In this document: one piece after another, positions 1-64,000 of the stretch | How the letters are laid out: every line of letters starts with the position of its first letter | Numbering within the stretch: position 1 is the first letter of the stretch | DNA from: an uncultured Desulfovibrionaceae bacterium | GTDB lineage: Bacteria > Desulfobacterota > Desulfovibrionia > Desulfovibrionales > Desulfovibrionaceae | Assembly (NCBI GenBank): GCA_964370675.1 | Contig: CAYJKC010000007.1 | Location: 959-64,958, forward strand | Direction: 5' to 3' | Length of the DNA: 64,000 nucleotides | The notes under the pieces: generated by a model | The model's input: only the letters and a program-made list of their open reading frames with translations | Database searches by the model: none | Told to the model about the DNA's origin: nothing | Translations under genes and position numbers: made by a program

Positions 1-1997
1 TTGATAATTACCAAGTGCATGGTGAAGTTAAAGGCAAAGACCTTGAAGGTTTAATAGCAAATCATCCTTTTTATGAGCGCAAATCTCCCCTTGTTCTTGG
101 TGAGCATGTAACCCTTGATGCAGGTACAGGTTGCGTACACACTGCTCCAGGACATGGACGCGAAGACTATGAAGTGGGCCTAAAATATAATCTTGAAATT
201 TATTCTCCCTTGGACGATGCAGGACGTTTTTTAGATAGCGTGCAATTTTTTGCTGGTCTAACAGTATTTGAGGCAAACCCTAAAGTGATGGAAAAATTAG
301 AAGAAGTTGGCAACTTACTTGCAGCAGATAATATTAGCCACTCCTACCCCCATTGCTGGCGCTGTAAAGAACCAGTTATTTTTCGCGCCACGACTCAGTG
401 GTTTATTGGCATGGATATTAATGACTTACGCAAGCGTGCTCTCGATGCCATTCGCCAAAAGGTCAAGTGGATTCCGGCTTGGGGCGAAGAACGAATTTAT
501 AATATGATAGAGTTTCGCCCTGATTGGTGTATTTCTCGCCAACGTCAATGGGGTGTGCCTATTATGGCATTGCTCTGTGAGTCTTGTGGCGAGGCATGGC
601 ATGATGCTGAGTGGATGCATAGTATGGCAGAGCGTTTTGCAGGTCATGCCACAGGCTGTGACTATTGGTATGAAGCTGATATTACAGACATTATACCAAA
701 CGACCTTGCTTGCCCACATTGTCAGGCTAAGAAATGGAAAAAAGAAACAGATATTTTGGACGTGTGGTTTGACTCAGGTACCAGCTTTACGGCGGTGGTT
801 GAAAAGCGCAAGGAATGTCAATTCCCAGCGGACCTGTACTTAGAAGGCTCTGACCAACATCGTGGTTGGTTTCACTCATCCTTGCTAGCCTCCATGGCAA
901 CACGCAACACCCCTCCATATAAAGCAGTTTTAACTCATGGCTATGTAGTGGACGGCAGTGGACGTAAAATGTCTAAATCTATTGGTAATGTTATTGCACC
1001 ACAAGAACTTATTGATAAATTTGGAGCAGAAATTATTAGACTTTGGGTATCTTCAGTAGAATATCGCGAAGATATACGCATCTCTGATGAAATATTAAAT
1101 CGCTTAGTAGATGCCTATCGTAGGATACGCAATACTTGCCGCTATTTACTTGGTAATATCAATGATCTTAGTTTTGAGCAGCTAATACCCATAAGCGAGA
1201 TGGAGCCATTAGATCGTCACGCCCTAGATGTTGTTGCAAGAGCGCATATACGCATGCAAAAAGCCTATGCAAGCTTTGAATTTCATAAAATATTTCATAC
1301 CTTGCATAACCTTTGCACCACAGACCTTTCTGCTAACTATTTAGATATATTGAAAGATCGCCTCTATGCTTCTGGAACTAATAGTCAGGAGCGCCGCTCA
1401 GCCCAAACAGCCCTTTGGCATATATTAGGTTTAATTCTTCGTGATATGGCGCCTATTTTAAGCTTCACCGCTGAAGAGGTTCATAATTATATACCCGAAA
1501 GCTTAAAAAACACTGACGTGCAAACAGTTTTTGCCCTGCCCTTGCTTGGTGAGGGCGAGCTAAGCAAGAATTATTTGCTTAATGAAAATGAGCGCGACCA
1601 ATGGGCTAAACTTTTTGCGGTGCGTGCTGCAATTATTAAAGCCATCGAGCCATTGCGTAAGGATGGTAGCATTGGGCACTCTTTAGATACCAAGGTTAAT
1701 TTATTTATCAAACCAGAATTACAAAATATTTTCCAGGACTTACTCAATGACACCTTGGAAGATATGCGCGCCATTTGTATTGTATCACAGCTAAGTATTG
1801 CAGATTTTGCAACAGCACCAAGCGATGCCATCATACCGGAAGATATGGAAGGTATAGCCATTTCGGTGGAGCGTGCTGGAGGTGAAAAATGCGCAAGATG
1901 CTGGATTTATAACACTAACCTAGGAACAGACCCCAATCATCCAAGCCTTTGCCCAAGGTGCACTAAGGTTATGAGTACAGAGAGTCATGCGCTATAA
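1..1997 (+). CDS. ileS: Isoleucyl-tRNA synthetase, C-terminal ~660 aa (5' end lies outside the window)
   Basis: The reading frame is open from base 3. Class I KMSKS loop (RKMSKSIGN), editing and anticodon-binding regions, and C-terminal Zn ribbon (CARCW...CPRC). Followed by lspA, as in most bacteria. Confidence 0.95.
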
Positions 1998-2463
1998 AAT
2001 TGTGCTTGGCATAGCAGGCATTGTCATATTGCTTGACCAATTAAGCAAGTGGTGGGCAGTTACCAGTATACCCTTGCATCGCTCTGTCACTGTTATTGAA
2101 GGTTTTTTTGACCTAGTTAATATTCGCAATCGCGGAGCAGCCTTTGGTTTTTTAAACCGCTCTGATATTGAGTGGCAATTTTGGCTCTTTATGGTAGCAA
2201 CGATCATTGCCGTTGTGAGTATATTTTTCTTGGTGCGTAGCTCCAAACATGATGTCTTACTTTTTACGGCATTGGGTTTAATATTAGGTGGTGCGCTTGG
2301 AAATTTGATAGACCGCATTCGTATGCGCGCTGTCATAGATTTTTTAGATTTTTATGTAGGCAATTGGCATTGGCCAGCCTTTAATGTGGCTGATATTGCC
2401 ATTTGCATTGGGGCATTTCTTACTTGTTTTGCCATGTTCTTAGCAGACAAAAATAAATCGTAG
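1987..2463 (+). CDS. lspA: Lipoprotein signal peptidase (signal peptidase II)
   Basis: 158 aa with four TM segments and the motifs NRGAAFG and FNVADIAI. Overlaps the ileS stop by 11 nt. Confidence 0.9.
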
Positions 2464-2471
2464 GTTTTACA

Positions 2472-2717
2472 ATGATAGCATCGTTATTATGGTGGCAATG
2501 GCTCATTTTGATATTACCCATATTGCCTAACTTATGGTCCATATGGCATGTGCGTAATCATTACTTCACAAGTGAGGAGCAAAAATCCATATGGTTTTTA
2601 ATAGCTGTCTTTATTCCGGTCATTGGTGGACTAGCCTATATTCTTATTGGTCAAAAAAGAGCTAGTAAAACCCCTTTACAACAAGACCCAAGTGCATGTA
2701 AGAAAGAAGAAAATTAA
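2472..2717 (+). CDS. Small two-TM membrane protein, PLD N-terminal-domain-like
   Basis: 81 aa. WFLIAVFIPVIGGLAYILIGQKR resembles the cardiolipin-synthase N-terminal (PLDc_N) motif. Confidence 0.5.
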   Translation: MIASLLWWQWLILILPILPNLWSIWHVRNHYFTSEEQKSIWFLIAVFIPVIGGLAYILIGQKRASKTPLQQDPSACKKEEN

Positions 2718-2752
2718 AAAAAGTTATGGATGAATATTATTCATAAAACAAG

Positions 2753-3616
2753 GTGGAAATTATGCCAAGAAAATCTATATTATTAGCAACTTGCTGTTTA
2801 TTCGTTTTTGCTACTGGCTGTGCCAAGCAAGAAGACTATACTACTCTACAACAACAAGTATCTACGCAAAATCAACAATTACGCCAACTTCAACCCGGCA
2901 TGGCTGATAACTGGGCTCAATTGCAAGCCATACGCCAAGATTTAAATGCCATTAAAGGTCAATTAGACGACCTTAATGCCATGGGTGGTGCAAAAAACCT
3001 TGTGGATATAGTTAATAGGCATGATGCTGCCCTTAGACAAGTAGAAAGATCTCTAGCACTTAACCTAAATCTTGATGCACCCATATCACCAACCATAATG
3101 GAAAGTGGTATGGAAGCAGGTATGGAAGGCAGCATAGGCAGTGATGGTGTTTATAGAGATGGTCCACCCCAACAACATCGTGGGACCTTAGCCCTAACTC
3201 CTGTAACCCCACAACCTCCAATGACCCAAGCGCCACAAACCGATATGGCAACAGCTCTATATAATGCTGGAGTAAGCTCTTTTAACGCAAGGCAATATGC
3301 TGAAGCTCAGCGCTCATTTAGTGATTTTACCAAAAACTACCCTAACAATCCTCAAGTGGGTAATGCCTGGTATTATGTAGGTGAATGTAATTTTCAACTA
3401 AATAAATTTAATGACGCAGCCTTAGCCTATGATAAAGTTATTAATAATTATCCCAAAAGCCCCTCAGCGCCCGGTGCATATCTAAAACAAGGTATTAGTT
3501 TTAGTAAACTTGGACAAAAAGCTGCTGCCACAGCACGTTTACAAGAGCTGATTAAAAAGTTCCCCACATCGGCTGAGGCATCAAGAGCAAAATCATTTTT
3601 ACAAACAAACCGTTAA
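2753..3616 (+). CDS. cpoB: YbgF/CpoB-like protein (coiled coil plus C-terminal TPR), with a lipobox
   Basis: Signal peptide with FATGC lipobox, Q-rich coiled coil, Pro/Met-rich linker and C-terminal TPRs (NAWYYVGECNF..., AYLKQGISFSKLGQ). No other tol-pal genes are adjacent. Confidence 0.6.
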   Translation: MEIMPRKSILLATCCLFVFATGCAKQEDYTTLQQQVSTQNQQLRQLQPGMADNWAQLQAIRQDLNAIKGQLDDLNAMGGAKNLVDIVNRHDAALRQVERSLALNLNLDAPISPTIMESGMEAGMEGSIGSDGVYRDGPPQQHRGTLALTPVTPQPPMTQAPQTDMATALYNAGVSSFNARQYAEAQRSFSDFTKNYPNNPQVGNAWYYVGECNFQLNKFNDAALAYDKVINNYPKSPSAPGAYLKQGISFSKLGQKAAATARLQELIKKFPTSAEASRAKSFLQTNR

Positions 3617-3619
3617 GAT

Positions 3620-4063
3620 ATGACAAATAGTTCTAAATTACCAGATCGCAAAGAAGTAATACTTAATTTTGCACCAGATATTTCTAACGAGCCACTAGTA
3701 TGTAGGCTTGTAAGTGACTATGGTCTTTTATTTAATATAATGAAGGCGCAAATTGGTCCACGCAAAGAAGGCAGTTTAACCCTTGAACTCATAGGCAAAA
3801 CGCCAGATATTGAGCGAGGTATTGTCTACCTTAAAAAATGTGGAGTCAAGGTGCTTGGGCTTAAACATGAAGTGCAATTTCATGAGGAGCTTTGCATGCA
3901 CTGTGGTATGTGCACTGCTGTGTGTAAACCTCAAGCTTTGTTTGTAGATACAAATACTAGGCTTACCAACTTTGATTCAAAGCTTTGTATTGCCTGTGGG
4001 TTATGCACAAAGGTATGCCCTGTAAATGCCATGCAAAGAGATGAAGAACAAAAAACGCTGTAA
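3620..4063 (+). CDS. NIL-domain protein fused to a 2x[4Fe-4S] ferredoxin domain
   Basis: N-terminal NIL-like domain (LVCRLVSDYGLLFNIMKAQI...). Two cluster motifs, CMHCGMCTAVC and CIACGLCTKVCP. Confidence 0.7.
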   Translation: MTNSSKLPDRKEVILNFAPDISNEPLVCRLVSDYGLLFNIMKAQIGPRKEGSLTLELIGKTPDIERGIVYLKKCGVKVLGLKHEVQFHEELCMHCGMCTAVCKPQALFVDTNTRLTNFDSKLCIACGLCTKVCPVNAMQRDEEQKTL

Positions 4064-4091
4064 GCATATACATTAAATATAATCTTTCACC

Positions 4092-4137
4092 AAATCCCAT
4101 TAAATTGAAATATTATTTAATGGGATTTTGTTTTTTT
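4092..4137 (+). terminator. Rho-independent terminator after the NIL-ferredoxin gene
   Basis: Perfect 14-bp stem, aaatcccattaaat (4092-4105) with atttaatgggattt (4115-4128), followed by tgttttttt. Confidence 0.75.
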
Positions 4138-4253
4138 AAAAATTTACTAAACAAAAATTTATCTATAGTATTTTAAGTTGACATCACTAGCACATTATGG
4201 CTACAGACACGGCATTGTCATTTCAATAATTTATGCAATGATGTTTGATGTTC

Positions 4254-4326
4254 GGTAAAGTTTTTTTCGCTGCTCGGCACTTTCGCGTTGCTTCACCGCC
4301 GGCTAATTGCTTAAAAAACCTTTCCC
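4254..4326 (+). repeat. Copy A of a ~70-nt conserved intergenic hairpin element (copy B at 44927-44997)
   Basis: ggtaaagttttttt...caccgccggctaattgcttaaaaaacctttccc aligns with copy B at roughly 75-80% identity by eye. Same orientation, 19-nt loop of similar sequence, arms gtttttt/aaaaaac. Confidence 0.6.
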
Positions 4327-4377
4327 AACCTCAAACAGATTTTTGCCAAAACAAGCGTGGCTAAAAAAAGTATAAAA

Positions 4378-5241
4378 TTAGAATGCCGTGTTAGATTCAG
4401 CAATATATTCCATAAAATATGCTACTATATCAAAGCTATAATTGGCATATAAAGCTCTACATCCGACCACATCTTCAACCTCATTAAAAAGCAAGTTTTC
4501 ATCTTCATCAAGGATAAAATCTATGCCTACAAAATCAAAGGATAACGTAGAGCATATTTTTTTTACCTGCTCCTTTTCACAAAAATTAAGTTCATAAGGC
4601 TCAGATTTGCCACCCATAGATATATTAGATTTAAAACTATCATCAGCAACACGTTTAACACTGGAAACTATATTATTATTTATTATATATACACGTATAT
4701 CAATACCACAATTGTTAGAAAACTCCTGTATAATAAACTCTTCGGTAGGAATTTTTGCAATCACTTCTAAAAGTTGTGTTTGGTTATGCACTTTAAATAC
4801 TTCATTGCCTCCATGCCCATTCACTGACTTTAGCACCAGAGGATAATGTAATAGCATATCATAATTAATCAAATTACTTTTATTGCACAATAAAGTATTT
4901 ATAGACTTCACACCTAGACTGTTTACAACTTGATGTGTCCTTGCTTTATTATTACAAACCTCAGTAATATTAGAACTATTAAAAACTCTAATTCCCAATG
5001 CTTCAAAATGATATGCAATACGAGCATCACGAGTTCTATTAATAACGAAGTATGTTTTTTCTAATTTTTTATGCCTATAAGTGATAGATAAGTCACCACC
5101 AAATATAAATAGCTGTAATTCATCAGCAAAAACAAGTTTGATATTAAAGCCGAAATCAATGCCAACATCTTGCAATTTTTTTGCAAACCAAGCGTTTTTA
5201 GCATAATCGCTGCGATTATATATAAGTAGAGCGTCTTTCAT
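4378..5241 (-). CDS. RimK/GshB-type ATP-grasp ligase, paralog B (second gene of the pair)
   Basis: 287 aa. Gly-rich loop KSVNGHGGNEVFKV, and C-terminal metal-site region VGIDFILDEDENLLFNEVEDV. The start overlaps the upstream paralog's stop (ATGA). Confidence 0.75.
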   Translation of the reverse strand: MKDALLIYNRSDYAKNAWFAKKLQDVGIDFGFNIKLVFADELQLFIFGGDLSITYRHKKLEKTYFVINRTRDARIAYHFEALGIRVFNSSNITEVCNNKARTHQVVNSLGVKSINTLLCNKSNLINYDMLLHYPLVLKSVNGHGGNEVFKVHNQTQLLEVIAKIPTEEFIIQEFSNNCGIDIRVYIINNNIVSSVKRVADDSFKSNISMGGKSEPYELNFCEKEQVKKICSTLSFDFVGIDFILDEDENLLFNEVEDVVGCRALYANYSFDIVAYFMEYIAESNTAF

Positions 5242-6137
5242 AATGTTTGTAAAATGTAGTCAATGACATGCTTAGCCACATTGACTGATGTGCACTCAGA
5301 AATATTTTTAATGTGTGCATTAGAATTTACTTCACACAAAATAGGCTCATCTTGCTCCCCAAATAAAATATCCACTCCTGCAAAATCCACATGTAATATC
5401 TTTGCACATCTTAGTGCCATGTCAACAAATTGCTGCGAGGGATCATATGGCTGCATAATACCACCATTGGTAACATTAGCCCTAAAATCATGTTCTGAGG
5501 TACGCAATACTGCGGCAACTACCTTTTGACCAACCACCTGCAAACGAACATCGCGCCCTTTGCTTGATGCAATAAACTCTTGATATATATGAGGCTTTAA
5601 AAGCAACTCTTTTCTTTTATTTTGTAACTCTTGCCTATTATTAATCAAATAAACCTGTGAACCAAATGAGCCATACACTTCTTTAACAATCAATGGATAT
5701 GAAAAATGGCTCTCTATATCTTTTACTACACTTAAACCTGCGTCATGGCTTTCTTCTATAAATCCAGAATAATGCAAATGAGAAATAAGCGTTTTAGGCT
5801 GTTTAATATCGTGCTTAGCTAAGATTTGCGCTGTTAAAAACTTATCATCGCAATTTTGAATAGCAGCGTGTGAATTATACAACTTGTAGCCAAGGCTTTC
5901 CAAATGATATGCTAAACGCAAATCTTTTTCTAAAAACAATATAAAATCTGGCTGTGTTATAGAAGAGTGACTTGAAATTAAATTTTTATTGTGAATTAGG
6001 CTATATATATCAGAGCTCTTAACTGGCTCTAATCTAACATTGTTCTTCTTAGCGGCTTCAATATATAAAGCATGTACTTCCAAAAATTTTTTTGATGCAA
6101 TACTGGTATTATACACTAACCACGCTTTTTTTTGCAT
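5238..6137 (-). CDS. RimK/GshB-type ATP-grasp ligase, paralog A (first gene of the pair)
   Basis: 299 aa. Loop KEVYGSFGSQVYLI, RDVRLQVVG, and the canonical AGVDILF...ILCEVNSN metal-binding motif. AGGA lies 8 nt upstream of the ATG. Confidence 0.75.
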   Translation of the reverse strand: MQKKAWLVYNTSIASKKFLEVHALYIEAAKKNNVRLEPVKSSDIYSLIHNKNLISSHSSITQPDFILFLEKDLRLAYHLESLGYKLYNSHAAIQNCDDKFLTAQILAKHDIKQPKTLISHLHYSGFIEESHDAGLSVVKDIESHFSYPLIVKEVYGSFGSQVYLINNRQELQNKRKELLLKPHIYQEFIASSKGRDVRLQVVGQKVVAAVLRTSEHDFRANVTNGGIMQPYDPSQQFVDMALRCAKILHVDFAGVDILFGEQDEPILCEVNSNAHIKNISECTSVNVAKHVIDYILQTL

Positions 6138-6209
6138 TAACTTATCCTAACAATAGAGTAATATTTTTAAGCTTCATTATAATGACAAAGAACTGAAGTT
6201 TTCAATTGA

Positions 6210-6240
6210 AGTATATTGGACAAAGCTCTATTCAAGTCAA
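6210..6240 (-). promoter_or_regulatory. Candidate sigma70-type promoter for the ATP-grasp pair
   Basis: Minus-strand TTGACT (6240-6235) followed 17-19 nt later by AATATA/TATACT (6217-6210). It lies between the ugd terminator and the ATP-grasp start. Confidence 0.3.
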
Positions 6241-6252
6241 AATAACATAATT

Positions 6253-6289
6253 ATAAAAAACCCTCATAAGGTACATATCCTTATGAGGG
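6253..6289 (-). terminator. Rho-independent terminator of ugd
   Basis: Perfect 11-bp stem, ccctcataagg (6261-6271) with ccttatgaggg (6279-6289). On the minus strand it is followed by TTTTTT (6260-6255). Confidence 0.8.
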
Positions 6290-6317
6290 TTGACTTAGTA
6301 AATTTATTAAATCTATT

Positions 6318-7646
6318 TTATTTTCTGCCCACACAAAAATATGCAAAACCTTTGTCAGCCACATGTTGCGGAGAATATAAATTACGTCCATCAAACATAA
6401 CTGGAGCAACAAGTAAGGTTTTTAATTGCTCATAGTCTGGATTTCTAAATTGATTCCATTCTGTGGCAACTAATAATGCATTGGCATTTTTACATGCTGC
6501 ATATTGATCATCTACAATTTCCACTAAGTTATTACCTTCAAGAATTTTCTTGGCATTTTCATGCGCCACAGGGTCATAGGCAAGCACACGCATACCGGCT
6601 GCAGTTAGTTCTTGAATAATGGTTAGAGAGGCAGCTTCACGCATGTCATCGGTATTGGCTTTAAATGCAAGACCCCACAAGGCAAGAGTTTTACCAGCAA
6701 CACCACCTTGAGGTGCAAAGTACTCCATAATACGCTTTGCCATGCTTTTCTTTTGACGAGCATTAACACTTTCTACAGCATTTAATAGTTCTGGATTAAC
6801 TCCTGCAGCACTAGCAGTATGAATTAAGGCTTTAACATCCTTTGGAAAGCACGACCCACCATAGCCAAGACCTGGATATATAAATTGATAGCCTATGCGT
6901 GAGTCAGAACCAATGCCCATGCGCACATCACGCACATCTGCGCCTACTCTTTCACATATAGTTGCAATTTCATTAATAAATGAGATTTTTGTGGCCAACA
7001 TGCAATTAGCTGCATACTTAGTCATTTCTGCACTACGCACACTCATAACAATTAATTTATCACGAGTGCGGGCAAAAGGAGCATATAATTCACGCATTAC
7101 ATTGGCAGCTTTTTCAGAAGCAGTACCAATTACCACACGATCAGGCTTCATAAAGTCAATTACAGCATCACCTTCTTTCAAAAATTCTGGGTTTGATACC
7201 ACTTCATAGGCAATGCTTGTTTCACGTTCCACTAATTCTTTTTCGATAAGCGAAGAAACTAGGTCAGCCGTACCTACAGGCACGGTGGATTTATCTACAA
7301 CCACAATCTCACGTTGCATGTATTTACCAATATCTCTTGCAACACTTTCTACAAAACGCAAGTCACAAGAACCGTCATCACCTGAAGGAGTGCCTACACA
7401 AATAAAGGCTACATCTGCTTTTTCAAGTCCTTCTTGTAAAGAAGTTGTAAACACTAATCGTCCATCTGCACGACTACGCTGCACAAGATCTTCAAGACCT
7501 GGCTCAAAAATATGTACAAAGCCAGCGTTTAATCTATCCACAACATTGGGATTTACATCAACACACACCACATGATTGCCCATTTCTGCAAAACAGGCTG
7601 CACTAACTAGGCCAACATAGCCAGTTCCAACAATACAAAGATTCAT
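6318..7646 (-). CDS. ugd: UDP-glucose 6-dehydrogenase
   Basis: 442 aa. N-terminal Rossmann motif VGTGYVGLV and catalytic-Cys region GYGGSCFPKD. Confidence 0.92.
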   Translation of the reverse strand: MNLCIVGTGYVGLVSAACFAEMGNHVVCVDVNPNVVDRLNAGFVHIFEPGLEDLVQRSRADGRLVFTTSLQEGLEKADVAFICVGTPSGDDGSCDLRFVESVARDIGKYMQREIVVVDKSTVPVGTADLVSSLIEKELVERETSIAYEVVSNPEFLKEGDAVIDFMKPDRVVIGTASEKAANVMRELYAPFARTRDKLIVMSVRSAEMTKYAANCMLATKISFINEIATICERVGADVRDVRMGIGSDSRIGYQFIYPGLGYGGSCFPKDVKALIHTASAAGVNPELLNAVESVNARQKKSMAKRIMEYFAPQGGVAGKTLALWGLAFKANTDDMREAASLTIIQELTAAGMRVLAYDPVAHENAKKILEGNNLVEIVDDQYAACKNANALLVATEWNQFRNPDYEQLKTLLVAPVMFDGRNLYSPQHVADKGFAYFCVGRK

Positions 7647-7796
7647 GAATGCCTCGATATACTTAATATTAATTTACAATCATTGCTCTAAATATTACAT
7701 TTAAGAAATACTTGACGAGCAAGACAATGCTTGTTCAAATAGTACATATAAAAAAAGCACTCTATACACAAACACAATTTTACGCAATGGAAGAAT

Positions 7797-9404
7797 ATGC
7801 CCATAAATTTGCAAGCTCCCCCCCTGCCCACTCCGACAGAAATGAAACAGTGGGATAATGCCGCCATAAAGCTTGGAATTCCTGAATTTACGCTCATGGA
7901 AAATGCCGCGCGTGCGGCTTTAAATGTTTTACAAAGACTTAAAGGCTGCTTAGCAAATGTTCCTATTTTGCTATTCATGGGCTCTGGTAACAATGGTGGT
8001 GATGCAGCAGCACTTGCTAGACATTTACAAGATATTGGAGCAAAGCCACTGGTTTTGCATATAAAAAACCTGAGCACCTACACTGGCACTTGTGGCAAGC
8101 ACACTAAATTAAGTAAAAAACTTGGTATTCCATTTATCCAAATACCGCAAAAAGGTGAAATAATTTTAGAAAAATTAGTACCACCCCCATGGCACAAACC
8201 ACATATCATTATTGATGGTTTACTTGGAACAGGTTTTAAACCACCTCTACGCCCTCAATTTTTGGCATGTATTAAACTTATAAACAGCCTTGATGCATTT
8301 ATTTTTTCTTTAGACATACCTAGTGCTTATGACACTATAAATCATCATATTGATGATTTAGCAGTTAAAGCCCATGCCACAATTTGCTTTGCTGCGGCTA
8401 AGCCTAGTTTGGTTCTACCTCAAGCTAAAACCTATACTGGCAAGCTTTTTGTGCAAAAAATTGGCATACCCCATACCGTGACTAAACAATATCCAGCATC
8501 ATTTAATTTACTTAGTCCTAAAAAGATAGCTAAACTTCTGCCCACATTGCCAGAGCAAAGCCATAAAGGCATTTGGGGACATATGTTAGTAATAGCAGGT
8601 TCAAAAAATCTTAGTGGTGCAGCTAAGCTGGTAGCCCACGCTGCACTGCGCTCTGGAGCAGGTTTAGTAACAGTGGCTGCACCGAGTATGCTTTGCACTG
8701 AAATAAAAACACATCTACCAGAACTAATGAGTTTTGAACTTGGTGAAGGCTATGCCTGGCCGCATGATCTTTCAGCAAATTTTGTGGAGAAGGTAGCATC
8801 AGTTTCAGCACTAGCCATAGGACCTGGCCTTGGCACAGAAGCAAACACCGCAAATTTTTTAAAAAATATTCTAGCCTTACCCTCACGTCCAAGAGCAGTA
8901 ATTGACGCCGACGCTTTAAATATTTTAGCCGATAATTTGCATTTTTTGAAACTTATCCGAGATGATGACATTCTCACCCCTCACCCAGGCGAAGCTGCAC
9001 GTCTACTTGGCATTAGCAATAAAGAAGTGCAAAATAATCGCACAGAAACTATGCATAAACTTACAACACTTGCTCCTTGCACATGGATATTGAAGGGTGC
9101 AGGGGCATTACTTGCTAAGGGTGCAAGCCCCATATGCATCCTGCCATATGACATTGCAAACCTTGCCATAGCAGGCTCTGGTGATGTTTTAACTGGTTGT
9201 GCTGCAGCTTTTGCAGCATTTAAGCCACCACTGCCATCATTTCAAGCTGCAGCCATTGCCATGACGATCCATGCTTATTGTGGATATATAACACAGCAAA
9301 ACTTCCAAAGGCGCGGCAATATGGCGTCTGATTTAATAGATCTTTTACCAAGCGCAATTGCAAGTATTGCTGATTTTCCTGAGGTTTACGATGAAAACAT
9401 TTAA
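7797..9404 (+). CDS. nnr: Bifunctional NAD(P)H-hydrate repair enzyme (epimerase plus ADP-dependent dehydratase)
   Basis: 535 aa. YjeF_N part (GSGNNGGDA) and carbohydrate-kinase part (GSGDVLTG). Confidence 0.9.
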   Translation: MPINLQAPPLPTPTEMKQWDNAAIKLGIPEFTLMENAARAALNVLQRLKGCLANVPILLFMGSGNNGGDAAALARHLQDIGAKPLVLHIKNLSTYTGTCGKHTKLSKKLGIPFIQIPQKGEIILEKLVPPPWHKPHIIIDGLLGTGFKPPLRPQFLACIKLINSLDAFIFSLDIPSAYDTINHHIDDLAVKAHATICFAAAKPSLVLPQAKTYTGKLFVQKIGIPHTVTKQYPASFNLLSPKKIAKLLPTLPEQSHKGIWGHMLVIAGSKNLSGAAKLVAHAALRSGAGLVTVAAPSMLCTEIKTHLPELMSFELGEGYAWPHDLSANFVEKVASVSALAIGPGLGTEANTANFLKNILALPSRPRAVIDADALNILADNLHFLKLIRDDDILTPHPGEAARLLGISNKEVQNNRTETMHKLTTLAPCTWILKGAGALLAKGASPICILPYDIANLAIAGSGDVLTGCAAAFAAFKPPLPSFQAAAIAMTIHAYCGYITQQNFQRRGNMASDLIDLLPSAIASIADFPEVYDENI

Positions 9405-9882
9405 TAGTAACAGCCTTAACGACACAACTAAACTAGGTCAAAAACTTGGACTTGCTTTAAGTGAATATTACGAAAAACAAAGTTCATTGCCCATTCAAGC
9501 TATCTTATTGCGCGGCGACCTTGGTTGTGGCAAAACATGCTTAACACGTAGTTTAGTGCAAAGTTTCCCTCAAGTGAGCCAAGCAGAAGTTTCTAGCCCA
9601 AGCTTTACACTTTGTAATACTTATGACACGAGACCAGAAATTTTGCATGTTGACCTTTATCGTTGTGAGCATAACACTCCGCACGAAGTGTTTGAAGCCC
9701 TTGATATGTCAGATAATTTAGTCATTATTGAATGGGCAGAATTTTTACCAAGCTCAGCTTTACCCCAAAACTTTCTGGACATTTTTCTGAAGATATGCGA
9801 ACAAAGCAGGTCCATTAGCCTAAAGGCTCACGGACCTAAGGCTGAAATGTTTTTACAAAGCGTAAATTTAAACGCTGTATAA
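9391..9882 (+). CDS. tsaE: tRNA t6A biosynthesis ATPase TsaE
   Basis: P-loop GDLGCGKT and SPSFTL motif. I prefer the ATG at 9391 (MKTFNS), which overlaps the nnr stop, to the track start at 9358. Confidence 0.85.
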   Translation: MKTFNSNSLNDTTKLGQKLGLALSEYYEKQSSLPIQAILLRGDLGCGKTCLTRSLVQSFPQVSQAEVSSPSFTLCNTYDTRPEILHVDLYRCEHNTPHEVFEALDMSDNLVIIEWAEFLPSSALPQNFLDIFLKICEQSRSISLKAHGPKAEMFLQSVNLNAV

Positions 9883-9912
9883 GCTAAAAAAATAAACTAT
9901 GTTGGATGAACT

Positions 9913-11139
9913 ATGAAAATACTTGTGCAAAAATTTGGCGGCACATCCGTTGCCGACCTTGAGTGCATGCTACAAGTGCGAGAAAAGGTACAAGCAGGAC
10001 TTGAGCGCGGCTATAAAATGGTTGTGGTTCTATCTGCCAGAGCAGGTGATACCAATGCCTTGCTTGGCATTGCTAACATCTGGTCTGATAAACCAGACCC
10101 TGCTGAATGTGACAGCCTTGTTTCCACCGGAGAGCAAGTTTCTATAACACTTTTTTCTATGCTATTACAAGATGTTGGCATTAAAGCACGCTCTTTACTT
10201 GGTTATCAAATTCCCATTCTAACCGATGATGCATTTGGTAATGCACGCATATTGTCTATCGACAGCGAAGCTCTATATAACTATCTGGAAGAATATGATG
10301 TTTTAGTTGTAGCAGGCTTTCAAGGTAGTACTGCTGATAAGCGCATAACTACCCTCGGTCGAGGTGGTTCTGACACTTCTGCTGTAGCTGTAGCTGCTGC
10401 ATTGAACTCTGCTGAGTGCGAAATATATACCGATGTGGAAGGTGTTTTTACTACCGACCCCAACATATGTTCCTCAGCCCGTAAAATGGATAAAGTTTCC
10501 TATGACGAAATGCTTGAAATGGCCAGCATGGGAGCAAAAGTATTACATATTCGTTCCGTAGAATTTGCAAAAAAATATAAGGTCCCGGTACGCGTACGCT
10601 CAACATTTACCGATAACCCAGGAACCTTGGTAACTCAGGAGGATTCAACCATGGAAGCCGTACTCGTTTCTGGCATAGCTTATGACAAAGACCAAGCCCG
10701 CGTAACCTTACACGGTGTACCCGATAACCCAGGTATAGCTGCGGCTATTTTTGGTCCGCTATCTGAAAAAGGCATACTTGTGGATATGATTATTCAAAAC
10801 ACCAGCCGCGACGGTGTTACGGATATGACCTTTACCATATCACGCAAAGACTTACAAAACACCTTAAGCCTCATGGAAGAAATTTCTCAAAAAATTGGCG
10901 CCATGGAAGTACGACACGACACCAATGTGGCCAAGGTTTCTGCCATTGGTGTTGGCATGCGCAATCATAGTGGTGTTGCGGCAGCGGCTTTTGAAGCTCT
11001 ACAACAAGAAAACATCAATATCTTGATGATTAGCACCTCAGAAATTAAGATTACTATTCTTATTGACGAAAAGTATGTAGAGCTTGCGGTGCGTATTTTA
11101 CATGATAAATTTGGTCTTGATTGGGATATTGGCGGTTAG
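9913..11139 (+). CDS. lysC: Aspartate kinase
   Basis: 408 aa. VQKFGGTSV, GRGGSDTSA and two C-terminal ACT domains. Confidence 0.92.
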   Translation: MKILVQKFGGTSVADLECMLQVREKVQAGLERGYKMVVVLSARAGDTNALLGIANIWSDKPDPAECDSLVSTGEQVSITLFSMLLQDVGIKARSLLGYQIPILTDDAFGNARILSIDSEALYNYLEEYDVLVVAGFQGSTADKRITTLGRGGSDTSAVAVAAALNSAECEIYTDVEGVFTTDPNICSSARKMDKVSYDEMLEMASMGAKVLHIRSVEFAKKYKVPVRVRSTFTDNPGTLVTQEDSTMEAVLVSGIAYDKDQARVTLHGVPDNPGIAAAIFGPLSEKGILVDMIIQNTSRDGVTDMTFTISRKDLQNTLSLMEEISQKIGAMEVRHDTNVAKVSAIGVGMRNHSGVAAAAFEALQQENINILMISTSEIKITILIDEKYVELAVRILHDKFGLDWDIGG

Positions 11140-11159
11140 CTACTTTTTAAGCTTAAATC

Positions 11160-11211
11160 AAAAAAAGTTCAAACTGTCTATGTATTTTCATGGGCAGTTT
11201 GAACTTTTTTA
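11160..11211. terminator. Bidirectional rho-independent terminator between lysC (+) and clpA (-)
   Basis: 13-bp stem, agttcaaactgtc (11166-11178) with ggcagtttgaact (11193-11205), one G-T pair. An A-run lies upstream and a T-run downstream. Confidence 0.75.
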
Positions 11212-11257
11212 TTTGAAACAATATGCTACAATTTTAAACTAAATTTATAGCTCTGTA

Positions 11258-13477
11258 TTAATAGGTAAATTTAAGGTTATCATCATTATCAACATCAATA
11301 GTCACAGTTCCACCACGCACAAGTTTACCAAAAAGAAGTTCTTGCGCTAGCACATCTTCAATTTCGCTACGGATAATGCGCTGTAATGGTCTTGCACCGT
11401 AAATGGGGTCATAGCCTTTTTTGGCAAGCCATGCCTTGCCCTCTGGGCTTAAGACAATTTTTACTTTGTTTGCAGCTAAGCTCGTAGAGAGTTTAGCTAT
11501 AAATTTATCAACAATATTTCCCATGAGCTCTGGGCTTAGTCCACTAAAGGGAATAATAGCATCAAGTCTATTTCTAAACTCTGGTGAAAAAATATTTTCT
11601 ACAGCTTTTAGACCTTTTTCTGCCAAATTTTCTGACGTTTTTTCTCCAAAGCCAAGGTTGGATTTAGTCATATCACGCACACCTGCATTGGAGGTCATAA
11701 TAATAATCACATTACGAAAATCTGCTTTACGCCCTGTATTATCAGTTAAAGTGCCATAATCCATAACCTGCAATAATACATTAAAAATATCTTCATGGGC
11801 TTTTTCTATTTCATCAAGCAAAACCAATGAATGAGGAGCTTTGCGTATGGCTTCTGTAAGTTGACCGCCTTGTTCAAAGCCAACATAACCGGGAGGAGCT
11901 CCGATAAAGCGTGATACAGCGTGTTTTTCCATATATTCGCTCATATCATAGCGCAAAAATTGCACACCCAAACGATCTGCCAATTGCTTTGCAAGTTCAG
12001 TCTTACCTACTCCTGTGGGACCATAAAAAAGAAAGCACCCTGCAGGACGCTGCTCTGCATTAAGCCCGGCTCGTGAGCGCAAAATTGCTTTAACTGTTTG
12101 GTTTACTGCAATATCTTGCCCAAATACTTTTGAGCGTACATCTTGCTCAAGAGTGGCTAGGCGTTCTTTTTCTTGTCCTGAAACAGAACGTTCTGGAATG
12201 CCAGCCATGCGCGCTACCACCCTTTCTATATCTTGCACACTAACCCTTGCTTTTTTGCTACTATTACTTTTAAGACGAACTGACGCACCAGCTTCATCCA
12301 TAACATCAATGGCTTTATCTGGTAAAAGCCTATCTTGCATATGCCTTGCTGATAACTCCACAGTAGCTTTGAGCGTAGTCGCAGAGTAGCTAACATTGTG
12401 ATGTTTGGCATAACGCGTTTGCAAACCTTGTAAGATGGCAAGACATTCTTCTTCAGAAGGTTCTTGAATATCTACACGTTGGAAACGCCGTGATAGGGCC
12501 CGATCCTTTTCTAAATGATTGCGAAATTCCTCATGTGTTGTGGAACCCATGCAACGAATTTCGCCACTGGCAAGCACAGGCTTTAATAAATTGGAAGCAT
12601 CCAAAGAGCCACCAGACGTAGAACCTGCACCAACAATGGTATGTATTTCATCAATAAATAAAATGGCATTAGGCACTTTTTTTAATGATGATATAACTCC
12701 TTTAAGTCTATTTTCAAAATCACCACGATAACGCGCACCAGCAAGAAGACTACCCATGTCTAGGGCAAAAATTCGGGCAGATTTAAACATTTCAGGAACT
12801 TTGCCTTCTACTATACGTAAAGCCAAACCTTCTGCAATGGCAGTTTTTCCAACTCCAGGTTCACCCACAAAAAGAGGATTATTCTTACGCCTACGGCATA
12901 AAACTTCCACTGTGCGGTCAAGTTCTTGCTCACGTCCCACAAGAGGATCAATATTGCCAGAAAAAGCCTTGGCTGTGAGTTCAATGGCATAGCGCGCAAG
13001 GGGATCTCCCTCTACACCTTCTTTAGATGAAACACCACTTGAGCCAGTGCCTAGTTCACCGTGCGAAATATACTCCAAAACATGCTCACGCGTAACACCT
13101 TGTTTTTTTAGGTAATGACTAGCATATGCATCCTTTTCTTCCATAAGTGCAGCAAGTACATCACCAAGTTCTACTAAATCACGCCCAGCTAAACGTATAT
13201 GTCGTAAAGCGCTTTCTAAAACACGTTGAACACCATCGGTTTGTAAAACCTCGCTCATATTATCTTCGTCGCGCAATTCCATATTTTGTGAAAAAAATTC
13301 TTCCAATTGATCGCGCAAAATAGCGGGACTTGCCCCACAACCTTCAAGTAATATACGACCATAATCTTCTGCGGTCATGGCATATAATAAATGCTCAAGG
13401 GTTAAAAACTCATGTTTGCGGCGATGCACATCTTGCAAAGCAAAATGCAAAACCCTTTGTAAATGTTTACCAAGCAT
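11258..13477 (-). CDS. clpA: ATP-dependent Clp protease ATP-binding subunit ClpA
   Basis: 739 aa. Clp_N repeat and two AAA+ modules (GEPGVGKT, GPTGVGKT). Confidence 0.93.
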   Translation of the reverse strand: MLGKHLQRVLHFALQDVHRRKHEFLTLEHLLYAMTAEDYGRILLEGCGASPAILRDQLEEFFSQNMELRDEDNMSEVLQTDGVQRVLESALRHIRLAGRDLVELGDVLAALMEEKDAYASHYLKKQGVTREHVLEYISHGELGTGSSGVSSKEGVEGDPLARYAIELTAKAFSGNIDPLVGREQELDRTVEVLCRRRKNNPLFVGEPGVGKTAIAEGLALRIVEGKVPEMFKSARIFALDMGSLLAGARYRGDFENRLKGVISSLKKVPNAILFIDEIHTIVGAGSTSGGSLDASNLLKPVLASGEIRCMGSTTHEEFRNHLEKDRALSRRFQRVDIQEPSEEECLAILQGLQTRYAKHHNVSYSATTLKATVELSARHMQDRLLPDKAIDVMDEAGASVRLKSNSSKKARVSVQDIERVVARMAGIPERSVSGQEKERLATLEQDVRSKVFGQDIAVNQTVKAILRSRAGLNAEQRPAGCFLFYGPTGVGKTELAKQLADRLGVQFLRYDMSEYMEKHAVSRFIGAPPGYVGFEQGGQLTEAIRKAPHSLVLLDEIEKAHEDIFNVLLQVMDYGTLTDNTGRKADFRNVIIIMTSNAGVRDMTKSNLGFGEKTSENLAEKGLKAVENIFSPEFRNRLDAIIPFSGLSPELMGNIVDKFIAKLSTSLAANKVKIVLSPEGKAWLAKKGYDPIYGARPLQRIIRSEIEDVLAQELLFGKLVRGGTVTIDVDNDDNLKFTY

Positions 13478-13513
13478 AAAAAATCCTTAAATATTCGTAA
13501 AATATTTTAAATA

Positions 13514-13831
13514 CTAACTATCTTCTTCTAATGTGCAGCGCAAAGGAAAACCAGCTTCACGCGCCATAATACGAGTTTGACGTACCTTAGTTTCTGCAAT
13601 TTCATGGGTGTAAATACCGCATAAACCAATACCATTTTGATGCACTGACAACATAATTGCGGTTGCATCTTCAACGCTTTTCTTAAAAACTTTCATAAGC
13701 ACATGCACAACAAATTCCATGCTTGTATAGTCATCATTGTGTAAAAGCACTTTATATTTTCTAGGTTCGCGCAAATCTTCTTCTAGCAATATATCACTAT
13801 CATATTGAGTATTGGAGTGCGGTTTATCCAT
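13514..13831 (-). CDS. clpS: Clp protease adaptor ClpS
   Basis: 105 aa. KVLLHNDDYTSMEFVVHVL motif. Immediately upstream of clpA. Confidence 0.92.
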   Translation of the reverse strand: MDKPHSNTQYDSDILLEEDLREPRKYKVLLHNDDYTSMEFVVHVLMKVFKKSVEDATAIMLSVHQNGIGLCGIYTHEIAETKVRQTRIMAREAGFPLRCTLEEDS

Positions 13832-14151
13832 TTAGTTAATTCCTTTACTGAGCAAAAAAATATTCCAGCCGTATAGCTTGTCTAAGTTTAAAAACTCATT
13901 TTATTTTGCTTCATATTAACATTTGCCAATGCTCCAAAGTATTCGCACAAAAATTGTTCAGCTGCTTTACATTTGTACAAGCAACAAGTAAGCACTTAGA
14001 GATATTGGTCAAGATGCAATACACGCAATAAAATTTTGCAAAATTTTTCTCGGGGTGGAGTATGCCACTTAAACGCACCTTATGGCAAGAAATATGCAAA
14101 AAATATTTCCTATTAAATTACTAAGGTAGCATTAAAAATGTAGATTGAGAG

Positions 14152-15489
14152 TTATTTTTTAGAAAAAAGTCTTTGTTGTAATTGCATGACAGTATTAAGA
14201 CCTTGTTTTTCTACTTGCGGATGAAAAATTGGTTCGTAGCCAAGGCGAGAAGCTTGAGCAAAGCGGATATCTTGCGCGCTAACGGTGCGAACTTGCCCAT
14301 TTAAATCAACCTCACCCCAAAGCACCGCGCGTTCAGGTAAGGCTATGTCATAAAATGATGAAAGTACGGCTGCCACCAAAGCTAAGTCCATGCCTGGGTC
14401 ATCAAGGCGCATACCACCGCCCACTTTGGCATAAATATCCACCTGCCCAAAATTCAATTTGAGGCGTTTTTCTAATACTGCCAATAAAAGATGTAGCCGA
14501 TTAGTATCAAAACCAAGGGCAGTACGCCTTGGTATTGCCAAGTAAGTTTTTGACACAAGAGCTTGTATCTCAACAGCAAAAGGTCTATGCCCATCAACAG
14601 CCATTACCACAGCTGTGCCACTTAATGAGGCATCACGCGCACCTAAAAAAAATGTTGATGGATCTTCCACCAACTCCATGCCATTACTGGTCATGTGAAA
14701 AACTAGCAATTCTTCATTAGGCCCAAAACGATTTTTAAATACCCTTAATAACCTAAACATTTGACGACGATCTCCTTCAAGAGATATGACCGTATCCACC
14801 ATATGTTCAAGCAAGCGCGGACCTGCTAATGTACCTTCCTTGGTTACATGCCCAACCAAGACCAAGCAAGTGCCAGAGCTGCGACATTTTTCAATAAGAT
14901 CAGTCGCCACAGCACGCACTTGGCTTACATTTCCCGGTAACCCCTCTGCTTCCATGCTACTTAGGGTTTGAACTGAGTCTACAATCAAAAGGGCTGGAGG
15001 GTCATTATTAAGAATAGGGTGTAAATCTTCCACTTGTACAGTGGCTAATGCCCATAAGTTATCATGTAATATATTAAGTCGTTGCCCACGATTCTTAATT
15101 TGGGGCAATGATTCTTCACCACTGGCATAAACAACCCTATGCCCTTGTGCTGCCACATAGCCAGCTAATTGCAAAAGCAAGGTGGACTTACCAATGCCCG
15201 GCTCTCCACCCATTAAAATGGCAGATCCAGGTACAAAACCCTGCCCAAGAATTCTGTTGAGTGGGCTAAGACCTGAGCTAAAAGCTGCATGACCTTGCTC
15301 GCTAACAGCCTTAAGGGGCATTGGGCTTTTGCCATCATGGTGCTGTTTTAATTTAGATTTGATATTTTTGACTAAGGCTACTTCTAGGGTATTCCAAGCT
15401 TGACAAGCCAAGCATTGTCCACGCCACTGCGCACTTTGTGCACCACAGGCTGAGCAAATATAATTTTCACGCACTTTTGCCATAGTCAA
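14152..15489 (-). CDS. radA: DNA repair protein RadA/Sms
   Basis: 445 aa. N-terminal Zn ribbon (CSACG...C..C), Walker A GEPGIGKST, KNRFG motif and Lon-like C-terminal domain. Confidence 0.93.
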   Translation of the reverse strand: MTMAKVRENYICSACGAQSAQWRGQCLACQAWNTLEVALVKNIKSKLKQHHDGKSPMPLKAVSEQGHAAFSSGLSPLNRILGQGFVPGSAILMGGEPGIGKSTLLLQLAGYVAAQGHRVVYASGEESLPQIKNRGQRLNILHDNLWALATVQVEDLHPILNNDPPALLIVDSVQTLSSMEAEGLPGNVSQVRAVATDLIEKCRSSGTCLVLVGHVTKEGTLAGPRLLEHMVDTVISLEGDRRQMFRLLRVFKNRFGPNEELLVFHMTSNGMELVEDPSTFFLGARDASLSGTAVVMAVDGHRPFAVEIQALVSKTYLAIPRRTALGFDTNRLHLLLAVLEKRLKLNFGQVDIYAKVGGGMRLDDPGMDLALVAAVLSSFYDIALPERAVLWGEVDLNGQVRTVSAQDIRFAQASRLGYEPIFHPQVEKQGLNTVMQLQQRLFSKK

Positions 15490-15568
15490 CCTGCTTGTTT
15501 TTGATAGGTAGGCACATTAAACTTATAAATACAAAATGTTAAGCACAATTCATCTCTAAGAGTAAAAA

Positions 15569-16363
15569 TTATTCAGCTTCCACATCCTTAGCACTGATAA
15601 TTTTAACCCCAAATTCTGCCACATCTGGCGGTGGATTATAAAATAACACCATAAAAGGCACTTCGCCATTGGGTGGAACATTGGTATTTCTGCTTAAAAT
15701 CTCAATTTGATTAGTTAAAAAAGATTCCAACTCTTCTTCACCAAGAACTTGGAGCTGAAAAAGCGATAACACCGTCCCTGCCAATTGTTTTTTAAGCATT
15801 AGGGTATTTTTATCCTTACCATATATAGCAGCTTCAACTTCTATAAGATCCTTTGGGGCAGGAAATTCATTAACAACCAATCCCTCTATGACAAACACAG
15901 AGCCAATTTTTTCATTTTCTACATAATATTGGCGTACATTACGCATGGTCATAAGCTCAACACTTTTAGCAAGAGCAGCGGCGTCTTGGGGTACTGGAGC
16001 ACTCATGTAATTAATATAATACCAAAACCCACCTGCTCCACCGCCGCATAATACAAGAAGTATTATAACCAGTGTTATAATCTTATTTTTTTTGTTCTTG
16101 GGCTTTTTACCTTTGGATGAGCTATCAAGGTCTAAACTAGCATCACCTGCTGAACTATCAAGGTCTAAATTAGAATCACCAGAATCATCCATAGGCGCGT
16201 CTGCCGGCGCGTCTGTTGGTGCATTTACTGGAGGTTCTTCAGCAAGAGAAGCTTCAAGAGTAAAAACATTCTTACATACCGAACAACGAAACTTCGCATT
16301 GGTGCGAACAACTTCGTCGGCTAGGTTAAACCTACTAGAGCATTCTGGGCATTTTACTTCCAT
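15569..16363 (-). CDS. MJ0042-type zinc-ribbon protein with a TM helix and DUF3426-like C-terminal domain
   Basis: MEVKCPECSSRFNL...FRCSVCKNVF, an acidic and Ser-rich linker, a K-rich stretch, one TM helix and a C-terminal beta-rich domain. Start taken at MEVKCPEC. Confidence 0.6.
   Translation of the reverse strand: MEVKCPECSSRFNLADEVVRTNAKFRCSVCKNVFTLEASLAEEPPVNAPTDAPADAPMDDSGDSNLDLDSSAGDASLDLDSSSKGKKPKNKKNKIITLVIILLVLCGGGAGGFWYYINYMSAPVPQDAAALAKSVELMTMRNVRQYYVENEKIGSVFVIEGLVVNEFPAPKDLIEVEAAIYGKDKNTLMLKKQLAGTVLSLFQLQVLGEEELESFLTNQIEILSRNTNVPPNGEVPFMVLFYNPPPDVAEFGVKIISAKDVEAE
16122..16180. repeat. In-frame 33-bp tandem duplication inside the zinc-ribbon protein linker
   Basis: ctatcaaggtctaaactagcatcacc (16122-16147) and ctatcaaggtctaaattagaatcacc (16155-16180), period 33 nt. 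Together they encode the reiterated (A/N)(S/L)DLDSS peptide. Confidence 0.7.
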
Positions 16364-16430
16364 AATTCTAAGCACCTACATAAATGAACTATTAATGTCA
16401 TTACATTTATTTTCAGAACCTATTAAGCAT

Positions 16431-16961
16431 TTATTCAAAAACTACTTCAAAAATTCCACATAAATTACGATAATGTTCCGCATAATCAAGACCATAGCCA
16501 ACAACAAAGCCGCTGGCAATACTAAAACCCATAAAATCTGGGAAAATTTTTATTTCGCGTCGCTCAGTCTTATCCACAAACGCAGCAGAGCGCACCGACA
16601 AAGCACCGGACTTAGAAAATTTATCTAATAAATATTGCATACTATGCCCTGTATCTATTATATCTTCTACAATCAATACATGCTTGCCACTAAGATTAGT
16701 GCTCACGTCTTTTGAGCAAACTATATTGTGTGATGACTCATGCTCATTACCATAACTTGAAAGACAAACAAAATCGAGCTCCACATCGCTTCTTGGTATG
16801 GCACGAAATAAGTCTGCACAAAATAAAGCTGCCCCCTTTAGCACGCCCACAAGCACTAGAGGTTTGTTGTCATAGTAGGAGTGTATGTCCTTTCCCATTT
16901 CTCTAATGCGAGTTTCAATATCTTTAGCAGATAAAACTTCTTTTAATGTATGAGCTTGCAT
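16431..16961 (-). CDS. hpt: Hypoxanthine phosphoribosyltransferase
   Basis: 176 aa. PRPP motif VLIVEDIIDTGHS and GYGLDY. Confidence 0.92.
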   Translation of the reverse strand: MQAHTLKEVLSAKDIETRIREMGKDIHSYYDNKPLVLVGVLKGAALFCADLFRAIPRSDVELDFVCLSSYGNEHESSHNIVCSKDVSTNLSGKHVLIVEDIIDTGHSMQYLLDKFSKSGALSVRSAAFVDKTERREIKIFPDFMGFSIASGFVVGYGLDYAEHYRNLCGIFEVVFE

Positions 16962-16968
16962 AATAGCC

Positions 16969-17445
16969 TCATGATAGTTTTAACAAAACTGCAGTTTCGT
17001 CACAATCTGGATATTTAGGACAATGCACACAATCAGCCCAAATTTTTTGGGGCAATACGTCTTTATCCACTACGCTAAAACCTAAACATTGAAAAAAATC
17101 TTCCTGATAAGTAAGGGCAAAGGCTGTATCAATACCAAGGTCTCTACAGTCGCCAAGACATGTCTCCACAATTTTACGCCCAAGACCACGCTTGCGATAT
17201 GAGTCATGCACAACCAAGGAACAAATTTCTGCAAGATTATCCCACATGGGAGATAATGCGCAACAAGCTAAAATATCACCTTGATCAGTTTCTGCCACAT
17301 AAAAATCACGAATATGCCTATAAAGATGGCTTAAAGCCCGTGGCAATAAAAGACCTTGCTTAGCACAATCCATGAGTAATGCGTGAATACCCTTCACATC
17401 ACCCATATGTGCTCTACGAATTGTCAGATTTGGCATTAGCTTCAT
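16969..17445 (-). CDS. GNAT-family N-acetyltransferase (short ArgA-like), with a C-terminal Cys cluster
   Basis: 158 aa. Acetyl-CoA motif RKRGLGRKIV, and a CVHCPKYPDC tail. Confidence 0.7.
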   Translation of the reverse strand: MKLMPNLTIRRAHMGDVKGIHALLMDCAKQGLLLPRALSHLYRHIRDFYVAETDQGDILACCALSPMWDNLAEICSLVVHDSYRKRGLGRKIVETCLGDCRDLGIDTAFALTYQEDFFQCLGFSVVDKDVLPQKIWADCVHCPKYPDCDETAVLLKLS

Positions 17446-17911
17446 CCTCTAACAGCACCTTGATAAATTGTTCTAATTCTTCTTCGGTCACTAATCCAGA
17501 AGTATTAGCCACCAATTTACCATTTTTATCATATACAAGATTATGAGGTATGGTTTGCACCTTAAAAGCTTGAGCTAGGCTTAACTCTGCTAAATAAAGT
17601 GGATAATTTATTTTCATGGACTTGACAAAATCTGGCAATTTTCTTGGGTCTTCATCAACAGAAAGACCAATTACTACCACATCATTAGCCATATTTTCTG
17701 CAACTTTTACAAGACCAGGAATTTCTTCGCGGCAAGGTGGGCACCATGTAGCAAAAAAATTAACCAATACAATCTTACCCTTATGGCTAGCAATTAGTTC
17801 TTGATAGCTTTTAGGATTAACACTTTCTAAATCAGCAGCATAGGCAAACTGAGTACCATAAACGCTTAAAAAAATCCCAAAACATAATATTAATGTAAAA
17901 AATCGTTTCAT
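17414..17911 (-). CDS. TlpA/ResA-like periplasmic thiol:disulfide oxidoreductase
   Basis: Signal peptide and thioredoxin motif FFATWCPPCREE. Start taken at MKRFFTLIL (17911), 10 nt after the metH stop. Confidence 0.78.
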   Translation of the reverse strand: MKRFFTLILCFGIFLSVYGTQFAYAADLESVNPKSYQELIASHKGKIVLVNFFATWCPPCREEIPGLVKVAENMANDVVVIGLSVDEDPRKLPDFVKSMKINYPLYLAELSLAQAFKVQTIPHNLVYDKNGKLVANTSGLVTEEELEQFIKVLLEDEANAKSDNS

Positions 17912-17921
17912 AATCATTTTC

Positions 17922-20324
17922 CTATAAAAGAGTTTTAGCAAGGCGCACCGCTCCTACTGCATCAGCTGAATATCCATGCGCCTCAATGGAATCAGCAAAG
18001 GCCTGTGTCACCACCGCACCGCCAATCATTACTTTGAATGGCAAACCTTGTTCACGTACCAATTTAACAGTATCTTCCATGCGCACCATAGTAGTTGTCA
18101 TAAGAGCTGACAAGCCAATAATGCTTGCATTATGTTCCTTAGCGCATTTTATTATGTCTGTAGCTTTTACATCCTTTCCGGCATCAACCACATCAAAACC
18201 ATGGTTACCAAGCAATAAAGCTACAATATTTTTACCAATATCATGAATATCACCCTCAACCGTTGCCACAACAATAACTGGACGTTTTTCTTGCCCACGT
18301 AGTTTTTCAAGCAAGGGTTTTACATGTGTAAAAGCTGTTTGCATGGTTTCGGCAGAGCGTATTAATTGCGGTAAAAAATATTCTCTTTTTTCATATTTTT
18401 CACCAACTTCAGTGATGGCAGGAATAAGCTTTTCTTGCACAAGCTCCATGGGGTCCATACCGGCATCAAGCTCTTTTTGCACAAAACTAAGCACATTTTC
18501 CTTATCACCACGTAAAACGGCCTCATAAAGAGATGTAACTACATTTCCTTCCGTTTTATTTTGCACAATCCTTTGTTCACTACTGCCACTTTGCCATTGC
18601 ACATAATTGTCAATAAATCCTTGTGCATTTTTATCTTTATTTAATAACACAGCCGAAGCATCACGCACTTCGCACAAACGTTCATTGTCAGGATTACCAA
18701 TGCATGAAGAAAGCCCAGCCCCCACACAAAGTGATAAGTATGTAGCGTTTAATAGTTCACGCGCCGGTAAACCAAAGGAAACATTAGAAAGCCCAATGGT
18801 TGTGGGCAAGCCTTCACGCGTGCACCAGCGTATGGTTTCAAGGCATTGTCGCCCAGCTTCAGCCTTAGATGAAACAGCTAAAGCCAAAACGTCAACTATA
18901 ACTAAACGCCGCGGAATGCCAAGTGCATCTACCTGTTCAAGCAAGTTTTCTAAAATGGCAACGCGCTCTGTGGCTTGTACTGGTAAGTTGCGCCCCTGCA
19001 AAGGTAATAATATAAATGGTGCACCAAAGTCACGACATAGTGGACCTAATGCCTCCATGCGCCCACTTTCACCACTAATAGAATTAACCAAGGCTGACCC
19101 CGGACAATATGGCAAAGCGGCCTTAATGGCTTCAATATTGGAAGAGTCCAAGGACAAAGGAACTTGGCATCTTGCAACTAAATTACTTATAAGTTTGGGC
19201 AGCAATATGGCTTCATCCACCAAGGGCGCACCCACATTAACATCAAGTATAGGTGCACCTGCCAAAATTTGCTCATCGGCATAACGCATGGCAAGACTAA
19301 ATTCACCAGCCTGCAGCTCGGATGTAAGTTGTTTTTTTCCTGTGGGATTTATGCGCTCACCTATAATAGTGAGAGGAAAGTCTTCACCAATGCGCACTAT
19401 GGATGAGCGCGAAGTTAAAGCCACACCCCTTGTGCCCGCACCAGAAGAAGATCTTTTAAGCTCAATACCACCCACAGCTTGTTTTAAAGCTGCAATATGC
19501 TCTGGAGTAGTTCCACAACAGCCGCCTAAAAGATTGACTCCAGCTTTGGCAAATGGCGCTGTTTTTTGCGCAAAACTTTGAGGGTCAAGCCTAAAGACCG
19601 TTTGCCCATCTATAAGCTCTGGCAAGCCTGCATTAGGTTCTACTAAAACAGGAGTTCTAGCATATTTAAGAATTTCATTTATAACATCAACCATTTGCTC
19701 AGGTCCAGCACTGCAGTTAGTACCAAGTGCTGCCACACCTAAGTTTTGCATAGTTTCCACAAATATTTCTGGAGTAGAACCAGTTAAACTAACACCTTGT
19801 TCAAAGGTCATGGAAATCATGATGGGTAAATTGCACTCTTTACGAACAGCAATCACAGCGGCTCTTGCTTCTGCAAGATCAAATTGTGTTTCAATAAAGA
19901 ATAAATCCACCCCACCACATAAAAGACCGCGTACCTGTTCTGAATAAGCTGCTATAAGATCAAGTGGCTCAATGTCGCCAAGCGGTCGCACAAAGTGCCC
20001 AGTTGGACCAAGATTACCCGCAACAAATACTTTTTGTTCAGAAGTTTTAGTAGCAGCACGCGCTACTTGAGCCATTTTTGTATTAAAAGAGATTACGTCA
20101 ATACCTTGGGGCAATTTATATTTATTGCCACCAAAGGTGCAAGTAGTTAAAATATTTGACCCAGCCTCCACATAGGCTTTGTGAATACCTTCTAAAATTT
20201 CAGGTCGTTCTAAACAAAATGCCTCAGGGCTAACCCCAGCAGGCAAGCCGCCTGCTTGAAGCATAGTTCCCATAGCACCGTCTAAAAATAATAATTTACC
20301 TAAATCAAGGTCTAAATTACCCAT
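17922..20324 (-). CDS. metH: Cobalamin-dependent methionine synthase, short form without the AdoMet reactivation domain
   Basis: Hcy-binding domain (LDGAMGTML, GGCCGTTPEHI), pterin-binding domain (IGERINPTGKK) and B12 cap plus Rossmann domain (EGDIHDIGKNIV). It ends right after the B12 domain. Start taken at MGNLDLD (20324), preceded by GGGAG. Confidence 0.9.
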   Translation of the reverse strand: MGNLDLDLGKLLFLDGAMGTMLQAGGLPAGVSPEAFCLERPEILEGIHKAYVEAGSNILTTCTFGGNKYKLPQGIDVISFNTKMAQVARAATKTSEQKVFVAGNLGPTGHFVRPLGDIEPLDLIAAYSEQVRGLLCGGVDLFFIETQFDLAEARAAVIAVRKECNLPIMISMTFEQGVSLTGSTPEIFVETMQNLGVAALGTNCSAGPEQMVDVINEILKYARTPVLVEPNAGLPELIDGQTVFRLDPQSFAQKTAPFAKAGVNLLGGCCGTTPEHIAALKQAVGGIELKRSSSGAGTRGVALTSRSSIVRIGEDFPLTIIGERINPTGKKQLTSELQAGEFSLAMRYADEQILAGAPILDVNVGAPLVDEAILLPKLISNLVARCQVPLSLDSSNIEAIKAALPYCPGSALVNSISGESGRMEALGPLCRDFGAPFILLPLQGRNLPVQATERVAILENLLEQVDALGIPRRLVIVDVLALAVSSKAEAGRQCLETIRWCTREGLPTTIGLSNVSFGLPARELLNATYLSLCVGAGLSSCIGNPDNERLCEVRDASAVLLNKDKNAQGFIDNYVQWQSGSSEQRIVQNKTEGNVVTSLYEAVLRGDKENVLSFVQKELDAGMDPMELVQEKLIPAITEVGEKYEKREYFLPQLIRSAETMQTAFTHVKPLLEKLRGQEKRPVIVVATVEGDIHDIGKNIVALLLGNHGFDVVDAGKDVKATDIIKCAKEHNASIIGLSALMTTTMVRMEDTVKLVREQGLPFKVMIGGAVVTQAFADSIEAHGYSADAVGAVRLAKTLL

Positions 20325-20502
20325 GTAAACTCCCATGCAAAATAAAAAAATAGCTAAATTAATGCACTTTAGCTCTGTGCAAAGGTCACTTTTTATGTTA
20401 AGTTGCAATTATTGGCTTCGTCACGTAAATACAAATCAACAACTCTGAAATCCATATAATTTAAAACAACATAATTTTTCCATTGCCTCACAGAGAATAT
20501 AT

Positions 20503-21600
20503 ATGAAAAAAACCAAAAAAGAAACTTCTAAAACACCCCCACCCCCGCAAGGCTCTAAGCAAGCTGATGTAGAGGTTATAGACCTTGCTAACGAGCAAGA
20601 CGACAATTACAACATTGACATTGATACCGATGACTTAGACATAGATATTGATGATGATATTATTGACATCACCGACGAAGAACCCATAGACAGTGTTGGT
20701 GGTGCGCCAGCCATTGCCCCCACCACTCTACCAAGTACTACCCTTAGCCGTGATAGCTTACACCTTTACCTTAAAGAGGTCAGTCGCTTTCCTATGTTAA
20801 AACCAGAGGAAGAGCAAAGCTTGGCAAGGCGTGTGCGTGATCATAATGATACTGATGCTGCCTTTAGGCTGGTATCATCGCATTTACGCTTGGTAGTTAA
20901 AATAGCCATGGATTTCCAACGTCGTTGGATGCAAAATGTTCTTGACTTAATTCAAGAAGGTAATGTTGGGCTCATGCGTGCAGTTAATAAATTTGACCCA
21001 GATAAAGGTATCAAGTTTTCTTATTATGCATCATTTTGGGTTAAAGCGTACATACTTAAATTTATTATGAATAATTGGCGCATGGTCAAAATTGGTACTA
21101 CTCAAGTTCAACGCAAATTATTTTATAATTTAAATAAAGAACGGCAAAAGCTTATTTCTCAAGGTTTTGACCCTGATGCATCTATGTTATCAGAACGATT
21201 GGGTGTAAGCGTTGATCAAATTAATGAAATGGACCAACGTTTAGCAGCCTCTGATATGTCACTTGACATGCAAGTCAATGATGAATCTGGCGGTGCTACA
21301 CGAATGGATTTTCTACCCGCTCTTGGTCCTGGAGTAGAAGACAGCATTGCCAGCGAAGAAATAGCCAACCTAGTACAAGATCGCTTGCGCACTATTCTAC
21401 CCAAACTTAATGAAAAAGAAACTTATATCCTGCAAAACCGACTTTTGACCGATGAACCTGCCACCTTGCGTGAAATTGGTGAAAGGTATAATGTGACCCG
21501 AGAAAGGGTAAGGCAATTAGAGGCTCGTTTGCTTGAAAAATTGCGCCAGCATTTGAGCAATGACATAAAAGACTTTTCTTCAGAATGGATTAATAAATAA
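20503..21600 (+). CDS. rpoH: RNA polymerase sigma factor, RpoH-like, with an acidic N-terminal extension
   Basis: 365 aa. Sigma70 regions 2-4 and an RpoH-box-like QRKLFYNLNKERQKL. About the first 85 aa are low-complexity acidic sequence (DIDTDDLDIDIDDDIIDITDEE). Confidence 0.8.
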   Translation: MKKTKKETSKTPPPPQGSKQADVEVIDLANEQDDNYNIDIDTDDLDIDIDDDIIDITDEEPIDSVGGAPAIAPTTLPSTTLSRDSLHLYLKEVSRFPMLKPEEEQSLARRVRDHNDTDAAFRLVSSHLRLVVKIAMDFQRRWMQNVLDLIQEGNVGLMRAVNKFDPDKGIKFSYYASFWVKAYILKFIMNNWRMVKIGTTQVQRKLFYNLNKERQKLISQGFDPDASMLSERLGVSVDQINEMDQRLAASDMSLDMQVNDESGGATRMDFLPALGPGVEDSIASEEIANLVQDRLRTILPKLNEKETYILQNRLLTDEPATLREIGERYNVTRERVRQLEARLLEKLRQHLSNDIKDFSSEWINK

Positions 21601-21601
21601 C

Positions 21602-23329
21602 ATGAAATATTTACGTATCATACGGCACTGTTTTCTTTTGCTTATGCTTTTTGCATCTTGCTTGCTACTTGGTTGTGGAGGTTGTGCCTCACATGAAAAA
21701 GTTGCCGAGAAAAAAAACATCGACATTCAAGAAATTAAAAATTCAACCCAGTGGAAACTTAGTCCCAATGCTACTGCAACCTATATGTACTTGCTTTACG
21801 ACCAAGCACTGCGTCAAAACGACACCGAAGTTTTGCTCTTTGCCTTAAAGGAGTTAGCGAATTTTAATCCACCAGTTTGGGTATATATTGACGCTGGTAT
21901 ATTCTATATGAATTTAGATCCAGCACCTATTTTACCTCTCATTCAAAAAGGATTACAAAGTTTTCCAGATAATATTTCACTAAATTTACTTAATGCAGAA
22001 TTATTACAAAAAGCCGGTCAAAATAAAGAAGCCATTGCGCGCATTCGCGAATTTGGTAATCGCCACCCCCAAAACACTGATGCTAAACTCGAATTAGCTC
22101 TACTATTGGTTAATGCTGGTCAACATGATGAAGCAGAAACCTTGCTTAATGGCATAACTGGTGTGGAGCGTACTGCCCTTGTGGAGTATTATCATGCCAA
22201 GGCTTTGATTGGTATGAAGCGTACCAAGGATGCTTTACCACACCTTGAAAAAGCTCTTTTAGAAATGCCAGATTTCACCGAAGCCCTAGTTGACCTTGCC
22301 TACATTTATGAGCAAGAAAATAACTTTGCCAAAGCCCGTGAATTATATGAAAATATATTAGAACAACAAGGGCATAATTCTGAAATTATTTTACGCTTAA
22401 TCTATAGCTCAATACGACTAAAAGACCCTCAAAAAGCATTAGAATATTATGAAGCAGGACCTATGACACCAGCATTAAGTGCTACCATTGGAAGCATGTT
22501 GGTGGAAGAAAAATATTATGACCTTGCAGAACCAATTTTGCATAAGCTCACTAATTTACCAAACGCACCCCAAGAGTTGTATTTTTATTTGGCAGCCATA
22601 GCTTATGAAAGAGATAAAGATGCCCAAAAAACTTATGAATGGCTAAGCAATATTGATGATACCCATGCTGACTACATTCGTGCATTACTTTTACGTTTAC
22701 AACTATTATTAGATTTAGAAAAGTATGATGAGGCTTTATCCCTAGTGCAAAATGGTAAGAAAAAATATCCCGACCATAAAGCCTTACTCATTGCAGAAGT
22801 GCGCATTCTTGCTACTTTAGAAAATATGGAGCAAGCTTTAGATCGTTCAAATGCTATTATGAAAAAATGGTCTGATGATTCAGAAATTGCATTTTTACAC
22901 GCCTCCCTACTTGATCAAGAAGGTGATAAAAAGGGTGCTTTGGCTGTAATGGAAGATATTGTCAAAAAACATCCCAATCACTATCAAGCCCTAAACTACA
23001 TTGGCTACACTCTAGCTGAAGAAAATAGAGATTTAAAGCGCGCACTTAAAATTTTACGTAAAGCCGTAGAACTTTCACCTCAAAGTGACTATATTTTAGA
23101 TTCTCTAGCTTGGGCATTGTTTAAATCAAAGCAACTAGATGAAGCTTGGAGTATCATTAATCAAGTCATAAAAATTCACACCACCAACGACCCCGTAGTT
23201 TGGGAGCATTATGGTGATATTGCCAATGCCCTTGGTAAAAAAACAGAAGCTCGTGAAGGCTATGAAAAAGCCTTGCAATTTTTACCAAACAATGCTGACA
23301 GTATCAAAAAACGCCTTAACAATTTATAG
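21602..23329 (+). CDS. TPR-repeat lipoprotein
   Basis: 575 aa. Lipobox LLLGC, then TPR-like repeats throughout. Confidence 0.7.
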   Translation: MKYLRIIRHCFLLLMLFASCLLLGCGGCASHEKVAEKKNIDIQEIKNSTQWKLSPNATATYMYLLYDQALRQNDTEVLLFALKELANFNPPVWVYIDAGIFYMNLDPAPILPLIQKGLQSFPDNISLNLLNAELLQKAGQNKEAIARIREFGNRHPQNTDAKLELALLLVNAGQHDEAETLLNGITGVERTALVEYYHAKALIGMKRTKDALPHLEKALLEMPDFTEALVDLAYIYEQENNFAKARELYENILEQQGHNSEIILRLIYSSIRLKDPQKALEYYEAGPMTPALSATIGSMLVEEKYYDLAEPILHKLTNLPNAPQELYFYLAAIAYERDKDAQKTYEWLSNIDDTHADYIRALLLRLQLLLDLEKYDEALSLVQNGKKKYPDHKALLIAEVRILATLENMEQALDRSNAIMKKWSDDSEIAFLHASLLDQEGDKKGALAVMEDIVKKHPNHYQALNYIGYTLAEENRDLKRALKILRKAVELSPQSDYILDSLAWALFKSKQLDEAWSIINQVIKIHTTNDPVVWEHYGDIANALGKKTEAREGYEKALQFLPNNADSIKKRLNNL

Positions 23330-23338
23330 GAAAGTGTC

Positions 23339-24127
23339 ATGAAGTGTAAATATGTACTCCTTACCTTATTATTGTTAAGTCTTTGCGCCTGCGCTAAATC
23401 TGTACCAAGCCCTAGCATAAGTCCTCAAGAAAGCGAAAAACATTGGGAGAGTTATATTCAAAGCAATTCCCAAAATATTGGACCATTTCGCACAAGCATG
23501 AGCCTACGTTTTGGAGAAGAAGGTAATACCAGGCGCGTAACTGCGCTGCTTTGGGGTAATAATTCCACTGAGCTACGTCTTGACGTTAATGCTGGCATAG
23601 GGGTTAATATTGCAAAAATATTTGAAGATGAACAAACCTTTCTCCTATATGCACCACGTGAAGAAGTAGCCTATTTGCATGAAGGTTTACAAAAACCACT
23701 TTTTAATGCTGGTGTGCCTATTCCTTTTAATTTACACCAATTAGCCTTGCTTATGGAAGGCAAATATAGCGCAGTTTTTGGCACAAAACGTGACCCAAGT
23801 CCTGCACAAGAAAGCAAAGCAAGGGCTAGCACCTTTATTTTAAATGATGGACCACTAAAAGGCTTTATAGCTATTAATGCTCAAGGACTACCAGTTTTTT
23901 GGCAAGAATATGATAAAAAAGGCTGGCATTTAACCCTCGGCTATAAAGACAATGAACGCCTACCTTATAAACTCACAATGCAACATTCCACCACGGGCAA
24001 ACGCGCTATTTTACTTATTAAAAATAGAGAATTATCCTTGACCCCCTTTACGATAGAACAAATGCGCCTTATATTACCTAGTAATATTGTAATTTTGCCA
24101 TTGGACCAAGCCCAAGCACTATATTAA
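23339..24127 (+). CDS. Lipoprotein of unknown function (possibly LolB-like fold)
   Basis: 262 aa. Signal peptide with Cys (LSLCAC). No diagnostic motif. Position after the TPR lipoprotein. Confidence 0.45.
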   Translation: MKCKYVLLTLLLLSLCACAKSVPSPSISPQESEKHWESYIQSNSQNIGPFRTSMSLRFGEEGNTRRVTALLWGNNSTELRLDVNAGIGVNIAKIFEDEQTFLLYAPREEVAYLHEGLQKPLFNAGVPIPFNLHQLALLMEGKYSAVFGTKRDPSPAQESKARASTFILNDGPLKGFIAINAQGLPVFWQEYDKKGWHLTLGYKDNERLPYKLTMQHSTTGKRAILLIKNRELSLTPFTIEQMRLILPSNIVILPLDQAQALY

Positions 24128-24142
24128 ATCTAAGGAGCTAAT

Positions 24143-24574
24143 ATGTCCTTACCTATACACATTGCTTGTGACCATGCCGGCTTTCAACTAAAAGAAGCTA
24201 TTAAAGTGCATCTTCAATCACAAGGGTATAGTATCAAAGACCACGGAACTAACAATACCGCCAGTTGTGACTACCCCATTTTTGCTAAAACATTATGCAC
24301 TGAAATACTTAAGCAAGGATGTATGGGCATTTTAATTTGTGGTACTGGCATTGGCATGTCAATTATGGCAAATCGTATAAAAGGCATTAGAGCAGCCCTT
24401 TGTAGCAGTGAATTTCAAGCAAGGGCAACACGCGCTCATAATAATGCCAATGTGCTTTGCCTTGGCGAACGCACTACTGGCATAGCTATTGCCCTAGATA
24501 TGGTTGATATATTTCTAAATACCCCCTTTGAAGGCGGGCGGCATCAAGGTCGCATTGACTTATTTGACAAATAA
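24143..24574 (+). CDS. rpiB: Ribose-5-phosphate isomerase B
   Basis: 143 aa. ILICGTGIGMSI and NNANVLCLGER motifs. Confidence 0.92.
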   Translation: MSLPIHIACDHAGFQLKEAIKVHLQSQGYSIKDHGTNNTASCDYPIFAKTLCTEILKQGCMGILICGTGIGMSIMANRIKGIRAALCSSEFQARATRAHNNANVLCLGERTTGIAIALDMVDIFLNTPFEGGRHQGRIDLFDK

Positions 24575-24587
24575 ACACGGAAGTAAT

Positions 24588-26039
24588 ATGCAATTATACA
24601 ACACGCTTACAAGAAAAAAAGAAGAATTTATCCCTGTACATGATGGCAAGGTTGCCCTATATGTTTGTGGCATAACAGCCTATGATTATTGCCATATTGG
24701 ACACGCACGCTCTGCTTTAGTCTTCGATGTTTTAGTTCGTTACTTTAAATACAAAAACTATGAAGTGCGTTTTGTGCGCAACTTTACTGATATAGATGAT
24801 AAAATTATCAATCGAGCCAATGCCGAAGGGCGAGATTGGCGCGAAGTAGCAAGCACCTATATGCAAGCTTTTCATGAAGATATGGACGCATTAAATATTT
24901 TACGCGCTGACCAAGAGCCCCGCGCCACAGACTATATACCTCAAATGCAAGAGCTTTGCCAAAAACTCATTGCCGACGGTAAGGCTTATGCCACTGCATC
25001 TGGTGATGTATATTTTAAAGTACGAGCCTATGAACCCTATGGCAAACTTTCTGGGCGCAGCCTTGATGATTTGCAAGCTGGGGCTAGAGTTGCACCAGGT
25101 GAAGAAAAGCTTGACCCCCTAGATTTTGCACTTTGGAAAGCCGCAAAACCCGGCGAACCATTTTGGGATAGCCCTTGGGGTAAGGGGCGACCGGGCTGGC
25201 ATATTGAATGCTCTGCCATGAGTGAAGAATATCTGCCCCTAGATATTCACGGTGGGGGGCAAGATCTGATTTTCCCACATCATGAAAACGAAATTGCTCA
25301 AACTGAGGCTTGCACACATAAGGAGCTTGCGCGCTATTGGGTACATAATGGTTTTGTGCAAATTGACTCAGAAAAAATGTCAAAATCTTTAAATAATTTT
25401 AAGACTATTCGTGATATTTTAGAACAATATTTACCCGAGACCTTGCGTTTTTTCCTCCTAGGTAAGCAATATCGTAGCCCCATTGATTTTACCGATACAA
25501 GCATGGACGAAGCCGAGCGTGGTCAAAAGCGTATTTATCAATGCCTGCAGGATGTACATTCTGCACTTGAACGTCAAAATTGGAAAAAAAGCCCATTTCC
25601 TCCAGCCCCTATGGAAGAACTATTAAGCACAGAAGAAGCAATCAATGCCGTTATGGAAGATGATTGCAATAGTGCAGCTGCCATGGGACATATTTTTTCC
25701 TTAGTGCGTTTGGTTAATCGTTGTCTTGAAGATAAATCTGCGCGTGCCAGTGAAGGTATGCGTGATTTTTTACTAGCTTTCCAAAAAACCATGCAAACTT
25801 GGGGCAATGTGCTAGGATTATTTCAAGCACAGCCTAGTGACTTTTTGCTAAATTTACGCAATCAACAAGCAAAACGTAAAGAGCTCGACATTAAGGTAAT
25901 TGAAAATTTACTTGCTCAAAGGCAAGAGGCGCGCGCCCAAAAAGATTTTGCTAAATCTGATACCTTGCGTGACACATTAAGCCAAATGGGCATTGAGTTG
26001 CGCGATACTGCAAATGGTGCAGAATGGGACATTGCTTAA
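24588..26039 (+). CDS. cysS: Cysteinyl-tRNA synthetase
   Basis: HIGH motif (CHIGHARS) and KMSKS. Start taken at MQLYNTLT (24588), not the track's 24528, which overlaps rpiB. Confidence 0.94.
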   Translation: MQLYNTLTRKKEEFIPVHDGKVALYVCGITAYDYCHIGHARSALVFDVLVRYFKYKNYEVRFVRNFTDIDDKIINRANAEGRDWREVASTYMQAFHEDMDALNILRADQEPRATDYIPQMQELCQKLIADGKAYATASGDVYFKVRAYEPYGKLSGRSLDDLQAGARVAPGEEKLDPLDFALWKAAKPGEPFWDSPWGKGRPGWHIECSAMSEEYLPLDIHGGGQDLIFPHHENEIAQTEACTHKELARYWVHNGFVQIDSEKMSKSLNNFKTIRDILEQYLPETLRFFLLGKQYRSPIDFTDTSMDEAERGQKRIYQCLQDVHSALERQNWKKSPFPPAPMEELLSTEEAINAVMEDDCNSAAAMGHIFSLVRLVNRCLEDKSARASEGMRDFLLAFQKTMQTWGNVLGLFQAQPSDFLLNLRNQQAKRKELDIKVIENLLAQRQEARAQKDFAKSDTLRDTLSQMGIELRDTANGAEWDIA

Positions 26040-26077
26040 AAACTTAGCTCAAAATAAAAAATCCTTCGGGTTTTATT

Positions 26078-27493
26078 ATGAATAAAAAGTTTAGTAAGAT
26101 AGCATCATCTTTCATGGTTTTTGCTATTCTTTTCAGTCAAATTTGGACTGCCCCAGCTCATGCTTTTTTTGGCTTTGGTAAATTTGGCATTGCCGAAGAA
26201 AAAGAGATGGGACGCAAGTTTGAAGTGCTTATCCGCTCTCAATTACCACTAATAGAAGACCCTGAAATTTCAATCTATGTAAAAAATATTGTGGGCAGAC
26301 TAGCCAAGGCCATACCCCCACAGCCCTTTCAATTTACAAGTGGGGTAATTTTGCATAATTCGTTAAATGCATTTGCTGTACCCGGCGGACATTTATTTAT
26401 TTTTTCAGGTCTTATTATGCAGCTAGATAATGAGGCAGAACTAGCTGGTATCATGGCCCACGAAATGGCGCATATTACAAAACGCCATGTGGCAGAACGT
26501 ATTGAACGCGGTAAATACTTGACCCTTGCTGCACTTTTGGCTGCTGTTGCCGGTGTGCTTGTGGGTGGTGAAGGTGGCAGTGCCATTATGGCTGGAGCTT
26601 TGGGAGCAGGTCAATCTGCCATGTTAAACTACAGTCGTATGGATGAATCTGAAGCTGATGATATAGGCTATCAATATCTCACAGCAGCAGGATATCCCCC
26701 TATAGCTATGGCGGGCGGATTTAAGAAAATTCGTGAAAAAAGCATTATGAGCGGAGGGGGAAATGTGCCAACATATCTTTCGACCCACCCTGAAATTGGA
26801 GCACGTATTACAAGTGTTGTGGCTAAAGCTCAGTCTGGTCCACAAGCTCTAAATAAGCGCAAAGTTGATAACAGACACTTTAAACGTGTTCAAACTCTAC
26901 TTTGGGCGCGTTATGGTACTATTCAAGCAGCTCGGCATCGCTTTAATGCAGAAAAAAATCCCCTTGCTATAATGGGTTTGGGCATGCTCTATGCAAGAGA
27001 AAATAAAATTCAAGAAGCCAGTGCCACTTTTGATAAAGCTCTTGCTCAAAGCCCTAAAGACCCGCTAATCTTGCGTGAGGCTGGAGCATTTCACTATCGC
27101 AAGGGCGATACATCGCGCGCCGAAACTCTTTTAACCACAGCTATGCAACTGGATCCGCGGGATTATATGGCGCAATTTTTTTATGCTAGACTTTTAGACG
27201 AAACTGGTCGCACCTTAAATGCTGCCCCCTTCTACCAAGAAGTTTTGCGCATTCTACCAGAAGACCAAGAAGTACATGCAGCTTATGCTCGCTCTCTTGG
27301 GCGCAGTGGAAAACAATTTGAGGCATTTTTACACCTTGCCTACAGCGCACTTTATAGCAATAACAAGCAAAAAACCAAACAATATCTTAACCAAGCCAAA
27401 GGTAAAGCCCAAGGCGCAGAACACAAAACTGCTCTGGCACGCTTTGATAATAAATATAAAGAGCGTAAGGAAATATGGGATGAAGGACTTTAA
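26078..27493 (+). CDS. Periplasmic M48 metalloprotease with C-terminal TPRs (BepA-like)
   Basis: 471 aa. Signal peptide, HEMAH zinc motif, ESEAD, and C-terminal TPR repeats. Confidence 0.82.
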   Translation: MNKKFSKIASSFMVFAILFSQIWTAPAHAFFGFGKFGIAEEKEMGRKFEVLIRSQLPLIEDPEISIYVKNIVGRLAKAIPPQPFQFTSGVILHNSLNAFAVPGGHLFIFSGLIMQLDNEAELAGIMAHEMAHITKRHVAERIERGKYLTLAALLAAVAGVLVGGEGGSAIMAGALGAGQSAMLNYSRMDESEADDIGYQYLTAAGYPPIAMAGGFKKIREKSIMSGGGNVPTYLSTHPEIGARITSVVAKAQSGPQALNKRKVDNRHFKRVQTLLWARYGTIQAARHRFNAEKNPLAIMGLGMLYARENKIQEASATFDKALAQSPKDPLILREAGAFHYRKGDTSRAETLLTTAMQLDPRDYMAQFFYARLLDETGRTLNAAPFYQEVLRILPEDQEVHAAYARSLGRSGKQFEAFLHLAYSALYSNNKQKTKQYLNQAKGKAQGAEHKTALARFDNKYKERKEIWDEGL

Positions 27494-27654
27494 ATAATAT
27501 CGATGCAAAATACACAAAAATGCATCGTACATCGACACTATCTAAGATAAACTAAAAATAATAGTTTAAGCTCAAATTTAACATACAGTTCAAGATTATA
27601 CTATAACTACCACACTGTAAACATGTAAAATAAAACATAGAATAAGGAAATAAA

Positions 27655-28203
27655 ATGCAAGCACATGCAACAACAATATTAGCCGTACGCCATAATGGAC
27701 AAGTAGCCATGGCAGGCGATGGTCAAGTAACCCTTGGTCAAAGCATGGTCATGAAACACAAAGCGTGTAAGGTGCGCCGTTTATATAAGGGACAAATTTT
27801 AGCAGGTTTTGCCGGAGCAACAGCAGATGCATTTACACTCTTTGAATTATTTGAAGCCAAGCTTGAAGAAGTTCATGGCAATTTAATGCGTGCTGCAGTT
27901 GAAATGACCAAGGAATGGCGTAAAGATAAATATTTGCGACGTCTTGAAGCCATGCTATTACTGGCAAATAAAGACCATATTTTACTATTATCTGGCACAG
28001 GTGATGTCATTGAACCGGATGATGGTTTAGCTGCCATTGGCAGCGGCGGTCCCTATGCTCTTTCTGCTGCGCGAGCCTTGGTGCGTCATGCTGTACCAAG
28101 TGGTGCCAACCTTGATGCTGAAAGTATTGTACGCAATGCCATGGATATTGCAGCTGAAATATGCGTTTTTACGAATAATAATCTGACCGTTGAAGTTTTA
28201 TAA
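27655..28203 (+). CDS. hslV: ATP-dependent protease subunit HslV
   Basis: 182 aa. Mature N-terminus TTILAV after the initial residues, and GSGG motif. Confidence 0.9.
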
Positions 28204-29063
28204 TGAGCAACGTTTATCACGCAGGCTGCAAGGTTAACCTCAGCTTAAAAATTGTGGGATTGCGTGCAGATGGCTATCATGAATTAGACTCTTTATTTTG
28301 GCCCTTACAAGAACCATATGATATCTTAGAATTTGAACCAAGACTTAATCAAGATTATTTAAGTATTAGCTGTGATATAGTAGATATTAATTGCCAAGAT
28401 AATACTTTAACTAAAGCATTTACAAAATTTATCCAGGCAGGTGGCAAATGTATGGGGGCGCATGTACACTTGAAAAAAAATATTCCCCATGGTGCAGGTT
28501 TGGGTGGTGGAAGCAGTGATGCTGCTTGCGTTTTAAATTGGTGTAATAGCAATGCAACTATACCATTAAAGGCTGAAAAACTTGCTCATGTGGCTTTGCA
28601 AGTGGGAGCAGATGTACCGTTTTTTTTAAAAAATATTCCTGCCAGAGTACAAGGCATTGGCGAAAAAATAGATCCTATTAAAAATTTTCTTAAAGATAAA
28701 TATGTGTTAGTAGTATGCCCTCCCATACATATTTGCACAAAATGGGCTTATAAGGCATGGGATGCACAACAAAAAAATATTTTTTCTTCTCAAGACTTGA
28801 CAAAGCACGCGCACAAGGATAAACACTCTTTCTCCTATGCAGCAAAAAATGTGTATGAGCTAGGTAATGACTTTGAGGAAATTGTTTTTTCAAAATACCC
28901 AAAACTAGCTCAAATTAAGTATAACTTGATTAATGCACATGCAGAAATTGCAGTTATGAGCGGTAGCGGTTCTAGCATGGTTGCGGTATTTGCTACTAAA
29001 GCGCAAGCTGAACAAGCTGCAAAATTGCATAAGAATTACAGGGTTTATATAACAACACTGTGA
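28203..29063 (+). CDS. ispE: 4-diphosphocytidyl-2-C-methyl-D-erythritol kinase
   Basis: 286 aa. KVNL motif and GHMP kinase loop PHGAGLGGGSSDAA. The start overlaps the hslV stop (TAATG). Confidence 0.9.
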   Translation: MSNVYHAGCKVNLSLKIVGLRADGYHELDSLFWPLQEPYDILEFEPRLNQDYLSISCDIVDINCQDNTLTKAFTKFIQAGGKCMGAHVHLKKNIPHGAGLGGGSSDAACVLNWCNSNATIPLKAEKLAHVALQVGADVPFFLKNIPARVQGIGEKIDPIKNFLKDKYVLVVCPPIHICTKWAYKAWDAQQKNIFSSQDLTKHAHKDKHSFSYAAKNVYELGNDFEEIVFSKYPKLAQIKYNLINAHAEIAVMSGSGSSMVAVFATKAQAEQAAKLHKNYRVYITTL

Positions 29064-29066
29064 CGC

Positions 29067-29141
29067 AGGGGTGTGGCCAAGAGGTAAGGCAACTGGTTTT
29101 GGTCCAGTCATTCGAGGGTTCGAACCCTTCCACCCCTGCCA
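29067..29141 (+). tRNA. tRNA-Gln (anticodon TTG), CCA encoded
   Basis: Hand-folded cloverleaf of 75 nt. Acceptor AGGGGTG/CACCCCT, anticodon arm ACTGG-TTTTGGT-CCAGT, T arm GAGGG-TTCGAAC-CCTTC, discriminator G plus CCA, then a T-run. Confidence 0.9.
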
Positions 29142-29173
29142 TTTTTTTTCACCCGTAAGCCACGAAGATCTAT

Positions 29174-30118
29174 ATGTTTAATAACTTACGAATTGTCACT
29201 GGTTCTGCTAACCCTGAGCTTGCAAAAGCTATATGCGATCATCTTGGATGCCAGCTAACCCCTTCACTTACCACTACTTTTAGTGATGGTGAGATTAGAA
29301 TTGAAATTGGGGACAATATACGTGGCGATGATGTTTTTGTGGTTCAACCCACATGCGCGCCCGTTAATGATAATATTTTTGAATTATGCCTCATGCTTGA
29401 CGCGCTAAAACGAGCCAGTGCAGCGCGCATAACGGCTGTTGTGCCTTATTATGGTTATGCACGCCAAGACCGTAAAGTTAGTCCTCGCGCTCCCATTAGT
29501 GCAAAAATGATTGCGGACTTTTTACAAACGGCAGGAGCACAGCGAGTAGTGACCATTGACTTGCATGCTGGTCAAATTCAAGGTTTTTTTGATTGTCCGG
29601 TGGACAATCTTTTTTGTGTGCCGGTTATGATGGAAAATTTACGCCAATATCCTCAAGAAGATATTGTTGTTGTTTCTCCGGATGCTGGTGGTGTGGAAAG
29701 AGCAAGAGCATATGCAAAAAGATTAAATGCAGGTCTTGCTATCATTGACAAAAGACGTGATGCACCCAATCAAGCTAAGGCCATGCATGTTATTGGTAAT
29801 GTGCAAGATAAAATTGCCATTATTGTAGATGATATGATTGATACAGCAGGTACACTTTGTTCCGGTGCTGAGGTGTTAAACGAAAATGGAGCACGTGAAG
29901 TTATTGCTTGTGCAGCGCACGGTGTTCTTTCTGGTCCAGCCATTGAAAGAATTAATGCTACCGACTCATTGCTGAAAGTAATTGTTACTGATACCATACC
30001 TTTACATGATAAATTAACGCGCTGTTCCAAATTACAGGTTGTCTCCGTGGCAGCCCTTATTGGAAAAACTGTACATAATATTCATACAGGATCTTCAGTC
30101 AGCGTTCTTTTTGTATAA
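29174..30118 (+). CDS. prs: Ribose-phosphate pyrophosphokinase
   Basis: 314 aa. YYGYARQDRK and the PRPP loop IVDDMIDTAGT. Confidence 0.94.
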   Translation: MFNNLRIVTGSANPELAKAICDHLGCQLTPSLTTTFSDGEIRIEIGDNIRGDDVFVVQPTCAPVNDNIFELCLMLDALKRASAARITAVVPYYGYARQDRKVSPRAPISAKMIADFLQTAGAQRVVTIDLHAGQIQGFFDCPVDNLFCVPVMMENLRQYPQEDIVVVSPDAGGVERARAYAKRLNAGLAIIDKRRDAPNQAKAMHVIGNVQDKIAIIVDDMIDTAGTLCSGAEVLNENGAREVIACAAHGVLSGPAIERINATDSLLKVIVTDTIPLHDKLTRCSKLQVVSVAALIGKTVHNIHTGSSVSVLFV

Positions 30119-30158
30119 AATTTATTGCAATAAAGCTCAAATTGCTAAGGAGACAAAT

Positions 30159-30770
30159 ATGTCCACTGAAAAAACTCTCTCTGTACAAAAACGTGATGGA
30201 TTTGGCAAAGGTCCAAACCGCCGCTTACGTACCACCAAAATGGTTCCTGGTGTATTTTATTCAGCACAAGGACAAAATGTTGCTGTTCAAGTGGCATCAC
30301 TTCCGCTTGAAAAAATGTATGCTGCCATGGGTCGCACCACTGTTTTCAATCTTGAAATTGAAGACGAGGGCAAAAAAAGCGTTCACCCTGTTATGATTTG
30401 GGATGTGCAGTTCCACCCTTACAAAAATCAATTTACACACATTGACTTCTACGGTGTTGACCTTGATAAAGAAGTGAAAGTTACTGTGTCCATTGAATTT
30501 ATTGGCACTGCTAAGGGTGTTAAACTTGGTGGAAAGCTTGAGACTTATCGTGAGCGCGTGTTACTGGTTGGAAAGCCTACTGACATTCCAAAGAAAATCA
30601 CTATTGACGTTAGTGACATGGGTCTAAATGCCACCATTCGCGTAGCTGATATTGAGTTACCTAATGGAGTAAAAGCACTATATGATCAAAACTTTGCTGT
30701 TGTTTCTGTTGCCTCTAAGGTGGCTAGTGCAGATGATGAAGGTGAAGACGGTGCTGAGGCTGATGCCTAA
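30159..30770 (+). CDS. rplY: 50S ribosomal protein L25 / general stress protein Ctc
   Basis: L25/Ctc fold sequence (RRLR...VPGVFY). AAGGAG lies 7 nt upstream of the ATG at 30159, whereas the track start at 30039 overlaps prs. Acidic C-terminal tail. Confidence 0.88.
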   Translation: MSTEKTLSVQKRDGFGKGPNRRLRTTKMVPGVFYSAQGQNVAVQVASLPLEKMYAAMGRTTVFNLEIEDEGKKSVHPVMIWDVQFHPYKNQFTHIDFYGVDLDKEVKVTVSIEFIGTAKGVKLGGKLETYRERVLLVGKPTDIPKKITIDVSDMGLNATIRVADIELPNGVKALYDQNFAVVSVASKVASADDEGEDGAEADA

Positions 30771-30814
30771 TTAATCTATACGGAAATTTTTCCCACCATA
30801 AAGCAAAATTTAGA

Positions 30815-30846
30815 GTAAGCCGGCCCTAGGTCGGCTACTTTTTTTC
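30815..30846 (+). terminator. Rho-independent terminator after rplY
   Basis: GC-rich stem gtaagccg...cggctac with one bulge, followed by TTTTTTT (30839-30845). Confidence 0.6.
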
Positions 30847-30860
30847 CATACTCAAATGCT

Positions 30861-31757
30861 ATGTTAATTACACCGCGCTATATTAATATTCAATCCCAAG
30901 TGCCCATAACACTTTCCGTTTTTGAAAATCACACTCAAGCTGTAACTGTACTTTTTTACCCAGGTACTATGGCAAGTCCACAAATGTATCCCACTCTTTT
31001 ACAAGAGCTTTATAGACTAGGATGTAATGTAGTTGGTATTCACCCTCTAAGCCACGGTCTAAGCCCTAAAATAAAAAAAAATTTTGTGTTTGATGATTTT
31101 TTGCAAAATGGACGTGATGCTGAAGCTTGGGTAATGGAAAATTTCTCTGGTCCAATTGTAGCTTGTGGGCATAGTCAAGGTGGCATTTTAGCCCTTGCTC
31201 ATAGCATAGATAATCCTAATATTGCTGCAACTTTTCCTATTGGTTCGCTACTTACCCACCAACCATATGCTATAGAAATTACACACTTTAAGTCTTTAAA
31301 AGGTCGTGAAGAAAAGCTCTTGAACATATTGAACAAAATTTCAAACATTTTTCCGCGCTTACCCATTCCATTTTTTGCATATCTTTCACCAGCTAAAATT
31401 ATTGCTAATGCTTATAAGGCTTTTGCACCGCGTGAAGGATGTCGCGCTACATATCCGCTATGTTATATATATAGCTTATTTAGTGCAAACCTTACCAAGG
31501 TGCATGAGCATGGCTGTATTAAATGCCCAGTCATACTTATAACACCTAAGGATGATGAACTATTTCCTCTTTCAATTATGGAGCAATTATTGACTAGCAT
31601 TAATGCACCACAAAAAAAGCTCATTTCTATTACAGGCGGTGGGCATTTAGCAGCAGTAAGTAGATATTATGCTAAGCATATTGCTGCCTACATTGCAGCA
31701 GAGTGCGCTGGTCTTGGTTTGCCCCTATACACTCAAAACAACAACTCAAAACGGTAA
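30861..31757 (+). CDS. Alpha/beta-fold hydrolase
   Basis: 298 aa. Nucleophile elbow GHSQGG. A C-terminal GGGH may supply the catalytic His. Confidence 0.65.
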   Translation: MLITPRYINIQSQVPITLSVFENHTQAVTVLFYPGTMASPQMYPTLLQELYRLGCNVVGIHPLSHGLSPKIKKNFVFDDFLQNGRDAEAWVMENFSGPIVACGHSQGGILALAHSIDNPNIAATFPIGSLLTHQPYAIEITHFKSLKGREEKLLNILNKISNIFPRLPIPFFAYLSPAKIIANAYKAFAPREGCRATYPLCYIYSLFSANLTKVHEHGCIKCPVILITPKDDELFPLSIMEQLLTSINAPQKKLISITGGGHLAAVSRYYAKHIAAYIAAECAGLGLPLYTQNNNSKR

Positions 31758-31761
31758 TTAT

Positions 31762-32376
31762 ATGGAATACAATGGTATTATTGTCGGCTTAGGCAATCCT
31801 GGACTCAAATATGCAGGAACACGCCACAACATGGGCTTTGAGTTCATAGATTATATCTTGAATAAGGCTGAACAAAACGGACCTGTTGAAACCATGTCTG
31901 GTTCCAAATTTAAATGTGAACTATGGCGATGCAAGCCTTTTGACACTTCTCATTGGTGGCTCATGGTAAAACCTCAAACTTTTATGAACCTTAGTGGGCT
32001 AAGTGTTCAACCATTACTGGCATGGCATAAACTAAAACCTAATAAACTTATTGTAGTTCATGATGAATTAGATATAGCTGTGGGTATGTTAAGATTTAAG
32101 ACTGGCGGAGGCAATGCTGGGCATAATGGTCTTAAATCTATTACTGAGCATCTTGGCACTCCAGATTTTCATCGCCTGCGCTTGGGTATTGGTAGACCGA
32201 CCCTACCTAATCAAGATGTGTCAAGCTTTGTTCTAACTAGACCAAATGTAGATGAAAACACACAACTTACACAAAGCATCATTAACGCACGAGAAGTATT
32301 AACAGTTTTTAATAAAGATGGTTCTAAGGCAGCTACTAAATTAGCACTATCCCTAAAACCAGAGTTAAGCATTTAA
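31762..32376 (+). CDS. pth: Peptidyl-tRNA hydrolase
   Basis: GLGNPG and HNMGF motifs. Start taken at MEYNGIIVGLGNPG (31762). Confidence 0.92.
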   Translation: MEYNGIIVGLGNPGLKYAGTRHNMGFEFIDYILNKAEQNGPVETMSGSKFKCELWRCKPFDTSHWWLMVKPQTFMNLSGLSVQPLLAWHKLKPNKLIVVHDELDIAVGMLRFKTGGGNAGHNGLKSITEHLGTPDFHRLRLGIGRPTLPNQDVSSFVLTRPNVDENTQLTQSIINAREVLTVFNKDGSKAATKLALSLKPELSI

Positions 32377-32506
32377 TATTTTAATAAATCTTTTTTTAAA
32401 AAAAATCCCTTTTTTGCACTAGACAAACCTTGCGCTTTAGTTTATTAGTTATATAACGTCGCGGTTTAGACACTTTATTCTAAACCTTCTAACCCACGAG
32501 GCGGGT

Positions 32507-33010
32507 ATGTTCCAAACTGATGAACTAGTTGTCTATCCTGCTCAAGGAGTAGGCAGAATTGAAAGCATTAACCACCAAGAAGTTGGTGGAGCATTGTGCG
32601 AGTTTTATATTGTGCGTATTATTGCTAACAACATAACTCTTATGATTCCTGTAAATAATGCGTTGAATGTAGGATTACGTTCGGTTATTAGCACAACAGA
32701 AGCTAAAGAAATTTTAGAACTTCTTTGTAAAGATGAAGATGTTACCATACATACTGGACAAAATTGGAATAGACGACATCGTGAATATACCGAAAAATTA
32801 AAAAGCGTAGACCTAAAAGAAGTGGCATTAGTTGTACGTGAATTATTGCTCATTGGTAAAAGCAAAGAACTTTCCTTTGGTGAGCGTAGGCTTTTAGAAC
32901 AAGCCATGTTGCTCATTACTGGTGAAATTGCTGAAGCTTTGAATATAGATGAAGCTAGCTTACGTGACGAAATTATGTCATACTACCCTCCACCACCTGT
33001 AAAAAATTAG
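32507..33010 (+). CDS. CarD/CdnL-family RNA-polymerase-binding transcription regulator
   Basis: 167 aa. N-terminal TRCF-RID-like VVYPAQGVGRIE, and a C-terminal helical domain. Confidence 0.85.
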   Translation: MFQTDELVVYPAQGVGRIESINHQEVGGALCEFYIVRIIANNITLMIPVNNALNVGLRSVISTTEAKEILELLCKDEDVTIHTGQNWNRRHREYTEKLKSVDLKEVALVVRELLLIGKSKELSFGERRLLEQAMLLITGEIAEALNIDEASLRDEIMSYYPPPPVKN

Positions 33011-33832
33011 TTTTTTATTGTTTTAGCACTCATTAAACTTCATTAAATGTATGTTTTAGCTAAGACTTTTTGAATAGTTAGTCAACACTGAAAAACACAA
33101 TAATCATTTGAAATAAATTATTTAACAACTCAAGTAGACTAATAAAATTGTCAGAAATAAGTGTATGAAATACGATTTTATGGCAATTTTATGATGCAAA
33201 AAATAAGTTTTTCAAGTGTCGACTAATTGGGGCTTACAGGCTTAGCACCACTAAACAAAAAAATTTTCCAAACTGCACAGGCTCCATCATGCAACTATGT
33301 TATTTATAACAAGTTTCAATTGATACGTGTTCACAAAATAAGAAAAAGATTATGATCTTTCACTTTAAGCTCATTGATAAAAAGCTACGTTTAGATTTTG
33401 TTTTGGCAAATGTCTCGCTAAACAATATTAATCTGGCAAATTTTTTAAGCAAATGCTAAGCGCAATTCATGTTAAACCTTTAAAAAAATTCAGCGAACAT
33501 CATATTTATAATACTTTTTTCTGCATTAGAATAATATAAGTGTTTTTCAAAAACTAAGCATTTTTTTCTTGCCATCACGTAAAAATAAGGCTAATGCAAT
33601 GTTGCTTCGATGCACAAATTTTTTCCCAATTATCAAGAGCACAATTATTCATCAAATGTTCCAATAATACCACTCTAATCCTGACTTAGCAGTTTTTTGT
33701 ATTTTGAGTATTGTATATTGTATAAATGATGTTAATCCATAAATCTATCGGAGCCTTTGTAATAGGAAATGCATATGCCATATGCAAACAAATGTAGCCC
33801 CTCTGGTATTCACTATTAACAGCTGGAATTTT

Positions 33833-35134
33833 ATGCGTAAAAAGAAAGAAACTTCAGAAGAACTTCCCATTGCCGAAAGCATGCTTAGCCTAAGTGTTTT
33901 AAAAACAAAAAGCATGCATGAGCTAATGGAATTAGCAGAACAATATAATCTTGATAATGCTAGCTCCATGCGCAAACAAGAATTAATTTTTTCTCTACTC
34001 CAATCGTGTTCATTGCAAAATGGCGCTATTTATGGTGATGGAGTATTAGAAATTTTACCTGATGGCTTTGGATTTTTGCGTTCGCCAACATGTAGCTATA
34101 TGCCAGGTCCTGACGACATTTATGTATCACCCTCTCAAATTAGACGTTTTTCACTGCGTAAAGGTGATATTGTTGCAGGACAAATTAGACCGCCCAAGGA
34201 AGGGGAGCGTTATTTTGCCCTACTTAAAGTCACAGAAATTGGCTTTGAACCCCCTGAACAAGCAAAAAATTTAGTTCTTTTTGACAACTTAACTCCCATT
34301 TATCCCGACAAGCAACTCACCATGGAAAATGGTGAAAAAAGCTTTTCCAACCGTGTCATTGACTTAATGTCCCCCATAGGATGTGGTCAGCGTGGTCTTA
34401 TTGTTGCTCCACCACGCACAGGCAAAACCATCTTATTACAAGCCATGGCAAATGCAATTAATGCTAACTTTCCAGATGTGTATCTTATTGTCCTACTTAT
34501 TGATGAGCGTCCAGAAGAAGTTACTGATATGGAGCGCACAGTTAAACAAGCTGAGGTTATAAGCTCCACCTTTGATGAGCCACCGCATCGCCATGTGCAA
34601 GTATGTGAAATGGTACTTGAAAAAGCAAAACGCCTTGTGGAGCGCAAGCGTGATGTTGTTATATTACTTGATTCCATTACACGCTTGGGGCGCGCCTACA
34701 ATGCGGTAACTCCACCTTCAGGGCGCGTGCTTTCTGGTGGACTTGATGCCAATGCTCTACAAAGACCCAAACGCTTTTTTGGTGCAGCACGCAATATGGA
34801 AGAAGGTGGTAGCCTAACTATTATTGCATCTGCGCTCATAGACACTGGTTCACGCATGGATGAAGTCATTTTTGAAGAATTTAAAGGCACTGGTAATATG
34901 GAAATTTATCTTGATCGCCATTTATCTGAAAAACGTGTTTTCCCAGCCATTGACATTAATCGCACCGGAACACGCAAAGAAGATCTCTTACTTGATGAAG
35001 AAGTACTAAATAGAGTTTGGATTTTGCGTAAGATTTTAGCACCTATGTCTTCCATTGATAGCATGGAGTTCTTGCTAGATAAAATGCGTGGAACAAAGAG
35101 TAATAAAGATTTCTTAAATGCCATGGGCAGATAA
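33833..35134 (+). CDS. rho: Transcription termination factor Rho
   Basis: Rho_N ([10 protein letters not shown]), an RNA-binding cold-shock-like domain, and Walker A PPRTGKT. Start taken at [10 protein letters not shown] (33833). Confidence 0.94.
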
Positions 35135-35152
35135 CAACCATTAAAAATATAC

Positions 35153-35201
35153 AAAAAAGTCACTTAACAGAGAAAATTACTTCTGTTAAGTGACTTTTTT
35201 T
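35153..35201. terminator. Bidirectional rho-independent terminator between rho (+) and the chemoreceptor (-)
   Basis: Perfect 12-bp stem, gtcacttaacag (35159-35170) with ctgttaagtgac (35183-35194), flanked by A6 and T7 runs. Confidence 0.85.
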
Positions 35202-35246
35202 ATAAATTCTTAAATAGCTTTGCGATTAATCTGAAAACTTAGTTTA

Positions 35247-36935
35247 TTATTTATCTTGCACATATTGCACATATTGCCTATCAGTTCCCATGATATGCTT
35301 AATAAGCCAATCTTTTAAGAATTCTAACAAGTTAATACTTAACACTGCACTGCCTCCACTGAGTTGTTCTTTAAATTCAACCAATTTTTTTACAAACTTA
35401 CGGTGCACTTCTTTATGTGTTAATACGTCAGGATACTTTGAGCCACCAAAAATCTTTTCTTCATCACTAAAGTGGGTCACAGTATAATTTGCCAAATCGT
35501 CTAGCAATGCACCAAGAGCTTTATCGCTGGCATTATTTTGCATAGCTTTGTAAAGTTCATTAATATAATTACAAAGCACCTTATGCTGGCTATCCACAAT
35601 ATCAATACCAAGGCTAAGTTCATCAGTCCAGACTATGAAGGTATCAGCTGACGTTGCACCATCTAAATTGCCGCTATCAAGAGCGTGCACTATAATATCA
35701 ATTTCATCAACACTGCTTGAAAAACTAACTAATGTATTCATAAAATTGCGCATATGCTCACCAGTGGTAGCAGAAACCTTTTGCACCCCATCTAAAGCCT
35801 CATTGACATGATGACTGGTGTCTGATTGGGCTTGCGCTGCTGCTGCAATATCGCTTAATTGGGCAGCAGTTTCATCCATACCACGAACAATATCTTGCAT
35901 GAAAGTTCCAGCTTGAGTTGCTTTTTGTGCACTTTCAACAGTATATTCCACAGCCTTGGCCACAGCTTCCATATTGCGATTGGTTTCTTCTTGTATGCTA
36001 AGCACAGCACCTTCTACTTCCTTGGTAGCAAGTATGGTTTTTTCAGCTAATTTTCTTACTTCATCAGCAACCACAGCAAAGCCGCGCCCAGCTTCACCAG
36101 CTCTTGCAGCCTCAATAGCAGCGTTAAGAGCAAGTAGGTTCGTTTGATCTGCAACATCATTAATGACACCCATGACTTTGCCAATATCAACCGTTTTTTC
36201 AACCAACACATTCATAGTATCACGAAGTCCAAGCACAGTTTCTTTTACAACCTCAATACCACCAACAGCTTCTTTAACATCATTAGCACCGACTAATGCA
36301 TTTTGTCTTGATGTTTCAGCACCTTGTGAAGCAGACTGCACTTTTTGAGCCGACTCTTCTGTGTGCTGCACCATAAGCCCCATGGCATTATGAGTTTCAC
36401 CAAGATTGGCAAGCTGCGACACCATGCCGGCATCAATCTCACTAACAACCTGGGTAAATTCACGCACTCCACTAGTTAGTTTTCTGGTTACACTAGCAGC
36501 TTTATTAGCAATTTTTTGCATGTCTGCCATAGTTTTTTCCTGAATTTCTTTTTGCTCAGAGCTTTGATCTAGCGAGTTAAGCACCTCTTTATATTGTTGT
36601 TTTAATTCATCATACTGTTTTTGTAAGGCTTGATGCTGCTCACTCCATTTAGCACTTACACTTACAATTTCCTTATAGACAGTGTTTGTTGCATGTTCAT
36701 TAGTAGTGGAAAAATTTCCACTAATACCATTTTGCATTTGCTTTAATAAATCTAAAGTAACTTCATCTTGATTGCTGCTTTGTTTTGACAACAAAAATAT
36801 ACTTGTTGCGGCAATACCAATGCTGCATGCTAGCAATACATAGTCTATGGTGGGGCTAACATCTAACAAGACACCTACAATATTGAGCAAAACTAAAAGT
36901 AATATAACTGTGATACACCAAACACTAGCTTTCAT
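35247..36935 (-). CDS. Methyl-accepting chemotaxis protein with a C-terminal hemerythrin domain (DcrH-like)
   Basis: N-terminal TM pair, MCP signalling hairpin ([36 protein letters not shown]), and a C-terminal hemerythrin motif set (W.DELSLGI..VD.QH, HFSDEE, H..VH..F, WL..HI...D). Confidence 0.87.
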
Positions 36936-37193
36936 AGCACACTCCAACAATAAAGTATTTTTATCTACAATCGGAACAAGTATAAAAATAATTACACTTT
37001 ATTTTATATTAATCAAGAATTTATTAATTCAAAGCGTTACAGCATTGATAGTAGAATAATTTCTAATTTATTGATATTGTGATATTATGCAAAGTTTTTT
37101 ATTGACGCGCCATGATTTGTAACCTAAGCCTGTGTAATGAATTTATGTTAACTAAAAATATATCAACCTTTTGTATAGAATAGGAAAGTAAGT

Positions 37194-37757
37194 ATGCATT
37201 CACTTGTGATTTCTTTTTTAGGCTGCGATTGCCCCGGTGTTGTGTCAGCTGTATCTACCTTATTTGAAGAGGCAAATTGTGATATTGTAGGGGTTTCACA
37301 AACCATATCCAATGGTGAATTTGCAGCAATTTTCACAGTGATTGCGCCCAATGTACTAACTGTTGAAAATTTACATAGCTTTCTAGTAAAGGGGCTTGCG
37401 GCGCGTGATGTAGATTTGTCTGTTATAGTTCGCCCAGTAAATGCTAAGGTGTGGGGTAAAAGTATACCATGTTCGCCCTTTGTAGTAACAGCTCACGGCC
37501 CAAATAGTGTAGGACTTATGGCAGCACTAGCTTCTGTTTTTGCAAATTATGGTGTTAACATAGAGCACCTTAAAGCCATTATGGATGAAGGCAAAGAAAA
37601 TCAAGCCCTTTTTGTGTTTGAAGTAATGGTACCTGACACTGTTGACTTGTATAAATTGCGTGACAATTTACACAAACAAGGGCAAAAATTTTCCTTACAA
37701 ATGAGTATACAACATAAGGATATTTTTGAAGCCATGCACCGTATTGCACCCATGTAA
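37194..37757 (+). CDS. Tandem ACT-domain protein (GcvR/UPF0237-like)
   Basis: 187 aa. Two ACT repeats (VISFLGCDCPGVVSAVS..., VVTAHGPNSVGLMAALA...). Confidence 0.7.
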   Translation: MHSLVISFLGCDCPGVVSAVSTLFEEANCDIVGVSQTISNGEFAAIFTVIAPNVLTVENLHSFLVKGLAARDVDLSVIVRPVNAKVWGKSIPCSPFVVTAHGPNSVGLMAALASVFANYGVNIEHLKAIMDEGKENQALFVFEVMVPDTVDLYKLRDNLHKQGQKFSLQMSIQHKDIFEAMHRIAPM

Positions 37758-37778
37758 AAAAGGATATTGAGGTTATTT

Positions 37779-39161
37779 ATGCTTTCTGATCGTGAAATTA
37801 CCAGTACATTAAATATGATGCGCCATGAGCATTTAGACATGCGTACAGTCACCTTAGGCATTAGCCTTTTTGACTGCCAAAGCCATGATATTTCAGTGTT
37901 TATATCTAATATTAAGAAAAAAATTGCACACCATGCTAAGCATTTGGTGCAAATTTGTAATGAAGTTGGCGATAAATATGGCATTCCTGTAGTTAACAAG
38001 CGTATAAGTGTTAGCCCCATTGCCGTGGTAGGTGGTCCCTTTGATGCTTCATGCATGGTGAAAATTTGCCAAGCTTTAGACGAGGCAGCCAAAGAAGTTG
38101 GAGTTGACTTTTTAGGCGGCTATACAGCTCTGGTTGAAAAGGGATTTACCCGCGCAGATAGAGCCTTATTAGAATCTCTGCCCGAAGCTCTATCCAGTAC
38201 AGATAGAGTTTGTTCTTCTATTAATGTAGCCTCTTCACGTTCAGGTATTAATATGGATGCTGTGGCACTTATGGGGCAACAAGTAGTAAATACTGCAAAG
38301 GCCACAGCAAGCCGTGATGGTATAGGTTGTGCTAAGTTAGTTATATTTGCTAATATTCCGCAGGATGTACCTTTCATGGCAGGGGCATATCTTGGTGTTG
38401 GAGAACCAGACGTAGTTATTAACGTAGGAGTTTCTGGACCAGGCGTAGTCAAAAAAGCCATTAATCGCGCCTTAAATGCTGCACGTACCTCTGGAGAGCC
38501 TTTTACCCTACTTGATGCCGCTGATGTTATTAAGCGCACAGCTTTTAAAGTTACGCGCGTTGGTGAAATCATTGGCAAGGAAGTGTCTCGCCGCTTGCAA
38601 GTTCCCTTTGGTGTGGCAGATTTATCCCTAGCACCTACCCCAGCGGTGGGTGACTCAGTAGGAGAAATTTTTGAAAGCTTAGGTCTATCTCATATTGGAG
38701 CTCCCGGCAGTACGGCTGTACTTGCTATGCTTAATGATGCTGTAAAAAAAGGAGGAGCTTTTGCATCTTCTTCTGTGGGTGGTCTTTCCGGAGCCTTTAT
38801 ACCTGTATCAGAAGACGCAAGCATTGAAGCTGCCGCCAGTGCCGGACTTTTAACTTTAGAAAAGTTAGAGGCAATGACTTCAGTTTGTTCCGTAGGGCTT
38901 GATATGATAGCTATACCTGGAGATACACCACACAGCACCATTGCTGGTATTATAGCAGATGAAATGGCCATTGGCATGATTAACAATAAAACCACTGCTG
39001 TGCGCCTTATTCCTGTACCTGACAAAGGGGTTGGAGATGTGGTGAACTTTGGTGGTCTTTTGGGAAAGGCTGGCATTATGCCTGTTCCAAAGGGGAATGC
39101 GGCTGCATTTATAGCGCTTGGAGGTCGCATTCCAGCGCCTATTCATAGCTTAAAAAATTAG
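37779..39161 (+). CDS. UPF0210/DUF711-family protein
   Basis: About 460 aa, Gly/Ala-rich, with a typical family N-terminus (EI..T..MM....[12 protein letters not shown]). Follows an ACT-domain gene, as in the known UPF0237-UPF0210 pair. ATG at 37779 with GAGG upstream. Confidence 0.8.
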
Positions 39162-39363
39162 CCCAATATGCTATAATGTGAGCTTAACTACTTACTTTAA
39201 ACAAATTAATTTAAGTATTTCGCAGCTAAGATATAAGAATATCCTTATACAAGTTAGGCTTGTTTATGTTAATGATGTTAGTAAATTCCATGGTTTATTT
39301 TTAAAAAGCATAGTATATTTAATAACATAAAATTTAATTTTAACCTTAACACGAGAAATAGCA

Positions 39364-39966
39364 ATGAAAGTTCTTGATTTACGCACATTACCCTGCCCAC
39401 AACCTGTAATTAAATGTCGCCAAACAATTACTGAAGACAATATTTCGCATTTGCAGGTATTAGTAGACAATGACGCAGCAGTAGAAAATGTAAGCCGTTA
39501 TCTTGGTCAACAAGGTTTTCTAGTAAAAAGCGAAAAACAAGGTCACGATTTTTGCATTACTGCCCAAAAAGACCCAACAACCCAGCTTGAGAAAACAGAA
39601 CCCAAACAATACCTTGCGCCAAAAGATGCTGAGGATCAAAGCATAGCTGTTTTCATTACCACACAAAGTCTAGGTCGTGGAGATGATGAGCTTGGTCACA
39701 AACTTATGGCAACTTTTTTAAACACCCTGCCTGAACTTGGTAAAAGCCTCTGGCGCATTATCTTATTAAATGGAGCAGTAAAACTTGCTGCACAAGAAGG
39801 TGATGCCTTAAAAAGCCTACAAGCCATTGAACAAACAGGCGTTAGCATCTTGGTGTGCGGCACTTGTCTTGCTCACTATAGCCTTGAAAAACAAGTAGGC
39901 GAAACATCAAACATGCTTGATATTGTCACCAGCTTGCATATGGCAGACAAGGTCATTCGCCCATAA
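39364..39966 (+). CDS. yedF: YedF-type protein (TusA/SirA-like domain plus DsrE-like domain)
   Basis: 200 aa. N-terminal LDLRTLPCPQPV (CPxP motif) and a C-terminal DsrE-like part with VCGTCL. Confidence 0.75.
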   Translation: MKVLDLRTLPCPQPVIKCRQTITEDNISHLQVLVDNDAAVENVSRYLGQQGFLVKSEKQGHDFCITAQKDPTTQLEKTEPKQYLAPKDAEDQSIAVFITTQSLGRGDDELGHKLMATFLNTLPELGKSLWRIILLNGAVKLAAQEGDALKSLQAIEQTGVSILVCGTCLAHYSLEKQVGETSNMLDIVTSLHMADKVIRP

Positions 39967-40030
39967 AAAACTTTGTTACTATGCTTTTATCAAATACACA
40001 AAATTATGCAAACATGGTATATGATTTACA

Positions 40031-40768
40031 TTAATCAAGAACACGTTCTTTAATAGTTGTAGTGTTAGGTGTTGTGCTTTCCGGAGGTGTAGTAACTGGT
40101 TTTAAACCAGGCACTACATCTTCCACGGGTGAGGATGTTTTTACCAAACTATCTCGCATATAAAGACGCCCTACAACACCTAAATCATCATACACTGCCA
40201 CAACGTTACCACGCAACATACCAGTTGCAGGAGGATTTGAGATAACCACATAATAAATTCGAGGAATAGCCCCACGTGTTCGCAATAACTTACCAGCCAC
40301 AATCCAGTCGTCCAGCCCATCACCATTCCAATCTGTTATGGCAACCATATCCACATCCACTCGGCGCTCAATCCTAGCATTTATGGTGCGCTTTTTTGTA
40401 GTGGGGGTATTGATGCTTACAATGCTAAAACCAGCTTTGCGCATTTGCGCACTGTTATTTTTGGAATCATTGCGCACAATTTGTGCAAAAGAAAGATGAC
40501 GATTATTACTAACTTCATCGCCAAAAACAAAATCTGAAGCAAGACGCTCATAAAGTGCATGTCCATAATCATTAGTAAAATTCGGTAACATAGTTGGATA
40601 ATAATTACGAGAACTATCTAAAATATCGCGAGCAATCATCTCGTTTGGCAAACGATCTGCCATAAGCTTAAATTGATGAGCTTGTATGACATCCACTTGC
40701 CTGCCTGTGCATCCTGCCAAACACGCACAAAAACAAAGCAACAACCATGTATGACGAATAAAATACAT
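40031..40768 (-). CDS. Lipoprotein of unknown function
   Basis: 245 aa. Lipobox LAGC, one FG-GAP/calcium-loop-like DWNGDGLDDW motif, and a Thr/Pro-rich C-terminus. Confidence 0.5.
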   Translation of the reverse strand: MYFIRHTWLLLCFCACLAGCTGRQVDVIQAHQFKLMADRLPNEMIARDILDSSRNYYPTMLPNFTNDYGHALYERLASDFVFGDEVSNNRHLSFAQIVRNDSKNNSAQMRKAGFSIVSINTPTTKKRTINARIERRVDVDMVAITDWNGDGLDDWIVAGKLLRTRGAIPRIYYVVISNPPATGMLRGNVVAVYDDLGVVGRLYMRDSLVKTSSPVEDVVPGLKPVTTPPESTTPNTTTIKERVLD

Positions 40769-40924
40769 AAATATCCACGCGCTTAAGGTTCAAAGGAATA
40801 TAAGAAAAAGAAACATATTAATATGACTTGGTCAAGGGCTTTGTATTAAATTTGTTTTTTAAGTGTTTTAGTCACGGCTTGTAATTTACAAGGTGATATT
40901 ATCACTTTATGGAATTTATAATAC

Positions 40925-40960
40925 AAAAAAAAAGCCGCAAAGATAAAATATCTTCACGGC
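40925..40960 (-). terminator. Rho-independent terminator of the oxidoreductase operon
   Basis: Imperfect 12-bp stem, gccgcaaagata with tatcttcacggc. On the minus strand it is followed by T9 (40933-40925). Confidence 0.6.
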
Positions 40961-40977
40961 TTTAATCATGCATCTTT

Positions 40978-41520
40978 TTAATTATAACTATATCCAGCCT
41001 CAAGAGCCTTAGCATTGGCCGGAATTAATTTAGCATAGTGACTAGAAACCGTACGATGTAAAGCCTCTTGCACCACTTCTAAGGGTAAAGCGCTAGTAGC
41101 TTTAATCCAAGCCCCAAGTGCTACCATATTTGCCATCTTAACCGAACCAAGTTCATGAGCAATGTCATTTACTGGAATACATACACTTTTCTTGTTGGTA
41201 TCCAAGGCTGTATTCACATCTATGAGTGAGCTATTAACAATTTGCACCCCATCTTGAGCAAGGCGTGGTTGAAATTTATCCAGTGAGGGTAAATTCAAAA
41301 TTATAGTAGATTTTGGCTCGCGCACCAAGGGTGAACCCACAGGATATTCATCCAAAACCACGGTGCAATTGGCGGTACCTCCGCGCATCTCTGCTCCGTA
41401 TACAGGAATAAAAGTCACATTTAAACCATACTCCATGCCGGCTTGCGCAAGTAAATTGCCAATAAGCATAACACCTTGCCCACCAAATCCTGCCATAATA
41501 ACATCATGATATTTAGACAT
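40978..41520 (-). CDS. 2-oxoacid:ferredoxin oxidoreductase, gamma subunit
   Basis: GFGGQGV motif. Start taken at MSKYHDVIM, overlapping the beta stop. Confidence 0.85.
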
Positions 41521-42298
41521 TGTTACCACCTCTTGCATCCTTAAACACGCCTAAGGGGAATACAGGAATCATCTCTGAGGCAATACGTTCATTAGCAGCA
41601 ACTGCATCCATACGCCAATTGGTAGGGCAGCCACATAAAAGCTCTACAAAGCTATATCCTAGTTCGGCTTTTTGTATTTCAAAGGCTATGCGTATGGCTT
41701 TTTTGGCAGCGCGAATATTTTTTACAGAGTTAAGGGCGCAACGCTCAGCATAAACTACGCCATCTAGTTGAGCCATAATTTCTGTCATATGTATGGGACC
41801 ACCTTCTGTTTTCATATTACGTCCGGCTGGGCTGGTGGTTGTTTTTTGACCTAATAATGTGGTTGGTGCAAGCTGACCGCCGGTCATGCCATATACAGTA
41901 TTATTTACAAAAAAAGCTGATAAACGTTCTCCACGATTAGCAGAATGAATAGCCTCGGCTATACCAATGGAACCCATATCACCATCACCTTGATAGGCAA
42001 AAACAATACGATCAGGGCGCGCACGCTTAACACCAGTAGCCACAGCAGATGCACGACCATGCGGAGCTTCAATACAATCTAATTCCATATAGTTATAAAT
42101 AAAAGCTGAACACCCCACCGATGGCACAAGAATAGTTTGGCCAGCCAAATCCATCTCATGTAAAACTTCAGTTATAAGCCTATGCGCAATACCATGATGA
42201 CAACCGGGGCAATAATGGGTTTGCACATCAGATTGCACTGGGTTTGTATCAAAAACAAGCTCTTCGTCTATATTGGGTATAAGAGGATTTTTTGTCAT
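41513..42298 (-). CDS. 2-oxoacid:ferredoxin oxidoreductase, beta (TPP-binding) subunit
   Basis: YCPGCHHG and GDGD...N TPP motif. ATG at 42298 overlaps the alpha stop (TAATG). Confidence 0.88.
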   Translation of the reverse strand: MTKNPLIPNIDEELVFDTNPVQSDVQTHYCPGCHHGIAHRLITEVLHEMDLAGQTILVPSVGCSAFIYNYMELDCIEAPHGRASAVATGVKRARPDRIVFAYQGDGDMGSIGIAEAIHSANRGERLSAFFVNNTVYGMTGGQLAPTTLLGQKTTTSPAGRNMKTEGGPIHMTEIMAQLDGVVYAERCALNSVKNIRAAKKAIRIAFEIQKAELGYSFVELLCGCPTNWRMDAVAANERIASEMIPVFPLGVFKDARGGNNV

Positions 42299-43401
42299 TA
42301 TTTTGCTCCCAAACATTCTTTAATGGGTTCTAGAAGTGTATCTGCACCAATAAATAAACCTGGCATTACACCGTACCAATCTACTTTTGCTTGTGTACTG
42401 CTTAAAGCTAGGCGAACATCTTCAACCATTTGTCCGAGATTTTGCTCAATAACTAAGAACTTTTTGCCTTTAGCTGCTAAAGATTGTAAATCAGCTTGAG
42501 GGAATGGATAAAGTGTAACGGGGCGTACTAAGCCAAGCTTATGCCCTTGTTCACGTAAAGTGCGCACAGCACTTTGGGCTATACGCCCAATGGAGCCAAA
42601 GGCTACAATGATAAGCTCTGCATCATCACAATCAGTACAAATGGCGCGCGCTTCTGCCTGCATGGCAAGATATTTTTCTTGCAAAAGCTTATTACGTGCT
42701 GCCAATGCACCTTCTGCCAAGTAAACTGATTTAAGCAAACGAACTTTCTTATCATCTCTACTAGCATAGCCCTCCACCCGCCACGGAGCAGATAAAGCTT
42801 TAAACCCTTCAACGCCTATGGCATCTTCAGGAATTTTACGCAAAACAGGTTCTTTAATTTGCCCCACAATGGCATCACCTAAAACCATAACTGGATTAAG
42901 GTATTGAAAGGCAATTCTAAATGCATCAAACATCATGTCATAGCATTCTTGAGCTGTGGCTGGGGCTAAAACGCAGCACCTATAATCGCCATGTCCGCCA
43001 CCTTTAACAGCTTGAAAATAGTCTCCTTGCGATGGGCCTATATCACCAAGCCCAGGTCCGCCACGCGACATATTAACAATGACACCAGGGATATGACTAC
43101 CTGCCATATAGGAAATACCCTCTTGCATGAGAGAAATGCCACAACTGGAAGAAGAAGTCATGGCAGCAGTGCCACAAGAGCCTGCCCCAAGCACCATATT
43201 TATCGAGCCAATTTCACTTTCGGCTTGTACAAAGCTTCCACCACACTCTGGTAAAAGCTTAGAAAGTGTTTCCGGAACTTCATTTTGAGGGGTAATGGGA
43301 TAACCAAAATAACAGCGACAACCTGCATCTATGGCTCCAAATGAAATAGCTTCATTACCTTTAATTAGTATACGTTCGTCTTTAATTTTTTGGGTGCTCA
43401 T
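42298..43401 (-). CDS. 2-oxoacid:ferredoxin oxidoreductase, alpha subunit
   Basis: 367 aa. GNEAISFGAIDAGCRCYFGYPITPQNE. Confidence 0.88.
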   Translation of the reverse strand: MSTQKIKDERILIKGNEAISFGAIDAGCRCYFGYPITPQNEVPETLSKLLPECGGSFVQAESEIGSINMVLGAGSCGTAAMTSSSSCGISLMQEGISYMAGSHIPGVIVNMSRGGPGLGDIGPSQGDYFQAVKGGGHGDYRCCVLAPATAQECYDMMFDAFRIAFQYLNPVMVLGDAIVGQIKEPVLRKIPEDAIGVEGFKALSAPWRVEGYASRDDKKVRLLKSVYLAEGALAARNKLLQEKYLAMQAEARAICTDCDDAELIIVAFGSIGRIAQSAVRTLREQGHKLGLVRPVTLYPFPQADLQSLAAKGKKFLVIEQNLGQMVEDVRLALSSTQAKVDWYGVMPGLFIGADTLLEPIKECLGAK

Positions 43402-43634
43402 TATGCACCTTCCTTTTGCTTACGAGTTTTAAACACACGAATGGCCACATCAGGGCAAATCAAGCCACATGATGCACAGCCAATGCATTGTTCAGCATTT
43501 TCTTCTTTTACTTCTACAACCTGATATCCTTGACGATTAAAGCGGTCTGCCTTTGTGATAATACCTTTTGGGCACACCGTGGTACAGAGTAAACACCCCT
43601 TACATCGTTCTTCCAAAAAGACTACTCGTGACAT
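43401..43634 (-). CDS. 2-oxoacid:ferredoxin oxidoreductase, delta subunit (2x[4Fe-4S] ferredoxin)
   Basis: 77 aa. CKGCLLCTTVCP and CIGCASCGLICP. Confidence 0.85.
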   Translation of the reverse strand: MSRVVFLEERCKGCLLCTTVCPKGIITKADRFNRQGYQVVEVKEENAEQCIGCASCGLICPDVAIRVFKTRKQKEGA

Positions 43635-43681
43635 ATATTCTCCTTAAATAATGAGTATAGTATATACAAAACACTACAACA

Positions 43682-44791
43682 TTAATAAATTAGCATGGCA
43701 TCACCATAGGAAAAAAAGCGATAGTTTTGCTCCATGGCAGTGGCATATGCTTGCAAAACGCGCTCACGCCCTGCAAAGCCTGATATCATCATAATAAGTG
43801 AAGATTCAGGTAAGTGAAAGTTGGTGATAATACCATCAACCACCCTAAATTTGCGTCCAGGGTATAGAAAAATATCAGTCCAGCCTGCAAAAGGTTGAAC
43901 CTTACCGCATAATTCTGCCACACCTTCAATGGCGCGTACAGAGGTTGTTCCCACTGCAATAATGGGTCGACCTTGTGTCTTGGCTTCAGTTATGGCATTG
44001 GCTGTTTTTTCTGACAACTCAATATATTCTCTGTGCATACGATGACTGCGAATATCATCACTACGCACAGGGCTAAAAGTTCCGTACCCAACATAAAGGG
44101 TGATTTCTGCCCATTCACAACCATGACTTGCAAGATCATCATAAATACTTTCTGTAAAATGTAGACCAGCAGTAGGTGCAGCCACAGAGCCTACTTTATC
44201 AGAACGCGCAAATATAGTTTGATATCGGCTTTTATCTTCGTCCTCGTCGCTACGCTTAATGTATGGTGGTAAGGGTAAATGCCCTGTGGCAGCAAAGGCT
44301 TTGGCTAAATCCCCATGCCATGAAAGTACAACTTTTCTTTGACCAAATGGACCTGATTCAAGCACTTTAACGCTAATACCAGCTCCAAAATTAAATTCAT
44401 CACCATCTTGTACCCGAGCACCAGTACGCACTAAACCACTAGCCTCTGCCTCAAACCAGCCAGGTCTATCTGCCAAGGGCACGGCAGCTGCTGTAACTAA
44501 GGGTAATGGGCTTAAAAGCAAAAATTCAACCTTACCACCTGTAGGGCGCGTTCCTAAAAGTCTTGCTTGCAACACCTGTGAATTATTTACAATTAATAAG
44601 CAGTCCTCAGGTAAATATTGGCGGATATCAGAAAATTTTGTATGCACAAGTTCTTGATGAGGTTTGGCTTTTTTGTTCATGACCATAAGTCTTGAATGAC
44701 CACGTTGCTCAGGCGGGTATTGCGCTATAAATTGTTCTGGTAAATCAAAATTATAAGAAGTTCGCTCAAAATCTTTTTCATCAATAAACAT
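43682..44791 (-). CDS. queA: S-adenosylmethionine:tRNA ribosyltransferase-isomerase
   Basis: DFNYDLPEQFIAQ N-terminus and GTTSVR motif. Start taken at MFIDEKDF (44791) with GAGGA upstream. Confidence 0.92.
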   Translation of the reverse strand: MFIDEKDFERTSYNFDLPEQFIAQYPPEQRGHSRLMVMNKKAKPHQELVHTKFSDIRQYLPEDCLLIVNNSQVLQARLLGTRPTGGKVEFLLLSPLPLVTAAAVPLADRPGWFEAEASGLVRTGARVQDGDEFNFGAGISVKVLESGPFGQRKVVLSWHGDLAKAFAATGHLPLPPYIKRSDEDEDKSRYQTIFARSDKVGSVAAPTAGLHFTESIYDDLASHGCEWAEITLYVGYGTFSPVRSDDIRSHRMHREYIELSEKTANAITEAKTQGRPIIAVGTTSVRAIEGVAELCGKVQPFAGWTDIFLYPGRKFRVVDGIITNFHLPESSLIMMISGFAGRERVLQAYATAMEQNYRFFSYGDAMLIY

Positions 44792-44926
44792 TATTATTTC
44801 CTCATACATCAATACTGAAGCAGTGCTTAGCATAAAAAACATACCTTGTCAGCACATACCTTTTTGAGGTATTCAATAGGACAGGTGATTTAGATTTGTA
44901 ATTTTTTGTGTGTGCAAAGCAACTTT

Positions 44927-44997
44927 GGTAAAGTTTTTTAAGCGTTGCAGCACCTACGCTTCGCTCCACCGCAGCAAATTGCTTAAAAAACCTTCCC
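44927..44997 (+). repeat. Copy B of the conserved intergenic hairpin element (copy A at 4254-4326)
   Basis: ggtaaagttttttaagcgttgcagc - 19-nt loop - gcagcaaattgcttaaaaaaccttccc. The arms pair over gttttttaagc/gcttaaaaaac plus an inner GC stem. Confidence 0.6.
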
Positions 44998-45085
44998 TAT
45001 TGCTTTGCATACGCATAAGGAACAAAATTTTTGGGGTTAGAGTTGTAAATCGGAATCACGTGTTCAATAGGAACGGAGAAAAAAC

Positions 45086-46336
45086 ATGTTAGATTATTCC
45101 CCACCCCACTCTTTCGATGAACATAGTCATCTAAAAAGCACTCATATACACCTTGGAGTTTGTGGTTCCATCGCAGCTTTTAGAGCTTTGGACTTACTAC
45201 GCTGGTGGAAATCTAATCATATGCATGTGAGCGTAACTTTGAGTGAGTCTGCACAAAAGTTTGTTACTCCACTAAGCTTTGAGGCTTTGGGTGCTAGCAC
45301 CGTGCATACCAATATGTGGGATGAGCATAATATTTTTGCTCATCTTGAGCCTGGGCAAATATGCAAAGTCATGGTCATAGCTCCGGCAACAGCCTCCACC
45401 ATTGCTCAGCTTGCTAGTGGCAATGCCCATACCTTACTCTCATGCCAAGCCTTGGCTTTTGATGGACCACTTATAATTGCACCTGCCATGAATCCGCGCA
45501 TGTGGAATAATGCTGCTACCCAAGAAAATATTGCTAAACTGCGCTCAAGAAATGTAAATATTGTTACGCCAGATTATGGTGGAACAGCTTGTGGCGATGA
45601 AGGACAAGGTCGTCTTGCCGATTTGCGACATATTTGGATGGAATCCTTAAAAGCTGCTACCCCTCAAGATATGCAAGGTCTTAAACTCATGCTGACCCTT
45701 GGGCCTACGCGCGAGCAATGGGATGCTGTGCGCTATTGGTCAAACCCATCTACTGGGAGCATGGGTGCTGCTTTAGCTGTGTCTGCTTGGTTACGTGGAG
45801 CAGAAGTTCATGCCATTTGTGGTCCCATATCTAAGCAAAATTGTTATCTACCACCTAGCATTCAGCAGTACGACGTGGTTAATGCCAAGGAAATGTATAC
45901 GGCTGCCAAAGACATTTGGCCTCAAATGCAAGCAGGAATTTTTACAGCTGCTGTGGCTGACTTTTCGCCTCAAAACACCCAAACTTCACTGACCGAGAAA
46001 TTCAAAAAGCATCATAGTAGTAATGGGTTAAGTATTAATTTTACACCAAACGTTGATATTTTGCGTTCTCTTTGTAAAGAAAAGCAAGCTTCACAAAAAG
46101 TTATGGGTTTTGCAGCAGAAACTACCACAGACATGTTGAGTGCTGTGCGCAAAAAATTAAATGATAAGGGAGCAGATATATTAGTGGGGAATAATATAAA
46201 TCAAGCCCATGCAGGATTTGCTTCTGCGACCAATGAGGTTATAGTGGTTGATAGATTTGGACGCGAAGAAGCATGGCCAACCTTACCTAAAATGACCGTA
46301 GCTTGGAGATTATGTTCATGGCTTTTGAGCATTTAA
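45086..46336 (+). CDS. coaBC: Bifunctional phosphopantothenoylcysteine decarboxylase / phosphopantothenate-cysteine ligase
   Basis: 416 aa. Flavoprotein domain (GVCGSIAAF, PAMN..MW) and DFP ligase domain (AAVADF). Confidence 0.92.
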   Translation: MLDYSPPHSFDEHSHLKSTHIHLGVCGSIAAFRALDLLRWWKSNHMHVSVTLSESAQKFVTPLSFEALGASTVHTNMWDEHNIFAHLEPGQICKVMVIAPATASTIAQLASGNAHTLLSCQALAFDGPLIIAPAMNPRMWNNAATQENIAKLRSRNVNIVTPDYGGTACGDEGQGRLADLRHIWMESLKAATPQDMQGLKLMLTLGPTREQWDAVRYWSNPSTGSMGAALAVSAWLRGAEVHAICGPISKQNCYLPPSIQQYDVVNAKEMYTAAKDIWPQMQAGIFTAAVADFSPQNTQTSLTEKFKKHHSSNGLSINFTPNVDILRSLCKEKQASQKVMGFAAETTTDMLSAVRKKLNDKGADILVGNNINQAHAGFASATNEVIVVDRFGREEAWPTLPKMTVAWRLCSWLLSI

Positions 46337-47103
46337 ACCTCCCTCCTCACCTTGTGCCTTGGCAGCAACATGGCATGGACTATGTGCTTAGTAAAAAAGC
46401 TCTTGCTCCTGAGCTTTCGCTCCTAACTGCACAAGCCAAGCCTGTGCAAGTTAACTCAGCACAAGCAAGGTCCATGCAAAATACGCAAGCTCAAAATGGT
46501 CAGACCCAAAGTGGGCAAGCTCAAGCTAGAACTAGCCATACAAAATTTGACTCCCCAAATATCAAAGCTCAAAACAAACAAACTACGAATGACACAAACG
46601 AAAACGCTAGTCTGACACCTACATCCACACCATTTGTCGCAGCAGAGTATTGGCCAAGTCCTTGGCAAGTTCTCTTACAAAAAACTCCCCCAGCACCAGT
46701 AATATGGACTTATTTTAGCCTTGGTGATGATCTTTCTGGTAATCCCAATGCTGATAGACGCGATTTCATGCGCAAGCTTTTGACAGACCTTGGACATCGC
46801 AAGGGTACACATAGCTTTTGGCCAATAGCCCTACCCGATCAAAACACAGAACAAAGTGTTGCCCATGCACAAGCTTTTTGGTCTGGTGTGCAAATTCTTA
46901 AAGCAAAGGCTGTTATTGCCATGGGGCAAGCTGCCACCAAGGCTATGGGACTTGAACAAAATATACGCCCCTTTATGCACACAAGATATAATGGATGCTT
47001 TGTGGTAGTGTTACGAGATGTGGATTTTTTAATTGCGGAACCGCATTCATATAATAATGTAAGAGAATTTTTACGTCGTTCTCTTGCTTCCTTTGGCAGG
47101 TAG
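46318..47103 (+). CDS. Hypothetical protein with a Gln/Ala-rich low-complexity region. The C-terminal half may be a degenerate UDG-superfamily fold.
   Basis: The open frame overlaps the coaBC 3' end. Q-rich run SAQARSMQNTQAQNGQTQSGQAQA. The C-terminal layout resembles family-4 UDG, but the GE(A/G)PG and HPS catalytic motifs are absent. Start is uncertain (46303 or 46318). Confidence 0.4.
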   Translation: MAFEHLNLPPHLVPWQQHGMDYVLSKKALAPELSLLTAQAKPVQVNSAQARSMQNTQAQNGQTQSGQAQARTSHTKFDSPNIKAQNKQTTNDTNENASLTPTSTPFVAAEYWPSPWQVLLQKTPPAPVIWTYFSLGDDLSGNPNADRRDFMRKLLTDLGHRKGTHSFWPIALPDQNTEQSVAHAQAFWSGVQILKAKAVIAMGQAATKAMGLEQNIRPFMHTRYNGCFVVVLRDVDFLIAEPHSYNNVREFLRRSLASFGR

Positions 47104-47163
47104 CTTGTGCTGAGTATTACAAAAGCTTCATTAAACCAAAAAAATTTATGTAGTAATTTCAAC

Positions 47164-47790
47164 TTAAATTACTATATCCCAGCCAACATCTTGTAATTGT
47201 TCATTTGACACTGCCCCCCGCCTTTTTACAATAAGTTTGTTTGCTCCTAACACTTCTATAATGGTTGAAGCAAGCCCACCCCTTGGGCATGGTTCATCCA
47301 AAACAATGCCCTGCACTTTTTCCGTAAGACCTGGAGATAGTTGTTTATAATCAGTGGCTGGAGGTTCTCCGCTTATATTAGCACTGCTACAAATCAGTGC
47401 ATCATTAGCAGATTGCGCCAAAGCCAAGGCCACTGGATGTGAAGATATACGAATTGCAATTTTATCTCCACCTGCTACCACCAGCTTTGGAACAGAAGCA
47501 CGCACAGATGCTATGATGGTCAAAGGGCCAGGCCAAAATTGTTCAGCAATTTTTTCTTCCCAAGTATTAAGTGTAGCAACAGTTTGTACTTGTTGCATAT
47601 GAGCTGCAAGCACTGGTATGGGTCTTACTTGTGGGCGTTTTTTAGCAGCATAAAGAGCTGCCAAACTTTTCAAACTATGCACCTTACAGCCCACAGCAAA
47701 AAAAGTTTCCGTAGGGTAAATAATTAACTCCCCCTGCTCTAAACAGTGGACGCCACTTTGAAAAGAAAGTATTTTATTATTTATTTGCAT
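47164..47790 (-). CDS. tsaC: L-threonylcarbamoyladenylate synthase (YrdC/TsaC family)
   Basis: YPTETFFAVGC, and a SANISG motif (SSANISGEPP in the sequence). Start taken at MQINNKIL to avoid overlapping the divergent rlmH. Confidence 0.85.
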   Translation of the reverse strand: MQINNKILSFQSGVHCLEQGELIIYPTETFFAVGCKVHSLKSLAALYAAKKRPQVRPIPVLAAHMQQVQTVATLNTWEEKIAEQFWPGPLTIIASVRASVPKLVVAGGDKIAIRISSHPVALALAQSANDALICSSANISGEPPATDYKQLSPGLTEKVQGIVLDEPCPRGGLASTIIEVLGANKLIVKRRGAVSNEQLQDVGWDIVI

Positions 47791-47815
47791 ATAAATTTTA
47801 TTTAAGGACTTAAAA

Positions 47816-48283
47816 ATGCCACCTAAATCATTACGCATCATTTCTGTGGGTGCACTAAAAACACCTCATTGGAAAGATGCCTGCACTCACTATAGCAAAC
47901 GCTTAACACCTTGGTGTAAGATAGATAATCGCATTGTTAAAGATGGCGATAGCGCATTACCCATAGCGCAACGTAATTTAAAAGAAGGGCAAAAAATTAT
48001 TGCCGCCATAAACCCTAAAGACCACCTCATTTGTCTTGATGAAGGTGGCAAAATTTTAAGCTCAAAACAATTTGCAAATCTTTTAGACAAACTGGAAAGT
48101 CGTACCCCTTGCTTTATTATTGGTGGAGCATATGGGCTTGATGAAGCTGTAAAAAAAGCTTGCCACACCAGCCTTTCACTTGGTCCTATGACCCTGCCTC
48201 ACGAGCTTGCTCACGTGGTATTACTTGAACAACTTTATCGCGCTTTTACCATATTACGCAAAATTCCCTATCACCATGAGTAG
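47816..48283 (+). CDS. rlmH: 23S rRNA (pseudouridine1915-N3)-methyltransferase
   Basis: 155 aa, SPOUT fold. FIIGGAYGL and LEQLYRAF...PYH. Confidence 0.9.
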   Translation: MPPKSLRIISVGALKTPHWKDACTHYSKRLTPWCKIDNRIVKDGDSALPIAQRNLKEGQKIIAAINPKDHLICLDEGGKILSSKQFANLLDKLESRTPCFIIGGAYGLDEAVKKACHTSLSLGPMTLPHELAHVVLLEQLYRAFTILRKIPYHHE

Positions 48284-48292
48284 TGAAGTTTG

Positions 48293-49735
48293 TTATTTGC
48301 TCTCTAACCCTAACTTTTGCACTATAATATCAGCAACTTTCTTTGTATAAGCCTTTGTATCAAGACCTTGCTTTTGCTCAGGATTAAGTAATAGCTCAGG
48401 CTTATTTACAAACTCAGCCTGTGGCACAATGCCATATTCAGAGCCAAAGCTATTATTAAAATACATATCCTGAAAACCAGAAAATTTGATGCTATGCGCT
48501 GTAGCATCTAGTACAGAAAATTCACCTTCTTGCACAAGACCAAGCTCACGCGCACGAACAAGACCTGCTAAACACTCACCACCTTGTGTACAAGCAATAT
48601 GCCCATGACTATTGGCAAGTAACATAGCATCCATAATTTGCTGCTCAGTAACTTGTAACACATTAAACTGCCCACCTGCCTCAGTATATCTTTGCACTAA
48701 GCGCTGCACTCTTGGAAATGAAACAGGATTACCAATCATGGCAGCTTGGGCCACGCTAGGGCTCACTTGCACAGGTTCCCACACTCTAATATTTTCATCG
48801 GCTGCATAGTAACGATATACAGGGTCAGCATGATGAGATTGCACCCCGTAAATATTAGGCAATACTTCTATGATATTAAGATTATATAATTTCAAAAAGC
48901 CTGTCATAATGGCAGTAATATTACCAGCATTACCAATGGGTACAAAGATATTTAGCCCTTGCACATCCCAAGAGTACCACTGTGCCACTTCATAAGCATA
49001 TGACTCTTGACCAAGAATGCGCCAACTATTTTTAGAGTTAAGCAAAGCCACTCGACAAGTTTCTGCCAAGAGTTCCACTACCTTCATGCAATCATCAAAT
49101 ACACCAGGCATTTCTAGCACACAAGCTCCGCTACCAAGAGGTTGCGAAAGTTGCTGCGGGGTAACCTTACCATGAGGTAGTAATACAACAGATTTAAGTG
49201 GTGCACCCACATAGGCTGCATATTGAGCTGCGGCAGCTGATGTATCTCCTGTAGAAGCACAAACTGTTAAAACTTCTTGCCAATTATTTTTGCGTGCAAG
49301 GGCTTTTAAATAACTAAAGGCGCATGCCATGCCTCTATCTTTAAATGAAGCACTAGGGTTTTGACCGTCATTTTTGTAGGCAAACTTAAGACCCAAACGA
49401 CTTTCAAGAGCATTTGGAGCTTCTACAATGGGTGTTATGCCTTCACCAAGATATACAATATCTTGCGCGTCCATAACGGGTGCCATCAGTTCATAATAAC
49501 GAAAAATACCACGTAAAGCAGTGTGCTTAGTAGATGTTCTGGCATCAAAAACATCGCGCCAGTATTGACCACCATGAGCTTTTAGACTGTCAAACTTCGT
49601 ATCTTCCAATATAAACACACCGCCACACTGGGGGCAAGTGTAAAGTAATTCATGGCTTGCGTAGCGTTTTTCACAACCAAGGCATACATATTCAAGCTCA
49701 CCTCTGTAGCTTGGAAAATCTTGCATGGACATCAT
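48293..49735 (-). CDS. thrC: Threonine synthase (long form with an N-terminal zinc ribbon)
   Basis: 480 aa. CLGCEK...CPQCGG, and the PLP lysine region PSASFKDRG. Confidence 0.9.
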   Translation of the reverse strand: MMSMQDFPSYRGELEYVCLGCEKRYASHELLYTCPQCGGVFILEDTKFDSLKAHGGQYWRDVFDARTSTKHTALRGIFRYYELMAPVMDAQDIVYLGEGITPIVEAPNALESRLGLKFAYKNDGQNPSASFKDRGMACAFSYLKALARKNNWQEVLTVCASTGDTSAAAAQYAAYVGAPLKSVVLLPHGKVTPQQLSQPLGSGACVLEMPGVFDDCMKVVELLAETCRVALLNSKNSWRILGQESYAYEVAQWYSWDVQGLNIFVPIGNAGNITAIMTGFLKLYNLNIIEVLPNIYGVQSHHADPVYRYYAADENIRVWEPVQVSPSVAQAAMIGNPVSFPRVQRLVQRYTEAGGQFNVLQVTEQQIMDAMLLANSHGHIACTQGGECLAGLVRARELGLVQEGEFSVLDATAHSIKFSGFQDMYFNNSFGSEYGIVPQAEFVNKPELLLNPEQKQGLDTKAYTKKVADIIVQKLGLESK

Positions 49736-50329
49736 CTACTCCTTATATTCCGTTTTCTTCCAGGTTTTTTCTGTTTTGCAAATAAGTCTTTGAATATTGG
49801 CCCTATGAGTCCACACAACCAATGCCGCAATAAGTATGGATAGGGGTAAGTATTGCCATATCCCTGAAAATAACAATAATATCGGCATACTTAACACAAG
49901 AACTAATGAGCCTAATGAAACAAAACCACTACGCCAAATAGTGCCAAGGCAAAGTAGCACGCCTAATACAAGCGGGCAAAAAACCATGGGAATATATATG
50001 CCAACACTGGTAGCAACAGCCTTGCCACCCTTAAAGCCTAAAAAGCATGAAAATACATGCCCAAGCACAGCGGCAAGAGCGGTCATGCTTACAAAAAAAC
50101 TATTATTATCTAAACATATGGCAATACTAACAGGTATTGCACCCTTTAATATATCGCATACCAAGGTAGCAATACCATATTTCTTACCGCAAAGACGCGC
50201 CACATTAGTTGAGCCCACATTATGCGAACCAGCATTACGAGGGTCAATATTGCAAAACTTTGTGCTAATAAGAAGCCCAAATGGGATTGCGCCCAGCAAA
50301 TAACTACAAACAATCCAAATAATATGCAT
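49736..50329 (-). CDS. plsY: Glycerol-3-phosphate acyltransferase PlsY
   Basis: 197 aa, polytopic. GSHNVGSTN and KGGKAVATS motifs. Confidence 0.92.
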   Translation of the reverse strand: MHIIWIVCSYLLGAIPFGLLISTKFCNIDPRNAGSHNVGSTNVARLCGKKYGIATLVCDILKGAIPVSIAICLDNNSFFVSMTALAAVLGHVFSCFLGFKGGKAVATSVGIYIPMVFCPLVLGVLLCLGTIWRSGFVSLGSLVLVLSMPILLLFSGIWQYLPLSILIAALVVWTHRANIQRLICKTEKTWKKTEYKE

Positions 50330-50387
50330 AGTTACTCCTTAACATCTACATAACAGTTGATAGTGCTAAAGTTAATATTGCAAAATC

Positions 50388-52472
50388 CTATATATCCATA
50401 ACTTCTAAAATAGAAATTTCATTATATAAAGGATTTACCTTGCCCAAACGCACCTTAACCTCTTGCCCTGGGCATGCACGTTCGCTAAAAAGATTTCTTT
50501 TGCCACGCACAAGAATTTGCACATGTGGTAAGCTAATAAATGCAAAGTTATCATTTTCTTCCGTAACCACAGCATCCCACCAAGTTTTGTCACCATGCTG
50601 ACGTACATACAATAAACGCCAATACCGCGGACGAAAACGCTGCACTTGACTAGCAGCGTCGAGGCGCAAATTTAATTGCATCAGCATTTGTTCTAAGCTT
50701 TGTGCATCATAACGAGGTGAATCATGCAAAAGCATGTGCACTATTTGCGCCTCGTTCACAAGATCAGGGTAACGTCGCAAAGGTGAAGTAATTGGCGCAT
50801 AAGCACTAATCCCAAGACCGGCATGCCGCCTTGGCTGTAGCTCAAGTGATGATGGTATTAGCGAGCGCATAATACGTGCCATGAGATGTGCTTCACTCCA
50901 CACACCGGCATATTCGCGTGGTATTGCCACATCTTGGGTACGATATAACAAAGCTATATTACGCTCTTGCCCCCACTTTGCTATAGCTGTACTTGCTAAA
51001 ATCATCATCTCTGCCACGAGCATTTGCGATTTAACATTGCTACCTTGTTCTTCAATAGTAACTTTTGTTTCTGAGCCTGCGCCCTGTAGCACAATTTTAT
51101 TATCAGGCTTATCCATAATAACTGCACCATCGGCAATGCGTTTACGTTGGCGTAATGCAGCAAGCCTATATCCAAGCTCTAACTGGCTAGCATAGGCATA
51201 AGCAGGGCTTGCTTTGGCCCCATTAAGCACCATTTCACAATGGTCGTAACAAAGATTTGCTTCAATTTTTACCCATTCAATACTGGGTTCACAAGTTATG
51301 ATTTGTCCATCAGCATCCATATCACAAGTAATGCATAATGCTGGTCGCACCGTTGATTCTACAAGAGATAAAATATCTATGCCCAATAATTGAGGAAGCA
51401 TGTGATATGTATCTTCTGGTAAATAAATACTTGTAGCTCGACGCATTACAGCCCTATCAAGCTCGCTGTCAAAAGGCCAAAGCAAAGCCGGACAAGCAAG
51501 GGCAAGGTGCAAGCGTAGGGCTCCGTCTCCTAGCTCTTGCATGAAAAATGCGTCATCTATATCGCGAGTGCTGGCATTATCAATACTAATAAAGGGTAGG
51601 CTTGTTGTAGGTTTATCATGTTTTTGTACTGTTTGCACAATGTCTTGAATATCTTTTGCAAACTCCTCACCCCAAGTATCACTAGCCTCATAATCTGCTC
51701 TATCTAACCAATAATTATAATGTAATGGCACAATACCCCAAGCCATAGCAAGTTGTAGCGGAAGATGCGCTACATCAGCAAGACCCTTAACAAGCATGCG
51801 CCAAATGGTATCATCATCATTAGTTTCTGGATCTGCTATACGCTTTCTCAACAAGTTTTCCAAAAACTCTAAAACATCTGCATCAGGCCAGCGTTTATCA
51901 GTCTTAGGAGGAAGGCTTGATTTATTATTGCACACATCCCAAAGCAAGCGAAAAAACTCTGCTCCACCAGTGATTAGACTTTCACGCCTTTTGCTCTCTT
52001 CTTGTGCAGCTAATCTTTGTTCTACAATTTCAGCTGAGTACACTTCAAAATTTGGCGAATGAAATTTAAAATGGCTTTTGCACTGCAGCAATACATGCCC
52101 ATAGGCTGCTATAGTATCAATATTTGGGGATTCTACAAAAAGTTCTGCAAACCACTTTGCAGTAGCACTTTCTACCTCTCCTTGGGCAAGATCCCACATG
52201 CTTAGAGCTTCAATGTCAGTGGCAATGCTTTGGCGATTTTCTTTATGAGTTTGCAATATTTTAATTAAACTATCGCGACCGCATTGTGTATCAGAATAAA
52301 TAGGACCAGACCAAGGTAAAAGCCTGTTGGTATTAGTGCGCATTTCACGCCTGTTGGGTAGCAACACGCGCAACTTGCCACCTTGTTCCTCAAGAACTAT
52401 AGCAATTTGAGGGGCATTTGCTTCCATAAATTCTACAATGCACCCAATACCTGGATAATTAATTAACGCCAT
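50388..52472 (-). CDS. RNB-domain 3'-5' exoribonuclease (RNase II/R family)
   Basis: 694 aa. RNB catalytic motifs (IDNASTRDIDDAF, SPLRRYPDL) and a C-terminal S1-like segment. Confidence 0.82.
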   Translation of the reverse strand: MALINYPGIGCIVEFMEANAPQIAIVLEEQGGKLRVLLPNRREMRTNTNRLLPWSGPIYSDTQCGRDSLIKILQTHKENRQSIATDIEALSMWDLAQGEVESATAKWFAELFVESPNIDTIAAYGHVLLQCKSHFKFHSPNFEVYSAEIVEQRLAAQEESKRRESLITGGAEFFRLLWDVCNNKSSLPPKTDKRWPDADVLEFLENLLRKRIADPETNDDDTIWRMLVKGLADVAHLPLQLAMAWGIVPLHYNYWLDRADYEASDTWGEEFAKDIQDIVQTVQKHDKPTTSLPFISIDNASTRDIDDAFFMQELGDGALRLHLALACPALLWPFDSELDRAVMRRATSIYLPEDTYHMLPQLLGIDILSLVESTVRPALCITCDMDADGQIITCEPSIEWVKIEANLCYDHCEMVLNGAKASPAYAYASQLELGYRLAALRQRKRIADGAVIMDKPDNKIVLQGAGSETKVTIEEQGSNVKSQMLVAEMMILASTAIAKWGQERNIALLYRTQDVAIPREYAGVWSEAHLMARIMRSLIPSSLELQPRRHAGLGISAYAPITSPLRRYPDLVNEAQIVHMLLHDSPRYDAQSLEQMLMQLNLRLDAASQVQRFRPRYWRLLYVRQHGDKTWWDAVVTEENDNFAFISLPHVQILVRGKRNLFSERACPGQEVKVRLGKVNPLYNEISILEVMDI

Positions 52473-52685
52473 AGGGAGCTTTTAACAAAATGCCCTATAA
52501 AATACAATGAGAATTAGTCAAAGCTAAAATGGTGCATTTTATAATTGCAAATTATCATTTATAAAACGATAGTTTTGAAAATTTAACATATAAATTTTAG
52601 AAATTTTTTCATATCATCCATTCATTGCCATAAGCAACACACGAAGCTAAATAATGGTCTCAACACAAACAGAAATAATGTCTTT

Positions 52686-52704
52686 AATTACACAGAATTA
52701 CACA
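52686..52704 (+). promoter_or_regulatory. Direct repeat aattacaca-g-aattacaca (10-nt period) upstream of MBOAT-1. Candidate regulator binding site.
   Basis: Exact 9-nt repeat at 52686-52694 and 52696-52704, about 130 nt upstream of the 52832 start codon. Confidence 0.25.
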
Positions 52705-52831
52705 TAAAAACATTCAACAAAGTGTCTCTTTACTTCATAAGAGAAAAAGGTTACTTTTTGAAAATATAAAACTATTTTAAAAAGTAATAGTTTAATATAA
52801 TTACTGATTAGCATATTAGGACATACTATAC

Positions 52832-54277
52832 ATGGTTTTTAGTTCTCTACCATTTCTACTCCTATTTTTACCCATAAGTATTCTTGGTTACTACCTGTTA
52901 TTAAGGCATAACTATGCTAAGTACGCCATACCATTTTTACTTTTGGCATCTTTATTCTTTTATGCTTATTGGAAGCCAGTATATTTATTAATTATTTTAT
53001 TTTCTATCCTTGCTAATTTCTTCTTGGGTCAAGCTATAAATAAAGCCACTAAACATAGAAAATTAATTTTTATTATAGGTATATCAATCAATTTACTATT
53101 GCTAGGATATTATAAGTATTCAGATTTTTTACTTGATACTATCAATCAAATTTTTGCAAGCCAATTTCCCATAGCAAATATTGTCCTGCCCATTGGTATA
53201 AGCTTTTATACATTTCAGCAAATTGCATATCTTTCAGATATATACACAAAAAAGCATATTAACCACTCAGGTGGATTTTTTGAGTATGCAGCCTTTGTAT
53301 GCTTTTTCCCTCAACTTATTGCCGGACCAATTGTTCATCATGCTGAAATGATGCCACAATTTACCAATAAACAAAACCAAGTCTTACAGTGGGATAACAT
53401 GTATAAAGGCTTATGCTTTTTAAGCATGGGTCTTGCCAAAAAAGTCTTGGTGGCAGATCACATTTCTCCACTAGCAAACTATGCCTTTGACGAAAGTACT
53501 TCTTTAAGCTTTTTAGAGGCCATTTTTGGAAGTATCGCTTATACCTTGCAATTATATTTTGATTTTTCAGGCTATGCAGACATGGCTATAGGTTGCGCAT
53601 TGTTTTTTAACATTACGCTACCTTTTAATTTTAACTCTCCATATAAAGCACTAAGCATTCAAGATTTTTGGAGAAGGTGGCACATGACTCTTTCGCGTTG
53701 GTTACGCGATTATCTATACATACCCCTTGGTGGCAATAAAGGTAGTGATGCGCGCACCATGGTCAATTTATTTTTAACCTTTCTGCTTGGTGGCATTTGG
53801 CATGGAGCCGGATGGACCTTTGTTCTTTGGGGCACATTGCATGGCATTGCTCTAGTTATACATAGGTTATGGTCAAAGATTTTAAATTGTAATATGCCAA
53901 AATTTTTGGCTTGGAGCTTAACATTTTCATTTGTTGTGCTTGCTTGGATTCCCTTTAGAGCTATAAACTTTGAGCGAACTACACTTTTCATAGATGGTCT
54001 GCTCTTGCAAAATGGTTTTTTTGTCAGGCATGAATTTTCCAAAATGTGTTACGATACATGGAGAAATACCTTTGCTATTAAAGGTGGTATTGGAGAATAT
54101 AGCTTAATTTTCTTTGGCTTATTAATAGCTTGTGTAAGCTTAAAAAACTCTCAAGAGTTGATAGAATTTATCACACGTAAAACCTATAGCATTTACATAG
54201 TGCTTCTTTTAACTCTTTGCCTTACTGTGCTTGTTTTACCAGGATATGTGCCTGAATTTATATATTTTCAATTTTAA
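52832..54277 (+). CDS. MBOAT-family membrane O-acyltransferase (AlgI/DltB/PatA-like), copy 1, with a C-terminal FIYFQF motif
   Basis: 481 aa, polytopic. FYTFQQIAYL, FFPQLIAGPIVHH and DFWRRWHMTLSRWLRDYLYIPLGGNKGS (invariant MBOAT His). Ends ...LPGYVPEFIYFQF*. Confidence 0.9.
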   Translation: MVFSSLPFLLLFLPISILGYYLLLRHNYAKYAIPFLLLASLFFYAYWKPVYLLIILFSILANFFLGQAINKATKHRKLIFIIGISINLLLLGYYKYSDFLLDTINQIFASQFPIANIVLPIGISFYTFQQIAYLSDIYTKKHINHSGGFFEYAAFVCFFPQLIAGPIVHHAEMMPQFTNKQNQVLQWDNMYKGLCFLSMGLAKKVLVADHISPLANYAFDESTSLSFLEAIFGSIAYTLQLYFDFSGYADMAIGCALFFNITLPFNFNSPYKALSIQDFWRRWHMTLSRWLRDYLYIPLGGNKGSDARTMVNLFLTFLLGGIWHGAGWTFVLWGTLHGIALVIHRLWSKILNCNMPKFLAWSLTFSFVVLAWIPFRAINFERTTLFIDGLLLQNGFFVRHEFSKMCYDTWRNTFAIKGGIGEYSLIFFGLLIACVSLKNSQELIEFITRKTYSIYIVLLLTLCLTVLVLPGYVPEFIYFQF

Positions 54278-54288
54278 GAGCTTTTTAT

Positions 54289-55554
54289 ATGAACTATAAA
54301 AATAAATTTATTACCGCCATAAGCATACCAATTATTTTTAATGTGGTTTTATTTTCTATTATTTTTGCTCTTCTAATCAATTATGATCACTTACAATTAA
54401 AAGAATATGATTATTATGATGCCAATAAATTTATTGCTCTGCCTAATATGCGCTTACAAGCCAAGGGTATTATAAACAATGTTGATTTTAATAGCATTAT
54501 ATTAGGTTCTTCTATGCTAGCTAATACTTCAGCCTTAGAGGCATCGCAGCTTTTTGGGGGCACATTTGTAAACCTTTCCATTTTAGGCGCAAGAACATAT
54601 GAAAGAGCTTTTATTTTTGAAGATACTTTTAGGCATAAAAAAATAAAAAATGTTATATATTCCTTAGATGTATACCATAGACCCAAGGAAGAAAGTTCGC
54701 AACTTGATAATTGGCAATTATTATATGACCAAAGCAAACTGAATGACTTAGTTGTATTACTACAACCTAAATATATAGTTGGTGCCATGAAAAAAGTTTT
54801 AACACCATATACTGCTTATGATTTTAACATAATAGATCATATAAAAATTAGCAAAAAACCCTTAATTGCCCACATAGATTTTTTTAATAGCCCTATTGAA
54901 TGGATGAGTAAACCAGATCATGTTGTGCACTTTGGTGGTCTTGCCAATTGGGTCGAAAATATAGGTGCTTTAAATACTGGAAAATTTTTACTTCAAACCC
55001 TACCTGCAACACTACAAAGTCTTACAACATATCCCAAAGTTAACTATGAAAGTGTTAACGTTGAGGAAGAAAAACAATATATTGAAAAGTATTTTCTACG
55101 CTTTGTAAAAGAACACCCTGAAACAAAGTTTTATGTTGTTTTTCCACCCTACTACAGATTTTACTATGCCCGTGACCTAGTTAAAGACGGTAAGTATTTT
55201 ATGCATCAGAAAATCACGAGGTTTATGGTAGATGCGGCTAAAAAATATGATAATTTATACATTTATGGTTTTGAAGACTTAGCTTTTTTAGATGATATTA
55301 GCAATTATATGGATATAACCCATTATCATAGTCGCTTTAATCAGTTTATGCTTGAAGCCATGAGCAAAAATGAACATCGCTTAACTGAGCAAAATGTAAA
55401 TGCATATATTGCTAAATGCGAACAATTGACCAGAAACTTTGATATTCAAAAACTATACGACGAGTCACAACAGCTTTTGCGTGAATACAAGCTGCCCACC
55501 ACTTGGGAAGACTTTTTATACCTACGCAAAAAATATGATGAAAATTCATTATAA
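54289..55554 (+). CDS. Membrane-anchored partner of MBOAT-1. Putative SGNH/DltD-like acyl transferase.
   Basis: 421 aa. One N-terminal TM helix, conserved ILGSSM serine motif and C-terminal DITHYH (Asp-x-x-His). 11 nt after the MBOAT-1 stop. The fold assignment is motif-based inference. Confidence 0.5.
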   Translation: MNYKNKFITAISIPIIFNVVLFSIIFALLINYDHLQLKEYDYYDANKFIALPNMRLQAKGIINNVDFNSIILGSSMLANTSALEASQLFGGTFVNLSILGARTYERAFIFEDTFRHKKIKNVIYSLDVYHRPKEESSQLDNWQLLYDQSKLNDLVVLLQPKYIVGAMKKVLTPYTAYDFNIIDHIKISKKPLIAHIDFFNSPIEWMSKPDHVVHFGGLANWVENIGALNTGKFLLQTLPATLQSLTTYPKVNYESVNVEEEKQYIEKYFLRFVKEHPETKFYVVFPPYYRFYYARDLVKDGKYFMHQKITRFMVDAAKKYDNLYIYGFEDLAFLDDISNYMDITHYHSRFNQFMLEAMSKNEHRLTEQNVNAYIAKCEQLTRNFDIQKLYDESQQLLREYKLPTTWEDFLYLRKKYDENSL

Positions 55555-55649
55555 ATACTAAATTGTAATTTAATACTTCTTAAAGATAAAACTCACATCA
55601 CTTATTATGTGTTTTATTAGCCAAATTTGTTTACATATGATGCAAAGAG

Positions 55650-56882
55650 TTATTCAGGCAAAGCAGTATGATTATTTTGGCGTAATAGCTTTTGTGATTC
55701 ATCATAAATTTTTTGTAAGTCATAATCTTTAGCAAGCTTATAAAATTTTGCAAGATAGGCATCAACATTTTGCAAGTTAATTTTGTGCTTACCTTCTGCT
55801 ATAGACTGAAGTATATAACTATTATAGCTATTTTTATAGTGACGCACATCTCTAAAGTTTTTAATATCACCCGCAATGTTTTGGTCACCAAAGGCATAAA
55901 TGGATAAATTATCGTACTTTTCTGCTTGTTCTACCAAGTATTTAAAAGCTTTTTCAAAACTATAAAAATCCTTCCCACCATCAATGTTTAAAGCAATAGC
56001 ATAATATGCACGGTAATATGGGGGCTGTATTATATCAAATTTAGTTTCTGGATGTTCTTTAACAAAGCTTAAAATATATTTATCAATATAGTCTTTATAT
56101 TTATCAATATTTATATCTTTGGGGTCCATAGTTGGTATTTTGTGCATATCTTCAATAGACTTTGGCAACATATCTACCAAAAAGGTTTTAATCTCTGGAA
56201 TTTCTAAACGTTTTGCCCAAAATTCTAAACCGCCAAAAAGCGAATCTCTTTCACCATCAACAACCCAATCTGCAATGGGGGTATCAAAAAATTCTATGTC
56301 TGCAGGTGTAGGCTTGGTGCTAACTTTATAATGCTTTTTTTCTATTAAATTAGAAAGTTCATCAGAAGGAAGAATAAACTTAAATGCTCCTGTCACATAA
56401 TTTGCGTCAAACAATACGAATAGATCATTAAAAATATTTTTGTCATATAATAATTCCCAATACTTGGGCTTATCAAGTTCTAAGGTTGGCTCAAAATCAA
56501 ATTCAAAAGAATATATGACATTTTTTACATTTTTTTCACGAAATAAAGCTTTAAGCACTATATATCTTTCATAAAAAGTGGAAGCTCTAATGGAAAGATT
56601 AACAAATTTTCCACCAAATAATTTTGATGCTTCGCTAGCTTTAGCAGTTTCAATTAATGATGTGCCAAGTATTACACTATTAAAATCAACATTATTTATA
56701 ATGCCCATGGCTTGTATGCGCATAGCTGGAGAAGCCGAAAATTTATTACCATCATAAAAATCGTGTTTGCGCAATTGAAGGTGGTCATAATTAATAAGCA
56801 AGGCTAAAACAGCCAAAAAAAATATGGCACAAATAATTAGCGGAACTACTATAATTTTTATGGCACTATTTTTATGGTTCAT
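55650..56882 (-). CDS. Membrane-anchored partner of MBOAT-2 (paralog of 54289-55554)
   Basis: 410 aa. Shares LLINYDHLQL, GIINNVDFNS, ILGTSL, LFGG.FVNLSI, FVKEHPETKF, DVRHYK and KIYDESQKLL blocks with copy 1. Confidence 0.5.
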   Translation of the reverse strand: MNHKNSAIKIIVVPLIICAIFFLAVLALLINYDHLQLRKHDFYDGNKFSASPAMRIQAMGIINNVDFNSVILGTSLIETAKASEASKLFGGKFVNLSIRASTFYERYIVLKALFREKNVKNVIYSFEFDFEPTLELDKPKYWELLYDKNIFNDLFVLFDANYVTGAFKFILPSDELSNLIEKKHYKVSTKPTPADIEFFDTPIADWVVDGERDSLFGGLEFWAKRLEIPEIKTFLVDMLPKSIEDMHKIPTMDPKDINIDKYKDYIDKYILSFVKEHPETKFDIIQPPYYRAYYAIALNIDGGKDFYSFEKAFKYLVEQAEKYDNLSIYAFGDQNIAGDIKNFRDVRHYKNSYNSYILQSIAEGKHKINLQNVDAYLAKFYKLAKDYDLQKIYDESQKLLRQNNHTALPE

Positions 56883-56891
56883 AATTATCTC

Positions 56892-58337
56892 TTAAAACTG
56901 AAAATATATAAATTCAGGACTATAACCTGGTAAGACAAGGTAAATTAACGAAAGGGTTAAGAGAGCAATAATATAAAGCATAAATGATTTTTTGCCTATG
57001 TATTGCATAAGCTCTTGAGTATTTTTTTGGCTTATGCATAGTATGGTAAGTGCTATTAAAAGCACAGTATATTCAATTACACCACCACCAATACCAAATG
57101 AGTTTCGCCAAGTATTATAACACATTTTTGCAAACTCTTCTCTAATCCCAAAGCCATTCAAACCTGTAAGACCATCAATAAACAACTTAGCACGCTCAAA
57201 ATTAATGGTTCTAAGCAAAATACCCGATAAACCTACAAAAATGAATGTAATTACCCAAGCGCATATCTTAGGCATTTTAAGCCCATAAATTTGCGACCAA
57301 GCTCTGTTAATGACCAAAGCAATGCCGTGCAATGCACCCCAAAGCACATAGTTCCAGCCAGCACCATGCCATATGCCCCCAAGTAAAAATGGCACAAAGA
57401 TATTGCGCATGGTTTGCCAAGAGCTACCCTTATTACCACCCAAGGGGAAGTAAAGATAATCGCGTAGCCAGCGTGAGAGGGTCATATGCCACCTTCTCCA
57501 AAAGTCTTGAATACTTAATGCCTTAAATGGCGAATTGAAGTTTAGAGGTAGTTGAATATTGAAAAAAAGTGCACAGCCTATGGCCATATCGGCATAGCCT
57601 GAAAAGTCAAAATAAATTTGCATTAGATATGCAAGCCCACCAAACAGTGATTCTAAAAAGCTTAGTGAGTGGGCTTGATCAAAACTATAACCCACCAAGG
57701 GAGATAAGTTATCTGCAATTAAAACTTTTTTGGCAAGGCCAATACTTAAAAAACAAAGACCTGTATGAATGTTTTCCCAGCGTACAACTTGATTTTGTTT
57801 ATCTGCAAATTGAGGCATCATTTCAGCATGATGTACAATGGGACCAGCTATTAATTGTGGGAAAAAACACACAAAGGTAGCATATTCAACAAATCCGCCG
57901 GCATGATCAATATGCTTTTTAGTAAAAATATCTGTAAGATATGCAATTTGTTGGAAAGTATAGAAGCTAATGCCTATGGGCAAAATTATATGTGTTAAGG
58001 GGATTTGAGTGCTAAATGCTTCATTTAAATTGGTAATAAAAAAGTCAGTGTATTTGAAATAAGCCAAAAGCATTAAGTTCATGCTCACGCCAAGAATAAA
58101 TATTTGTTTGCGGCGTGGCTCATAATTATTCATGGACTGACCTAGACCATAGTTAGCTCCAATGGAAAATATAATCAGTAATAAATATACAGGGTTCCAA
58201 TAAGCATAAAAGAACAATGACGCCACTAACAAAAATGGAATAACGAGTTTACCATAATTATAGCGTAATAAAAGATAGTAAATGACTATGGTAATAGGTA
58301 AAAATAAAAGGAGAAAAGGTAATGAGCTAAAAACCAT
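56892..58337 (-). CDS. MBOAT-family membrane O-acyltransferase, copy 2, with a C-terminal FIYFQF motif
   Basis: Collinear with copy 1 and has the same catalytic blocks. Ends ...LPGYSPEFIYFQF*. Start taken at MVFSSLPFLLLFLP (58337), matching copy 1. Confidence 0.9.
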   Translation of the reverse strand: MVFSSLPFLLLFLPITIVIYYLLLRYNYGKLVIPFLLVASLFFYAYWNPVYLLLIIFSIGANYGLGQSMNNYEPRRKQIFILGVSMNLMLLAYFKYTDFFITNLNEAFSTQIPLTHIILPIGISFYTFQQIAYLTDIFTKKHIDHAGGFVEYATFVCFFPQLIAGPIVHHAEMMPQFADKQNQVVRWENIHTGLCFLSIGLAKKVLIADNLSPLVGYSFDQAHSLSFLESLFGGLAYLMQIYFDFSGYADMAIGCALFFNIQLPLNFNSPFKALSIQDFWRRWHMTLSRWLRDYLYFPLGGNKGSSWQTMRNIFVPFLLGGIWHGAGWNYVLWGALHGIALVINRAWSQIYGLKMPKICAWVITFIFVGLSGILLRTINFERAKLFIDGLTGLNGFGIREEFAKMCYNTWRNSFGIGGGVIEYTVLLIALTILCISQKNTQELMQYIGKKSFMLYIIALLTLSLIYLVLPGYSPEFIYFQF

Positions 58338-58497
58338 AGAAAAAAAACCTATACACAAAAATTAAGTTTGCTTCATGAAAAATATGAGAAATGTTCAACA
58401 GCGTAGGCGTCTAACATTTTTATGGTGCAAAGTAAACCAATGAAAATGGTACGTGATTGTGATTTGGCTACTTTTGCCTATGATGTGATGAAAATGA

Positions 58498-60873
58498 CTA
58501 CTGTTTGACAACTTGTTCTAAATAAAGAGCTAAAACAGCAATGGCTCTATCACAGAGGGTAAACAGTGGAATTCCAGCATCCTTAATGGCTTTTCTTAAA
58601 GAATCAAATTGGCTTGAACCATCTACCACAATAATAAGTGGCTTTTCAGCTTCATGGGCTATTCTTAGCACATGATGATAAATTGACCCTTCACGAGTAA
58701 AATCAAAGTCAGTCGATTGGCTAGGATCTACGGTTAATGTTGTGGGTGCATGTGGTACAATACTTAATATGACCACATCGATATTAGGGTCATTAAGAGC
58801 AAGCTCAGTAATTTTTGCATGCACCTCATCATTGGAAGATGGGTTTATATCTAAGGGGTTTACCACTTGTACTAATTTTGAAAGATTGTGTTCATCAAAA
58901 ACCGCCTGCATTTTAGCCTTGGTTTGGTCTGAAAAGCTTGCAAGGGTGATATTATATTCATCAGATTGAATGGAGTCTGCCATACCAACCACTTCAAAAC
59001 CAGCAGAGCTTATGGCGGCAATACGCTTACCGCTAACGTTTTTTCCTGCTAAAGACTCTGTTAAAAGCACTAAATCTTGAAATTCGGTGAAAGTTCTTGC
59101 TACAATACCCCCAGCTTGGGTTATGGAAGACTCACAAACCATATAATCTCCGGCAAGAGAAGCGGTATGTCCGCTGGTGGCATCCTTGCCTTCTGGAGTG
59201 CGCCCTGCTTTATAAAACACCACATTCTTACCAGCTGCCACAGCTCTTTTTACTGACTTTGCAAAGGCAAGACCATCAAGCTCTTTAAATCCTTCGGCAT
59301 ATACAGCTATGGTATTAACTTTATCTGAAGTTTCAAAGTATTGCATCATATCACCCATGGTTAAATCGGTTTGATTGCCCATGGAGATTAAATAAGCCGG
59401 ATTCATTTCTGGCACTTGGTTAAAACGATTAAGCAAAAAGCCACCACTTTGGCTTATTAGAGCTAGGGAGCGAGGTTTTACTCCCTTATACGGTGCAACT
59501 GAAAGCATTTTTTCTGTGGGAATAAACCACGTGTCATATTGCCCATGTCGAGAAATAACCCCCATACAATTTGCTCCTAAAAACACAGGAGAATGCTCCT
59601 GCATATGTGCTTCTTGTATGGAGTCAACCATTTGCTTTGCAATGATTTTACTCTCTTCGGTTTCGCCAAGCCCGCCCGGAATTAACAAAACACCATTAGC
59701 TTTATTATATTTCAAAATATCATTAACAAAGTCTGGTACATATGATGCATCAATGGCAACAATAAGTAGATCAAAAACGCCGTCAAAGTTTTTAATATGC
59801 GGCACACATTTTATACCACTTTCATCTTCACCTTGCTTAATAATTACTACGTTTTCTTTGGGATATTGAGCCTCTAGTATATTTTCAAGAATAATACGCC
59901 CGAAATTACGTCTACTGGATGAAACACCTACAATACCAATGGTTTTAGGGTGTAATAATTTATGAACTTGCCCTAGTGGTCTTGGATGTGGCAGTGAAAT
60001 TTGCCTTGAAAACTTACATAAACCATCTAGCGGAACCATGAGATAATCAGTAAAGGCAAAAGGATTAATTTCAAATTCATCAATTATAAATTCTGATTCT
60101 TGATTAAGTGGTGAAAAATAATTACCAATTTGTATTATAGCCTGAAAGCATTCAATTAATTGTTCATCAGTAACAATACGCCTTTGACCACGCGTAAGAC
60201 CTGCAAGTTTTTTATAAGATATGGTATTTTTATAAATTTCAAAAAATTCTTCACCATTAAGGGTGGCTGTAGGTGCTGCCACTATGGCTTGCCCTTTTCT
60301 AAACCGCTCGGCATAAAGTTCAGTATCAGTACCACCAAGACCTGCTGAAATTACCATGCCAAATTCATTGGTACGTCGAAGACCCACAAAAAGTTCATTG
60401 CCAAAGCTTGATGAATCCGGTGGCATATATTGCACTTGCAAAATGCCCTGGATATGCTCCTTTATAGCATTTTTTAGCTCTGCACCGTGTAAGTTTTTAT
60501 ATACTTCAGGAGCATGACTTGGATTTTTTTCTATAATTGCTTGATAATTTTCTGGAACTTCCACATACATACGCCGCAAAGCAGAAAGTATATTTTCTGG
60601 ATTTTTAGGGACAATGCTAACCCCACCCACTTCTGTTTTATGCATAATAGTTGGTGAAACAATTTTTAGAACTGTCTTTTCACCAGGCAAGACCATTAAG
60701 CCTTCGGATAAAGGTTTTACATTTTTAGGTAAGAATAAATATCTTGGTGGGGTTTCAGAACCACTTATTATAATAAAATCATAAACTTCATGTTCAAATA
60801 AAATATTGCGCCCATCATTTTGTGCATTTTTAAAAAGCTCTGTAATACTAGCATAATTGATATTTAATTCCAT
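58498..60873 (-). CDS. ADP-forming acyl-CoA synthetase family protein (acetate--CoA ligase-like), with ATP-grasp domain first
   Basis: N-terminal ATP-grasp part (KIVSPTIMHKTEVGGV), then CoA-binding Rossmann (IGIVGVSSSRRNFG), ISQSGG and the phosphohistidine loop SGHTASLAG. Start taken at MELNINY (60873). Confidence 0.8.
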   Translation of the reverse strand: MELNINYASITELFKNAQNDGRNILFEHEVYDFIIISGSETPPRYLFLPKNVKPLSEGLMVLPGEKTVLKIVSPTIMHKTEVGGVSIVPKNPENILSALRRMYVEVPENYQAIIEKNPSHAPEVYKNLHGAELKNAIKEHIQGILQVQYMPPDSSSFGNELFVGLRRTNEFGMVISAGLGGTDTELYAERFRKGQAIVAAPTATLNGEEFFEIYKNTISYKKLAGLTRGQRRIVTDEQLIECFQAIIQIGNYFSPLNQESEFIIDEFEINPFAFTDYLMVPLDGLCKFSRQISLPHPRPLGQVHKLLHPKTIGIVGVSSSRRNFGRIILENILEAQYPKENVVIIKQGEDESGIKCVPHIKNFDGVFDLLIVAIDASYVPDFVNDILKYNKANGVLLIPGGLGETEESKIIAKQMVDSIQEAHMQEHSPVFLGANCMGVISRHGQYDTWFIPTEKMLSVAPYKGVKPRSLALISQSGGFLLNRFNQVPEMNPAYLISMGNQTDLTMGDMMQYFETSDKVNTIAVYAEGFKELDGLAFAKSVKRAVAAGKNVVFYKAGRTPEGKDATSGHTASLAGDYMVCESSITQAGGIVARTFTEFQDLVLLTESLAGKNVSGKRIAAISSAGFEVVGMADSIQSDEYNITLASFSDQTKAKMQAVFDEHNLSKLVQVVNPLDINPSSNDEVHAKITELALNDPNIDVVILSIVPHAPTTLTVDPSQSTDFDFTREGSIYHHVLRIAHEAEKPLIIVVDGSSQFDSLRKAIKDAGIPLFTLCDRAIAVLALYLEQVVKQ

Positions 60874-60968
60874 AATAGACCTTTTAGTGCAAAATCCAAA
60901 AACATTAGTTAAGCATTTAATCAAGTTAGACAAAATACATTAATAAGCAAGTTTGTCAAGCTAAGCAT

Positions 60969-61006
60969 AAAAACAAATTAGCCCCTTGTATTAAACAAAG
61001 GGCTAA
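60969..61006 (-). terminator. Rho-independent terminator of the 61061-63445 chemoreceptor gene
   Basis: 12-bp stem, ttagccccttgt with acaaagggctaa, one mismatch. A T-rich tract follows on the minus strand. Confidence 0.55.
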
Positions 61007-61060
61007 TATTAATAGTAAAACATATTTGACTTTAGGCTATATTACTATTTACGGCATATA

Positions 61061-63445
61061 TTATTTCTGCTGCATACTAGTAATTAATTCACTTAAGGCC
61101 TGACTTTGCGAAGTTAGCTCAGCAATAGCATTAAGTGATTCTTGCATAGTGGTAGCAGTTTGTGCGGCCAGTTGATTTACTTCAGTCAGTTGTGCATTTA
61201 CATTTTGACTGTGATCAGCTTGCTGTACACTTGATGCCGCAATATTTTGTGATTTGGTGGTAGTTTGCTCAACCATATTCATAATACTTTTAAATACAGT
61301 ACCGGTTTCATTTACCAATTGACTGGTTTTATGAACTTCCACAGCAGATTGATTAACCTGCTCAACGCTTACCCTAACACTGCTTTGGATGGCAGTAATG
61401 GCCTCTTGCACTTGAGTGGTTGAAGTCATAGTTTTTTCAGCAAGTTTGCGCACTTCATCTGCAACAACAGCAAATCCGCGTCCAGCTTCACCAGCTCTTG
61501 CGGCTTCAATGGCGGCATTTAATGCTAGCAAGTTGGTTTGATCAGCAATATCACCAATAGTAATAATAACTTCATTAATAGCATTGGCACTTTCGTTTAA
61601 TTTTTCCATGCCATCTTTAAGGCTTTCTGATTGTAGCTCCACAGCGCGAATACTTTCAACAGCCCTACCTACAACGTCAGAACCTGTTACAGCTTCATTT
61701 CTTGCTTGTTCAGACACCTCAGAAGCCTCTTGAGCCATGCTTGCCATAGTGCTTACATCATCATTCATATTATGCATGATATTGCTGGCAGTAGATGCTC
61801 GCTCTGCTTGCACTGCGGCTATTTCTTCAGAGTATTTTAATTGTGCACCTAATTCTTCAGAAGCACTTGCCACTTGTGAAGAAATTTGTGTCGCTTGCTC
61901 AGCCACATGTAAAATGGTTTGCTGTGTTGCCTTAAATGCGGTTACATCTGTAATTAGCTGTAAAACAGCATTAACTTCATGACTTTCTTGATCAATTAAT
62001 GGTATAGCATTATACAAAATATCAAGGTTGCCAGCTTGAGGATGAGCTACAGTTTCTCCACCTTGAGGCATCTTAGTAGCAAGAGCTTTTTGCAAACCAT
62101 CGTTAGGAGTTGAGTCATCTTCACGATTAAACAAGTCCTTACAAGATTTGTCACGGTAACAAGAACCAGCAAGTGCCACACCGGCTTTATTAACATATTT
62201 TGCTTTGAGTGAATTATCAAGCACCACAACTGGCGATGGAATATTATCAATAACAGCCACATAGTTTGTAATAATTGCATTGGTACCATTAATAAGGCTT
62301 GCAAAATCACCCTTAAAGTTTGCTGCATCAGACTCTGCTAACAAATCTCCACGTTTAATGACTAATTCTAAGCGACTATATTCATCAATAATACTACGCA
62401 AAACACGAGAAATATCTTGCAATGAGTCTGCAAGCATACCCATTTCATCCTTGCTGGTTTTTGTAATTTCTACATCAAGTTTGCCATTGGCAATGTCTTG
62501 AGCAAACTTTACTGCACCCATTAAGGATTTGCGTAAATTAAGCACGCATACACCTGTCACTAACACAATAATAAGGGTTACTAAAGCTGCAATACCAAAT
62601 ATTCTTTGCCCAAGAACCAAGCTTGAAGCATTAGCTTCATTCACATCAAGAGCTGCAATGGCAACCCAACCTGTGTCTTTTTGTTCATCAAAATATGCAA
62701 ATTTTTTCTCTCCATTAAGCTCAAAGTCAAGATTACCAGACTTATTTTGCATAATACCCTTTCCCCAAGGTGTATTATTGAGCTGTAATTTCAATACATC
62801 GGCAGTATTACTACTTAAAAATACAGAACCATTTCTATCTGCCACCATAAATGAACCTTTTTGCCCAAGAGGTATTCTCTTACTAAATGTATCATCTAGG
62901 TATGTTACATTGAATACAACGCCAATAATTTCCTTGGTTCCTGTTCTGAAAACAGGAGAAGAAACAGCATAAACCACTCTATCTTTAAATATAAATGGTG
63001 CACCAGCAGTAACATGCCCTTGCATAGCATTGGTAAACATATAGTCTTTTGAAAAGTCCTTACCAATTAAATCTGGTTCGGTATGCCTTAAAGTAATACC
63101 CTTGGTATCAACAATACCAAGCATGGCGTAGCTATAAGTTTTACGCATGTTTACAATACGATCAATAGCGCCTTGTGTATTAGCTTCAACTTCTTCTGGA
63201 GTACCTGCAAGATAGGGCTGTAATAAACCTGTTTGAGAAAGAGAAATAGCATTTAATACATTAAATTCATGAATTCCGCTAAGCTCAGAGATGGTGTTAT
63301 TAACCGCCATTACATTAAGCTCTTGTTGAGCCTTATTCATATTATCTGAACTCATGCTGTAGGTGATATAGGCTATAAATACCATACCCAACAAAATAAT
63401 ACTGCACATGGGCAAAAGAATTTTACCTGCTACTTTCATAAACAC
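61061..63445 (-). CDS. Methyl-accepting chemotaxis protein (double-Cache-like periplasmic domain, HAMP, PAS-like, MCP signalling domain)
   Basis: 794 aa. Two TM helices flank a ~260-aa periplasmic domain, followed by HAMP. Signalling hairpin [36 protein letters not shown]. Confidence 0.88.
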
Positions 63446-63678
63446 TCCTACTCTAAATTATTATTGTATACTATCGGGCATTTACTTCAAAACGTTAGGG
63501 CAGTGCCTATTACTTCTATTATTTTTTGTCAAGCATATATAATAGACCACAAAACTCCATAGGCATCTTTTTTATAGTATTTTATTTTAATTTATTATTT
63601 TTATTTAATAATATATGGACTTTTTTAAAAAACTAATTACTATATCTATCAGAAACAATTCCTATTAACACTTTAAAT

Positions 63679-64000
63679 ATGGAAAAATACATGCTTACTA
63701 AAATATCTGTGCAAGAAGCACATAAACGCTTTAATGAAGGCAAAGCTTGTTTAATTGACATACGTTCCGCGGCAGAGATTTCTGCAATATCTATTCAAGG
63801 GTCATACCTTGCTCCTTTGCCTGTAGTGGGACTGCAAAATTTTGCAGGACAAGATGGAAAAGATATTATATTTTTTTGCAGATCTGGCAATCGTACAGAA
63901 AATGCTGCAAAAAAACTTCAAGAGCTATTTCCCAATGCCTATATGCTAGATGGTGGTATTACCGCTTGGCAAAATGCTAATCTACCTTTAAACAAAGGAA
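63679..64000 (+). CDS. Single-domain rhodanese (sulfurtransferase), 3' end outside the window
   Basis: My own translation is MEKYMLTKISVQEAHKRF...IIFFCRSGNRTENAA...DGGITAW. It has the active-site loop CRSGNR, is not in the ORF track and is open to the window end. The start could be 63679 or 63691. Confidence 0.75.
   Translation, partial: MEKYMLTKISVQEAHKRFNEGKACLIDIRSAAEISAISIQGSYLAPLPVVGLQNFAGQDGKDIIFFCRSGNRTENAAKKLQELFPNAYMLDGGITAWQNANLPLNKG

What the first reader, a model, noticed from the sequence alone, without database searches (positions are those of the whole stretch)
4378..6137. Orphan, translationally coupled pair of RimK-type ATP-grasp ligases on an A+T-rich islet next to ugd
Seen in sequence. 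Two paralogous ~290-aa ATP-grasp genes overlap by ATGA (5238-5241). They have their own promoter-like TTGACT-N17/19-TATACT (6240-6210) downstream of the ugd terminator (6253-6289). At their 3' side lie a conserved hairpin repeat (4254-4326) and the strong terminator of the convergent gene. A spot count of a 60-nt line gives ~30% G+C. No rpsF, no F420 or methanopterin genes, no Mur ligase and no peptide-precursor ORF is nearby. Established knowledge. RimK-family enzymes activate a carboxylate as an acyl phosphate and ligate an amine, as in poly-Glu tails on S6, CofF/MptN and NAAG-type dipeptides. Two-ligase sets act sequentially in microviridin/graspetide maturation. An ATP-grasp domain in Campylobacter jejuni capsule synthesis amidates glucuronate. 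Inference. This may be a two-step amino-acid ligation onto an unknown carboxylate. The neighbouring UDP-glucose 6-dehydrogenase makes glucuronate amidation one testable idea, but the intervening terminator argues against a shared transcript.
Basis: partly seen in the sequence, partly recalled or inferred. Interest (0 to 1): 0.65.

Follow-up and report, generated by a model that had tools for sequence, protein, structure and literature searches.

The report
Borrowed pair of RimK-type ligases
Two adjacent genes for ATP-dependent amino-acid ligases of unknown substrate are a conserved gene pair acquired from Gram-positive bacteria; in those bacteria the pair repeatedly sits among folate genes, so it may modify the glutamate tail of folate rather than the sugar acid made by the neighbouring gene.

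Summary
Two intact, ATGA-coupled minus-strand genes (A 5238-6137, B 4378-5241) encode distinct RimK-fold ATP-grasp ligases (24% identical). They lie in a 31.7% G+C stretch of a 38.8% window and are bounded by the ugd terminator.

The pair is "orphan" only locally. A followed by B is a conserved module in several hundred Bacillota species. The window's copy and three Desulfovibrionaceae-type copies form one clade nested inside Bacillota, which indicates old horizontal transfer.

No homologous locus carries ugd, so the glucuronate-amidation idea has no comparative support. Neither protein reaches the curated cutoff of RimK/S6, LysX, MptN, CofF, GshB or the graspetide maturases. No rpsF, carrier or precursor gene accompanies the pair.

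In Bacillota the pair is the core of a larger module. Its other parts are an FGase-type amidohydrolase, a membrane protein and sometimes a second FolC paralog. The module recurs beside folC, thyA-folA, purU and fhs.

My best inference, about 45% likely, is sequential addition of amino acids (probably L-glutamate) to the folate glutamate tail, analogous to CofF and MptN. A is the primary enzyme, since B has been lost repeatedly. No published description was found.

The parts
5238..6137 (-). Gene A: upstream RimK-family ATP-grasp ligase, 299 aa; core enzyme of the module
   Evidence: ORF. PF08443 4.5e-42. TIGR00768 rimK_fam 199 bits, above the cutoff of 143. AF2 pLDDT 90.7. Best fold match is RimK 5zct, TM 0.81. 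Invariant K152, D196/R198, R212, DFRAN 217-221, D256 and E269/N271 across 31 homologs. A is retained alone in lineages that lost B.
4378..5241 (-). Gene B: downstream RimK-family ATP-grasp ligase, 287 aa; accessory second ligase
   Evidence: ORF. PF08443 2.3e-25. TIGR00768 133 bits, below the cutoff of 143. AF2 pLDDT 91.6. Fold matches are RimK and ArgX, TM about 0.8. Invariant K138, D181/R183, R197, N206, D241 and E254 across 34 homologs. The usual third metal-ligand Asn is an invariant Glu (E256, motif NE[VI]EDV).
5238..5241 (-). ATGA stop/start overlap; translational coupling of A and B
   Evidence: The + strand reads tcat at 5238-5241. No Shine-Dalgarno-like run lies upstream of the start of B. 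Overlapping or abutting A-B junctions recur in homologous loci.
6138..6258 (-). 5' leader and promoter region of the pair, with AGGA ribosome-binding site (6148-6145) and two promoter-like sites
   Evidence: TTGAAA-N18-TATAAT at 6205-6176, 11 of 12 matches. TTGACT-N19-TATACT at 6240-6210, read. The count of such sites is not above chance in this A+T-rich DNA. No Rfam element.
6259..6291 (-). Intrinsic terminator of ugd; upstream boundary of the pair's transcription unit
   Evidence: 13-bp stem with 6 G-C pairs, followed by TTTTATAATT.
4245..4335 (-). Imperfect long hairpin 3' of B; one of two copies of a repeated intergenic element. It is probably not specific to the pair.
   Evidence: RNAfold gives -34.6 kcal/mol for 4240-4340 on the minus strand. 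The second copy lies at 44927-44998 and shares the termini. The consensus fold has 2 compensatory pairs, from only two sequences.
4092..4140 (+). Hairpin plus T-run ending the convergent NIL-ferredoxin gene; downstream boundary of the islet
   Evidence: AAATCCCATTAAAT...ATTTAATGGGATTT followed by TGTTTTTTT. The hairpin appears in the RNAfold output.

Best explanation
What is shown:
- 5238-6137 (A) and 4378-5241 (B) are an intact, translationally coupled two-gene operon.
- They encode two different RimK-fold ATP-grasp carboxylate-amine ligases.
- They are orthologs of an A-then-B pair conserved in several hundred Bacillota species.
- The window's host has the Tol-Pal protein CpoB, so it is a diderm. 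Its lineage holds the pair through an old horizontal transfer from Clostridia-like donors.

What is inferred:
- Chemistry. Each enzyme phosphorylates a terminal carboxylate with ATP. It then joins the alpha-amino group of an amino acid to it. Every characterised RimK-subfamily member uses an acidic amino acid, so L-glutamate is the most likely one.
- Order. A does the primary step, because A persists alone in lineages that lost B. B adds or extends a second residue.
- Acceptor. The acceptor that best fits the comparative evidence is the glutamate tail of folate, that is pteroyl(poly)glutamate. The pair would cap or extend the chain made by FolC, as CofF does for F420 and MptN does for tetrahydromethanopterin.
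- Accessory parts. In the fuller Bacillota versions, an FGase-type amidohydrolase (X) would trim the tail. A second FolC paralog and a membrane-anchored CDC48_N-like protein (Y) would also take part. The window has only the minimal A-B core.
- The adjacency to ugd is incidental.
For: Family and fold. Catalytic residues conserved.

Conserved pair. There are more than 2300 A-like and more than 1000 B-like proteins, found on shared contigs. In the 80 best species loci, B lies downstream of A in about 60.

Transfer. All named homologs are Bacillota except one Desulfovibrionaceae MAG. The host encodes CpoB, TIGR02795 at 105 bits against a cutoff of 90. In the NJ tree the window and three Desulfovibrionaceae-type sequences form one clade. 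That clade is nested in Bacillota, next to the Caldicellulosiruptor and thyA-folA modules. G+C is low.

A is primary. In 11-13 of the 80 loci, A has no B within 10 kb, while sister taxa keep both.

Folate link, by arrangement:
- Caldicellulosiruptor: valS-folC-X-A-B-Y with overlapping stops and starts.
- Metagenome contig: thyA-X-A-B-Y-folA.
- Paenibacillus: purU-X-A-B-Y.
- About 16 Bacillaceae: the pair sits exactly between valS and folC.
- Bacillus, Sutcliffiella and metagenome contig L137: A-B is followed at -3 to +1 nt (a longer ORF overlap in L137) by a second FolC paralog. The Bacillus and Sutcliffiella paralogs score 261 and 244 bits on TIGR01499, above the cutoff of 163.
- Pseudoneobacillus and Clostridium: Y-X-A-B beside valS-folC.
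- Lachnospiraceae: ftsK-A-B-(HAD)-fhs. fhs overlaps the end of B in L060.

In total, 38 of about 86 loci have one of these five folate genes within 4 genes, and none has one farther out within the 10-kb flanks.

X is an FGase-family member: PF05013 at 34.7 bits against a cutoff of 28.9, and several X-family proteins carry precomputed PF05013 hits.

Precedents. CofF and MptN are named alpha-L-glutamate ligases of cofactor tails. MyfA and MyfB act in sequence (PMC8141765).
Against: There is no biochemical evidence at all.

The folate association rests on about 4-5 independent arrangements among about 21-24 context classes. My rough binomial estimate is p of about 1e-2 to 2e-4. The valS-folC adjacency could be inherited synteny.

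Most context classes show no folate gene. This includes all four Desulfovibrionaceae-type loci and the window itself. Many X-A-B-Y modules in metagenomes also lack one within 9 kb.

No THF or other riboswitch precedes A in the 8 loci tested.

Some neighbours point elsewhere:
- an S66 LD-carboxypeptidase after B in 2 loci;
- a dlt operon inserted between A and B in 1 locus;
- a methyltransferase coupled to B in 2 Desulfovibrionaceae-type loci;
- RNase H-A fusions;
- X standing alone next to ddl and a Mur ligase in Saccharibacteria.

The nucleophile, assumed to be Glu, is inferred from family precedent only. The motifs after the metal ligands (CEVNSNAH in A, NEVEDV in B) differ from those of RimK.
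Confidence: 0.45

Rival explanations
1. Free peptide synthesis. A and B act as L-amino-acid ligases that build a soluble di- or tripeptide or a short poly-alpha-glutamate or aspartate from free amino acids. The product could be a compatible solute, a thiol-type peptide analogous to the two-step glutathione route, or a storage peptide. X would serve as the matching hydrolase.
For: E. coli RimK and MyfB make poly-alpha-glutamate from glutamate alone in vitro (PMC8141765 text; title of PDB entry 5zct). The module is self-contained and moves between contexts, as expected if the substrates are ubiquitous amino acids. B has weak glutathione-synthase similarity: PF02955 at 9e-13 and NF003573 at 58 bits. 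Many hosts are halophilic or alkaliphilic Bacillaceae.
Against: It does not explain the recurrent folC, FolC2, thyA-folA, purU and fhs neighbours. The GshB score is far below the cutoff of 272, and GshB is not among the top 50 fold matches. No exporter or regulator is conserved with the pair.
Confidence: 0.2
2. Protein C-terminal glutamylation. The pair modifies a protein as RimK does with ribosomal protein S6, or loads a LysW-type carrier as LysX and ArgX do. A would initiate and B would extend the tail.
For: The closest solved structures are RimK, including the RimK-RpsF complex 5zk6, and ArgX/LysX bound to LysW, at TM about 0.8. The Pseudomonas RimABK system pairs a ligase with a trimming protease (PMC11957791 abstract), which resembles A/B plus X. 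Some A proteins are fused to an RNase H-like domain, which could hint at a nucleic-acid or ribosome setting.
Against: NF007764 (RimK) scores are 94 and 60 against a cutoff of 331. TIGR02144 (LysX) scores are 138 and 89 against a cutoff of 276. No rpsF lies in the window or in 92 loci. No conserved small ORF or carrier gene lies next to the pair. No lysine or arginine biosynthesis genes are nearby. The C-termini of Y are basic, not acidic.
Confidence: 0.15
3. Cell-envelope modification. This includes the first reader's idea that the ligases amidate glucuronate made by the neighbouring Ugd, and the alternative that they modify a peptidoglycan or teichoic-acid precursor.
For: ugd is the next gene in the window. 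A has a weak match to PF14397, the sugar-transfer-associated ATP-grasp family, at 7.7e-12. Sporadic envelope neighbours occur elsewhere: an S66 LD-carboxypeptidase, a dlt operon inserted between A and B, LytR-CpsA-Psr genes, and X next to ddl and a Mur ligase in Saccharibacteria.
Against: A terminator separates ugd from the pair. No Ugd homolog occurs in any of about 180 related loci. The window's closest relatives hold the pair in other contexts. No glycosyltransferase or capsule genes flank the pair in the window. Envelope genes make up a large share of any genome, so sporadic adjacency is expected.
Confidence: 0.07
4. The pair is a decaying or functionless remnant of a transferred module. 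X, Y and FolC2 have been lost and the pair has no current role in this genome.
For: Only the two-gene core is present. There are no remnants of X, Y, FolC2 or the methyltransferase. G+C is low.
Against: Both ORFs are full length with all catalytic residues. The pair is intact in at least four genomes of the clade at 55-65% identity, which implies long purifying selection. The two-gene form is also the commonest form in Bacillota.
Confidence: 0.03

Closest known systems
CofF (gamma-F420-2:alpha-L-glutamate ligase) and MptN (tetrahydromethanopterin:alpha-L-glutamate ligase), archaeal RimK-family cofactor-tail ligases
   Same: Same RimK subfamily and size (about 290 aa). The chemistry adds an alpha-linked Glu to the terminal carboxylate of a cofactor side chain. 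They act after a separate gamma-glutamyl ligase, as A and B would act after FolC. These are the best functional analogy for the folate-linked contexts.
   Different: Scores are far below the equivalog cutoffs: MptN 117 and 87 against 350, CofF 94 and 41 against 300. The hosts are bacteria, and no F420 or methanopterin gene lies in the window or next to the pair in the loci examined. Here two different ligases are paired, sometimes with a hydrolase, a membrane protein and a FolC paralog. The acceptor is unproven.
RimK (ribosomal protein S6 : L-glutamate ligase; poly-alpha-glutamate synthetase) and the RimABK system
   Same: Closest solved structures: TM 0.8 and 22-26% identity. Same catalytic motifs. 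In Pseudomonas the ligase works with a trimming hydrolase.
   Different: NF007764 scores are 94 and 60 against a cutoff of 331. No rpsF, rimA or rimB accompanies the pair. The trimming partner here is an FGase-type amidohydrolase, not a retropepsin. B carries Glu in place of the third metal-ligand Asn.
LysX / ArgX (LysW-dependent amino-group carrier ligases)
   Same: Second-best sequence and structure matches. In Sulfolobus two paralogous ligases coexist.
   Different: TIGR02144 scores are 138 and 89 against a cutoff of 276. No LysW-like small ORF and no lysine or arginine biosynthesis genes lie next to the pair.
MyfA / MyfB of methylofuran biosynthesis
   Same: Two ATP-grasp glutamate ligases that act one after the other on a one-carbon cofactor's glutamate chain (PMC8141765). 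This is a precedent for an initiator plus an extender.
   Different: The cofactor and host group differ (methylotrophs). MyfA is MfnD-like, not RimK-like. I made no direct sequence comparison here.
FolC (dihydrofolate synthase / folylpolyglutamate synthase)
   Same: It is the known enzyme that builds the folate glutamate tail. It is the most frequent neighbour of the pair, and a FolC paralog is part of the extended module.
   Different: FolC has the Mur-ligase fold and makes gamma linkages. A and B have the ATP-grasp fold, whose characterised RimK-type members make alpha linkages.

Membership tests
ATP-grasp superfamily, RimK family (PF08443 / TIGR00768) | Significant match to the family models over the full ATP-grasp domain | tested here: met
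   PF08443: A 144 bits and B 90 bits against a cutoff of 21. TIGR00768: A 199 bits, above the cutoff of 143.4; B 133 bits, just below it.
ATP-grasp superfamily, RimK family (PF08443 / TIGR00768) | Three-domain RimK/LysX fold | tested here: met
   The AF2 models have pLDDT 90.7 and 91.6. The top Foldseek hits are RimK, ArgX and LysX with TM 0.77-0.83.
ATP-grasp superfamily, RimK family (PF08443 / TIGR00768) | Catalytic set: ATP-binding Lys plus Gly-rich loop, Arg/Asn of the (D)F(R/K)xN motif, and Asp/Glu/Asn metal ligands | tested here: met
   A has K152, GSFGSQ, R219/N221, D256, E269 and N271, all invariant. B has K138, GHGG, K204/N206, D241 and E254, but an invariant Glu (E256) where Asn is usual.
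RimK proper (S6:Glu ligase) | Equivalog-level similarity (NF007764, cutoff 331) | tested here: not met
   A 93.7 bits, B 59.8 bits.
RimK proper (S6:Glu ligase) | Genomic link to rpsF or the rimA/rimB partners | tested here: not met
   No S6 homolog lies in the window or in 92 loci (the query was recalled from memory). No conserved protease or phosphodiesterase neighbour was found.
LysX/ArgX amino-group carrier ligases | Equivalog score (TIGR02144, cutoff 275.6), an adjacent LysW-type carrier and lysine/arginine pathway genes | tested here: not met
   A 137.7 bits, B 88.7 bits. No conserved small ORF was found and no pathway genes.
MptN / CofF cofactor alpha-glutamate ligases | Equivalog scores (NF040720 cutoff 350; TIGR04443 cutoff 300) | tested here: not met
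   MptN: 116.7 and 86.9 bits. CofF: 94 and 41.4 bits. The analogy is functional, not membership.
Glutathione synthase GshB | Equivalog score (NF003573 cutoff 272; TIGR01380 cutoff 299) | tested here: not met
   A 38 bits, B 58 bits. GshB is not among the top 50 fold matches.
Graspetide / microviridin ATP-grasp maturases | Similarity to the MvdC/MvdD or SAV_5884 models, and an adjacent precursor peptide gene | tested here: not met
   Scores are 22-27 bits against cutoffs of 350-475. TM to MdnB, MdnC and PsnB is 0.65-0.73, against 0.8 to RimK. No conserved small ORF was found.
Campylobacter capsule glucuronamide-forming ATP-grasp (Cj1438-like) | Sequence similarity to that domain | not tested
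Campylobacter capsule glucuronamide-forming ATP-grasp (Cj1438-like) | Conserved association with ugd or capsule glycosyltransferase genes | tested here: not met
   Ugd is absent from all of about 180 related loci. A terminator lies between ugd and the pair.
Conserved Bacillota A-B ligase module (uncharacterised; defined here) | An A-type gene immediately followed by a co-oriented B-type gene. Each protein is closer to its own type than to the other. | tested here: met
   The window's A and B score 45-65% and 37-57% identity to their respective families, against 24% to each other. The A-then-B order holds in about 60 of 80 species loci. The window's A is nested in the family tree.
Conserved Bacillota A-B ligase module (uncharacterised; defined here) | Extended components (FGase-type X, CDC48_N-like Y, FolC paralog) or an adjacent folate gene | tested here: not met
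   tblastn finds none of these in the 64-kb window (E > 0.4). The window has the minimal two-gene form.
Anti-phage defence systems (PADLOC) | Match to any defence-system model | tested here: not met
   No family matched at E <= 0.01 for either protein.

The most novel reading that the evidence does not exclude
The A-B pair, with the FGase-type hydrolase, the membrane protein and the FolC paralog in fuller versions, is a previously unrecognised bacterial system. It would remodel the glutamate tail of folates by adding alpha-linked glutamates, or other residues, after FolC's gamma-linked ones. This would be the bacterial counterpart of CofF and MptN. From memory, and not checked here, alpha-carboxyl-linked folylpolyglutamates and a distinct synthesising activity were reported in E. 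coli in 1986 (Ferone et al., J Biol Chem), and I know of no gene assigned to that activity. A RimK-family folate ligase would give this orphan activity its first genetic candidate. It would also show that the system can be transferred between phyla as a two-gene cassette.
Probability: 0.3. Interest if true: 0.8.

Novelty: new variant of a known kind. Interest (0 to 1): 0.55.

Why it matters
If the folate link is real, a widespread pair of enzymes alters the polyglutamate tail of a central one-carbon cofactor. At least about 600 species representatives carry it, mostly Clostridia and Bacilli, and many of them are gut and rumen taxa. The tail controls cellular retention of folates and their affinity for enzymes. 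Alpha-linked or otherwise capped tails would resist gamma-glutamyl hydrolases. That would affect folate exchange in microbial communities, folate measurements and antifolate action.

The finding would also supply candidate genes for an enzyme activity that, to my knowledge, has had none. It would extend the CofF/MptN principle from archaeal cofactors to folate.

If the link is not real, the result still stands as a large, conserved, uncharacterised two-ligase family. It has a clear case of cross-phylum transfer and a defined set of partners to test.

Tried and rejected
- Link to ugd and glucuronate amidation. Rejected: there is no Ugd in any related locus and a terminator lies between the genes.
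- Defence system. No PADLOC match.
- Graspetide or RiPP. No precursor ORF and weak model and fold similarity.
- S6 modification. No rpsF association.
- LysW route. No carrier gene or pathway genes.
- Riboswitch or T-box leader that could reveal the ligand. Nothing in the window at 3500-6800 except a sub-threshold trpB-motif hit that coincides with the ugd terminator. Nothing lies upstream of A in 8 diverse loci.
- Remnants of X, Y, FolC2, the methyltransferase or folate genes in the window. None found.
- Sequence search of X and Y against PDB chains. Nothing usable.
- Pfam on the Caldicellulosiruptor X. No hit. Family membership in FGase only emerged from other members.
- Sporulation link, suggested by spoIIIE, spoIIA and spoVID neighbours. 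Set aside, because Caldicellulosiruptor (non-sporulating to my knowledge) and the Desulfovibrionaceae-type hosts keep the pair.
- Literature. Six full-text searches found no paper on a folate-linked RimK pair. The library holds only open-licence papers.
- Host taxonomy. It could not be verified directly.
Full report
**Observation**

The window holds two minus-strand ORFs. A is 5238-6137 (299 aa) and B is 4378-5241 (287 aa). On the minus strand the stop of A and the start of B overlap as ATGA.

Both proteins match the RimK ATP-grasp domain: PF08443 at 4.5e-42 for A and 2.3e-25 for B. They are 24% identical to each other, E = 5e-28, so they are old paralogs and not a recent duplication.

Upstream, the convergently named but co-oriented ugd (6318-7646) ends in a clean intrinsic terminator at 6291-6259. 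An AGGA sits 7 nt before the start of A. Two promoter-like sites are present (6205-6176 and 6240-6210). Such matches are no more frequent here than in shuffled sequence.

Downstream lies a long imperfect hairpin (4245-4335), followed by the hairpin and T-run of the convergent NIL-ferredoxin gene. The hairpin element has a second copy at 44927-44998. It is therefore a dispersed intergenic repeat and not part of the ligase unit.

The stretch 4064-6317 has 31.7% G+C against 38.8% for the window, which places it in the lowest 3% of equal-sized windows. Third-position G+C of A and B is close to that of the host.

**What the proteins are**

A exceeds the NCBIfam RimK-subfamily cutoff (199 bits against 143). 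B falls just short (133 bits). Neither comes near any equivalog cutoff:

| Model | A (bits) | B (bits) | Cutoff |
|---|---|---|---|
| LysX | 138 | 89 | 276 |
| MptN | 117 | 87 | 350 |
| CofF | 94 | 41 | 300 |
| RimK/S6 | 94 | 60 | 331 |
| GshB | 38 | 58 | 272 |
| Graspetide maturases | 27 or less | not matched | 350-475 |

The AlphaFold models are confident, with pLDDT 90.7 and 91.6. Their best PDB matches are RimK and then ArgX/LysX, at TM about 0.8. Graspetide ligases, D-Ala-D-Ala ligases and synapsins follow at 0.65-0.73.

All catalytic positions are conserved in alignments of 31 A-type and 34 B-type sequences. B-type proteins invariantly carry Glu where ATP-grasp enzymes usually have the third metal-ligand Asn (NE[VI]EDV). 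Both are thus most likely active ligases of the RimK/LysX clade but belong to no characterised family.

**The pair is a conserved module**

Homolog searches found more than 2300 A-like and more than 1000 B-like proteins, often on the same contigs. The 80 best are all Bacillota, apart from one uncultured Desulfovibrionaceae MAG at 65% identity. The Bacillota include Peribacillus, Virgibacillus, Amphibacillus, Anaerocolumna, Herbinix, Cellulosilyticum, Eubacterium and Epulonipiscium.

In about 60 of these 80 loci, a B-type gene lies directly downstream of the A-type gene on the same strand, often overlapping it. No third gene is universally conserved.

In 11-13 loci, A has no B within 10 kb, while sister taxa with the same flanks keep both. 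Examples are Amphibacillus, Aquibacillus, Epulonipiscium, and L011 and L028 against L021, L026 and L031. B is therefore dispensable and A is the core enzyme.

**Horizontal transfer**

The window's host encodes the Tol-Pal protein CpoB, TIGR02795 at 105 bits against a cutoff of 90. It is therefore a diderm.

The closest homologs (55-65% identity) come from three MAGs. One is labelled Desulfovibrionaceae. In these MAGs the pair lies in other contexts:
- histidine kinase | A-B-methyltransferase | radical-SAM/SPASM, in two of them;
- sigma-54 activator and TPR protein | A-B | histidine kinase, in the third.

A neighbour-joining tree, without bootstrap, places the window and these three as one clade. 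That clade is nested within Bacillota sequences. It sits beside Caldifermentibacillus, Cellulosilyticum, Caldicellulosiruptor, Clostridium thermarum and the thyA-folA metagenome module.

Together with the ameliorated GC3, this points to one old acquisition. Retention under selection and local rearrangement followed.

**ugd is incidental**

No Ugd homolog occurs in any of about 180 related loci. Nothing else flanking the pair in the window recurs elsewhere either.

**The folate association**

Looking beyond the closest 80 loci revealed fuller versions of the module. They contain up to three further parts:
- X, a 210-265-aa protein of the N-formylglutamate amidohydrolase family. PF05013 scores 34.7 bits against a cutoff of 28.9 in the Pseudoneobacillus member, and several X-family proteins carry precomputed PF05013 hits. 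H89, D158/H160 and E232 are invariant.
- Y, a 430-620-aa protein with CDC48_N-like barrel repeats and a C-terminal membrane anchor.
- In some cases a second FolC paralog. Two of these were scored on TIGR01499, at 261 and 244 bits against a cutoff of 163.

The arrangements seen are:
- Caldicellulosiruptor: valS-folC-X-A-B-Y with overlapping junctions.
- A metagenomic contig: thyA-X-A-B-Y-folA.
- Paenibacillus thermotolerans: purU-X-A-B-Y.
- Bacillus sp.: folC | Y-X-A-B-FolC2 | valS.
- Pseudoneobacillus: valS, folC | Y-X-A-B.
- Clostridium sp.: Y-X-A-B-valS-folC.
- Sutcliffiella and metagenome contig L137: (X-)A-B-FolC2.
- About 16 Bacillaceae: A-B exactly between valS and folC, in either orientation.
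- About 20 Lachnospiraceae-type loci: ftsK-A-B-(HAD)-fhs. fhs overlaps the end of B in L060.

In all, 38 of about 86 loci carry folC, fhs, thyA, folA or purU within four genes of the pair. None carries one farther out in the 10-kb flanks.

Counted as independent arrangements, this is about 4-5 of 21-24 context classes. I estimate roughly p = 1e-2 to 2e-4, depending on how many folate genes are counted. The estimate is crude and does not correct for phylogeny.

The window's A falls in the same subclade as the Caldicellulosiruptor and thyA-folA modules. The inference is therefore transferable to it in principle.

**Mechanism proposed**

By family precedent, each enzyme forms an acyl phosphate on a terminal carboxylate and joins an amino acid to it. 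Characterised RimK-subfamily members all use an acidic amino acid. RimK, MptN and CofF use L-Glu. LysX and ArgX use alpha-aminoadipate or Glu. This is established knowledge, and the model names appear.

The best-supported acceptor is the glutamate tail of folate. FolC, and FolC2 where present, builds gamma-linked residues. A and then B add further residues, probably alpha-linked. X trims them. MyfA and MyfB of methylofuran show that two ATP-grasp ligases can act in series on a one-carbon cofactor tail (PMC8141765).

The family, fold, operon structure, conservation, transfer and genomic associations are shown. The substrate, the linkage and the order of action are inferred.

**Evidence against, and rivals**

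Most context classes lack folate genes. These include the window, all Desulfovibrionaceae-type loci and many metagenomic X-A-B-Y modules. No riboswitch precedes A in eight loci.

Scattered neighbours point elsewhere:
- an S66 LD-carboxypeptidase;
- a dlt operon inserted between A and B;
- a methyltransferase coupled to B;
- RNase H-A fusions;
- X standing alone beside ddl in Saccharibacteria.

The rivals are these:
- Free peptide or poly-alpha-glutamate synthesis (0.20).
- Protein C-terminal glutamylation (0.15). It is weakened by the absence of rpsF and of any carrier ORF.
- Envelope modification, including glucuronate amidation (0.07).
- A functionless remnant (0.03).

**Comparison with known systems and novelty**

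The pair works like CofF/MptN or RimK but is a member of none of them (see the membership rows). Six full-text searches found no description of a RimK-type pair linked to folate genes. The library is limited to open-licence papers.

I rate it a new variant of a known kind. The fold and chemistry are known. The two-ligase module, with its own optional partners and a likely new acceptor, is conserved and uncharacterised.

**Caveats**
- Gene calls in the loci came from a simple ORF heuristic.
- The tree is NJ without support values.
- Context classes are not fully independent.
- The host taxonomy is inferred only from the nearest homologs.
- The E. coli alpha-linked folate precedent is from memory.

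Noticed in passing
window 4254-4326 and 44927-44998: Two copies of an intergenic hairpin element about 70 nt long. The termini are identical (GGTAAAGTTTTTT ... TTGCTTAAAAAACCTT) and the centre is variable G+C-rich. One copy lies 3' of gene B. The other lies between divergent genes. The consensus fold keeps the stem, with 2 compensatory pairs, but rests on only two sequences. It is probably a REP/MITE-like repeat of this genome.
   Followed up: partly
window 52832-58358: A second A+T-rich islet (30-35% G+C). It holds two MBOAT (DltB/AlgI-type) acyltransferase genes on opposite strands. Each is paired with a 410-421-aa protein that has no Pfam match. These two partner proteins are 45% identical paralogs. 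The islet looks like a duplicated two-gene O-acylation cassette.
   Followed up: partly
window 4378-5241 (protein B, residue E256) and all 34 B-type homologs: B-type ligases invariantly have Glu (NE[VI]EDV) where ATP-grasp enzymes normally have the Asn metal ligand (ExN). The other catalytic residues are kept. The functional consequence is unknown.
   Followed up: partly
L010 9122-10894; L015 9185-10879; protein P0112: In some Clostridia the A-type ligase is fused to an N-terminal domain of about 270 aa. P0112, the only one with a domain annotation, carries an RNase H match (PF00075). For L010 and L015 the RNase H-like assignment is my reading of the sequence. The folate hypothesis does not explain this fusion.
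   Followed up: no
L064 10873-15252; L032 10888-13448; L067 10876-12448: In three Bacillota genomes, foreign genes are inserted between A and B. They appear to be a dltABCD operon, a BlaI/BlaR-LytR unit and a membrane transporter; these identities are read from the sequences and were not scanned. The pair therefore tolerates physical separation.
   Followed up: no
L001 8779-9483; L097 3048-3785: In two Desulfovibrionaceae-type relatives, a class-I SAM methyltransferase follows B. In L097 it overlaps the end of B. Next to it lies a divergent radical-SAM/SPASM gene and a TraB/GumN gene. The window has no remnant of these.
   Followed up: partly
L098/L099 7001-7678 (Candidatus Saccharibacteria): An X-type (FGase-family) amidohydrolase occurs alone, without A or B. 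It lies near ddl and a Mur-ligase gene. The X family may therefore have a broader peptide-amidase role.
   Followed up: no
window 6250-6349 (-): A sub-threshold Rfam hit to the trpB ncRNA motif (32 bits against a gathering score of 59, E = 0.07). It coincides with the ugd terminator hairpin and is probably a chance match to the stem-loop.
   Followed up: no

Follow-up and report, generated by a model that had tools for sequence, protein, structure and literature searches.

The window, that is, the whole 64-kb stretch of DNA analyzed, carries two copies of a two-gene module, each of which is interpreted, with a probability of roughly three in four for the full relay, as a two-component extracytoplasmic O-acyltransferase of the MBOAT–SGNH type. 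Acylation of cell-envelope sugars is the most likely function of both modules, probably with a different acceptor or site for each. The type of mechanism is known; the partner family is uncatalogued and constitutes a new class inside the known MBOAT–SGNH paradigm.

The four genes are intact and form an inverted duplication, arranged tail to tail. MBOAT-1 (52832..54277; 481 aa; paralogue lineage A; Pfam MBOAT PF03062, E=1.4e-38) and partner-1 (54289..55554; 421 aa) lie on the forward strand, while partner-2 (55650..56882; 410 aa; lineage B) and MBOAT-2 (56892..58337; 481 aa counted from the ATG; lineage B; Pfam MBOAT, E=4.5e-36) lie on the reverse strand. The two convergent stop codons are separated by an AT-rich spacer of 95 bp (55555..55649), in which a search found no consensus terminator; the corresponding position in L007, the syntenic relative, is occupied by an ORF of 549 aa. 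The preliminary description of two convergent copies 95 bp apart was accurate in its gene positions, except for the outer end at 58358, which is an in-frame TTG upstream of the MBOAT-2 ATG; the start is placed at the ATG at 58337 because the N-terminus MVFSSLPFLLLFLP is conserved. The MBOATs are 69% identical across 467 aa without gaps and the partners 45% identical (E = 7e-125), close to the values of about 70% and about one half that had been estimated by eye. Since inverted repeats of 410, 378, 212 and 110 nt are present at the DNA level, with 72–75% complementarity, the inverted duplication is confirmed without recourse to translation. The intergenic gaps of 11 nt between MBOAT-1 and partner-1 and 9 nt between MBOAT-2 and partner-2 suggest coupled translation. 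The earlier proposal of an acquired island finds no support, since the MBOATs have the same GC3 as the window on average and a related species (L007) shows the arrangement in synteny; G+C at the modules is indeed lower than the mean, yet the contrast (30–38% per kb vs 38.8% for the window) is smaller than had been described.

The best PDB match of MBOAT-1 by sequence is DltB (E=6e-22). Two conserved histidines are present in both MBOATs, and it is His324, in the motif GGIWHGAGW (53801..53803 on the forward strand in MBOAT-1; 57366-57368 on the reverse strand in MBOAT-2), that aligns with DltB His336 (6bug) and is the catalytic MBOAT histidine by alignment. Of the 18 linked MBOATs, one has an assembly gap here, and the other 17 all keep the residue. 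His284 of the DFWRRWH block (53681..53683, forward strand, in MBOAT-1), which aligns with DltB His289, was rejected as the invariant histidine, and the preliminary description had placed that residue in the wrong motif; its column in the 18 linked MBOATs holds 16 His, one Asn and one gap. The C-terminal part of MBOAT-1 contains two extra hydrophobic helices (aa 419-469; 54086..54238, forward strand), defined by hydropathy peaks at aa 419-437 and 451-469, which bear the putative shuttle tail. Both proteins terminate in PGY[VS]PEFIYFQF, with the acyl-shuttle motif (FXYXXF) EFIYFQF at 54254..54274 (forward strand; Tyr478 at 54263-54265) in MBOAT-1 and at 56895-56915 (reverse strand; Tyr478 at 56904-56906) in MBOAT-2. 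The conservation of this tail had been singled out beforehand as decisive, and E-F-[IL]-Y-x-x-F was found in 18/18 MBOATs adjoining a partner homologue, drawn from Desulfovibrionaceae, Helicobacter, one Pseudomonas MAG and metagenomic loci, with Glu475, Phe476, Tyr478 and Phe481 each kept in all 18. The MBOAT–partner pairs of Campylobacter and Bacillus thuringiensis, identified later, are consistent with the same pattern; the B. thuringiensis tail, read directly and outside the 18, is FLYFNF. That bacterial MBOATs outside Dlt systems carry a fused FXYXXF tail is already the published rule and is not new.

As described previously, each partner has a single N-terminal hydrophobic helix, at approximately residues 8-30; in partner-1 the anchor (aa 8-30; 54310..54378, forward strand) has a hydropathy of 2.65 and falls within modelled helix 3-32. 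Because Lys4 and Lys6 of partner-1 lie on the N-terminal side of this one helix, the remaining domain is predicted to be periplasmic. AlphaFold2 models of partner-1 (pLDDT 91.1, pTM 0.89) and partner-2 (pLDDT 90.8, pTM 0.90) are confident and predict an SGNH-like fold: in Foldseek searches against the PDB, the top 11 matches of partner-1 and the top 7 of partner-2 are DltD crystal structures, followed by small SGNH esterases, the C-terminal SGNH domain of OatA, sialate O-acetylesterases and GDSL lipases, although TM-scores of 0.31-0.40 and E ~1e-4 to 1e-2 mark the resemblance to DltD as modest. The LG(S/T)S and D-(I/V)-(T/R)-H motifs noted earlier recur as LGSSM and DITH in partner-1 and LGTSL and DVRH in partner-2. 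In partner-1, the predicted nucleophile Ser75 (SGNH block I; 54511..54513, forward strand) directly follows modelled strand 69-72, and Asp342-Ile-Thr-His345 (DxxH, SGNH block V) is at 55312..55323 on the same strand; the counterparts in partner-2, on the reverse strand, are Ser75 (56658-56660) and Asp345-x-x-His348 (55839-55850). Across 145 diverse relatives, the nucleophile column contains Ser in 142 and Cys in 3, and the Asp and His of DxxH are each present in 144. The sole column invariant in all 145 is Asn95 (FVNLS, 54571..54573, forward strand, at the end of modelled strand 93-95; 56598-56600, reverse strand, in partner-2), which may be the oxyanion-hole residue; this candidate assignment is uncertain since the invariant Asn comes after strand 2 and not after strand 3.

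The earlier label 'SGNH/DltD-type' therefore stands for the predicted fold and fails for the sequence. Neither partner matches Pfam or NCBIfam, the family finds no match in the PDB by sequence, and hhalign against a genuine DltD profile gives a probability of 7.5%, with no significant profile link. Likewise, ALGX and DHHW searches with the family and a DUF459 search across 126 of its members were without a match, its profile picked up no PatB chain, and no significant sequence-profile link leads to any curated SGNH family. Sequence-level membership in DltD, PatB, AlgX or DHHW was accordingly rejected. The family comprises 2,905 cluster representatives, always annotated as "hypothetical", and is abundant in Helicobacter and Campylobacter.

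The majority of SGNH-fold proteins are esterases. The partner could thus be a hydrolase, i.e., a lipase or an Ape1-like O-acyl esterase, whose role would be to remove or edit acyl groups while the MBOAT works with another transferase or directly on the acceptor, as the many sialate O-acetylesterases and GDSL lipases below DltD among the Foldseek matches would allow. This reading is considered highly unlikely, given that the top structural matches are the transferase DltD, with the OatA transferase domain also among the matches, that the anchor resembles those of DltD and PatB, that the short gaps suggest coupled translation, and that the partner is the only conserved neighbor of these MBOATs. 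Known MBOAT systems, moreover, encode the esterase separately, in a third gene (PMC12148441, PMC9487903).

The linkage of the two genes is obligate in the loci covered, with an MBOAT adjoining a partner in every locus long enough to tell (L001-L010, L012-L015, L018-L024). Several modules lie in glycan contexts: L004 has a Wzm/Wzt cluster, L005 a capsule/GT cluster, L019 an O-antigen-like cluster and L020 a TagF/Stealth cluster, and L022 is the LOS locus of C. coli; in the window, no glycan-synthesis genes are close to the modules. An ADP-forming acyl-CoA-synthetase-like gene of 811 aa (58498..60933, reverse strand; Pfam ATP-grasp_5, CoA_binding_2 and Succ_CoA_lig) shares the strand of MBOAT-2 and lies 160 bp upstream of it, with no terminator-like site in between, and the order synthetase, MBOAT-B, partner-B is common to three species (the window, L007 and L008), so that a role in supplying the donor is possible but unproven. 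In L005, a distant relative comes immediately after genes for a GNAT, a PP-binding protein of 81 aa and an AMP-binding enzyme; because of this adjoining carrier protein and adenylating enzyme, acetyl-CoA is not the sole possible donor class. These two linkages, together with DltB and DltD as the closest solved MBOAT and partner fold, would fit a Dlt-like aminoacylation or other non-acetyl system, fed by a carrier protein and adenylating enzyme encoded elsewhere or by an unusual acyl-CoA from the adjacent synthetase. Such a system is judged unlikely: as had been noted for DltA and DltC, the 64-kb window has no DltA-, DltC- or GNAT-like ORF; the two MBOATs, at 165.7 and 162.4 bits, stay below the DltB equivalog cut-off of 375; the shuttle, like that of the acyl-CoA-using PatA, is part of the MBOAT and not of a DltX microprotein (PMC12148441); and the synthetase linkage, being confined to close relatives, could be plain synteny.

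Congruent trees are obtained for the MBOATs and the partners. Both lineages, A and B, occur in the window and in L007, and L008 has lineage B as well; the modules are old paralogues that have stayed together. Divergence is concentrated in aa 421-460 of the MBOATs, where the paralogues are only 42% identical, and in aa 100-260 of the partners. Because the cores are conserved while the MBOAT tail helices and the middle insertion of the partners have diverged, the modules probably serve different acceptors or sites. The duplication could instead be redundant, with the same donor and acceptor and a partner that diverges faster under relaxed constraint. Orthologous partners are likewise only 57–63% identical, compared with 79–84% for the MBOATs (79% for MBOAT-1 and its L007 orthologue, 84% for MBOAT-2 and its L008 orthologue), so that faster partner divergence characterizes the family as a whole rather than the paralogues alone. 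Redundancy is nevertheless doubtful, as both lineages have kept intact genes and every catalytic residue in the window and in L007, and lineage B in L008 too, the divergence is uneven, and the partner or the entire module has been multiplied independently in two further lineages: H. winghamensis has two modules (MBOATs 93%, partners 52% identical), and C. lanienae has one MBOAT with two partners.

By analogy with PatA/PatB and DltB/DltX/DltD (PMC12148441), we infer a relay in which a cytoplasmic thioester, with acetyl-CoA as the likeliest candidate, would donate its acyl group to the MBOAT, and His324 in the MBOAT funnel would load this group onto the protein's own Tyr478, in the tail carried to the periplasmic face by the two extra transmembrane helices. 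The co-translated partner, anchored by its one N-terminal helix, would then take the acyl group onto Ser75, assisted by the Asp-x-x-His and the invariant Asn, and use it to acylate a hydroxyl on an envelope glycan, presumably peptidoglycan, LPS core/O-antigen or another polysaccharide. The His–Tyr–Ser order proposed in the preliminary description is largely borne out by three checks that this description had itself named, on the partner fold, on Ser/Asp/His conservation and on tail conservation, all of which came out in its favor, although its chemistry is deduced.

Among known systems, Dlt provides the nearest solved structures, and the partners resemble DltD in length, N-terminal anchor, Ser near residue 70-75 and DxxH near the C-terminus, as well as, by eye, in motif order (G-S-S-E/G-T-S-M, beta-3 block, [FI]-P-P, DxxH). 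Unlike Dlt, however, the fused shuttle dispenses with DltX, DltA and DltC are missing from the window, the MBOATs fall under the DltB equivalog cut-off, the partners show low TM-scores and no significant profile–profile similarity to DltD, and the hosts of the partner family are mostly Gram-negative, without teichoic acid. AlgI/AlgJ/AlgX, WssH/WssI and Bacillus PatA1/PatB1 similarly combine an MBOAT with a fused shuttle and an extracytoplasmic Ser-His-Asp transferase acting on polysaccharide. Circular permutation puts Asp/His ahead of Ser in these AlgX/DHHW-type partners, which belong to Pfam families of their own (PMC9487903), whereas the canonical Ser...DxxH order is found here.

The PatA/PatB peptidoglycan O-acetyltransferase of Neisseria and Campylobacter, in which PatB is a DUF459 SGNH protein, is likewise a Gram-negative two-gene unit. 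PatA has two extra C-terminal helices that carry the tail, as in MBOAT-1, and ends in FXYXXF (FIYANF in NgPatA vs FIYFQF here); it auto-acetylates the tail Tyr, and the Tyr-peptide donates acetyl to PatB (PMC12148441). PatB also shares the N-terminal helix anchor and the periplasmic Ser-Asp-His enzyme domain predicted here, and the proposed relay from His through Tyr and Ser to the glycan is the same (PMC12148441). The present partners differ from PatB in their length of ~400 aa with a large helical insertion and in lacking any DUF459 or PatB match, and the modules are without an ape1 esterase gene. In H. pylori, the MBOAT HP0855 (PatA), whose mutant has fewer acetylated muropeptides, is followed by HP0856, a co-inherited hypothetical protein 'with no significant homology to PatB' that lies between HP0855 and gmhA (PMC3517862). 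The peptidoglycan evidence concerns the MBOAT mutant only, and the LOS-locus position could equally point to LPS. In C. coli, the MBOAT is followed by a partner-family protein and then gmhA-hldE-hldD-gmhB; HP0856, compared by description and gene position, may belong to the partner family, which would make HP0855/HP0856 a candidate counterpart of the modules described here.

The two modules comprise four ORFs arranged tail to tail, which lie where the preliminary description had placed them: MBOAT-1 (52832-54277) and partner-1 (54289-55554) on the forward strand form module 1, while partner-2 (55650-56882) and MBOAT-2 (56892-58337) on the reverse strand form module 2, the partner being the N-terminally anchored protein encoded beside each MBOAT. 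The outer end of module 2 had been set at 58358, which is an in-frame TTG upstream; the ATG that fits the conserved N-terminus of MBOAT-2 sits downstream of it. The identities estimated by eye, roughly 70% for the MBOATs and about half for the partners, are close to the measured values of 69% over 467 residues, gap-free, and 45%, respectively. The duplication shows up in the DNA itself as well, where the inverted arms measure 410, 378, 212, and 110 nt and are 72-75% complementary. The genes are separated by 11 nt and 9 nt within the modules and by 95 nt between the convergent stops; a promoter and terminator consensus scan, with counts at the shuffle level, found no terminator in this spacer, and an Rfam scan returned two sub-threshold chance matches and nothing else. 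In L007, the closest syntenic relative, the corresponding spacer is filled by a 549-aa ORF without a Pfam match (9835-11484).

The modules are flanked by an RNB-domain RNase gene and by a gene encoding an 811-aa ADP-forming acyl-CoA-synthetase-like protein (58498-60933, reverse strand; hereafter the synthetase), in which Pfam models identify ATP-grasp first, then CoA_binding_2 and Succ_CoA_lig, with ~190 C-terminal residues left without a Pfam match. The synthetase gene precedes the modules of lineage B, to which module 2 belongs, in three species. A strong terminator-like hairpin of 13 pairs followed by a T-run (60977-61007, reverse strand) lies 3' of a chemoreceptor gene and just upstream of the synthetase, which suggests that a transcription unit begins with the synthetase and may extend into MBOAT-2.

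Both MBOATs pass PF03062, whose cut-off is 27, with 133.5 and 125.2 bits (E = 1e-38 and 5e-36), and the best match among proteins of solved structure is DltB (E = 6e-22); they stay under the cut-off of the DltB equivalog TIGR04091 (165.7 and 162.4 bits vs. 375). The invariant catalytic histidine of MBOATs corresponds to His336 in DltB and His379 in HHAT. His324, located in the GGIWHGAGW motif, aligns with DltB His336 and is kept in every partner-linked MBOAT that covers the position, whereas the histidine of DFWRRWH, previously taken for the invariant residue, aligns with DltB His289. Both proteins end in EFIYFQF, as the preliminary description had read, and the tail is conserved among partner-linked MBOATs: 18/18 of those compared end in E-F-[IL]-Y-[FS]-[QNK]-F, an FXYXXF hexapeptide as in fused-shuttle MBOATs of the PatA/AlgI type. 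Directly before the tail, hydropathy peaks point to two extra helices (419-437 and 451-469 in MBOAT-1; 416-434 and 447-465 in MBOAT-2), which lie past the DltB-alignable region 118-349; the same layout has been described for PatA (PMC12148441). An apparent truncation of MBOAT-2 in L007 was rejected, as the assembly has a stretch of N there.

Neither partner matches a Pfam or NCBIfam model. Their predicted structures are confident (pLDDT 91.1 and 90.8; pTM 0.89 and 0.90), and both models contain an N-terminal helix, in keeping with the anchor, and an alpha/beta core. The best Foldseek matches are DltD crystal structures, which fill the top 11 places for partner-1 and the top 7 for partner-2; small SGNH esterases come next, along with the SGNH domain of OatA, and PatB is absent from the best 50 matches. 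The DltD alignments span the full length with a probability of about 1, yet the TM-score is only 0.31-0.40 and the RMSD 11-18 Å. Target-normalised TM-scores of the predicted models against 2hsj, 6xpg, 7pzg, and 5ufy are 0.50-0.63, with probabilities of 0.9-1.0. On this ranking and these TM-scores, the partner fold is predicted to be SGNH-like, a three-layer alpha/beta/alpha arrangement of which DltD is the nearest solved, but distant, relative.

In SGNH proteins, the nucleophilic Ser of block I immediately follows the first strand of the core, and block V is a C-terminal Asp-x-x-His. The serine and DxxH motifs noted earlier are found in the partners as LGSSM/LGTSL and DITH/DVRH, and in the models Ser75 directly follows the strand 69-72. 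Among 145 diverse family members, the position of this putative nucleophile is occupied by Ser in 142 and by Cys in 3, and the Asp and His of DxxH are each kept in 144, in the canonical, non-permuted order. A Ser-to-Cys swap at a single position is the pattern that would be expected of a catalytic nucleophile. The Cys-bearing members, P0077, P0080, and P0130 in alignment A3, have an intact DxxH. Asn95 is invariant (145/145); in the model, it follows strand 2, not strand 3.

A word-indexed search recovered only 25 relatives of the partner, and an exhaustive profile search yielded 2,905 cluster representatives at E ≤ 1e-3, with 816 at E ≤ 1e-30. The genome scan confirmed loci when run with an 8-sequence alignment and none when run with a single protein. 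The members, mostly 360-400 aa long, are spread over Desulfobacterota, Campylobacterota, Pseudomonadota, and Bacillus plasmids, and every public name among them is 'hypothetical protein'. When 126 members were scanned singly at E ≤ 10, there was no match to DltD, Lipase_GDSL, DUF459, ALGX, or DHHW; 10 distant members had no Pfam or NCBIfam match, and the family profiles found no match at E ≤ 10 among PDB sequences, DltD and PatB chains included. A direct hhalign comparison with a DltD profile, built from nine annotated DltD sequences from plasmid records, gave a probability of 7.5%, with the strand-3 block as the sole aligned segment, and the global and greedy modes gave nothing, although by eye DltD and the partner family give the impression of a common motif order (G-[ST]-S, the strand-3 block, [FI]-P-P, DxxH). 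Membership in DltD and identity with PatB were therefore rejected at the sequence level. AlgX/AlgJ and DHHW proteins are circularly permuted, their Asp/His block preceding the Ser block, whereas in the partners Ser75 precedes Asp342-x-x-His345; these assignments were likewise rejected. Taken together, the profile comparisons and scans place the partner family, as judged by sequence, outside DltD, PatB, AlgX, and DHHW, such that the earlier label 'DltD-type' may hold for the predicted fold but does not hold for the sequence. Literature searches on 'DltD-like', on MBOAT with Campylobacter LOS, and on MBOAT with Desulfovibrio found no description of the family. Among the DltD sequences, the copy on the Bacillus cereus E33L plasmid pBCO_1 (L036, 223-1392) reads DHIRLGW where other DltDs read D-x-x-H-LGW, its catalytic His thus being replaced by Arg.

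The partner directly adjoins an MBOAT in every locus long enough to show its neighbourhood. This obligate coupling, together with the membrane anchor, makes it unlikely that the partner acts as a hydrolase. The pair occurs in Desulfovibrionaceae MAGs, Helicobacter winghamensis, H. pullorum, Campylobacter lanienae, C. coli, a Pseudomonas MAG, and on Bacillus thuringiensis plasmids, where the MBOAT ends in FLYFNF and the partner carries GTSM and DQTHY. Its contexts fall into two groups, inside glycan clusters or alone among housekeeping genes, and the window belongs to the second. Glycan-related neighbours include Wzm/Wzt with methyltransferases and GT1 (L004), capsule and GT genes (L005), an O-antigen-like cluster (L019), a TagF-like/Stealth cluster (L020), and the C. 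coli LOS locus, in which the pair adjoins gmhA-hldE-hldD-gmhB (L022). Flagellar neighbours were observed in three unrelated lineages, namely fliI (L001, 6879-11158), fliM/fliN (L018, 6522-11131), and flgG (L021, 6387-11832); since flagellar genes are so scattered, this recurrence may be due to chance. In H. pullorum (L023, 5588-8137), the MBOAT upstream of the partner and downstream of a neuB-like gene is split into three ORFs of 216, 167, and 61 aa, perhaps because it has become a pseudogene or is subject to phase variation. On plasmid pBTHD789-3 of B. thuringiensis HD-789, a Gram-positive host, the pair (L024, 7504-10080) adjoins IS231F and a Tn3 transposase, and the module is thus mobile in some lineages; its MBOAT is 52.7% identical to that of the window over the aligned 72% of the query, its partner (WP_000278076.1) is annotated as hypothetical, and the pair is also found on four other Bt plasmids.

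The history of the two modules appears to be long. Neighbour-joining trees of the MBOATs and of the partners are congruent, grouping module 1 with module 1 of L007 (lineage A) and module 2 with module 2 of L007 and with L008, a second related species (lineage B); the duplication is therefore older than the species split, and every MBOAT has diverged in step with the partner of its own module. The gene order of the window, rlmH-thrC-plsY-RNB, module A, module B, synthetase, is matched in L007, and the order synthetase, MBOAT-B, partner-B is found again in L008. The preliminary description had proposed an acquired island on account of low G+C. Total G+C is indeed 30-35% in the four genes vs. 38.8% in the window, with the deficit residing in codon positions 1 and 2; however, the GC3 of the MBOATs (0.293 and 0.313) is close to the window mean of 0.290 ± 0.034, that of the partners being 0.254 and 0.221. 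Given these GC3 values and the synteny with L007, there is no good evidence for recent acquisition.

The paralogues have not diverged evenly along their length. Near the catalytic motifs, the identity of the MBOATs is 85-90%, as against 42% in residues 421-460, i.e., the tail helices; that of the partners is 65-68% around Ser75 and 18-42% in residues 100-260. The idea that the two modules are simply redundant is weakened both by this localised divergence and by the long-term retention of both copies. Two direct-repeat modules also follow fliM-fliN in H. winghamensis (CP063087.1; L018, 8448-15320), where the two MBOATs show no difference in aa 1-440 (100% identity) and vary solely in aa 441-505 (tail helices), and the partners are 52% identical overall with the last ~55 aa identical. 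Such a mosaic resembles the outcome of gene conversion, or else a cassette that can be swapped and comprises the tail of the MBOAT plus the greater part of the partner. C. lanienae NCTC 13004 has one MBOAT followed by two tandem partners of 362 and 390 aa (L021, 6387-10173), adjoining two flgG-like rod genes. The localised divergence and both of these cases fit a model in which acceptor specificity is set by the partner and the MBOAT surface to which it docks.

The best-supported reading of the modules is the published MBOAT-SGNH relay, which serves as the template for the proposed mechanism (PMC12148441). By analogy, His324 would assist the attack on a cytoplasmic acyl thioester, and Tyr478 of the fused tail would carry the acyl group and hand it to Ser75 of the partner, from which it would pass to a glycan hydroxyl. 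The relay interpretation given in the preliminary description was thus largely right; it needs correction on the catalytic histidine, on the island, and on the label 'DltD-type', which would apply to the predicted fold only. The likeliest donor is acetyl-CoA, given that the MBOAT carries its own shuttle, like PatA, and that carrier-protein genes are absent: as had been stated, no DltA or DltC is found among the ORFs of the window, nor is any GNAT-like ORF, which argues against a Dlt-like donor borne on a carrier protein. Such a donor is possible in L005 (metagenome contig ERZ27250154, 1550-6566), a distant module within the GT/capsule cluster, where a Dlt-like cassette runs from GNAT through an 81-aa PP-binding carrier protein and an AMP-binding (adenylating) enzyme to the MBOAT and partner, and the MBOAT retains a fused EFIYFNF tail. 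It would combine a carrier-protein donor with a fused shuttle, to our knowledge not a published pattern for either Dlt or PatAB.

MBOAT-SGNH pairs decorate peptidoglycan, teichoic acids, alginate, and cellulose with acetyl, D-alanyl, and similar groups, and these marks influence resistance to lysozyme and to antimicrobial peptides as well as the properties of biofilms. How such pairs work has been solved for Dlt and PatAB, and we know of only four catalogued classes of MBOAT partner. In H. pylori, mutation of the MBOAT HP0855 (PatA) lowers muropeptide acetylation; HP0856, which always accompanies it and lies between HP0855 and gmhA, is a hypothetical protein with 'no significant homology to PatB' (PMC3517862). 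The C. coli locus is laid out exactly like HP0855-HP0856-gmhA, and the place of HP0856 is taken there by a member of the partner family, which makes HP0856 itself a candidate member.

We propose, tentatively and with a probability of roughly one in four, a joint reading in which the partner family would constitute a fifth, unclassified MBOAT-partner class that includes HP0856, which would therefore be the 'missing PatB' of Helicobacter; an exchangeable specificity cassette, made up of the tail helices of the MBOAT and the partner, would re-target one conserved acyl channel, and the modules of the window would decorate two different envelope polymers, e.g., peptidoglycan and LPS, possibly fed by the adjacent synthetase. 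Defining the family would allow the annotation of thousands of genes that no Pfam or NCBIfam model detects and would suggest in concrete terms what HP0856, the unexplained partner of PatA in H. pylori, could be; the repeated duplication of partners offers a natural system for locating acceptor specificity. In comparison with the known systems, the design itself, an MBOAT with a fused shuttle, is familiar; what is new is its combination with an uncatalogued, widespread class of partners with a predicted SGNH fold.
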